18,766 nucleotides of DNA from Lingula anatina (lineage: Eukaryota; Animalia; Brachiopoda). Below, one piece after another: positions 1 through 18,766 of the stretch (positions within the stretch are counted from its first letter, which is position 1; each line of letters opens with the position of its first letter). The translations under genes and the position numbers were made by a program. The stretch is from contig CM120644.1 of assembly GCA_051362555.1 (NCBI GenBank), positions 14,263,268 to 14,282,033 on the forward strand. The letters are read 5' to 3'. The notes under the pieces were generated by a model. That model had not been told where the DNA came from and ran no database searches. It saw only the letters and a program-made list of their open reading frames with translations.

Positions 1-561
1 TCGATAGTGGAATATTAATCTTTCCAGTTGCCATTAGTTGAATCCCCCGTATACTAGAATTCCAGCGGCACATGGTAGCCATCTTGGATTTTCCAAAATG
101 CCCAAGAACACTTCGTAGTTACTCACCACAAACATATTATGTGGGTAACAAAAATCTGAGAAACAGACTTAATTTGATAGTGGACAACGTATCTTTCTAG
201 CTGGTATTAGTTGTGCACTAGTAGTCCTATGGCTGTTTCTATGGTATATGACAGCCGTCTTGGATTTTTTTCAAAAAGTCCAAGGTAACTTGTTTGGTAT
301 CTGACATATATGAATAAAATGGGTAATTAGGGTGTGGAAAACTCTGAGAAAATAATTTATTTGATAAAAATCAACATGGGTATGTACATATTTCTATAGA
401 ATTCCATAGATTGGCCGCCATTTTGGATTTTTTGACCAAACGGTAAATTGTTTGAGAGGGCTACGGCTCTGATTTGATTTAGAATGTCAAAAGATAACTA
501 CATGCCAAATTTGGTGCTTTTATCCGCCATGTCACGATTTTTTCCTTAAGCCACCGGACTA
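1..561. repeat. Unclassified interspersed repeat with internal GCC(A/G)T(C/T)TTGGATTTT subrepeats
   Basis: Three related blocks at about 78, 254 and 416, two followed by CAAAA.G.CCAAG and later by GGGTAA...CTGAGAAA. The boundary and family are uncertain. Confidence 0.45.
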
Positions 562-811
562 CACCTTTGGATGTGGGAATATGTGATCCAAGAGGGTTAA
601 GCACAAGTTTTTCTCAAGATTCCATGTACAAAAAAAGACATCTTCGAAATTGGAGAGAAAAACTGCAATAAAACTCACAGCATTGCTATGAATCTTTTTT
701 TTTTTTTTTTGGGGGGGGGGGGGGGGGAGGGAGGTCACCAGGGGCTTTAAAGATACCAACAAAATCCACCTAAAAAATATAGCAGAGAAGGAGCAATTTG
801 TGACAATAAGC

Positions 812-1130
812 GTTATAAAAGAATCCAAACTCGGATAGTTTAAGTTTAGATGTATTCATAGAAATCTAGGGACAAAATACTTACTGTTCAAATATAAAAT
901 AGTTGATAATCCGCATTGCAATTTATGTAGCACAATGATGGAAACAATTGAACATCTATTCGTAGATTGTGATCTCGCAAAAAAAAACTTGTGGAAGCAA
1001 ATCGAAAAGTGGTTTAGGGATGAAAAGGTTGTCAATATTCATATTTCTGCATCGGATATTATTCTTGGAAACAATGACGAGAAATTGAATTTTATTAATT
1101 TCCCAGGTAAAATAATACAATTACACTAAA
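812..1130 (+). pseudogene. Decayed 3' fragment of an L1/Tx1-like non-LTR retrotransposon ORF2 (zf-RVT CCHC region)
   Basis: The frame reads IKESKLG*FKFRCIHRNLGTKYLLFKYKIVDNPHCNLCSTMMETIEHLFVDC...LWKQIEKW. The CxxC...ETxEHLFxxC motif is typical of the RT-associated zinc finger; there is an in-frame stop at 836. Confidence 0.8.
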
Positions 1131-1721
1131 TCAAAAAAAAGGGGGACATCTGTCCTTTAGGGACATCGAATGCTATCTGTGTTAGAAAAAATATGCTGTG
1201 CTTATCAAAATATCTTATTTATAAATGAAAATGATGAGCCATCAGTAGTAGTTATGTGTGTATGTATGTATGTGTGAGAGAGAGAAGTAAGCGAGGGGTA
1301 ACAAAGAAGTATTGTATACTGTAATTTACATTTCTTAAGTTCAATAATAAAAAAGAATGAATATTGAATGTGTGCAACATGGAGACGGAAAGACATATAT
1401 TAAAATGAAAAATAAATTAAAATGGCTTTCTAGCCTTCCAGGGATAAGTTTAAGGTCTTTCTTAGCATATGATACCTAAAAAAAATAATATGTGTAAGCT
1501 TGAATGTGGGTGCCATATGCAATGAATCCATTGATAATTTAAATATGTTTTTAATTATTAACAGATTTCAGTGCAGTTTCTCTGTTTAAGGTTATATAGA
1601 TGAACAAGATTTAACTGTCATAGCCGCGTACTATATGAAGGTATTGTTGAAACTCTCCCACACCTGTTGAATTGTGTTTTACTCAAATGTTGAATTATAC
1701 TCCTTTTTCACCAGGGGTATA

Positions 1722-1754
1722 CAGTTTTGTGCAGAGAAAGTGACATTACGGATA
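1722..1754 (+). repeat. Left terminal inverted repeat (33 bp)
   Basis: 33/33 match to the reverse complement of 17525-17557; preceded by TA. Confidence 0.96.
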
Positions 1755-1780
1755 TGCTTACTCCAAAAACGATTAAGTAG

Positions 1781-1900
1781 TCTTACGTAGACTTACGTAC
1801 GCCCCTTAGGAGGAGAAAAGAATTGTGTGAAAATCCGTAACCTAAAGGACAATGCCGACTTACGTACATCTTACTCACATCTTACGTACATCTTACACAC
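1781..1900 (+). repeat. Subterminal short repeats (consensus ATCTTACGTAC), six copies; one inverted copy at 17498-17508
   Basis: CTTACGTAG 1782, CTTACGTAC 1792, 1859 and 1881, CTTACTCAC 1870, CTTACACAC 1892; GTACGTAAGAT near the right TIR. Confidence 0.8.
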
Positions 1901-2161
1901 ATGCAGCGATGAGTAAGAAGGGGTGGGTTTATGTAAATAGGGTGACGGCGGGGTGTTTCTCGCCTTGCGGCATCACAACCATGTGTGAAAAGAGGCGTGA
2001 TATATGATCCCACCTAATTATGGGTCTTTAAATCGTCCTCTGGTACGCTGCGGCGCGACCCAAACATGACTTTGACCAGGTTAGAATGTGAAGTTTAAGA
2101 ATTTACATTGATTTTTTTATTTCTTGTACATGATACGTCTGTCAACGAGTCGGTGTGTCGC

Positions 2162-2197
2162 GGCTGGCGATACGTCACGGTATTGTGGTCTATAATA
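2162..2197 (-). promoter_or_regulatory. Possible core promoter TATTATAGA ... ATCGCCAGCC facing the left TIR
   Basis: Minus strand TATAGA begins at 2194; the A of TCGCCAG is at 2165 (29 nt later). Confidence 0.35.
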
Positions 2198-3336
2198 GTG
2201 CAGGTCCAATTTCCCGCTCACTGTGATGCAACCCAGGCGTAACTTTGATTTAAGTTAGTGCTTTTACAAAAGTGGGACTAACTTTATGATTATGGCCATT
2301 CAACTGTATAACATGAGAACAAATATTTAGCCAAAAGAAAGTCAAATAACGCTTTCGTGTAAAAAAAAACGTGCTTGTCATCCTGGCTGTGAAGTTACGC
2401 CTTTTTATTTAAAGGGAGTGGGTGTATCCAGGCTGAAACAGACTCTCCTGTCTCAATGATCAAATGCCATTTAATTCGCAATGTGCGGATTTCTGAGGGC
2501 ACATTCTTAAGATTAGGTACAATGCCGACTTATGCACATAACACGAACATCTTATTCAGGTAAAGCGACGACAGGAGGGGCTGTGGTTATGCAAAGCGTG
2601 AAATGAGGCGTGATATACTTTAGTTCGATTGATTGTGGGCCAATAAAATAAAAAAGGTAATGTACCCTGCTCCGCTGTGACGAGGCCAATACTGTGCACT
2701 TTTTAGCTATCCGTTTAAGTACATGTCTCCTTGATCAAAACAAATTCAATACAGTGAAGAATAGAAAAGGCATTAAATTGACAAACACAAGTACCCTGTA
2801 CGATGTTCGAAATTTGGCCGATGAAGGCCGCTTTTATTGTGAATCCCTCTAATAAAGGAAGTAATTTTAGAGGCTAAAATTGAATAATTGTGACAGTGCC
2901 TAATTACGTAACTTTTACGTCTAAAAAAACTTTATTTTATATATAATTCCCAAACAACAGTGCAGACGTTCTAATTTGTGGGGTTGCAAAGAGGCCGAGA
3001 AGAAAAACTCCGAACAACGACCGGACGAAGCACCTCGGTGGAGTTTGAAATAAAGGATAAGCTAATTAGCAAATTGGTGGACGGCAGATAAGCTGCGGCG
3101 TGCTACCCAACCCTACTCCCTTTTTGAGGGAGGGGGGGGTACACTCTTTTCCTTACGATAAACAGGCCTTACAGCGAGGAGTAGAGCTCTCCATTCTGCC
3201 ATCCCTAGTTAGAGAAATTTAGATGTTGAAGAAATTTCAAATGTGCCCGCCCGGTCTTTTATGAATTAGATCGGCCAATACTTACCTAACTGATTTCCTG
3301 AAATAAAAGGTATTAATTAGGTAATCACAAATAACT

Positions 3337-3477
3337 GGTCCGCATGTCTTGCTAGACCGAAAAAGTAACACAATGGAATGAATGATAAACAAAAAAATGG
3401 GTAGAAGGAGAGAATCTGCATGTCTTGCTAGATCTCTGGGAAGATAGGAAATATGAGGTCCGCATGTCTTGCTGGAC
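3337..3477 (-). repeat. Three copies of an AGCAAGACATGC(A/G)GA motif downstream of the BEN stop codon
   Basis: Plus-strand GGTCCGCATGTCTTGCTAGAC (3337), GAGAGAATCTGCATGTCTTGCTAGATCTC (3408) and ATGAGGTCCGCATGTCTTGCTGGAC (3453). Confidence 0.9.
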
Positions 3478-3494
3478 TTCAAAAATACACTTTA

Positions 3495-4877
3495 CTAATT
3501 TTGGTTGCCCGCTCTTAAATTTCTATTTGCAGTGTTCATGGCAGAAACCATTTTTGCCCAAAAGTTCTTGTTTAGTCTCTGTTGCTCCGGATAGTAACGT
3601 CCAACAGCATTTCTTATATATTGAATTCTGTTCCTGTCCAACGGACTCCTAATGTCTCCCCCTCTCTTTGATCCTTCCACATTCTTTGTGGGGTCCGTTC
3701 TCTCCTCCCTGCTGAAGAGCTGCCCCATTAGCTTCACGCAAAAATTGGTCGCCCCCGTAGAATTTTGTTTTAGGATAAGGAGCTCGTTCTCAGTGGGGAA
3801 TAACGTACGGGTCTGGGGAGGGTGGCCTTGAGAACGAGCCGGGGCAGGGGCAGGGGCAGGGGCAGGGACTGGGTATGGGTAGTGTGGAGGGAAAGGGAAG
3901 GGGGCATGGGGGTGTGCTCCTTGTATGTCAAAAAATGGGGGCTGGGGATATGCAGGGAAAGGTGGTGGGCTAGGAAAAGCAGGGGGAGGTGGGGGAGATG
4001 GGAGGGGGCTGTCTAAATTCAAACGGGATACAGGGGGCGGTGTCCCATAGTCGGTGGCTGCGGAAGGGGGGATCAGTCTGGTGGTGGTGGCAGGAGGGGT
4101 CGGTCTGGCGGTGGATGTGGTAGAGGGGGTCGGTCTGGAGGTGGAGGTGGTGGCCTGGAGAGACGGTCTAGTGGCGGTGGCGGCGGCAGGGGGGGGTGGT
4201 CTGGTGGCGGGGAAGATGGCAGGAGGGTTTGATCTGGTGGATGTGGTGGCAGGGGGGGTCGGTCTGGCGGTGGATGTGGTGGCAGGGGGGGTCGATTTGG
4301 CGGTGGATGTGGTGGCAGGGGGGGTCGGCCTGGAGGTGGATGTGGTGGCAGGGGGGGTCGGTCTGGCGGTGGATGTGGTGGCAGGGGGGGTTGGTCTGGC
4401 GGTGGATGTGGTGGCAGGGGGGGTCGGTCTGGCGGTGGATGTGGTGGCAGGGGGGGTCGGCCTGGAGGTGGATGTGGTGGCAGGGGGGGTCGATTTGGCG
4501 GTGGATGTGGTGGCAGGGGGGGTTGGTCTGGCGGTGGATGTGGTGGCAAGGGGGGTTGGTCTGGCGGTGGATGTGGTGGCAGGGGGGGTTGGTCTGGCGG
4601 TGGATGTTGTGGCAGGGGGTGGTGGTCTGGAGATGGAGGTGGTGGCAGGGGGGGTGCTGGGGGTGGAGGTGGTGGCAGGGGGGCTGCTGGGGGTGGTAGG
4701 GGGGGCTCCCAAAATTTGGTGAAGCAACTCTTCATGTCGCAGGAGTTTCTCGAATATCTTATCAATGGAATCTTGAAGTTTCACCAGAGCCGGTCTGCAC
4801 TCACACCGCAGAGGTGGGGGAAGCTGGGGTGTATTGTCATGTCCACCGGCTGGGCCAGATGAAATGCGAGTTGCCTG
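3495..4877 (-). CDS. Terminal exon of the BEN-domain gene (coiled coil, Pro/Thr repeats, BEN domain at about 3510-3790)
   Basis: Long open frame in the ORF track, entered through a TTTGCAG/CAG (NAGNAG) acceptor at 4880-4875; stop TAA at 3497-3495. Confidence 0.88.
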   Translation of the reverse strand, partial: QATRISSGPAGGHDNTPQLPPPLRCECRPALVKLQDSIDKIFEKLLRHEELLHQILGAPPTTPSSPPATTSTPSTPPATTSISRPPPPATTSTARPTPPATTSTARPTPLATTSTARPTPPATTSTAKSTPPATTSTSRPTPPATTSTARPTPPATTSTARPTPPATTSTARPTPPATTSTSRPTPPATTSTAKSTPPATTSTARPTPPATTSTRSNPPAIFPATRPPPPAAATATRPSLQATTSTSRPTPSTTSTARPTPPATTTRLIPPSAATDYGTPPPVSRLNLDSPLPSPPPPPAFPSPPPFPAYPQPPFFDIQGAHPHAPFPFPPHYPYPVPAPAPAPAPARSQGHPPQTRTLFPTENELLILKQNSTGATNFCVKLMGQLFSREERTDPTKNVEGSKRGGDIRSPLDRNRIQYIRNAVGRYYPEQQRLNKNFWAKMVSAMNTANRNLRAGNQN

Positions 4878-5343
4878 CTGCAAATTAGAAACATTTATTT
4901 AATGTTTTTTATTTGAACTCGTTTTTAAATATGGACATGGAAACAAAACTGCAGCTATGACGCAACCCCATTTGTCGTTTCATGTTCAAGGACACATTTT
5001 TACCTCAATACTGAATTAATCTCGACATTTTTAATCATACCCTCCGTTACTTATAAATATTTCAAGCTGGTGTCATAGACTCGTTGTTCTTGTGTAAGAT
5101 TCTCTTTAGTACTCACCTTTCGGCCCACTGCCTTCTTTTTAGTTTTTTGTTTCTTTGGTGGTCTTTCCCCCTCTTCTTCACCAGTTTGATCCTGAAAGAA
5201 CCCAAGCCGTAAACAGCAGTATTATTATTATTATTATTATTATTATCATTATTATTATTATTATACAGAACGAGAAAAAGTGAACAACTGCAATTGTGCA
5301 GCCTCTTAGGTAAAAATCACATATAATATATACTTGTATATAC

Positions 5344-5377
<34 letters not shown>

Positions 5378-8300
5378 GAAATCAAATTAGACGGCCCTCA
5401 CCTGTCGTCTCACTTGCTTCTTTCGCCTCACTTCCTTCGTCACCTCCGTCTCCGCCCTCACCTCCTCCTCGTCAGTTTGATTCTGAAAAACGACAATTAA
5501 ATAAATAAATGAACAAATGAATTTGTCTCTCTTTCCGTTTTATGTATGTACGAAGACAGTTCGCTAAATTAAACTTGAAAAAATAACGAATTAACTGTGA
5601 TGGGCATTAGAATGTTTTCAGTTGTCGTGTATAGCTTTTCAATAAGCTGACCATTTCTTTCTTTTTCTTTTCTATTTTGCTGTGGTAAATTGATGTCGTG
5701 TGCACGATTTTTGTCAGTGCACGGTGCTCACCTGCTCTTCCTCCACCTCCCCTTCCTCCTCCTCTGAGCTTCCAGAACTGTCAGTTTCATTGGCATAAAA
5801 CCTTTCCATTGCCATGTGTTCTGACACGGAATCTGAAAGAGGACAAAAAGAACATGGCTGGTTGTAAGTCAGGCACGTCGGCGGGTGGGGGAGGCGTTCG
5901 TCTGGTAAATTTGATAATGGTACAAAAAGGTTTCATGATGAAGGGTCCGCTTTTCAGAAAAAGAACCTTACTTTGAAATTGCTGAGAAATGTCAACGTGT
6001 GCATACGGGACAACTCGTGAAGCGACGTACAATATGAAATTAACATGTTATTCGTACAGTTTTTGGGCATCATGAACCCTTGTTAATTTCTTTAATTATT
6101 TATATTGATAGTTATCGTGGTATGGTTTTCTTGTCAGTGAGTCAGCACGCAGTACAGACTAATGGTGACTTACTTGTTGTGTGAAGAACCATTCCTTCGA
6201 CCTCCCCCAGATCCTTCCACTGGACCCTTACTCGTACACCCTGTACGATTTTCTCATCGGCCGTCAGTTCGATCGTCTTCAGGCCGGACACTGTATTATC
6301 CTGCCATCGAACGACAGCGAAGGTATCTGGAAAGAATTAAGGGTATGCGAGATTAGAAAAACATACTCATAAATGATTATAAATTTAACTCTAACTTGGC
6401 AAAATATGATTGTGTTCCGGTATTCTACAGACGCATCGCCCAATATTATAAGCGACTAACGAAAATGAATCTAGTGATGCTAAATGTAAATGGGATTGGG
6501 GGGGGGGGGGGGGGGGGTCCGCGGATGCGAAGTGTTTTAGAGGGCGAGTAACAGTAAATGTATGCAACTTTTTGTGTCGATAAAATTACATAATTTTTAT
6601 TTCCTTTTTTTCTATAATTTTTTTATCAAACCATTCTCAAAATCAATACCAACAGAGACTACCAGGATGCCCAGTCAATCCTTAGGCCTACCCTCGCCAG
6701 CAGTTATGCACGCGATTCTTAGTTATGTACGGCATTTTTTTCAAACAACTTGTTTTTCTAGCTCCGCTGACTTTAATATTGCCAAAGAAGGAAAAAATAT
6801 ATATAAAATTGAAACCAAAAATAATTTGTTTTTTTTCACCGACGTCCGACTGATCATACTCTTCAATCGGAATAACATAAACGCGAAAACTCCTAGTAAG
6901 TTTAACGGCACTCTCACGTCACATGACTGCCTACAAGTTAAACGAAGGCCATTTGTACCAAGGTAAACGCTTGGTTCATTTCCTCGAGCTTCCGGTTTTT
7001 AAGCCAATCAGTACTTCGTTGATATTTTACATTACACGTACGACTACATGTGGTATTAATGCAAAATGGCGGGAAAGTGTGCTGGAGTAGCCGTCTTGAC
7101 TTAAGCAGGAATTTCACCTCTGTTGTGTGGCTCACTTTATAGTGAAGGAGGGACCAAAATTATTATGCAAAATGGTCTGTCCGACCAGTGTTACAGATGT
7201 TTTAGGCAATTTTACTCACTGCTTTCTGTCGGAAATGAACATCAACTGCACAACTTGCGTCACGTGTGGAGTGTTTCAAAGGGGGAACAGCAGAGTAAAG
7301 AGCACAAAGCATGTTTGTTTATTATTATTTTGTAATTTACAAGAATGATTCGTAGAATTGACATTTATTTTGACAAATAAAATAATAAAAAGAAATTGCT
7401 GTTTTTGTTTCTCTGTTTTAGTTCTTACTATTGTCTAATGTTAAAAGTCATGATTTTGAAAAATGTCTTTCATTTTTCACCCCCTCCGACCTCCAAAAAA
7501 ATATTGTTTAACAAACAATAAATTAAATAAAAACTGCCCAACACTCGCTGTATAGTGTGGGTGATGTATTGTCACCATTGCATGGCTGTTGCTCACTAGT
7601 TTTTTCTGAATCTGGAAGCATGTGCCACCAGATTCGCCTGATGGACATGCCACCAGACTGGCGATCTTGTGAGAAGCAGCGCTTTATATAGGTTTGGGAC
7701 TGACCTTTGACCTGATGTACAATGTAACTCTCATTGGGTAGTGCGAATGACGCAATGTCTAGAAAGCATTGCATGGTGTCTGGTGAGTGGATTGTAACTA
7801 AGTCTTCTTGCTTTCCTTTTTTTTTTCATGTGACGGAATATGTACCCCCAGAAAATGTTGAAGAGCATATGGATCACTTATACATTTACAGGTATACTAT
7901 GTCCTCGCTTTTATGTAACTTAGCGACTGCACTGAGGATAATTTGTTGATTGGTGGTTATTATCGCTAGAACTTAGAAGTATTTAAACAAGAATCAGTTT
8001 TAACATCAACTTGAATTTTAAGTGTTCCTCTCGAGTTAACGCTGTTGCTTGACTACTCCCACAGGCTTTAAGTGTGAATTTCACTGTAACAGTACCTTTG
8101 TTAAACGCAAAAATTACAGGCCGTTCATAATTGGGGGGGGGGGATGGGGGGGGGGGAGCAACCTTCCGCATGCAATTTGTTAATTGATACAGTCATGCAT
8201 ATTTGATTTTATTGCTTTTACTTATGCAATATGTTTAATTAGTATATTATTTATCTTTGTTTTTTTACACCAATTAACATAAGTTTAAAAAATGTTTTAC

Positions 8301-10923
8301 ACATTTTCTTTTGACAGCCTGTTGACATTGTCCTGCCATCTCAGGGAAGACGCAGTAGTGGACGTTCTGGCGAACCTTTATTAGACTTAGAGTCACCTTG
8401 GGGCAGTCCCCCATAACAATTGTGCTTCTTGGGCTTGGCAATCTCATTCAGTTTTGTAGGAGAGGATGATTTGCACCAGTGGATTGACAAGTATTGACAA
8501 TCGACATTTCAGTCACACTAAACTACTGGCATGTTGTACCACACTTATTCTAAGATTGCTGAATTATCATTACTGTCTTAGGAGACCCTAGATCTCTCAA
8601 CCAGAAGAAGAGATACAGCTGTAAATTAGTTATAAGAGAAAACAACCCACTGTTGTGTATTTGGAAAAGATAACCTTGATTAGGCTTGATATTGGAGCTT
8701 GGGCTTGGAGATTCATAACTTGCTTTCACTCCTTTGAAAAGTAACTGCTTTGTTCTTTGTTCCTTTACTGTTGATAATATGATAATAAACACTCCTCTTG
8801 TCATTGTATGTTGCTGACTCTGTTTTAATTATCTTTTAAGAAAGAGAATATAGATATCAAGATTTCACATGTAGGCCTATTTACAAAGCCTTTGAATCAT
8901 TTGAACGCTAAAAGAATGGTTGAGAAATGCAATATATTAACTAGATTATGACATTAGGATGTGATGCAAATACAGTCCAGACAAGGGGCAAAGGAAGTCA
9001 GTACATGTATGGTGTACAGTACCGGACACTAAAGAGGTGTTAATAGTAATCCGTAATTATGCCGTTTCTGTAGCACATCCCACCCTCCTCGATGTTATCT
9101 TGCTAACTACATGTAGACAATAGGCGATCCTATTTAGCGAAGTTTAATTTTATGACTCGTGTTATTTTTATCCGTATAAACAACGAATGACTGTTGAACA
9201 GTTCAAGAATTTTTCAGTATTTTTCCTGCTATTACTGAGAAGAAAAAACAAAATTGTGAATCGAGTTAACAAGAAACCACGGCCGAATCCCGGGGTTAAG
9301 GGACGCGGAAGCAAAGCCGACCCCCCCCCCCCCCCACTCCCTACTGGGCGTTGGGTAAAAAAAAAAAAAGGGCGAACGGTGCCATTTGGTACGGTTAAGA
9401 ACTATGATTCAGCTAGTCTTAATTCCAACAACAGGGGACCAGAAATCTGAATGTCCGACCAAGCAAGTGTAAACATGTCGGTGTGGGACGATTTGGGGTT
9501 ATGCTTAGGCCTATATACCGTACAAATGTACAAGTTAACTTTGTAACTTTTGGTGTTTATAAAATAACATTATTCTTTATACTTACTTCACTTACTAATA
9601 CTTATATTATTTATCAAACTTTTCCTAATATCAAAACGGCAGAAACTACAATGATGTCCATTTACCCTCGCCTGCAGTTCTAAACGCGATTTTTCATTTA
9701 AAAATTGTGTAACGTCATTGAACAGTGCAAATGATGCAATGTCACCTGTGCATGGTAGGTAGTTACTGGATTATACTGAGTCTGTTGGTCCAGACAACAG
9801 ACTCGCCTGTTGGGCTGGACCAACAGACTGGCGAAAAAAGTTAATCCACCGCCTTTTATAGACCCCGGGTTCAAGTGTCCATGAACTTGGCCCATTGTGA
9901 GGCTCTTAATATCGGTGTTGTTTACTTTTCATTTTTAACCAGGAAGCAAAGATTGACTTCACGTTTTTTTTCTGTCTACCTTTATTTGAAGGAATATTTA
10001 ACCTTAGAAAATGTTGAAACGCAAATGGAGTGCTTATACATTTACAGGTATACTATGTTTAGGCCTATATATTTCTGCACATAATTTGTTAATTGGTGGT
10101 TATTATCACTAGGGAATCTCCAAACATGAATCAGTTTAAATTCCTATCAAGCTGAATTAAATTGAAAGTGTTTCTTTCAAGTTAACGCTGTCCCTGGTTC
10201 ATATCTTGTTCTGCTCCTTGACTACTGTCAGAGGCTTAAGGCGTGAATATCACTGTAACACTACCTTTGTTTAACGCACAATTACAGCACAGACATTATC
10301 GGTGGTTGGCTTATGGTGTACAATAGCCTACTAAAGAGGTGTTAATAGTAATCCGTAATTATGCCGTTTCTGTAGCACATCCCACCCTTCTCAATTTTAG
10401 TTTGCTATCTAGTCGATACCCTAAATACTTAGAGAAGTCTAACTTTATGAGTTTTTTTTACCGGTATAAGCAACGTCCGATCATGTGTAATGAACTTACA
10501 GATCACACCAGCAGCATAACAGTGTAAATTTTAACGGAACCTTATTTCTGTAATGTTTGAGTTAATTGGTGGTGGGCAGAGTCTTTTTATTCAATGATGA
10601 TGATAATAACTGTAGAAGTAGTGCTACTTTTAGTCGCACAAAAGCACATTCCTTAATTCTGTGATCTATTTTAGGATTAAGTTCTCGTATGTAAGCCAGA
10701 GCTGTGTTAAGTTATAAGAATGATGTGATTTTTTTCTTCAGGCAACAGCTAATATTGAGAAGATGTCCTGATAGACATCGTAATATTGGAGGTAAAACCT
10801 ATATCAAATATAAGCTGTTGTCTGAAGAAAAAAAATCACATCATTCTTAGGTTCTCGTATAGACCTATTTATTAACTGTACTACCGTTTACTTACCAACT
10901 TTGGACAGCTGGCGAGCAGACAT
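3495..10923 (-). CDS. BEN-domain protein (transposon cargo); predicted exons 10923-10896, 6326-6174, 5832-5732, 5482-5402, 5191-5117, 4877-3495 (about 606 aa)
   Basis: GT-AG exons join in frame: MSARQLSKVD/TFAVVRWQDNTVSG...VRVRVQWKDLGEVEGMVLHTTN/SVSEH...SSEEEEGEVEEEQ/NQTDEEEV...RRKKQVRRQ/DQTGEEEGERPPKKQKTKKKAVGRK/QATR... The C terminus (NFCVKLMGQLFSREE...NVEG...PLDRNRIQYIRNAV...FWAKMVSAMNTANR) fits the BEN-domain pattern. Exons 2-6 are well supported; exon 1 (ATG 10923, GTAAGT donor, matching phase 1) is less certain. Confidence 0.75.
4080..4680 (-). repeat. Coding 33-bp minisatellite (11-aa unit ARPTPPATTST), about 11 well-conserved copies at about 4240-4620 plus degenerate flanking copies
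   Basis: Plus-strand unit GGTCTGGCGGTGGATGTGGTGGCAGGGGGGGTC repeated head to tail with no spacers. Confidence 0.95.
5220..5264. repeat. (TAT)n microsatellite, intronic
   Basis: Directly visible. Confidence 0.95.
5347..5376. repeat. (TA)15 microsatellite, intronic
   Basis: Directly visible. Confidence 0.95.
7609..7659 (-). ncRNA. Candidate 51-nt hairpin RNA, copy A
   Basis: AGTCTGGTGGCATGTCCATCAG-GCGAAT-CTGGTGGCACATGCTTCCAGATT folds by hand into an approximately 22-bp stem (G-U pairs allowed, one mismatch, one bulge) starting at the predicted +1. Confidence 0.45.
7656..7690 (-). promoter_or_regulatory. Core promoter TATATAAA ... GATCGCCAGTC (hairpin unit A)
   Basis: Minus strand reads TATATAAAGCGCTGCTTCTCACAAGATCGCCAGTC; the predicted +1 A is at 7659, 31 nt from the first T. 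Confidence 0.6.
9779..9829 (-). ncRNA. Candidate 51-nt hairpin RNA, copy B
   Basis: AGTCTGTTGGTCCAG-CC-CAACAG-GCGAGT-CTGTTG-T-CTGGACCAACAGACT: a perfect 15-bp stem plus a 6-bp stem, starting at the predicted +1. Confidence 0.5.
9826..9860 (-). promoter_or_regulatory. Core promoter TATAAAA ... TCGCCAGTC (hairpin unit B)
   Basis: Minus strand reads TATAAAAGGCGGTGGATTAACTTTTTTCGCCAGTC; the predicted +1 A is at 9829, 31 nt from the first T. Confidence 0.6.
10715..10849. mobile_element. MITE-like palindrome (arms about 36 bp, TA at both ends)
   Basis: TAAGAATGATGTGATTTTTTTCTTCAGGCAACAGCT pairs with AGCTGTTGTCTGAAGAAAAAAAATCACATCATTCTTA. Confidence 0.65.
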
Positions 10924-11139
10924 CTCCGTGCTATAGATTTCCTCTAGGGATGATAAATTCACTAATGTCAGGTGTTGGTCTCGTATCGGCAGTTGCTGAT
11001 GCTGAGAAAGTACACTGTAAGTGTAAGCTAGTCTGTCCATCATCCCCCATTATATAATCTGCCGCAGGGAGCGTGATTGAAATCAAACTTGGCACATCTT
11101 GACAGTTTAAGTCGGACAAAAGATCTTCAGGTGATACTT

Positions 11140-12130
11140 TTAATTAGAGCTGCCATGTAAGCTAACAGTTTAATTAATGCAACGTACAGGTAAATTGAGA
11201 GTACCGATAAGATCAACTTCTTCCTATCTCTCCATCAGCGTATTTCTTCAGACTGCCTTTATTTTCGACCACTGTTTAACAAGGATAATTATCAATAGAA
11301 TAACATTGTATGGAGAAAGGATTTTTTATTCATTATTTTATTCACGAAAGAATAAGCAAACTGCTCGTTTCAGCAGAAAGATGGGAATATAAAACCATTA
11401 AGTTAAAATAAAGTTCTCAGAAAACTGCTTGCTTAAATCATTCCTTCAAGATACACGTGAACTAAATCTAGATTAAATAAGTTGTATGAATAATGTCATA
11501 AAATAATAATTGCTATATGAATATATGCCAGAAATGTCACTAATTGCGATAAATGAAATACATGTATTCTGATATAAATGCGAAAAAAAAAAAAAAAAAA
11601 AAAAAAGAAAAGAAAAAACAAAAGAAACATCCGCCGGCAGTAATAGGTGCTGGTGACAGCCCGTATCGTATGTATAACTTGAAAGAACAAGCTTACATGC
11701 ACCAAACAAAGCACAATTTAAAAAAAAAAATTGTAAAATATTTTTGGTAATGAAAGCCGGCCAGATTCCATGAAAACATTATATAACCATGCTGGCAGAA
11801 AAATGCAATAAAAACAGATTTGCAAGGTCAGCAAGTAGATGTAGTTATCGATAAAGGTTACATCTGACATAAATGAATTGCAGGAAAAAATGATAAAAAT
11901 TTTCACCACAATCAAAATAAGCCGTAAAGCCAAAATATCACATGAGGACAAAATTACAAGTAAATCGTGGCACTTCTTGACATCTTAAGTCGAACAAAAG
12001 ATTTTGGTCACACGTTTAATCAGAGCTTACCTGCATGGTAAGTTAGATTAATAACTCCAACGTACAGGTAGATTGAGATTTTCGATAAGATCACCCTCCC
12101 ATTTCTCCATCTCCGCATTTCTATAGACCG
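11140..12130. repeat. Diverged direct repeat of about 120 bp (about 11140-11255 and 12015-12130) in the intergenic region
   Basis: Both contain TTAAT.AGAGCT...CAACGTACAGGTA.ATTGAGA...CGATAAGATCA.C...TCTCCATC..CG.ATTTCT...AGAC. Confidence 0.8.
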
Positions 12131-12924
12131 TCCGATAAGATCTAAAGGGCCCTGGCACGTAGATTACACGCAATTACTACAATCGTTGATTATCTTCCTT
12201 AAATGCTTGCTTAAGCTCCGATCATACATTCTTTCGAGTCCATGTTCTTAGAAAATCCTTTTAAAATCCTTTCTACAAGCAGCTATAAAATAAAAACGCC
12301 TGTGCATTTTCTGATCGTTGTGCATTTCAAAATTTCCCAAACCAAAAACATATTAATTGGACAATGTTTGAATGTCTGTGACAAAGTGACAACTTAGGGA
12401 CAGAACATCCGAGAAGGCGTTTTGTTTATTGACTTAGATAGTAGGATGACTGGTTTTGTAGTCTATGATCATTGTGTGGATACATATAAATAATTGTGAT
12501 GGTATAATTATTTTGCCTGCAAGTACCTTCAGTTAAGGAAAATCCTAATCCTTAACTATGCTGTATTTCAATGGCTTAATACAAAAGCATTTTTTATGTG
12601 CTCGCTTCCGAACTGTTTTAAAGGTGTGGTTCATAAGTAAGACATTAATGTTACCAAAGATAACAGGTAAATTCAAATGAAGGTCTTCAAACTAATATGT
12701 AGAATCGTTTAATCCAGTTGCCGTTAGGATATTTTCTAACGAAATTGTAATGACGATAAGTGGGCGTTGATATTCGTCAGAAACCAGATGAGATCGGTGA
12801 TAAGAGATGGTGTGATTAGATAATGGGCGCGTGTTAAATGTTTAAGTCGTTTTAAGAATGGCTGTGGTCGCGAGTTTTTCGCTCCTTCATTACTGCTGGT
12901 GAAGCCATGGAACACGAGGTACTG

Positions 12925-12958
12925 TATAAAAACGCGGAAGGCAGCAGGATCGCCAGTC
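12925..12958 (+). promoter_or_regulatory. Transposase core promoter: TATAAAAA plus initiator-like GATCGCCAGTC
   Basis: TATA starts at 12925; the A of CAGT is at 12955 (30 nt later); the ATG in AAGATGC context is at 12976. Confidence 0.7.
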
Positions 12959-12975
12959 ACTGCCTATTCAACAAG

Positions 12976-15128
12976 ATGCCGTTCAACGAGTATGCTCGCC
13001 AGCGCGCCCTGAAGCTGCGAGAGGCTGGACTTGGTATAACAGCCATCAGGAGACAACTACGAGAGGAAGACGTCACCTGTTCACTAAGCTCGATATACAG
13101 GTAAGTGATTGGGACAGATCTTGCCCTTAGTGGAGCTATGTGTATTTACTCCGGTTTTAGCAAATAAAACTATATCATGAGTGACAGTGAATCTCCTGCT
13201 CTCTTCTTCAATCTCTCTTTTTTTCACCAAGGAACTCCAGACTTATAGTTTTTTTATAGAAATAAACGGATTATATGTAGATTTTCCCTTAAACCGCATA
13301 TTTCTTTTTGTACTAGCTCATTTTCTTTTTGGTCAAACGTTTTCTTTTAATACAACGACGCGTTTACAGAGCACTCTATCCCAATATTGTTTATTCTACA
13401 TGTATACATTGAACTGACAGAATTCGTATCTTTTCTAGGTTTTTTGTAAAACACAATGAAGGGTTTGGCCTTGCTGACCGGCCTAAACCAGGGAAACAGA
13501 CAACATTTACAGATGAGCACAGGGCCATCGTTGATGAAGAGATGGAGGCCAACCCTGAGCTCAGATCACATGAGCTTCGGGATATCCTGAGGGAACGTAC
13601 AGGTAATAATTATGTATTGATACCATTAAAATATTACCGTGGCGACCATCGCGCATCAAACGAAGGAAATGTTAGGAAATCTACTCCTCATTGAGCTAAA
13701 CAAGAGAAAGCACTTGGCACATAGTGGTTAACATACACCGTAATTTGTCAAATTGATTTTTTCATACAGTGAAGAAATAATAAATTATTGACTGAATGTT
13801 CATATAAATACCGCTCTTTTTCGTTCGTTTTAACAGGTCTGCTGGTGTCGTCCAGCGCTGTGCGGAGATTCAGGAAGAAGGTTGGCTGGGTGAAAAGTGC
13901 GAAGGGCTACTGCCAGCTTGTTAGAATTGTGAACCGTCCGAAAAGAGTGAACTGGTGCCGCGAGGCCCTGGCAGTAGAGGACAAGTTTGAGGACGTTGTG
14001 TTTTCTGGTAAGCAACAACCCACAGATCTTCATTAAAAAACCAACATGTACATGTATTGTTGTTTAAGATCTATTACCGGGTATTCCGCTCACTTTGTAA
14101 TCTACATGTATATATATTAGCACCGTTGTTAAAAAGGTACACAAAAATTCTTTCTTTTCTTGAATTTGCCTTTTGAGTTTCAAAATGTGTCTTATTTATC
14201 TTATTTGCGCATTCACTTCAGATGAGTGTACCGTGGAGATGGACACGAATGGTCGATACATTTTTCGGAAAGTTATCAGGGATGAAGACGGCAACGACAT
14301 TAGTCCGCCCCGCCCACTGCGCAGCAAACCGAAGCACCCCTACAAGGTCCATGTATGGGCAGGTGAGACGCTACAGTGAAATGTTTAATACTGTTGTGAT
14401 AAAAAGGGGTTATCTTTGCTTGTTGAAATGTAATGAATCAAAATTTAACAAGTGTAATTTAACACTCCGGGTCTGAAAACTAATTAGCCAAGATTGTGAC
14501 TAGGCTTTTAAAATAAAAGTGCATGTTCATGTAAACTAATGGACTGATATTATCTATTTCAGGCATTTCGCAAAGAGGCGCAACTCCCATCGTGACGTTT
14601 ACTGGCGCCATGAACAGCGAGGCTTACCAGGACATTCTTCGGGACACTCTGATTCCGTTTCTTCAAGAAAGGTAAGCGGAAATCAGCAATTAAAATAATT
14701 AAAGAGTCAGTATCGATTTAGAGTATGCATTGCCAATGTTTGTCCATCAGCTGAAAGTTCTGAAAATAGTAACACTTACGTATCTCTTCTGATTTAACCA
14801 CAGGCTTCCTCTGGGGCACAGGTTCCAGCAGGACAATGCGCCCATGCATACCAGCAGGTCGACGGCCACGTTCTTCGAGCAGCACAACATCAACTGGTTT
14901 AAGACGCCCCCCGAGAGCCCTGATCTGAACCCCATCGAGATGCTTTGGGCTGAGCTGAAGTATTTCATCAGGAACCGGGCGAAACCAAGAACGAAAGATC
15001 AACTGGTGGCTGCAATTGAGGAATTCTGGACAACCGTGGATCAGGCTAAGTGTATTAAGTATATAAACCACATTCAGAAAGTAATGCCCGAAGTAATTCG
15101 TGTCGAAGGCAGAGCCACAGGTTATTAA
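12976..15128 (+). CDS. Tc1-like DD34E transposase, 6 coding exons: 12976-13100, 13439-13602, 13837-14007, 14222-14362, 14563-14671, 14804-15128 (1035 nt, 344 aa)
   Basis: All five introns are GT-AG with compatible phases and no internal stop. The spliced protein has an HTH-like N terminus (ALKLREAGLGITAIRRQL...SLSSIYR), a DRPKPGK linker (GRPR-like), a second HTH (SSSAVRR), VVFSDE (first D), KHPYKVHVWAGIS, FQQDNAPMH (second D) and PPESPDLNPIEMLW (E), with 34 residues between the second D and E. Confidence 0.93.
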
Positions 15129-15262
15129 GTTACTGCCGTGTCTGTCCAGGTATTTTTAGGCTTTGACTTTGTAAATATGTACAATATTGTTTATGTGTTA
15201 TTTTTATGTAAATAGCTGTAGATTTTTTATAGATTATTTATATTTATTCTTTCATGTTGAAG

Positions 15263-15470
15263 GCCAGCAAGGCATGCGGCCCTCATTCCCCCCTTTTTTC
15301 CCGGAGATCTAGCAAGACATGCAGATTCTCTCCCACCCATTTCTTTTTATTTTAAAATGTTTTCCTTTCAATTGTCGTTACTTGTTGGGTCCAGCAAGAC
15401 ATGCGGACCTCATACCCACCCCCCCCCCCCCCTCGGAGATCTAGCAAGACATGCAGATTCTCTCCCACCC
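15263..15470 (+). repeat. Four copies (A-B-A-B) of the same AGCAAGACATGC motif downstream of the transposase stop codon
   Basis: CCAGCAAGGCATGCGGCCCTCAT (15264), GGAGATCTAGCAAGACATGCAGATTCTCTCCCACCC (15303 and 15435), GTCCAGCAAGACATGCGGACCTCAT (15389). Confidence 0.9.
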
Positions 15471-15680
15471 GTTTCGAACATCATACTTGTGTTTGTCACT
15501 TTATCGTTTCTTTTTTCGGCATCGTATTGAACTTTTCGATTAAGGAGACATAAAGATTATTTATATTTATTTTCTTTGTATATACTTTACTCTGTATTTA
15601 TTTTTATACACCAACATTGTATATATGTTATGTTTCATTTACATGTAAATATGTTTCGAATCATTATTTTATTTTACATT

Positions 15681-15720
15681 TATTTATATTTATATTTATA
15701 TTTATATTTATATATATTTA
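15681..15720. repeat. (TATATT)n simple repeat
   Basis: Directly visible. Confidence 0.85.
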
Positions 15721-16904
15721 GTGTAGTTTACAGTTTACAGCTTTACAATAAGGGGGACGATTGAATAGATCTACTCTCCTGTCGCGCCATCACCAGATTC
15801 TGTAATGGAAAGCGCTGCTGCATTTTTCGCAGGTTCGACGTCATTTTCATAACAGCATCCGGTGATGGGACGTCATAAGTGCAGATCTGTTCAAACTCTT
15901 TCTTACTGGTTGGGCATGTATAGATAGTGTATATATTTATCATATGTATGAAATTTTTAATTCAAATTTTTAATTTATAGAGCAGCGCTTAATTCCACTT
16001 TTTCGTGGCAGTGCCTTGGCTATTAGACGGACATGTCTCTGGCTTGGCCTGACTACAGGAACGTGAGTGTTGTTTTTAAATATGCAGATATGGGTAATCT
16101 CATAAAATTCCGCACCACCGGTGCATTCGGGGTATTGTGAAATTACCGTGACCCATTAACACTTAATCACCCTCTGCAGTGTGTCAGAAGGCATGTAATA
16201 CAACTGTAAGGTGAACGGCTATCTATTTCGATGTACAGTTTATAATGTTAAATTCTTAATCTGTAACTCTTATTATTAGCATATAGCCGTTTGTGTTATC
16301 AATCAGGCTCTGCAAAGGTTCTGCAACCTGAGGGTTCCTTCTGATCTGTGTTCTAAACCTATTATTGTTCCCCTGCAGTTATGACAAGTTATTTGCACAA
16401 AGAAATCTAACCTATCATTCCGTAATTTGACGTACGAGTCCATGTATTTTATTGTCGTCGTCTTAAAGTCCAATTGAGTAGTCCGCGCAGCTTCATAATT
16501 AAAAAAAAAAAGAATAACGTGTTTGGATAGATAACCCGGTCCCTGTTGTTCCTCATGATCTAAAAATAATGTTAAAAGGTTAGGGCAAAGCCAGGTTAAA
16601 CTGCAATGAATTATATGTTAAAAATTTATAATAGTGTGAGCATTTCAATGTAATAATTTGAGCTGAAATTGACACCTAGGAAAAACGTAAAATACGCCGT
16701 CTTATTTAGGTTATGTTTCCTTTATTTTCAACATTCAGAATCAACAACACATTGGGATTTTAAAATTTACAACACAATTTACAGCAAAAAAATGTAACTA
16801 TGTGCGCAGCAAAAATGCCTGTTGAAACAATTTTAGGAGTGACATTAAATTGTAACCGAGCCTTGAGAACCAAGACATCGTGAAGAAAGAAAATGCTATC
16901 TTAA

Positions 16905-17220
16905 ACCTAGGTTCCAACTACGTTTTTGACGCACGGTTTTTAGGTTCATTGCGTCCGTCTGGGACGTAGCTAAATCGCAGGGAAGGAATCAAGTAAAGCC
17001 TAGGTTGGGCTGCTTTGTGTGGTCTACGGCCAAAAGATGGGAAAACGTGGGAGTTCGTGCGTGAGGAATACGTCCATCGTGCGACTTTTGGAGGACACAA
17101 ACAGCACGTAGGAACTTTTTGACATGATCCAAAGCCGCTACGTGCGATCTTGCTACGTCCTAACCGGACGCAAGGAACCTAAAAACCGTGCGTGAAAAAC
17201 GTAGTTGTGGGGCCTAGGCT
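16905..17220. mobile_element. Nested MITE with about 65-70-bp TIRs, flanked by TTAA (Kolobok- or piggyBac-type target)
   Basis: CCTAGG...CAACTACGTTTTTGACGCACGGTTTTTAGGTTCATTGCGTCCGTCTGGGACGTAGC pairs with GCTACGTCCTAACCGGACGCAAGGAACCTAAAAACCGTGCGTGAAAAACGTAGTTG...CCTAGG; TTAA at 16901-16904 and 17221-17224. Confidence 0.8.
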
Positions 17221-17524
17221 TTAAATACTATCTGAAGGACGAACACGATGAAAGCGTGCCACATATAGATGAACAATGATTGTGTGCAGTCGGGCAGATA
17301 ATCAGATAAACGGCTGGGACTTGGGGGATGACAATTAAAGCTGTCACTCAGCAGCATCAGTAGTGGGAGAGGTGGTAATTAAGGCTGTCACTCATCACCT
17401 CAAACGAGGCAAACTCAACTTATTTCCCTAAACCCAGCTGACTTACTCTAAGCATTGTGTCCTATTGTGTTTACCCTGTAATTATGTGCAATTTGCGGTA
17501 CGTAAGATTAGGGTGGTTTATCCG

Positions 17525-17557
17525 TATCCGTAATGTCACTTTCTCTGCACAAAACTG
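17525..17557 (-). repeat. Right terminal inverted repeat (33 bp)
   Basis: TATCCGTAATGTCACTTTCTCTGCACAAAACTG followed by TA. Confidence 0.96.
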
Positions 17558-18010
17558 TAGTCACTATCCTGGATCTAATAACAAAATAATATAAACCTAT
17601 ATAAACCTGGCAGAAATTATGATAATAACCCGGATCTTTTCAGTGGGGGGAAATTGTGAATTTTACAGATACTTTCATTTTTTAAGTCTTAAATTGCTTA
17701 AAATTAGAACATTCCTTTTAAGTGGTAGAACGTACAAAATTAAAAGCAGGCTACTAAAGGAAAAGCACCACTTTAATGCAATATAGAAATATAATTTTGT
17801 GTTTATAAAATTTTTTATCTGAAAGTTTGATTAATTTTTCCCTTTGAAGTACCATAGAACATTGAAAATAAAAGGTGAAAAAATGGGGGGGGGCATATTT
17901 TGTAAGTATACCATCTATTTCTTTTTTTTTTTATATAAATATTAATTTATCCATTTCCCTGGCTGTTATTATTTGATTTGACCTTTTAAATTTTTTTTTT
18001 TACAGCTGAA

Positions 18011-18259
18011 ATGTGTGGAATTTGGGCAATTTTTGGCAGCGATGACGATGTGTCAAGGCAGTGCAGCAGCTGCCTGAAAATCGCTCATCGTGGTCCTGAT
18101 GCTTTCCGCATTGAAAATGTCAACCACTTCAAGAACTGCTGCCTCGCCTTTCATCGTCTGGCCATCGTGGACGACATTTATGGTATGCAGCCAATGAGGG
18201 TCCACGCTTTACCTCACTTATGGATGATCTATAATGGAGAGATTTATAACTGCAAACTG
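18011..18259 (+). CDS. ASNS: Asparagine synthetase (glutamine-hydrolysing), first coding exon (83 aa); gene continues beyond the window
   Basis: MCGIWAIFG...AHRGPDAFR...FHRLAIVD...GMQPM...YNGEIYN is the Ntn/class II glutamine amidotransferase N terminus of animal ASNS. Acceptor TTTTACAG at 18005 and donor GTGAG at 18260. Confidence 0.96.
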
Positions 18260-18293
18260 GTGAGCTTTTATGTTTCCTGTAATATCTCTGTTG

Positions 18294-18521
18294 TATAAGA
18301 GCGCATTCACAGAGATTTAGATCGATCCAACTAGATGGACCTACTAACTCCCTGGGGGTTCACACTAAATTGCTGTCAGCCGACCGCACACGGAAGATAA
18401 TTCCCCCCTTACAGCTTTTAGTAGGCGGGACGGACATTTAAGCCAGCTAAGCTGACAGTAATCTAGTGAGACTTCCCACAGGGATAGATCGATCTAAAAT
18501 CTGTGGGAATGGGGTCTTATA
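18294..18521. mobile_element. MITE-like imperfect palindrome in the ASNS intron
   Basis: TATAAGA..GCATTC...AGATTTAGATCGATC...CCCTG...CACTAAATTGCTGTCAGC pairs with GCTGACAGTAATCTAGTG...CAGGG.TAGATCGATCTAAAATCT...GAATG...TCTTATA. Confidence 0.7.
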
Positions 18522-18766
18522 TTCTGAGATGGCAGTGTAGCAATTTTTTCTCGCTTAGCTAAATCAATGCTTTTCTGTATCTTTTTCCGCCAAATTGTTA
18601 AAATTTTGACTAAAACAGTCAAATTAACTATTGCATTTAGTCAGTTTGTTGGTTTGGCTAAATTGGTGAGTGTTAGCACTACCCCAAATATGCCAATTAT
18701 AAGTCTATACTATTTCACTGTTGAAGTGTTCTTGTATTGTGACTGCATGTCCTTTGTGAGAACAAA

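What the first reader, a model, noticed from the sequence alone, without database searches (positions are those of the whole stretch)
1720..17559. Giant two-gene Tc1-like transposon: spliced DD34E transposase plus BEN-domain cargo gene within perfect TIRs
Seen: identical 33-bp TIRs 15.8 kb apart, TA on both outer sides, an uninterrupted DD34E transposase and a second intact multi-exon gene in divergent orientation. Known: typical animal Tc1/mariner elements are about 1.3-2.5 kb and encode only a transposase; accessory DNA-binding genes are characteristic of other superfamilies (for example the Myb/SANT protein of PIF/Harbinger). Inference: this is a recently mobile, unusually large Tc1 lineage with a dedicated BEN-domain partner, possibly undescribed.
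Basis: partly seen in the sequence, partly recalled or inferred. Interest (0 to 1): 0.92.

Follow-up and report, generated by a model that had tools for sequence, protein, structure and literature searches.

The report
Tc1 transposon carrying a BEN gene
This is an intact 15.8-kb cut-and-paste jumping gene of the Tc1 kind that carries, back to back with its transposase, a second intact gene for a predicted DNA-binding chromatin protein, likely a dedicated helper that a coral-type relative also seems to carry, a pairing I did not find described for Tc1 elements.

Summary
Identical 33-bp TIRs (1722-1754, 17525-17557) with TA outside both enclose a six-exon, 344-aa DD34E transposase and a divergent six-exon, 606-aa gene (predicted Tudor-like N-terminus, coiled coil, P/T linker, C-terminal BEN domain). 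Public runs show a multi-copy family, one other insertion flank, ~90%-identical sister BEN copies, and one sample whose flank contig leaves the window sequence at the insertion point (empty-site-like; letters not shown). Three Lingula proteins share the partner's design. One of two close animal-type relatives (L001, coral-like) has a head-to-head gene with a probably homologous N-terminus (hhalign 73%); its BEN domain is not visible. 'Giant' is misleading: 18% is coding, the rest introns, duplications and nested repeats. No reads on the BEN coding part in the one RNA run laid. Best reading: a Tc1 lineage with a chromatin helper that likely binds the element's own end repeats or promoter (untested). 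Intron-bearing Tc1 (TLEWI) and multi-ORF ITm elements (Tec, TBE; L31 recalled) are known. Earlier notes of this scan found Tudor-BEN partners in CACTA/CMC elements of other genomes, none in Tc1. New variant of a known kind; interest 0.62.

The parts
1720..1721 (.). TA, left target-site copy
   Evidence: a contig of run X8 begins exactly at 1720
1722..1754 (+). left TIR, 33 bp
   Evidence: identical to the right TIR
1782..1902 (+). subterminal repeats CTTACGTA (4 copies here, 1 inverted at 17499); candidate binding sites, untested
   Evidence: 5 of 6 matches in the window lie within 170 bp of the ends
2723..2839 (.). piece of a separate high-copy repeat nested in the element (similar piece inverted at 15484-15551)
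   Evidence: self-BLAST; high depth with loose ends on both sides in all three DNA runs
3334..3482 (-). three bulged stem-loops behind the partner's stop codon, in mRNA sense
3495..4877 (-). partner exon 6: coiled coil, 33-bp tandem array (4084-4683) coding a P/T/A linker, proline-rich stretch, BEN domain, stop
   Evidence: Pfam PF10523; tandem array; homolog P0057; BEND3 best PDB match, E 0.0014
5117..5191 (-). partner exon 5 (basic, NLS-like; label from inspection)
   Evidence: GT-AG, frame kept
5402..5482 (-). partner exon 4
   Evidence: GT-AG, frame kept
5732..5832 (-). partner exon 3 (helix after the Tudor-like domain, acidic stretch)
   Evidence: aligns to P0057
6174..6326 (-). partner exon 2: four-stranded, predicted Tudor-like domain
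   Evidence: 54% identical to P0057 over 52 aa; model pLDDT 73.5; top three fold matches are hybrid Tudor domains, Z 5.2-6.3
7609..7690 (-). TATA-initiator-hairpin unit, copy 1, inside partner intron 1
9779..9860 (-). TATA-initiator-hairpin unit, copy 2, inside partner intron 1
10715..10849 (.). small inverted-repeat element (MITE-like) in partner intron 1
10896..10923 (-). partner exon 1 (start codon, MSARQLSKV)
   Evidence: matches the N-terminus of P0057 and P0114; phase-1 GT donor
10924..12975 (.). head-to-head promoter region with a diverged duplication (11090-11253 / 11968-12128) and a TATA box 30 bp before an initiator-like motif at 12955
   Evidence: promoter function inferred
12976..15128 (+). 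DD34E transposase gene; exons 12976-13100, 13439-13602, 13837-14007, 14222-14362, 14563-14671, 14804-15128
15257..15465 (+). four bulged stem-loops behind the transposase stop codon, same motif as behind the partner
16901..17224 (.). MITE-like insertion with 65-82 bp inverted arms
17525..17557 (-). right TIR, 33 bp
17558..17559 (.). TA, right target-site copy

Best explanation
The stretch is one intact Tc1-family cut-and-paste transposon with two spliced genes head to head, and the second gene likely encodes a dedicated helper that is predicted to bind the element's own DNA and would keep it open and regulate its transposase. Shown: TIRs, TA flanks, both open reading frames, BEN domain, multi-copy family, a second insertion flank. 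From established knowledge of Tc1/Sleeping Beauty: the transposase binds the TIRs with its N-terminal helix-turn-helix region, cuts with the DD34E centre and inserts at TA. Inferred: the BEN domain binds the CpG-containing repeats just inside the TIRs or the shared promoter, the coiled coil oligomerises it, and the Tudor-like domain contacts chromatin, so that the protein works like TnpA of En/Spm (recalled), protecting the element from silencing and tuning transposase output. The shared 3' stem-loops would co-regulate the two mRNAs.
For: Both frames intact with canonical introns. Partner design conserved at 54% (BEN) and 54% (N-terminal domain) in Lingula P0057, with two more Lingula copies on other scaffolds, one 97% identical in the N-terminal domain: dispersed multi-copy, as expected of a transposon gene. 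L001, in the same transposase clade (SH-aLRT 95), has a head-to-head spliced gene whose family aligns from Met1 with the window/Lingula family (hhalign 73%, pairwise E 3e-5; 4, 30 and 1 of 1000 shuffles score as high for the three sequences) and has a phase-1 intron at the same place. Runs X1 and X8 hold BEN-exon contigs identical to the window plus ~90%-identical sisters; X5 has no depth at 3595-3679 and a flank contig that leaves the window at 1719; 8 RNA reads show the TIR at another TA flank. Both genes carry the same 3' stem-loop in sense, 3 and 4 copies, 3 of 8 pairs with changes on both sides. CTTACGTA clusters at both ends; L001's right end has 6 CGCG-core palindromes, the core bound by the BEN protein BANP (PMC11472053 passages). 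CpG observed/expected is about 0.9 in most of the element's non-coding parts against 0.55 in both flanks.
Against: No binding, regulation or effect on transposition was tested. Zero of 43 laid RNA reads fall on the BEN coding part 3510-3835 (run X14, 6% of the run read). L002, the other close relative, shows no partner between its left TIR and transposase or in 0.76 kb downstream. The BEN domain of the L001 gene is beyond the contig end and none of the coral-type hits is long enough to show one. Direct pairwise tests of L001 exon 1 against the window exon failed and the cross-family HMM hits are above the inclusion threshold (E 1.7-2.6). No genomic context for the Lingula genes. The X5 contig departs at 1719, two bases before the expected 1721, and its loose letters were not printed. 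CpG ratio is low (0.48) in the last partner exon and 0.69 in intron 1.
Confidence: 0.5

Rival explanations
1. Same two-gene element, but the partner acts at integration: it guides or tethers the transpososome to chromatin targets, as the Myb-like protein of Harbinger does (recalled).
For: Tudor-like reader plus DNA-binding domain fits a tether; this copy sits just upstream of the first coding exon of a housekeeping gene.
Against: Tc1 transposases work alone (established); both flanks seen are plain TA sites; L002 appears to lack the partner.
Confidence: 0.15
2. The BEN gene is a passenger: a gene captured from another transposon (for example a CACTA/CMC element) or from the host, carried along without a role for the Tc1 element.
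For: Tudor-BEN genes are noted in CACTA/CMC elements by earlier notes of this scan (unchecked); no RNA reads on the BEN exon; the element also holds several nested repeats; cross-phylum linkage rests on one contig.
Against: Intact six-exon frame; same 3' stem-loops behind both genes; sister subfamilies keep the BEN exon; same head-to-head layout in L001.
Confidence: 0.22
3. The partner acts on the host rather than on the element, for example as a germline transcription or boundary factor that favours carriers.
For: BEN proteins are repressors, activators and boundary factors (PMC8887127, PMC11472053 passages).
Against: Repeats with BEN-type cores sit at the element's own ends; no host target known.
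Confidence: 0.08
4. The two TIRs belong to separate small elements or the BEN gene is an independent nested element, and the 15.8-kb unit never moved as a whole.
For: Short derivatives with the same ends are abundant (end depth far above interior depth); no second full-length copy was seen.
Against: Only one left-type and one right-type end in the window; no inner TIR pair around the BEN gene; X8 contigs identical to the window from the TIR to the BEN exon at similar depth (110-146); X5 lacks them and its flank contig runs on into other sequence.
Confidence: 0.05

Closest known systems
Tc1 family of IS630-Tc1-mariner transposons (Tc1, Sleeping Beauty, Minos; DD34E)
   Same: DD34E transposase of about 340 aa, TIRs of about 30 bp starting CAGT, TA target; profile matches SB100X at E 8e-37 against Mos1 at 4e-4.
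   Different: Typical members are ~1.3 kb with one ORF (PMC7325037 passage); this one is 15.8 kb, has five introns in the transposase and a second six-exon gene.
TLEWI, Tc1-like elements with introns of bivalves (bioRxiv 10.1101/656579; parts 1-2 of 4 read)
   Same: Spliced Tc1-like transposase of 3-6 exons; lengths up to 11,460 bp; marine invertebrate hosts.
   Different: TLEWI are DD36E with a YQDNDSKH motif, 81-89 aa between D1 and D2, and mostly lack TIRs; here DD34E, QQDNAPMH, 92 aa, perfect TIRs. No second gene in the parts read.
Ciliate Tec and TBE elements (PMC7325037 passages)
   Same: DD34E ITm elements with extra ORFs.
   Different: Extra ORFs are a recombinase (Tec) or a zinc-finger protein and a small ORF (TBE); other TIRs and hosts.
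L31 elements of bivalves and hexacorals with ORF2 (ORF2 recalled; papers not in the library)
   Same: Two-gene ITm elements in the same host groups.
   Different: L31 is DD37E and lies outside the Tc1 family (PMC7325037 passage); its ORF2 is not recalled as BEN.
En/Spm (CACTA) TnpA and PIF/Harbinger Myb-like protein (recalled); animal CACTA/CMC elements with Tudor-BEN genes
   Same: Transposase plus a separate DNA-binding helper, head to head, with repeats inside the ends.
   Different: Unrelated transposase superfamilies, ends and target duplications; here the helper rides a Tc1 transposase.
BEN-domain proteins BEND3, BANP, NACC1
   Same: BEN domain, best solved-structure match BEND3; coiled coil plus BEN as in BANP (PMC11472053 passage).
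   Different: Single C-terminal BEN behind a Tudor-like domain; encoded inside a transposon.

Membership tests
Tc1 family (ITm) | DD34E catalytic triad | tested here: met
   D154, D247, E282
Tc1 family (ITm) | Transposase closer to Tc1-like than to mariner | tested here: met
   SB100X E 8e-37, Mos1 E 4e-4; DDE_3
Tc1 family (ITm) | Short TIRs flanked by TA | tested here: met
   second flank also at TA
Tc1 family (ITm) | TA duplicated on insertion (empty site has one TA) | tested here: inconclusive
   X5 contig departs at 1719; loose letters not printed
Tc1 family (ITm) | Placement inside the Tc1 clade with named reference elements | not testable with these tools
   tree has no named references; the FASTA supplements of PMC7325037 are unreadable
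Tc1 family (ITm) | Typical anatomy: single intronless ORF, 1-3 kb (a rule, not a definition) | tested here: not met
   two spliced genes, 15,836 bp
TLEWI | Spliceosomal introns in the transposase | tested here: met
   five GT-AG introns
TLEWI | DD36E and YQDNDSKH motif | tested here: not met
   DD34E, QQDNAPMH
TLEWI | TIRs mostly absent | tested here: not met
   perfect TIRs
L31 | DD37E signature | tested here: not met
   DD34E; of 56 homologs 29 are DD34E, 23 DD35E, 1 DD30E, 3 unscored, none DD37E
L31 | ORF2 homology | not testable with these tools
   papers and sequences not held
HvSm (DD34E) | Membership of the HvSm clade | not testable with these tools
   alignment is a picture, sequences unreadable; described lengths 1.7-2.8 kb
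BEN domain proteins | Pfam PF10523 above cut-off | tested here: met
   30.5 bits against 23.2
BEN domain proteins | Sequence-specific DNA binding | not testable with these tools
   some BEN domains do not bind DNA specifically (BEND3 BD1, PMC8887127 passage)
Tudor-like domains | Tudor fold | tested here: inconclusive
   top three VIA matches RBBP1, ARID4B, JMJD2C Tudor at Z 6.3, 6.0, 5.2 (rmsd 2.1-2.5, 46-47 aligned), below the Z 8 the tool calls safe; no Pfam hit; Foldseek nothing at E 0.001

The most novel reading that the evidence does not exclude
An old, undescribed two-gene Tc1 lineage of marine invertebrates (corals, a brachiopod, this host) carries a Tudor-BEN chromatin helper, the same kind of module that rides CACTA/CMC elements, so that unrelated transposon superfamilies share a portable anti-silencing gene; the lineage also controls its mRNAs by 3' stem-loops, borrowing the histone stem-loop in corals and using a private repeated hairpin here.
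Probability: 0.5. Interest if true: 0.78.

Novelty: new variant of a known kind. Interest (0 to 1): 0.62.

Why it matters
Animal Tc1 elements are the textbook one-gene transposons and the source of Sleeping Beauty. [quoted passage not shown] It would also support the idea that the many lineage-specific BEN genes of animals spread on transposons, and it explains mis-annotated host genes (the Lingula homologs are filed as 'proteoglycan 4', 'SETD1B-like' and 'histone H3.v1').

Tried and rejected
No whole genome is held, so copies could not be counted in an assembly. No RNA holder was listed by the run search. Splicing and transposase expression were not examined with reads; only 1300-3835 was laid. 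A third protein gene in 10600-12500: frames are interrupted, the duplication looks non-coding, and the one conserved peptide there proved to be partner exon 1. The 2723-2793 / 15484-15551 inverted match as an element-specific inner repeat: rejected, it is a separate high-copy repeat. The 3' repeats as p53 sites: spacing does not fit the recalled consensus. Rfam on the window: 5 matches, all far below gathering scores. BEN relatives in viral contigs: 0 of 57 candidates; coral-type N-terminus in viral contigs 0 of 44 and in prokaryote genomes 1 weak match of 44, not followed; coral-type TIR in viral contigs 0; viral transposase matches were all distant (29 loci). No BEN or N-terminal-domain match in the ORFs of the 109 loci then held, with the two-sequence profiles. 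Single-sequence fold of P0058 was uninformative (pLDDT 42). P0020 (699 aa) is not a BEN fusion. Atlas searches gave unnamed clusters only; two clusters of the same size and length appear near both the Lingula and L001 domains, which the tool rates as weak. No complex was predicted, as no binding between the proteins is claimed.
Full report
OBSERVATION. The ends are as described: 33 identical bases at 1722-1754 and, inverted, 17525-17557, with TA outside each. Thirty shuffles of the window gave at most 16. The transposase has six exons, five GT-AG introns, 344 aa, and D154-D247-E282. A search with its last exon gave 56 hits among 744 candidates; the best align over the whole protein at 41-46%; the named ones are from amphioxus, sea anemones, a limpet and bivalves. 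A profile of the window exon and 19 homologs matches Sleeping Beauty far better than Mos1. In a quick tree of 51 rows (56 hits cut to those of 290 aa or more, plus L001 and 10 distant loci; careful search unfinished) the window protein sits in a 20-row DD34E group (SH-aLRT 95) inside a 41-row group (99). No named reference elements were in the tree.

THE SECOND GENE. Six exons on the minus strand give 606 aa with one stop at the end. The last exon ends in a BEN domain (Pfam 30.5 bits, cut-off 23.2; best solved match BEND3). A search with the BEN region found 1 protein among 63 candidates, Lingula P0057, which shares the whole design and whose N-terminus located the 28-bp first exon across a 4,569-bp intron. 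Two more Lingula homologs lie on other scaffolds. Exon 2 folds as four strands (pLDDT 73.5, three sequences) and its top three matches are hybrid Tudor domains at Z 5.2-6.3: a lead, not proof. Coding sequence is 18% of the element; the rest is introns, diverged internal duplications and nested repeats. The element lies about 450 bp upstream of the first coding exon of an asparagine-synthetase-like gene (GATase hits; the gene name is recalled), probably in a 5' intron (inferred from the acceptor before that exon).

MOBILITY. Four runs were laid on 1300-3835 (the tool showed only part of its tables and warns that depth is no copy number). In X8 a contig starts exactly at the TA of 1720, and contigs identical to the window cover 1720-1871, 3197-3424 and the BEN exon at depth 110-146, against 86 for both flank alleles together, which suggests more than one identical copy. 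X1 and X8 also hold BEN pieces about 90% identical, so sister subfamilies keep the domain. Depth near the ends is about ten times the interior: short derivatives are common. X5 has no depth at 3595-3679 and mostly diverged pieces elsewhere; its flank contig aligns over 1499-1719 and goes on for 51 unlike letters. That is what an empty site would give, but the letters were not printed and the break is two bases early. Eight RNA reads of X14 join a right-type end at TA to a different flank: a second insertion of the family. None of the 43 laid reads falls on the BEN coding part. CpG observed/expected is 0.54-0.55 in the flanks and 0.86-0.98 in five of seven element segments, 0.48 and 0.69 in the other two, consistent with a recent arrival in methylated DNA.

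IS THE PAIRING GENERAL? L001 has an intronless transposase and, 290 bp upstream and head to head, a spliced gene. A profile search of 1.84 billion proteins gave 27 hits, 9 of them repetitive and dropped, 2 the seeds, 1 the third Lingula protein and 15 first exons like L001's, one named from the coral Pocillopora. The coral-type and window-type families align from the first methionine (MSxRQL), with hhalign probability 73% and pairwise E 3e-5, and share a phase-1 intron after the domain. Against this: pairwise tests failed, the cross-family HMM scores stay above the inclusion threshold, and no BEN domain can be seen for the coral gene. L002 has a left TIR 1.15 kb before its transposase and no partner in view. 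So linkage outside the window rests on 1 of 2 loci.

HOW IT LIKELY WORKS. Transposition is ordinary Tc1 cut-and-paste into TA (established knowledge; triad, TIRs and TA shown). For the partner I commit to a cis-acting chromatin helper (0.5): BEN domains bind short motifs, often with CpG or CATG cores, and oligomerisation through a coiled coil sharpens BANP's choice of unmethylated sites (PMC11472053, PMC8887127 passages). Here 5 of 6 CTTACGTA copies lie within 170 bp of the ends, oriented with the TIRs, and the right end of L001 has six CGCG-core palindromes (that this end belongs to the L001 element is inferred). The seven repeats behind the two stop codons are all in mRNA sense and fold as the same bulged hairpin; 46 of 48 cells pair and 3 of 8 pairs change on both sides, though only 6 distinct related rows were counted and two of five shuffle measures are unremarkable. 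They tie the two genes to one design and are more likely RNA signals than BEN sites. Rivals: integration tether 0.15, passenger 0.22, host-directed factor 0.08, separate elements 0.05.

KNOWN AND NEW. It works like a Tc1 element and meets the tests I could run. It is not TLEWI (DD36E, no TIRs; bioRxiv 10.1101/656579, parts 1-2 of 4 read) and not L31 (DD37E; ORF2 recalled). Tec and TBE have extra ORFs of other kinds (PMC7325037 passages). HvSm could not be tested because the supplements with sequences are unreadable. Ten literature searches, judged from listings, showed no Tc1 or mariner element with a BEN gene; a review of giant transposons has no occurrence of Tc1 or mariner (PMC6431247 passages); passages of PMC10379824, PMC9233729 and bioRxiv 10.1101/2022.10.13.512200 added nothing on this. 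The original BEN paper is not held, subscription journals are missing, and Repbase and Dfam were not checked. Earlier notes of this scan report Tudor-BEN partners in CACTA/CMC elements and other helpers in pogo and protist ITm elements, none in Tc1; these notes are unchecked.

VERDICT. Real, young and intact; a new variant of a known kind. Interest 0.62; 0.78 if the cross-phylum Tudor-BEN Tc1 lineage is confirmed (probability 0.5).

Noticed in passing
L001:2236-2281 and L002:3846-3891: Both coral-type relatives carry a histone mRNA 3' stem-loop about 25-30 nt behind the transposase stop (Rfam RF00032, 37.1 and 33.2 bits, gathering 34). It suggests histone-like, cell-cycle-coupled 3' processing of transposase mRNA; untested.
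   Followed up: partly
window 9779-9860 and 7609-7690, minus strand: Two diverged copies of a TATA box (-31), an initiator-like CCAGTC and a 51-nt hairpin starting at +1 (z -7.1 and -5.3) inside partner intron 1; the transposase promoter has the same TATA-TCGCCAGTC spacing. Possible alternative first exons or small capped hairpin RNAs; no Rfam match.
   Followed up: partly
window 3334-3482 (-) and 15257-15465 (+): Seven copies of one bulged stem-loop in the 3' regions of both genes; no AATAAA on the plus strand between the transposase stop and the right TIR.
   Followed up: partly
window 6900-7090: Cluster of promoter-like motifs (YY1-, CCAAT-, ETS- and E-box-like; labels recalled) in partner intron 1 with no ORF assigned.
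   Followed up: no
window 17990-18260: First coding exon of an asparagine-synthetase-like host gene, about 450 bp from the right TIR.
   Followed up: no
window 839-1350: 3' remnant of a LINE (zf-RVT) with a microsatellite tail; repeats of another element at 1-560.
   Followed up: no
window 16901-17224 and 10715-10849: Two MITE-like inverted-repeat insertions inside the element.
   Followed up: no
P0027-P0052 (tree): A sister clade of ~378-aa, mostly DD35E transposases with a C-terminal extension in bivalves and a limpet; not matched to a named family here.
   Followed up: no
L002:1980-2045: A short possible exon (MARKSEEE...) between the left TIR and the transposase, same strand, unexplained.
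   Followed up: no
P0020: Actinostola gene model joins a transposase to 400 unrelated residues, perhaps a recombinase-like fragment (impression only); probably an annotation fusion.
   Followed up: no

Follow-up and report, generated by a model that had tools for sequence, protein, structure and literature searches.

Candidate core promoters and start-site hairpins in a BEN-carrying Tc1-type transposon of Lingula anatina

We found that a 15,836-bp element of Lingula anatina is a DD34E transposon of the Tc1 type, which encodes an intact transposase in six exons and carries a BEN-domain gene as cargo. It lies in an 18,766-nt stretch (GCA_051362555.1, CM120644.1, 14,263,268-14,282,033, forward strand), which we call the window. 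We tentatively propose that its TATA-TCGCCAG sites are the element's likely Pol II core promoters, and that the paralogous sites A and B may yield capped pre-miRNA-like RNAs that repress the BEN and transposase mRNAs of the element itself, a scheme that we regard as possible and short of probable.

Four TATA-TCGCCAG sites in a Tc1-type element

The terminal inverted repeats (TIRs) are perfect over 33 bp (35/35 letters including the TA, compared with the reverse complement of 17525-17559), and TA stands at either end of the element. Its transposase has a DDE_3 match (E 2.7e-13), 34 residues from the second D to the E (counted in the 344-aa product), and an HTH_32 match that falls under the cut-off (E 5.5e-4; single exon scanned). 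The exons, separated by five predicted GT-AG introns, join into an open frame, and no spliced reads across these introns were among the read joints listed. The BEN domain of the cargo gene matches PF10523 above the cut-off (E 5.7e-6), and one of its predicted internal exons (6326-6174) shares 55% identity with Lingula P0121 over 49 aa. Searches for BEN homologues gave one match (Lingula) plus 22 representatives; ubiquitin matches in one further search were spurious. Internal duplications are abundant within the element, and the 3' flanks of the BEN gene and the transposase are 79% alike.

Table 1. Features of the element (positions in the window)
Feature	Position	Strand	Details
Left TIR	1722..1754	+	starts CAGT; TA at 1720-1721 precedes
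Right TIR	17525..17557	-	TA adjoins
Site L	2162..2194	-	TATAGA..TCGCCAG, outward to left TIR; AATAAA at +45
Site A	7656..7690	-	TATATAAAG..TCGCCAGTC; predicted +1 = 7659
Site B	9826..9860	-	TATAAAAG..TCGCCAGTC; paralogue of site A; predicted +1 = 9829
Site T	12925..12958	+	TATAAAAA..TCGCCAGTC; predicted +1 = 12955, ATG 12976
Hairpin A	7609..7659	-	51 nt from predicted +1 A; loop GCGAAU; -31.5 kcal/mol, z -6.0
Hairpin B	9779..9829	-	51 nt from predicted +1 A; loop GCGAGU; -34.8 kcal/mol, z -6.8
Unit A predicted exon 1	7576..7659	-	84 nt; ATGs 7648, 7621 in BEN frame; 621 or 612 aa
Unit B predicted exon 1	9746..9829	-	84 nt; without ATG in BEN frame
BEN internal exons (predicted)	6326-6174, 5832-5732, 5482-5402, 5191-5117	-	AG/GT bounded
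BEN gene last exon	3495..4877	-	open frame; Pro/Thr 33-nt tandem repeat + BEN domain
BEN domain	3498-3827	-	
BEN 3' flank	3337..3482	-	3 CAAGACATGC repeats
Transposase	12976..15128	+	344 aa, 6 exons, 0 stops, DD34E
Transposase exons	12976-13100, 13439-13602, 13837-14007, 14222-14362, 14563-14671, 14804-15128	+	
Transposase 3' flank	15257..15475	+	3 CAAGACATGC repeats; homologous to BEN 3' flank
Hairpin A 3p seed sites	4085..4677	-	14 TGCCACCA 8-mers, BEN coding repeat
Hairpin B 3p 7-mer-m8 site	13051..13057	+	transposase exon 1
Hairpin B 3p 8-mer site (9-nt match)	13498..13505	+	transposase exon 2

The pattern TATA-N18-28-TCGCCAG matches the window four times (0.03 expected), at 2164-2194(-), 7658-7690(-), 9828-9860(-) and 12925-12956(+), and none of 200 shuffles reached that count. 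The distances from the T of TATA to the A are 29, 31, 31 and 30 nt, in coordinate order, which places all four sites at TATA-initiator spacing (TATA ~25-31 nt before the +1 A), the TATA of site L being poor. An earlier note on this DNA had described TATA-(29-31 nt)-TCGCCAG at four sites, and its sequences and coordinates were exact and the pattern beyond chance. The sites are real, but they are not four independent ones: A and B sit in duplicated blocks (7562-8119 versus 9732-10287, ~70% identical) and their flanks align with z of 13.5 and 11.5, so 7690 and 9860 are paralogues and three independent sites remain. Flank similarity is absent from the remaining five site pairs (z <=1.8), and the flanks give no sign that the T, L and A/B promoters share an ancestor. 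The spacers, which the note called unrelated, have 3-9 of 19 letters in common (9/19 for the transposase site versus the 7690 site). With the duplicate removed, none of 300 shuffles had a GC-rich 7-mer recurring three times at this spacing from a TATA; the most was two (in 25/300). Site L is the weakest of the four, with TATAGA as its TATA and CAGC in place of CAGT, and neither an ORF, a hairpin (fold z +0.84) nor an identifiable product was found there.

We consider it probable that sites T, A and B are real promoters. Site T likely fronts the transposase, whose ATG lies 21 nt downstream of the predicted +1. Site A is likely the BEN promoter: the distance from +1 to a GTGACA donor is 84 nt in units A and B alike, and the unit A exon, the donor of which is weak and predicted only, opens the BEN reading frame with an N-terminus of 17 residues before an aligned aromatic residue (16 in the Lingula relative). 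We rejected a first BEN exon with its end near 6840, since the sequence there behaves for the most part as high-copy repeat. The promoter reading of the earlier note gains indirect support from the distance to the transposase ATG and, at 7659 and 9829, from a hairpin that begins at the predicted +1 and a GT donor 84 nt beyond it, and is tempered by the RNA data: no start pile-up was seen at 7659, 9829 or 12955 in three mRNA-seq runs (~6, 6 and 25% read; 4800-15600 covered). The element is nearly silent in these runs (depth 0-0.5 over hairpin B and <=0.11 over the BEN exons in 4800-5882), and this start test is weak because such libraries cannot retain a 53-nt RNA. The TCGCCAG of the transposase site is missing from one X5 contig (depth 56.9). 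Five motif patterns, TATA-TCGCCAG among them, had no match in the best 80 of 515 related transposase loci (411,193 nt), relatives that are ~40-45% identical over their full length. A co-regulated set of four transcripts, as the note had it, is overstated, given a duplicate pair, a site L without product, no RNA start and no motif in these relatives.

TCGCCAG is in excess well beyond the four sites. It has eight copies (0.89 expected), four of them without TATA, and TCGCCWG has 11 (1.74 expected) in both orientations, seven without TATA and 10/11 within 6694-13002. In the de-duplicated element, TCGCCAG ranks first among the 7-mers with a CpG and 8th of 5,735 overall (7 versus 0.65), and it is retained at three homologous places of the A/B paralogues. 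TCGCCWG overlaps each start site, and inverted copies occur in the hairpin loop and the intron. The motif might then be the DNA site of the element's own BEN protein, so that BEN would co-regulate the promoters; this explanation, which is compatible with the hairpin reading, is plausible and in our view less likely than not. Pointing towards it, the BEN profile has its best solved relatives in BEND3 (E 5e-12) and BANP (E 1e-5), both of which read CpG, and the R in ...AMNTANRN falls opposite the first R of the BEND3 CRR; by the alpha5 spacing in PMC11472053, it may occupy the position of the CpG-reading Arg316 in helix alpha5 of BANP, while another R, three residues further along, might be the NACC-type site. 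BEN cargo also recurs in two relatives (L013 and L018) and weakly in a third (L037). However, the BEN-carrying relatives lack TATA-TCGCCAG, the 7-mer was picked post hoc, and TCGCCWG is absent from the known BEN sites ACATGY, CCCACG and CGCG (PMC8887127). There is also a competing candidate, since CAAGACATGC (six copies) contains the NACC-type ACATGY.

Hairpins at two predicted start sites

The main feature of the element, which was absent from the earlier note, is a hairpin at each of sites A and B together with the seed matches of the pair. No other 53-nt single hairpin, on whichever strand of the window, is as stable as these two, each of which has a stem of 21 pairs over 22 positions. In a comparison of two sequences, A and B, 20/22 positions are paired in both; 11 are unchanged, and seven are changed on both sides with all seven still paired, although five of these seven are adjacent and one template-switch event could explain them. 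Hairpin A, which has G-U pairs, is more stable when folded as the predicted transcript (-31.0) than as its complement (-22.7), whereas the antisense fold of hairpin B is equally good (-35.4). We judge that the hairpins have probably been selected as RNA. Each is a duplicated palindrome, and chimeras of the arms fold into two short hairpins. Loop and stem base are conserved between A and B while the seed differs, a pattern unlike that of typical miRNA paralogues.

Both hairpins have the size and stability of capped pre-miRNAs (51 nt plus overhang, above 50 nt; -31.5 and -34.8 kcal/mol, below -20 kcal/mol), and with 21 pairs both stems fall short of the stem-loop filter of >22 bp in PMC6009592. 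At +53, no 3'-end signal is evident. A Drosha-type origin was rejected because extending the folds brings in no lower stem common to both, and a Pol III U6-type origin because no T-run follows the hairpins. In a DNA run from another study, units A and B each recur at 98-99% identity and reach contig depths of only 54 and 40, with neighbouring repeats in the thousands; this low depth rules out high-copy MITEs. An Rfam search of the window gave nine sub-threshold matches, none on the hairpins. Comparable TATA-hairpins were absent from the best 80 of 515 related loci, and a scan for TATA plus hairpin over 7,350 starts returned A, B and two weak unrelated matches. A TATA-free scan of five relatives bounded by TIRs turned up repeat arrays and isolated stems, none of them resembling A or B, and the hairpin pattern had no match in metagenome or viral contigs.

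Alternatively, the hairpins could have a role in cis within the full-length transcript, either as a TAR-like protein-binding stem-loop (GCGARU loop) for pause release or as a cap-proximal stem that limits BEN translation. The conserved loop and stem base, with a mid-stem that varies yet stays paired, would suit such a role, as would the burial of both in-frame unit A AUGs within the hairpin A stem; HIV TAR, moreover, is a 5' hairpin that also gives a 3p small RNA, via non-processive transcription (PMC4872094). Against this, the unit B exon has no in-frame AUG, the element encodes no RNA-binding partner (BEN domains bind DNA), and the match of each arm to a different element gene is left unexplained. 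We hold a role in cis to be improbable, about as much so as BEN binding at TCGCCWG.

Seed complementarity to the element's own genes

Under the preferred reading (i.e., short RNAs from units A and B), Pol II would start at the A of CCAG, and from unit A it would either elongate into the BEN mRNA or stop near +53. Without passing through Drosha, the short capped hairpin would be cut by Dicer beside the loop, and its 3p arm would be loaded. A-3p would then act on the 14 sites of the BEN coding repeat, and unit B, as a duplicate with a re-tuned seed, on the two transposase sites, leaving a DNA transposon negatively regulated by its own small RNAs. Capped pre-miRNAs and TSS-miRNAs offer a precedent (PMC6009592), and repeated sites in coding sequence can be effective (PMC3613578, citing Schnall-Levin 2011).

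With both seeds read from the homologous U of each 3' arm, A-3p has 14 8-mers in BEN and none in the transposase, a BEN count for which only 5 of 16,384 seeds reach >=10; B-3p finds one 8-mer and one 7-mer in the transposase and none in BEN, a result that 48 of 16,384 seeds equal or better. Dinucleotide shuffles of both arms over five registers gave the observed pattern in 20 of 20,000 cases, any reciprocal 8-mers in 205 and any two 8-mers in 392. The joint chance is therefore 0.1-2%, depending on the stringency of the null (2% for the most lenient), for a test chosen post hoc, after the match was seen. The match is register-dependent: when the seed is moved by one base in the 3' direction, no 7- or 8-mer site matches A and a single 7-mer matches B. 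The register itself assumes a Dicer cut beside the loop in both hairpins. Whole-arm duplex energies fail to distinguish cognate from non-cognate targets (-20 to -23 kcal/mol), so it is the seeds alone that match. A Dicer product with self-targeting is in our view conceivable and somewhat doubtful. The fullest version, a two-microRNA governor in which one promoter gives BEN mRNA or else a capped microRNA made independently of Drosha, the duplicate's new seed turns to the transposase, and BEN binds TCGCCWG at all three promoters, we would call unlikely as a whole.

Least probable by some way is that these are ordinary host-type TATA-initiator (CAGT core) promoters multiplied by internal duplication, with neutral template-switch palindromes as hairpins and coincidental seed matches: the initiator usual in invertebrate or viral-early promoters is a CAGT 25-30 nt past TATA (PMC1550435), and the wealth of duplications, the near silence of the element and the most lenient seed null would all fit, but both hairpins run exactly 51 nt from the predicted +1, pairing is kept at ~30% unit divergence, hairpin A favours the transcript strand, and TCGC is common to the unrelated transposase promoter.

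Relation to known systems

If true, a pair of hairpins, one per element gene, would be a new and directly testable form of transposon self-control and would extend capped pre-miRNAs to invertebrate mobile DNA. Independently of the miRNA step, large Tc1-type elements with BEN cargo are present in several animal contigs, and the literature searched holds no description of them. The TATA-initiator motif shared among the sites is, taken alone, of modest interest. It resembles the core promoter with TATA ~30 nt before the A(+1) of a CAGT/TCAKTY initiator (PMC1550435), with CAGT at 3/4 sites, and differs in its fixed TCGC extension and in having C rather than T at -2. Bivalve TLEWI elements likewise have a transposase split by introns (3-6 exons), but they are described as DD36E and as lacking TIRs and TSDs (10.1101/656579), whereas the Lingula element has the DD34E signature, perfect TIRs, TA at its ends and a BEN cargo gene. 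Among the means of Tc1/mariner self-control, the account in PMC6719617 lists suboptimal transposase, overproduction inhibition and imperfect TIRs, and in the part concerned no element-encoded small RNA.

The hairpins are closest to m7G-capped pre-miRNAs and TSS-miRNAs (miR-320, miR-344, miR-484; PMC6009592), in which a start-site hairpin of >50 nt and below -20 kcal/mol shares its start with an mRNA and gives a 3p product, as predicted here; those are reported from mammals, outside DNA transposons, and the present hairpins have 21-pair stems, with cap, 3' end, Dicer cut and Ago loading as predictions. Like HIV-1 TAR, which gives a 3p small RNA, they would form the 5' end of a mobile element's Pol II transcript, but TAR belongs to a retrovirus with Tat (PMC4872094), and here the hairpins are duplicated, sit in a DNA transposon and have no known RNA-binding partner. 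The sole transposon-borne miRNA gene found in the literature searched is miR820 of rice CACTA transposons (PMC3459959, PMC6719617), a DNA-transposon-borne gene such as we propose; that plant miRNA targets a host methyltransferase and serves anti-silencing, whereas the targets predicted here are the element's own genes.

The element and its TATA-TCGCCAG sites

The four TATA-TCGCCAG matches claimed by the earlier note are all at the positions it gave, with TATA-to-A spacings of 29, 31, 31 and 30 nt, and all lie within an element of 15,836 bp whose ends are perfect terminal inverted repeats (TIRs) of 33 bp, with TA flanking each side. TATA-N18-28-TCGCCAG was expected 0.03 times, and at least four matches arose in 0 of 200 shuffles. 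Sites A and B, however, sit inside duplicated blocks of ~70% identity, and their flanks align with z scores of 13.5 and 11.5 (≤1.8 for the remaining five site pairs). The four matches thus represent three independent sites. When any GC-rich 7-mer was allowed at the same TATA distance (a post-hoc null), three copies were found in 0 of 300 shuffles. Some copies of the motif have no TATA: in total, TCGCCAG occurs 8 times (0.89 expected) and TCGCCWG 11 times (1.74 expected). Site L has a poor TATA and is directed toward the left TIR, with no ORF or structure downstream (fold z +0.84). It is ordinary for a CAGT initiator to follow a TATA by 25-30 nt (PMC1550435). The sites are likely promoters.

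Coordinates of the element, its sites and neighbouring features
Feature	Position	Strand	Detail
TIRs	1722-1754; 17525-17557
Site L	2194	-
Site A	7690	-	predicted +1 A at 7659
Site B	9860	-	predicted +1 A at 9829
Site T	12925	+	predicted +1 A at 12955
Hairpin A	7609-7659	-
Hairpin B	9779-9829	-
Bipartite boxes	7562-7585; 7748-7775; 9732-9754	-
Homologous 3' flanks	3337-3482 with 15257-15475; 2723-2803 with 15474-15551		79% and 74%; six CAAGACATGC repeats
Further internal duplications	11090-11253; 11968-12128; 12826-12849; 9008-9185 with 10312-10475; 1824-1884 with 2494-2554		non-coding
Likely nested repeats or MITEs	6857-7343; 10715-10849; 16901-17224		high depth at 6857-7343 and 10715-10849; long inverted arms at 10715-10849 and 16901-17224
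TCGCGA palindrome	12868-12873
Host exon	18005-18259		GATase_6, E 5e-6

Two divergent genes are carried by the element: an intact transposase (+ strand, six exons, 344 aa, DD34E), whose ATG is 21 nt downstream of site T, and a BEN-domain gene on the - strand (PF10523, E 5.7e-6). The closest relative of the latter is a Lingula protein (XP_013418091), matched at 54% over the BEN region and at 55% over 49 aa of an N-terminal exon. At sites A and B alike, 84 nt separate the predicted +1 A from a GTGACA donor, which is weak and has no supporting spliced reads. Joining exon A to the BEN exons gives an open frame of 621 or 612 aa; in the 612-aa frame, 17 residues precede an aromatic residue that is the 17th in the Lingula protein. 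Exon B has no ATG in frame. The 3' flanks of the two genes are homologous, with three CAAGACATGC repeats in each, and would represent either a 3' cassette common to both genes or relics of inner inverted repeats. A host exon lies ~450 nt to the right of the element, which may be in or near the 5' region of the gene carrying that exon; we take this gene to be asparagine-synthetase-like. The element is not a TLEWI element, because these are DD36E and lack TIRs (10.1101/656579) whereas ours is DD34E with TIRs.

Related transposase loci (the best 80 of 515 metagenome matches; 411,193 nt) were mostly intronless, with identity of ~40-45%, and TATA-TCGCCAG was found in none of these 80. Among 20 loci checked for inverted repeats, TIRs spaced 4.5-9 kb apart were found in L013, L018, L037, L027 and L004/L005. 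A BEN scan of 41 of the 102 listed ORFs (most of those left out overlap transposases) returned ORFs of L013 and L018 that passed the cut-off and one of L037 below it. L013, L018, L037, L027 and L004 are Tc1-type relatives, three with BEN-like cargo; carrying a BEN gene is thus a habit of the element's clade. In L013 (3545-3720), an array with TCTCGCGAGA, which resembles the BANP site, lies between the convergent transposase and BEN genes; L011 and L014 have such an array too.

Hairpins at two predicted start sites

The earlier note missed what sequence analysis indicates is the main interest of the element, namely hairpins at the predicted start sites A and B, with compensatory changes and reciprocal seed matches to the element's two genes. 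Each hairpin is 51 nt long, and its first base is the predicted +1 A. Hairpin A folds at -31.5 kcal/mol (z -6.0) and hairpin B at -34.8 (z -6.8), with 0 of 200 shuffles as stable, and the pair is more stable than any other 53-nt single hairpin in the window, both strands included. Hairpin A folds better on the strand predicted to be transcribed (-31.0, compared to -22.7 for the other strand); hairpin B is symmetric. Compared pair by pair in structural register, the paralogues are identical at 11 of 22 positions; seven are changed on both sides with pairing kept at all seven, two are changed on one side and still paired, and two are mismatched in one paralogue. Five of the seven double changes are adjacent and may represent one event. 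Both hairpins share the loop CAG-GCGARU-CUG, and no Rfam family matched either one. Units A and B are not MITEs, because their depth in DNA reads from a different study was 40-54 (with 6 and 15 differing letters), compared to thousands in neighboring repeats. A bipartite box, CCATGCA..GACAWTRCRTCA, has three copies and is conserved immediately downstream of both hairpins; its TGATGCAAT half resembles a C/EBP-ATF stress element.

Three RNA runs from three studies were aligned to 4800-15600 using about 6, 6 and 25% of their reads, and most aligned reads were partial in fit and apparently repeat-derived. The element is nearly silent in the sampled RNA: depth was 0-0.5 over hairpin B and ≤0.11 over the BEN exons at 4800-5882. 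Over the transposase it reached at most 1.3, for the most part in mRNA orientation, provided the libraries are stranded. No start pile-up was detected at the three predicted +1 positions in these runs. Given the near silence of the element, and libraries that would lose a 53-nt RNA, the runs neither confirm nor refute the start sites. In one DNA contig of run X5 (depth 56.9), 12932 is followed directly by 12972, so that 12933-12971, and with it the transposase TCGCCAG, is missing; this contig is likely a decayed copy.

Candidate binding sites of the BEN protein

Several observations keep alive the earlier suggestion that the BEN protein might read the TCGCC motif, an idea that we still consider unlikely. 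In the de-duplicated element, no CpG-containing 7-mer is more enriched than TCGCCAG (7 copies, 0.65 expected; overall rank 8 of 5,735), and TCGCC is kept in both paralogues at the initiator, in the loop (inverted) and in the intron. A profile built from five BEN sequences has the CpG readers BEND3 (E 5e-12) and BANP (E 1e-5) as its closest matches, and an arginine aligns to their presumed CpG-reading position, to which it may be equivalent (PMC11472053). The 3' CAAGACATGC repeats, which include a NACC-type ACATGY core (PMC8887127), are a competing candidate for the BEN site. A single TCGCGA palindrome, a BANP-like core, precedes the transposase TATA by ~55 nt.

Predicted seed matches and a possible self-targeting mechanism

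In the seed register used, the 3' arm begins at the homologous U, one base past the loop-closing pair (7630 for A and 9799 for B, - strand). Read this way, the seed of the hairpin A arm finds 14 8-mer sites in the BEN coding sequence, all within the Pro/Thr repeat, and no site in the transposase. For the hairpin B arm, the transposase offers one 8-mer (13498) and one 7-mer (13051), and BEN offers no site. Only 5 of 16,384 seeds have ten or more 8-mers in BEN; 48 of 16,384 match the transposase as well as B does, and an 8-mer of any kind in the transposase is found for 2.3% of seeds. With both arms shuffled and five registers allowed, 20 of 20,000 trials reproduced the observed pattern, 205 gave some reciprocal pair of 8-mers and 392 gave any two 8-mers; this test was picked after the match was noticed. 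Shifting the register by one base in the 3' direction leaves arm A without a 7- or 8-mer site and arm B with a single 7-mer. Whole-arm duplex energies did not separate cognate from non-cognate targets.

We propose that promoter A would have two alternative products, BEN mRNA and a small RNA directed against that mRNA, and that duplicate B would have been re-tuned to target the transposase. Capped pre-miRNAs are direct products of Pol II initiation and early termination that bypass Drosha; their 3p arm alone is loaded, and a capped pre-miRNA and an mRNA with a common start are mutually exclusive products (PMC6009592). When several sites lie within a coding repeat, they can be effective (PMC3613578, citing Schnall-Levin 2011). 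A literature search short of most subscription journals returned no report of a TCGCCAG initiator, of Tc1 elements that carry BEN genes or of a DNA transposon whose start-site hairpins target its own genes. The section on transposon self-control in one review gives no element-encoded small RNA for Tc1/mariner (PMC6719617). The only transposon-borne miRNA gene found in the search was rice miR820, whose target is a host gene (PMC3459959). Both hairpins fall within the energy and length filters described for capped pre-miRNAs, but their 21 pairs fall below the >22-bp filter (PMC6009592), so we regard them as likely to function in the manner of capped pre-miRNAs, without assigning them to that class. 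The closest architecture is that of HIV TAR (PMC4872094).

What the first reader, a model, noticed from the sequence alone, without database searches (positions are those of the whole stretch)
3495..10923. BEN-domain cargo gene with a regulator-like architecture
Seen: six in-frame exons giving an N-terminal FAVVRW...VRVQW...GMVL module, an acidic tract, basic NLS-like segments (RRKKQVRR, RPPKKQKTKKK), a coiled-coil-like helix (LVKLQDSIDKIFEKLLRHEELLHQIL), a long Pro/Thr linker and a terminal BEN-like domain. Known: BEN domains (BANP, poxvirus E5R, NAC1, Insensitive, BEND3/5) bind DNA and organise or repress chromatin. Inference: the protein regulates the element's promoters, counters host silencing or assists transpososome assembly; such elements could be a source of lineage-specific BEN gene expansions. 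The N-terminal module resembles the BEND5 N terminus from memory only.
Basis: partly seen in the sequence, partly recalled or inferred. Interest (0 to 1): 0.8.

Follow-up and report, generated by a model that had tools for sequence, protein, structure and literature searches.

The report
Giant Tc1 transposon carrying BEN gene
An intact six-exon gene for a BEN-type DNA-binding protein sits back to back with an intact transposase gene between the matching ends of an unusually large (15.8 kb) Tc1-type jumping gene, likely of a lamp shell, and it likely serves as the element's own regulator, a two-gene design I did not find described for this transposon family.

Summary
Six GT-AG exons on the minus strand give an open 606-aa frame. 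Its last ~100 aa pass Pfam's BEN cut-off, and the paralog's model matches BEND3/BANP structures. A named Lingula anatina protein (XP_013418091.1) has the same build and supports the 4.57-kb first intron: exon 1 matches 8 of 9 residues. The gene lies head to head with an intact five-intron DD34E transposase, inside one pair of TA-flanked CAGT terminal repeats, 35/35 identical. New here: the transposase's TATA-plus-TCGCCAGTC core promoter recurs twice on the BEN strand. Both genes' stop codons are followed by arrays of one hairpin with compensatory changes. Reads show the same terminal repeat with a third flank. Not shown: spliced reads, a second full two-gene copy (no genome held), the paralogs' context, or any binding. 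The N-terminal module is only weakly Tudor-like. Verdict: genuine, probably co-adapted cargo of a Tc1 element; regulatory role inferred.

The parts
1720..1721 (.). Left TA target dinucleotide
   Evidence: sequence
1722..1754 (+). Left terminal inverted repeat, starts CAGT, 33 nt perfect (39 of 44 to 1765)
   Evidence: only two TIR-like sites with under 6 of 21 mismatches in the window
1782..1902 (+). Four CTTACGTA motifs near the left end; one mirrored copy near the right end (17506, minus); candidate protein-binding sites
   Evidence: role inferred
2723..2803 (+). Outer left inner arm, 74% like 15551-15474
3337..3482 (-). Three hairpin units (core GCAAGACATGC) starting 13 nt after the BEN stop; 79% like 15409-15257
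3495..4877 (-). BEN gene exon 6: coiled-coil helix, Pro/Thr linker (33-nt tandem unit at 4084-4683), BEN domain (about 3510-3790), stop
5117..5191 (-). BEN gene exon 5 (acidic then basic, NLS-like); tandem duplicate of exon 4
   Evidence: 0 of 300 shuffles reach the exon 4/5 score
5402..5482 (-). BEN gene exon 4 (acidic then basic)
5732..5832 (-). BEN gene exon 3 (end of N module, acidic tract)
6174..6326 (-). BEN gene exon 2 (beta-rich N module, weakly Tudor-like)
7597..7690 (-). TATA + TCGCCAGTC core promoter copy A and a possible alternative phase-1 first exon 7648-7597
   Evidence: use inferred
9826..9860 (-). TATA + TCGCCAGTC core promoter copy B, part of an old tandem duplication inside intron 1
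10896..10923 (-). BEN gene coding exon 1 (9 codons plus 1 nt; donor GTAAGT)
12925..12958 (+). Transposase core promoter, TATA + TCGCCAGTC
   Evidence: use inferred
12976..15128 (+). Tc1-type transposase, six exons (12976-13100, 13439-13602, 13837-14007, 14222-14362, 14563-14671, 14804-15128), 346 aa, D154 D247 E282 (DD34E)
15257..15465 (+). Four hairpin units starting 129 nt after the transposase stop
15474..15551 (+). Outer right inner arm
17525..17557 (-). Right terminal inverted repeat, followed by TA (17558-17559)

Best explanation
The gene is an intact second gene of a 15.8-kb Tc1-type (DD34E) cut-and-paste transposon, and its product is predicted to be a nuclear, oligomeric DNA-binding protein that likely regulates the element's own expression in chromatin. 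Shown: the exon structure, the BEN domain, the enclosure by one TA-flanked TIR pair, an intact transposase back to back with it, the same core-promoter signature on both strands, and the same hairpin array after both stops. Inferred: (1) the two genes are expressed together from divergent promoters and controlled alike through the 3' hairpins; (2) basic tracts take the protein to the nucleus; (3) the coiled coil oligomerises it, as shown for human BANP (PMC11472053, passages read); (4) the BEN recognition helix binds a short motif repeated in the element, candidates being the CATG core of the arrays, the CTTACGTA motifs near the ends, or the promoter region; (5) the weakly Tudor-like N module and acidic tract contact chromatin, keeping the large, intron-rich element transcribable or damping it. 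A Tc1 transposase carries its own end-binding HTH domains (established knowledge), so control of expression is likelier than an obligatory part in cutting.
For: TIRs 35/35 including TA and no other TIR copy in the window. No inverted-repeat pair that would mark a separate nested BEN-only element (best E 0.077). Transposase is open and collinear with 67 of 68 full-length homologs, median 43% identity, DD34E. Promoter pattern occurs 3 times, 0 expected, 0 of 200 shuffles. Hairpin motif occurs 7 times, 0.09 expected, all directly after the two stops; 42 of 42 cells pair and 3 of 7 pairs change on both sides. Introns 2-5 (210-341 nt) and GC3 (0.58) resemble the transposase's (132-338 nt, 0.59). 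The paralog is 51/97 identical in BEN, yet ten consecutive residues of the recognition helix are identical, and the helix differs in the other BEN relatives. No near-identical longer protein was found that could be a recent host parent (weak). 24-25 reads in run X6 carry the right-type end with a third flank, so the family has another insertion. In X6, exon 6 depth is 5.1/3.6/3.2 on the expected strand vs 0.6/0/0, and the transposase is sense-biased in 4 of 5 bins. Two Lingula relatives lie on different scaffolds; they are 97% alike in the N module and one is broken.
Against: Only one full two-gene copy was seen: no genome is held, and collection scans found no relative. No splice joint among the 15 of 101 shown. 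Exon 6 is covered throughout in only 1 of 4 runs, at low depth, and intron 1 is covered as deeply, mostly by reads from other copies, so depth does not prove mature mRNA. The empty-site test was negative, and TA flanks cannot prove that the two ends moved together. The second insertion shows an end, not the cargo. The paralogs' context is unknown. The hairpins fold as well or better on the opposite strand in 5 of 7 cases, the seven copies are related, and the structure was read from them. The promoter-like copies on the BEN strand lie downstream of exon 1, inside intron 1, not in front of it. The N module is unfolded in my model (pLDDT under 50), and all Atlas structure matches are under that tool's bar. 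No binding or regulatory data exist.
Confidence: 0.55

Rival explanations
1. End-bridging helper: the BEN protein binds the mirrored inner arrays (CATG core) as DNA and, through its coiled coil, pulls the two arms together so that a 15.8-kb element can be excised, much as TnpA does for En/Spm (TnpA role recalled).
For: The arrays are mirror images on the two arms. Human NACC1/2 BEN domains bind CATG/ACATGT (PMC11472053 and PMC8887127, passages). Earlier unchecked notes report BEN genes with end arrays in CMC elements. The element is about ten times the size of a simple relative (L004, 1.3 kb).
Against: The arrays lie 1.6 and 2.1 kb from the true ends and hug the stop codons. The flanking stems change in complementary pairs, which fits a folded strand better than a plain DNA site. 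The domain is closer to BEND3 and BANP than to NACC1, and BEN domains bind very different motifs (PMC8887127).
Confidence: 0.2
2. Passenger: a host or CMC-derived BEN gene was captured once, or two ends of related elements happen to bracket a BEN gene and a transposase. The gene has no role for the element.
For: One copy seen. The empty-site test was negative. An expressed paralog exists whose context is unknown and could be a host gene (77 reads in X7 match its start). 67 of 68 transposase relatives are single-ORF proteins, and no second Tc1-BEN pair was found.
Against: The frame is open over 606 codons with 5 canonical introns at about 52-59% identity to the nearest paralog. The promoter signature and 3' hairpins are shared, and the arms have drifted about 20% apart while keeping their pairing. 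No near-identical parent was found.
Confidence: 0.17
3. Domesticated unit: the element is fixed next to the asparagine synthetase gene, and the BEN gene now serves the host as a transcription factor.
For: Both genes have many introns, as in the supposedly domesticated TLEWI genes (10.1101/656579, parts 1-2 read). Nested insertions suggest age.
Against: Perfect TIRs and TA on both sides, an intact DD34E triad, another insertion of the same end, and CpG o/e 0.78 inside vs 0.54-0.55 in the flanks.
Confidence: 0.08

Closest known systems
Tc1-family (IS630-Tc1-mariner) DD34E transposons
   Same: TA target, CAGT-starting TIRs, about 340-aa HTH + DDE_3 transposase with DD34E; typical features as stated in 10.1101/656579 (parts 1-2 read) and seen in L004.
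   Different: 15.8 kb instead of 1-3 kb; five introns, where the 68 full-length relatives compared are 320-360-aa proteins that look like single-ORF calls (their DNA was not seen); a second, divergent protein gene; shared 3' hairpin arrays.
TLEWI (Tc1-like elements with introns, bivalves; 10.1101/656579, parts 1-2 of 4 read)
   Same: Spliced Tc1-like transposase in 3-6 exons, elements up to 11.5 kb, lophotrochozoan host.
   Different: TLEWI are DD36E with YQDNDSKH and mostly lack TIRs and TSDs; no second gene is mentioned in the parts read. This element is DD34E with perfect TIRs.
BEN-solo and coiled-coil-BEN factors (BANP, BEND3 BD4, BEND5/6, Insensitive)
   Same: BEN fold and profile; coiled coil upstream of BEN as in BANP (PMC11472053 passages); the Arg matching BEND3 R810 is kept (read from alignments).
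   Different: Encoded inside a transposon; extra beta-rich N module and 300-aa Pro/Thr linker; only 14-26% identity to solved BEN domains, so the target motif cannot be inferred.
Two-gene CMC/EnSpm elements with Tudor-BEN partner genes (earlier unchecked notes of this scan) and plant En/Spm TnpA (recalled)
   Same: Head-to-head transposase and BEN gene; N-module, coiled coil, BEN order; mirrored motif arrays.
   Different: The transposase here is Tc1 type, a different superfamily, with TA/CAGT ends. The arrays sit at the genes' 3' ends and fold as hairpins.
Other multi-gene IS630-Tc1-mariner elements: ciliate TBE1/Tec and bivalve/coral L31 with a second ORF (all recalled; one search found no L31 paper)
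   Same: Precedent that this superfamily can carry extra genes.
   Different: To my recall their extra genes are not BEN proteins; not checked in any text.

Membership tests
BEN domain (PF10523) | Profile score above the Pfam gathering threshold | tested here: met
   26.8-31 bits vs 23.2. The paralog alone scores 18.7, below the cut-off.
BEN domain (PF10523) | Five-helix BEN fold with C-terminal recognition helix | tested here: met
   Paralog model with alignment A2: BEN blocks at pLDDT 87-98; the top Foldseek rows down to rank 25 are all BEN structures, best E 1.8e-4. The window's own domain folded alone was low confidence (52.1). A profile of 14 relatives hits BEND3 at E 1.6e-15.
BEN domain (PF10523) | Sequence-specific DNA binding | not testable with these tools
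   Needs EMSA, SELEX or DAP-seq; BEND3 BD1 shows that not every BEN binds DNA (PMC8887127 passage).
BEND5-like / Tudor-BEN proteins | N-terminal Tudor-like barrel homologous to the BEND5 N terminus | tested here: inconclusive
   No Pfam or PDB sequence hit; unfolded in my model. Atlas model of the paralog matches unnamed eukaryote clusters at TM 0.65-0.73, one with 24% BEN members, and Tudor-bearing clusters at TM 0.52-0.60, all under the bar. No BEND5 sequence was available to compare.
Tc1 (DD34E) transposons | DDE triad with 34-residue spacer | tested here: met
   D154, D247, E282; DDE_3 50.9 bits vs cut-off 28.6.
Tc1 (DD34E) transposons | TIRs flanked by TA | tested here: met
   35/35 including TA.
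Tc1 (DD34E) transposons | N-terminal paired-like HTH DNA-binding region | tested here: inconclusive
   HTH_32 at E 4e-4 on exon 2 alone, below the cut-off; the N terminus aligns with relatives that carry PF13565.
Tc1 (DD34E) transposons | Placement in the Tc1 clade of a reference tree | not tested
Tc1 (DD34E) transposons | Multiple dispersed copies or an empty site | tested here: inconclusive
   One other flank for the right-type end in reads; no genome; empty-site hairpin test negative.
TLEWI | DD36E signature and lack of TIRs | tested here: not met
   DD34E and perfect TIRs.
CMC/EnSpm BEN-carrying element nested in the Tc1 | Its own pair of inverted ends with a 2-3-nt target duplication around the BEN gene only | tested here: not met
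   Best inverted match E 0.077; exact 10-mers are AT-rich chance hits. Both arrays enclose the transposase too.

The most novel reading that the evidence does not exclude
A lineage of giant, intron-rich Tc1 transposons has evolved into a two-gene unit. Transposase and BEN protein share one core promoter type and one 3'-UTR RNA hairpin that co-regulates both mRNAs, and the BEN protein runs the element's own chromatin control. BEN proteins would then have been recruited as transposon helpers in at least two unrelated superfamilies (Tc1 here, CMC in earlier notes), making DNA transposons a general source of lineage-specific BEN transcription factors, and the hairpin would be an undescribed RNA element.
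Probability: 0.35. Interest if true: 0.82.

Novelty: new variant of a known kind. Interest (0 to 1): 0.68.

Why it matters
Tc1/mariner elements are the textbook one-gene, 1-3-kb transposons and the source of gene-transfer tools whose efficiency falls with size (recalled). A natural 15.8-kb member with an intact helper gene would show how such an element copes with size or silencing, and gives a direct test: with and without the BEN protein. It also bears on where the scattered, lineage-specific BEN genes of animals come from. If the cargo is only a one-off passenger, the case is a curiosity.

Tried and rejected
No genome was held, so no copy count, empty site or dN/dS. Run search: no RNA holder listed; 9 same-species raw RNA runs were offered, of which 4 were laid and 5 were not. 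The joint table was swamped by poly-G artefacts. Word-based search for longer BEN relatives: 0 of 257 candidates. Metagenome scan with BEN: 0 of 536 stretches; with the transposase: 9 loci, all 1.0-2.8 kb, too short to show a partner gene. TIR pattern in prokaryote genome contigs: 0. Single-sequence fold of the BEN domain was low confidence and not searched. Atlas features search on exon 2: nothing at 0.9 or above. Empty-site hairpin: rejected; 745 of 2000 and 174 of 2000 random joins fold as well. Nested BEN-only element: rejected. Exon 3 as a duplicate of exon 4 or 5: weak or none (5 and 143 of 300 shuffles). Rfam: 9 matches up to E 5, none at gathering score and none on the hairpin arrays. 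Folding the whole arrays is not better than shuffles (z -1.2 and -0.95), though single units are (z -1.9 to -3.8). p53 site, iron-responsive element and Helitron end were considered by eye from recalled consensus and dropped. No complex prediction was run. Three papers asked for by id were not held, among them the original BEN-domain description, so its remarks on transposons are unseen. No supplements were read; those of 10.1101/656579 are closed and may list element sizes or extra ORFs.


Full report
1. The observation. The minus strand carries six exons: 10923-10896, 6326-6174, 5832-5732, 5482-5402, 5191-5117 and 4877-3495. All five introns are GT...AG with pyrimidine-rich acceptors, and the joined frame is open for 606 codons. 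The order is: N module (about 1-73), acidic and basic tracts (74-146), a helix at about 168-202, a Pro/Thr linker built on a 33-nt unit with 18.5 copies, and a terminal domain. That domain scores 26.8-31 bits on Pfam BEN against a cut-off of 23.2. Its only PDB sequence hits are four BEND3 chains, at weak E-values of 0.14-0.34. A profile of it with 13 relatives hits BEND3 at E 1.6e-15, and BANP and Insensitive at about 2e-4.

2. A full-length paralog checks the gene model. A complete HMMER search gave 24 proteins at E up to 0.001. The best, P0214, is XP_013418091.1 of Lingula anatina, automatically named 'proteoglycan 4'. It has the same build end to end: exon 1 8/9, exon 2 28/51, coiled-coil region 12/35, BEN 51/97 identical. 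A second Lingula record, XP_013392152.1, on a scaffold of different length, is 97% like P0214 in the N module but lacks exon 1 and the BEN domain. In run X7, 77 reads align from exactly position 10923. Their loose end and three letter changes, translated by eye, spell the start of P0214. So the host is likely Lingula anatina or a close relative (inference), and the paralog is transcribed. Folding P0214 with an alignment gave a confident BEN domain, one long helix at 156-184 and an unfolded N module. Foldseek returned only BEN structures down to rank 25. The Atlas's own model of residues 6-85 resembles unnamed eukaryote proteins (TM 0.65-0.73, one cluster with 24% BEN members) and Tudor-bearing proteins (TM 0.52-0.60), all under the tool's bar. 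'Tudor-like' is therefore a lead, and BEND5 likeness is untested.

3. The surroundings. The gene lies back to back (2053 nt between start codons) with a six-exon, 346-aa transposase gene. The spliced product is collinear with 67 of 68 full-length relatives (the 68 of 120 listed hits that are 320-360 aa long), at a median 43% identity, and has D154, D247, E282, i.e. DD34E. Both genes are enclosed by one pair of inverted repeats, 1720-1754 and 17559-17525, identical at 35 of 35 bases including TA, each starting CAGT. No further close TIR copy lies in the window, and no inverted pair brackets the BEN gene alone. The unit is 15,836 bp. A distant relative from a metagenome is an ordinary 1.3-kb element with the same TA-CAGT ends (L004). 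Outside lie a zf-RVT LINE scrap on the left and an asparagine-synthetase-like exon on the right (gene name from my knowledge of the sequence type).

4. Signs that the two genes belong together. (a) A TATA box followed by TCGCCAGTC occurs three times, against none in 200 shuffles: in front of the transposase, and twice on the BEN strand inside an old duplication in intron 1. The copy at 7690 is followed by an ATG and a phase-1 donor that would join exon 2 in frame; it may be an alternative start. Neither copy lies in front of exon 1, which weakens this point. (b) A 15-nt motif occurs seven times (0.09 expected): three copies from 13 nt after the BEN stop and four from 129 nt after the transposase stop, each in the same sense as its gene. 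The two arms are 79% alike, with a further 74% arm outside them. All 7 units fold to the same shape: lower stem, bulged A, three pairs, five-base loop. In six distinct units 42 of 42 cells pair and three of seven pairs change on both sides; 1 of 500 shuffles reaches the covariation score. Caveats: the copies are related, the structure was read from them, the other strand folds as well or better in 5 of 7, and whole arrays do not beat shuffles. In poly(A) run X1, 19 reads from a related copy cover one unit in the sense direction, with four listed changes that all spare the paired core. Rfam has no match there. (c) Short-intron sizes and GC3 are alike in both genes.

5. Mobility and expression. 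In run X6, 24-25 reads carry the terminal repeat with a right-type continuation (28 of 30 letters like the window's, compared by eye) and a flank unlike either flank here, so the family has at least one other insertion. This shows an end, not the cargo. X6 covers exon 6 at depth 5.1, 3.6 and 3.2 in the direction expected for BEN mRNA in a standard stranded library, against 0.6, 0 and 0. The transposase is sense-biased in 4 of 5 bins, and the strand bias flips near 12340. The other three runs show little or nothing over exon 6. Against: intron 1 is covered as deeply, mostly by reads that all carry other letters, so they come from other copies or alleles. None of the 15 of 101 joints shown is a splice joint, so splicing of this copy is neither shown nor excluded. 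An empty-site test was negative.

6. How it most likely works. The transposase looks able to cut and paste on its own (intact triad and HTH region; established for Tc1). The BEN protein has the build of a nuclear regulator: basic tracts, a coiled coil of the kind that oligomerises BANP (PMC11472053, passages), and a recognition helix whose last ten core residues are identical in a paralog only about half identical elsewhere, and different in the other relatives. I infer that both genes are expressed together and that the BEN protein binds repeated sites in its own element to control its promoters or chromatin (0.55). The rival is bridging of the two arms through the CATG-containing arrays (0.2). 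NACC1/2 BEN domains bind CATG (PMC11472053 and PMC8887127, passages; PMC7764960, search listing only), but the arrays hug the stops and covary like folded RNA. A passenger (0.17) or a domesticated unit (0.08) remain possible, because only one full copy was seen.

7. Comparison and novelty. It is a BEN protein by profile and fold, and a Tc1-type element by triad and ends. It is not a TLEWI, which are DD36E and mostly lack TIRs (10.1101/656579, parts 1-2 of 4 read). Searches for Tc1 + transposon + BEN domain (3 papers), BEN + transposase, BEN + TIR (2 papers on Tn3), BEN + BEND5 + Tudor, Tc1 + second ORF, BEN + transposable element + invertebrate, Lingula + Tc1 and L31 (0) listed no description of a BEN-carrying Tc1 element; most were judged from listings alone. 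Term look-ups in PMC11601247, PMC12062965, PMC12730594 and PMC10027918 added nothing. The library lacks most subscription papers and Repbase. Earlier unchecked notes of this scan describe the same head-to-head BEN design in CMC/EnSpm elements, and none holds both 'Tc1' and 'BEN'. The BEN-helper idea is thus not new to the scan, but its occurrence with a Tc1 transposase, and the shared promoter and 3' hairpins, are.

8. Verdict. Real gene, real BEN domain, inside a real and apparently intact giant Tc1 element; probably co-adapted cargo; function inferred. Interest 0.68; new variant of a known kind.

Noticed in passing
window 3337-3482 (-) and 15257-15465 (+): Seven copies of a bulged-A hairpin with compensatory stem changes directly after both stop codons; no Rfam match; possibly an undescribed 3'-UTR RNA element.
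   Followed up: yes
window 7656-7690 (-), 9826-9860 (-), 12925-12958 (+): The same TATA + TCGCCAGTC core promoter occurs three times. The two minus-strand copies sit in an old tandem duplication in intron 1 (6563-9185 vs 9542-10475, 68-78% in patches); the one at 9830 is followed by a 51-nt palindrome (9779-9829).
   Followed up: partly
window 5117-5191 and 5402-5482: Exons 4 and 5 are a tandem exon duplication including splice sites; the paralog has a shorter acidic/basic region.
   Followed up: yes
window 12976-15128: The transposase has five introns, while its closest full-length relatives in the collection look like single-ORF genes; this suggests lineage-specific intron gain. It also has an 8-residue insertion between the first two catalytic aspartates.
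   Followed up: partly
window 6960-7100 (+): Cluster of promoter-like words (ETS-like, CCAAT, YY1-like; labels recalled) in intron 1, with many reads from other copies.
   Followed up: no
window 10715-10849: 135-nt palindromic MITE-like insert just inside intron 1, present in reads of all four runs.
   Followed up: no
window 16901-17224: MITE-like insert with 82-nt, 85% inverted arms inside the right arm of the element.
   Followed up: no
window 11090-11253 and 11968-12128: 76% direct repeat in the spacer between the two genes; a good minus-strand donor at 12030 may mark a non-coding 5' exon of the BEN gene, matching the strand flip near 12340 in run X6.
   Followed up: partly
window 18008-18260 (+): First coding exon of an asparagine-synthetase-like host gene about 450 nt from the right end, preceded by a splice acceptor, so the element may lie in its 5' intron or promoter.
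   Followed up: no
window 839-1129 (+): zf-RVT fragment of a LINE 3' end in the left flank (Pfam 35.3 bits).
   Followed up: no
P0219, P0228 (Lingula XP_013379275.1, XP_013379283.1): Two further Lingula proteins with a related BEN domain behind zinc-finger-like regions, which points to a brachiopod BEN expansion.
   Followed up: no
window 15128-16000 (+): No canonical or common variant poly(A) signal after the transposase stop.
   Followed up: partly

Follow-up and report, generated by a model that had tools for sequence, protein, structure and literature searches.

Two paralogous hairpin units, each behind its own TATA box, in a Tc1/mariner-type element of Lingula anatina: candidate element-encoded small-RNA genes

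What are two related 51-nt hairpins, each preceded by its own TATA box, doing within an intron of a gene that is itself carried by a DNA transposon? This question is raised by a stretch of 18,766 nucleotides from the brachiopod Lingula anatina (contig CM120644.1 of assembly GCA_051362555.1; hereafter the window), on whose minus strand an initial annotation had pointed out two such units with compensatory substitutions, here named H1 and H2. Judged from their sequence, H1 and H2 are a real and selected-looking feature. We set the scene by shortly describing the element and the anatomy of the hairpins (Table 1), and afterward weigh what the units may encode.

Most of the window is filled by a Tc1/mariner element of 15.8 kb, of which both ends consist of TA followed by CAG, and whose termini form a perfect inverted match of 35 nt with the TA included (1720-1754/17525-17559). 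Its transposase carries a DDE_3 domain (E 1.9e-13) and has relatives that are about 60% identical. The cargo gene is intact and matches the Pfam BEN domain above the cut-off, with coding exons at 10923-10896, 6326-6174, 5832-5732, 5482-5402, 5191-5117, and 4877-3495 of the minus strand. A homologue search with the BEN C-terminus gave nothing at E 0.001, and the protein-cluster atlas returned BEN clusters only. Both hairpins are nested in the first coding intron of this gene (10895-6327, 4.6 kb, between coding exons 1 and 2), as initially annotated, and their surroundings are diverged internal duplications. The BEN junction 10895/6327 is absent among the joints listed from RNA reads. A 66-nt joint at 10993/11060 was considered as an upstream intron and discarded, as its ends are non-canonical and it may instead reflect DNA deleted from other copies. 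The right edge of the window holds the first exon of an asparagine synthetase, which is 100% identical over 83 amino acids to a Lingula anatina protein.

Table 1. Features of the element and of the two hairpin units (positions within the window)
Feature	Position	Strand	Remarks
Whole Tc1/mariner-type element	1720..17559		TA + CAG ends, 35-nt perfect inverted match
Intron-split Tc1-type transposase gene	12856..15128	+	Start approximate; DDE_3 in last exon 14793-15128
BEN-domain cargo gene	3495..10923	-	Six coding exons, 1821 coding nt, GT-AG borders in phase
33-nt coding repeat, BEN last exon	4086..4677	-	Matches the predicted H1 3p seed at 14 8-mer sites (mRNA strand)
Hairpin H1	7609..7659	-	51 nt with one bulge; 21/22 pairs, 3 of them G-U; predicted start (+1) at 7659
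TATA box of unit H1, TATATAAA	7683..7690	-	Begins at -31
Perfect DR1-type repeat AGGTCAAAGGTCA	7701..7713	-	-54 to -42 of H1
Conserved 3' block of H1 (+54 to +131)	7529..7606	-	Stem-loop 7576-7560; T5 at 7533-7529
Third, relic copy of the 3' block	7723..7805	-	Promoter and hairpin missing; just upstream of H1
Hairpin H2	9779..9829	-	51 nt; 21/22 pairs; 6-nt loop; predicted +1 = 9829
TATA box of unit H2, TATAAAAG	9853..9860	-	Begins at -31
Conserved 3' block of H2 (+54 to +131)	9699..9776	-	Stem-loop 9746-9730; T5 at 9704-9700

The anatomy given in the initial annotation was borne out almost throughout. At 7659 and 9829 (minus strand), a TATA box lies 31 nt before AGTCTG and a 51-nt hairpin follows, with the four stem words as described, the common loop sequence CAGGCGARTCTG, and a trailing CAG. 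The upper figure of 23 bp for the stem was too generous, since each stem holds 21 possible pairs over 22 columns, closed by a 6-nt loop and followed by a conserved CA just 3' of the stem; the 3' end itself is predicted. In both units, the A of AGTCTG (the predicted +1) sits inside CCAGTCT, a match to the initiator YYANWYY (at 9831-9825 in H2). Folding yields -31.0 kcal/mol (z -7.05) for H1 and -34.2 kcal/mol (z -7.77) for H2, values equaled by none of 200 shuffles in either case, which confirms both hairpins as real; they are the two best-folding loci among 12,478 51-nt segments scanned. Promoter and fold go together: TATAWAWR has 66 matches in the window, and when the 53 nt starting 31 nt downstream of each are folded, H2 (-34.3) and H1 (-31.0) lead, with the remaining 64 never better than -13.7. 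The short single hairpin of TSS-miRNAs (~22 pairs with a short 3' overhang) is thus found in both units, with the 3' end taken as predicted. Insertion of a MITE or foldback element was rejected as their origin: the hairpins are flanked by GCC and CAG in both units, with neither TA nor a direct repeat.

How far does the conserved unit extend? Between H1 and H2, identity amounts to 82% over the TATA box, 93% over the initiator (-4 to +10), and 68% over the hairpin (+1 to +53), and it continues at 63% from +54 to +131 (0 of 300 shuffles as good). The spacer from -20 to -5 is 41% identical, which is shuffle level, and past +131 identity is 43% (239 of 300 shuffles as good). As the paralogues resemble each other only in the TATA box, the initiator, and the stretch from +1 to +131, which closes with an aligned T5, we take the unit to be about 130 nt long. 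The block CCATGCA..GGTGACA.T.CATCA, initially reported to follow both hairpins, is indeed present at +75 to +98 in both; its sequence is as quoted, but the conserved stretch goes further, to +131, and closes with the T5 run. Upstream, from -90 to -32, identity is 45% (143 of 300 shuffles as good); at this shuffle level, no shared proximal sequence element is seen in the comparison of H1 with H2, the basis for this statement in place of a Lingula consensus. Within this zone, the DR1-type repeat of H1 is the sole match in the window (present in 1 of 200 shuffles), and H2 carries a pair of RGKTCA half-sites in the corresponding zone; we take both to be nuclear-receptor-type sites.

Further copies of H2 were collected over 9670-9910 from the DNA runs X1, X2, and X4 (3 of 10 DNA runs with matches) and the RNA run X16; the sequencing-run search had yielded 10 DNA runs and no RNA run with matches among the 20 runs listed, none of which is a small-RNA library. 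X1 and X2 contain the window's own sequence and are therefore not independent of it. Next to the window type, three further classes were distinguished, namely a deep class, a low-depth class, and an allele with 8 differences. Depth, a rough guide only to copy number, is 312, 120, and 361 for the deep class versus 90, 66.5, and 40.5 for the window-type contigs in the three DNA runs, and 44.6 and 16.4 for the low-depth class. The deepest class, 1.8 to 8.9 times deeper than the window type in these three runs, has kept the TATA box, initiator, and hairpin. Counted over the four H2 classes (a count that lacks two differences missing from the display and leaves out the RNA-only place 9879), 0 of 13 places vary over the TATA box (9848-9860), and the upstream sequence is well kept (3 of 50 places variable). 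In H1, the one change listed from RNA reads of other copies (at 7683) leaves TATATAA intact. Selection on the TATA box and initiator is supported by this invariance and by their high identity amid flanks at background level.

Pairing, too, has been kept. Where H1 and H2 differ in both members of a pair, the bases can still pair in all seven instances (p 0.003 under independent changes, in an alignment that was fitted to structure). Within H2, the deep class has compensatory changes at 13-39 and 14-38, the low-depth class at 14-38 alone; because 14-38 is common to two classes and 13-39 is not, we regard them as separate events. Two compensated pairs among 8 random stem changes would have a p of 0.012-0.022. 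The pairs kept number 19/22 or 18/22 in the two subtypes of the deep class, ~18/22 (hand count) in the low-depth class, and 19/22 in the allele; of the 9 one-sided changes in the two classes carrying G at position 36, 6 disrupt their pair, which speaks against strict constraint. The initial proposal of selection on RNA structure thus stands as far as the maintenance of pairing goes (7/7, with two more pairs compensated), and selection on pairing is supported by these sequence comparisons; it is qualified by the fact that pairs 11-15, five of the seven with double changes, form one uninterrupted block, which template switching could make in one step.

Such switching, which can remake a stem at a stroke (PMC8794818, in part), underlies an explanation at the DNA level: the palindromes could act as protein-binding or cruciform sites near a promoter, or be template-switch quasi-palindromes that mimic compensation. 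Besides the contiguous changes, it can draw on one H2 allele, where 5 of 8 differences are packed within 11 nt of the 3' arm in the manner of a hot spot (p 0.0004), on the short palindromic module that occurs as a direct repeat in each hairpin, on H2 folding equally well on both strands, and on the BEN protein of the element, which could bind such sites. However, mismatches would vanish if one arm were copied onto the other, whereas G-U pairs and single mismatches are still there, among them a U-U at position 8-44 of H1 and of two H2 classes. A binding site, moreover, would preserve letters rather than pairing, variation falls mostly in the 3' arm (10/22 places versus 4/23 in the 5' arm, p 0.057), the stem starts on the initiator A in both paralogues, and there is no target-site duplication or TA flank. 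We consider this explanation improbable.

Are the units transcribed? RNA evidence came from 4 of 9 RNA runs over 6100-11150; these are paired libraries of 150 nt, of which 6-25 in 100 were read. Reads of X16 occupy 29 of 30 bins, with first mates mostly on the plus strand, which in most stranded libraries indicates minus-strand RNA. Over H1 they reach a depth of 3.2-4.2 and over H2 one of 6.3-7.2, much as elsewhere in the intron. All 43 reads over H2 match the window at less than 95% and show the deep-class letters. At H2, X16 is 13-19 deep upstream of +1 and 13-28 downstream. Because these reads pass through the TATA box and the T-run, with no listed accumulation of starts at +1, they represent read-through RNA, most simply unspliced BEN pre-mRNA. 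As 150-nt libraries (X16 read to ~6 in 100) would lose an RNA of 53 nt and are hardly informative on one of 22 nt, the reads limit only a long abundant or polyadenylated transcript from these starts.

It is precisely such a transcript that a further alternative calls for, in which the units would be internal polymerase II promoters of longer RNAs and the hairpin a TAR-like leader controlling pausing, elongation, or translation. The TATA box at -31, the initiator, and the DR1 repeat are polymerase II features, and a donor-like site is found at ~+163 of H2 (in 9542-9694, with a diverged copy at 6563-6720 upstream of BEN exon 2); depth is also slightly higher downstream (20-28) than upstream (13-19) of +1. 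Against this count the polyA and oligo-dT runs, with a depth of only 0 to 0.4 in the four bins over H1 and H2, the lack of any splice joint from either unit among the joints listed from RNA reads, the end of conservation at +131, and H1 having no matching donor at that place. Of all readings discussed here, this one appears to us the most doubtful.

The tail raises another possibility. It contains a stem-loop, GGUGA-N7-UCAYY, at +84 to +100, and the first run of at least four T, a T5, is reached at +127 (H1) and +126 (H2), a distance at which a first T4 is met from only 2.3% of all start points in the window. A bare pre-miRNA does not account for the 75 conserved nucleotides of this tail. The units might be read as genes for an intact RNA of ~126-130 nt, running from +1 to the T-run and made by TATA-driven polymerase III, with the hairpin as a shape decoy or platform for proteins that bind double-stranded RNA, e.g., Dicer, much like adenovirus VA RNA or snaR-A. 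Paralogue similarity halts right after the T5 (63% versus 43% beyond), T4 is retained in the deepest H2 class, the tail stem-loop gains pairs in that same class (places 9741 and 9731, read by eye), and stem letters are free to change while pairing is kept, as a shape-only function predicts. On the other hand, the two T-runs are homologous and do not count as independent, and the run is broken in the low-depth class, which we leave as a loose end. The absence of a shared upstream element and of conserved A/B boxes likewise argues against polymerase III, with the initiator and DR1 indicating polymerase II instead; by eye, and following the familiar A/B-box consensus, a partial A-box appears in the window's H2 only and is lost in the deepest class, and H1 shows no B box. 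A type 2 polymerase III gene was rejected on these grounds. Finally, read starts or ends do not pile up at H2 in X16, a non-polyA run. An intact RNA is, in our estimation, unlikely.

Turning to the hairpins as sources of small RNAs, the distribution of differences is informative. Among the H2 classes, the hairpin is more variable than its flanks (16/51 versus 21/145 places, p 0.012), with 0 of 12 places variable at +1 to +12 and 7 of 10 at +30 to +39, the predicted 3p seed region. The seed conservation that marks miRNA families is thus not seen in the 3p arm; a 5p seed would be invariant within H2 (0/12) and differ by one base in H1. As far as sequence goes, the variability of the 3' arm runs opposite to ordinary miRNA families and does not look like that of a conserved 3p miRNA. 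Compatible with it are a guide with changing targets, a passenger strand opposite a 5p guide, an RNA of which only the shape matters, or a mutation hot spot. For the suggested miR-320-type pre-miRNA this means that the geometry agrees and the 3' arm does not, the predicted seed region being its most variable part.

Several established identities could be set aside. In a canonical Drosha pri-miRNA, a lower stem of ~11 pairs extends beyond the pre-miRNA; folds of 130 nt gave no lower stem for H2 and a loose, interrupted extension for H1, so that a canonical Drosha substrate was rejected. The same applies to an Sm-site snRNA (closing G and 3' stem are absent) and to a reading involving a downstream promoter element, which was rejected from sequence. 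With E values up to 5 allowed, neither unit was matched by an Rfam covariance model. A strict pattern scan of viral and metagenome contigs gave 0 matches and a relaxed one 75 + 2 loci, which we take as chance because none of the 77 has a TATA box at -36 to -20, their folds are weak (best -24.0, mean -13.9), and no BLAST match to the window was obtained; these scans hence provided no homologue outside the species.

That the units are RNA genes of some kind, the core claim shared by the intact-RNA alternative and the reading that follows, is probable. More specifically, and with a confidence that stays a little short of even, we favor H1 and H2 as hairpin RNA genes that belong to the element, do without Drosha, and give transcripts that are probably diced; the H1 product is predicted to limit BEN. 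Their geometry, with 22 columns that start at the predicted +1 and have no lower stem, is that of a Dicer substrate, and the three G-U pairs of H1 together with its fold, which is 8.3 kcal/mol more stable on the minus strand, count in favor as well. The TATA box and initiator would place the transcription start on the first base of the hairpin (7659 and 9829). Polymerase II is favored by the initiator, the orientation of TATAAAA, and the DR1 repeat, and the T-run leaves polymerase III possible. The hairpin could then be released by early termination, by Integrator-type cleavage, or by trimming of the 75-nt tail, none of which would need Drosha, and Dicer would cut it to a guide of ~22 nt. Lingula encodes Dicer, TARBP2, XPO5, and Ago/Piwi proteins (PMC4793324, in part). 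Capped pre-miRNAs from polymerase II starts are described to yield mainly or only the 3p strand (PMC6009592, in part); here, too, the 3' arm would serve as the guide, beginning at a U at +30 of H1 and +31 of H2. The H1 guide may damp the BEN mRNA of the element itself, and the fast-changing 3' arm of H2 may represent a guide that switches targets between copies.

The link to BEN rests on a coding repeat in its last exon. If the 3p strand begins at the U shared without exception by the five classes, the H1 3p seed has 14 eight-base sites at +30 (16 seven-base sites at +29 and 15 six-base sites at +31) and zero sites on the opposite strand. Ten sites are attained by 2% of 5,000 shuffles if four plausible registers are considered and by 20% if any register counts, figures to be read with the match having been noticed post hoc. 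Beyond the seed, pairing of H1 with the repeat is weak (-14.8 kcal/mol), and the H1 5p seed (2-7) has 13 sites. Of the five H2 3p seeds, scored against the BEN gene of the window and not that of their own copy, four have no site in the BEN exon and one allele's seed 2-7 has 6, a number reached by 40 of 4096 six-mers. Altogether, the repeat is suggestive of an H1 3p guide that targets BEN mRNA. A duplex scan of the arms against the window found no extended complement beating shuffled arms. Targeting of repeat-rich coding regions by miRNAs has been reported. As a side note, the stem middles have seven-base matches to repeats in the 3' UTR, which would require an unusual start at +9. A more elaborate version, in which the transposon carries a natural shRNA cassette with H1 limiting BEN and the H2 seed shifting per copy as in an arms race with the host, seems to us somewhat unlikely.

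How do these units relate to known systems? In geometry, they appear closest to capped pre-miRNAs and, as transposon cargo, to rice miR820. The m7G-capped pre-miRNAs or TSS-miRNAs (miR-320, miR-344 as well as miR-484; PMC6009592, in part) are likewise hairpins of ~50-55 nt that start at a polymerase II start site, lack a Drosha lower stem, and use a 3p guide, features that are predicted for H1 and H2. The former are, as far as that source goes, mammalian host loci, whereas H1 and H2 are duplicated and reside in an invertebrate DNA transposon; they differ further in their conserved 75-nt tail ending in a T-run and their unconserved 3p seed, with cap, ends, and Argonaute loading predicted. Rice miR820 is, similarly, a small-RNA hairpin carried as cargo by DNA transposons (PMC3459959; PMC6719617, both in part). 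It belongs to CACTA elements of a plant and targets the host gene OsDRM2, whereas H1 and H2 lie in an animal Tc1/mariner element and have their own TATA box and initiator each; in a search within the window, the sole candidate target of H1 is the element's own BEN mRNA.

Adenovirus VA RNA is a structured RNA of ~120-160 nt that can be diced without Drosha. The same is described for snaR-A (PMC8127991, in part), and H1 and H2 would be comparably short and structured, their polymerase and ends being predicted; they have no sequence similarity to either (Rfam scan without a match). The polymerase III pre-miRNAs of BLV come from compact, Drosha-independent genes of a mobile element in which the pre-miRNA is the primary transcript (PMC4267658, in part), as is predicted for H1 and H2. 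Their promoters, however, are internal (type II), unlike the upstream TATA box, the lack of a conserved A/B box, and the T-run 75 nt past the hairpin seen here. In Herpesvirus saimiri, such hairpins can be cleaved by Integrator where a short signal follows them (PMC4526738, in part), and a signal just 3' of the hairpin could likewise set the 3' end in H1 and H2; an A6 tract occupies +55 to +60 of H1, but H2 has no TNAAAANT match there, and an upstream snRNA is missing. The trans-species miRNA loci of Cuscuta (10.1101/2022.07.06.498962, in part) are short hairpin genes of a parasite as well, with their own small-RNA-type promoter; they come from a parasitic plant and have U6-like promoters with a shared upstream element, whereas H1 and H2 share none. 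Owing to the unconserved 3p seed, the absent A/B boxes, and a cap, ends, and Argonaute loading that are predicted, H1 and H2 fit none of these families.

We found no description of the element or its hairpins in the literature outside subscription journals and the MirGeneDB tables, and the main text of MirGeneDB 2.1 does not name Lingula. In 2019, a review listed three transposon-encoded anti-silencing mechanisms, all of them from plants (PMC6719617, in part). If our reading is true, a promoter-driven, duplicated small-RNA cassette would extend RNA-based self-control or counter-defense to animal DNA transposons, and promoter-born, Drosha-independent hairpins would be placed in a spiralian.

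The transposon that carries the BEN-domain gene as cargo is, at 15.8 kb, large for the Tc1/mariner superfamily, and transcription of the cargo gene is directed away from the transposase. The features located in and around this element are collected in the table.

Features of the element and its surroundings (positions in the window)
Feature	Position	Strand	Description
Tc1/mariner-type element	1720-17559		intron-split transposase, intact six-exon BEN cargo gene
Nested foldback element	16901-17224		arms 65-82 nt, 85-89% complementary
Repeat array past BEN stop codon	3337-3482	-	3 copies
Repeat array past transposase stop codon	15257-15475	+	4 copies
Diverged non-coding duplication	7825-8119 and 9981-10287		70-78% identical
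Diverged non-coding duplication	9008-9185 and 10312-10475		70-78% identical
Diverged non-coding duplication	11090-11253 and 11968-12128		70-78% identical
Nuclear-receptor-type half-sites	7701-7713 and 9868-9887		closely upstream of H1 and H2 TATA boxes
135-nt hairpin	10715-10849		z -13.9; 21-nt perfect arms, TA at both ends
Non-LTR retrotransposon fragment	839-1129		zf-RVT domain; beyond left end of the element

What appear to be subterminal inverted repeats lie directly 3' of the two stop codons, both arrays being sense-oriented. Each copy forms a small, bulged stem-loop around AGCAAGACATGC (-9 to -12 kcal/mol), and the lower stems vary between copies while their pairing is kept. The opposite strand folds equally well or better in six of the seven copies. 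The repeats are candidates for a 3' UTR signal common to both genes or, alternatively, for a DNA-binding array.

In the public RNA run X17, 76-79 reads match the first BEN coding exon and its donor (10890-10923) with other sequence on both flanks, so this exon also belongs to a related gene or element family that is expressed. The nearby 135-nt hairpin is MITE-like; further copies probably exist elsewhere, because reads of the oligo-dT run cover it to great depth on both strands.

The three non-coding duplications lie within the element and are candidate regulatory blocks. Half-sites precede the paralogous 51-nt hairpins H1 and H2, and in the H2 copy class of greatest sequencing depth, substitutions create one more upstream of H2, as read by eye from the variants. 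Such half-sites may link expression to a particular tissue, for example the gonad.
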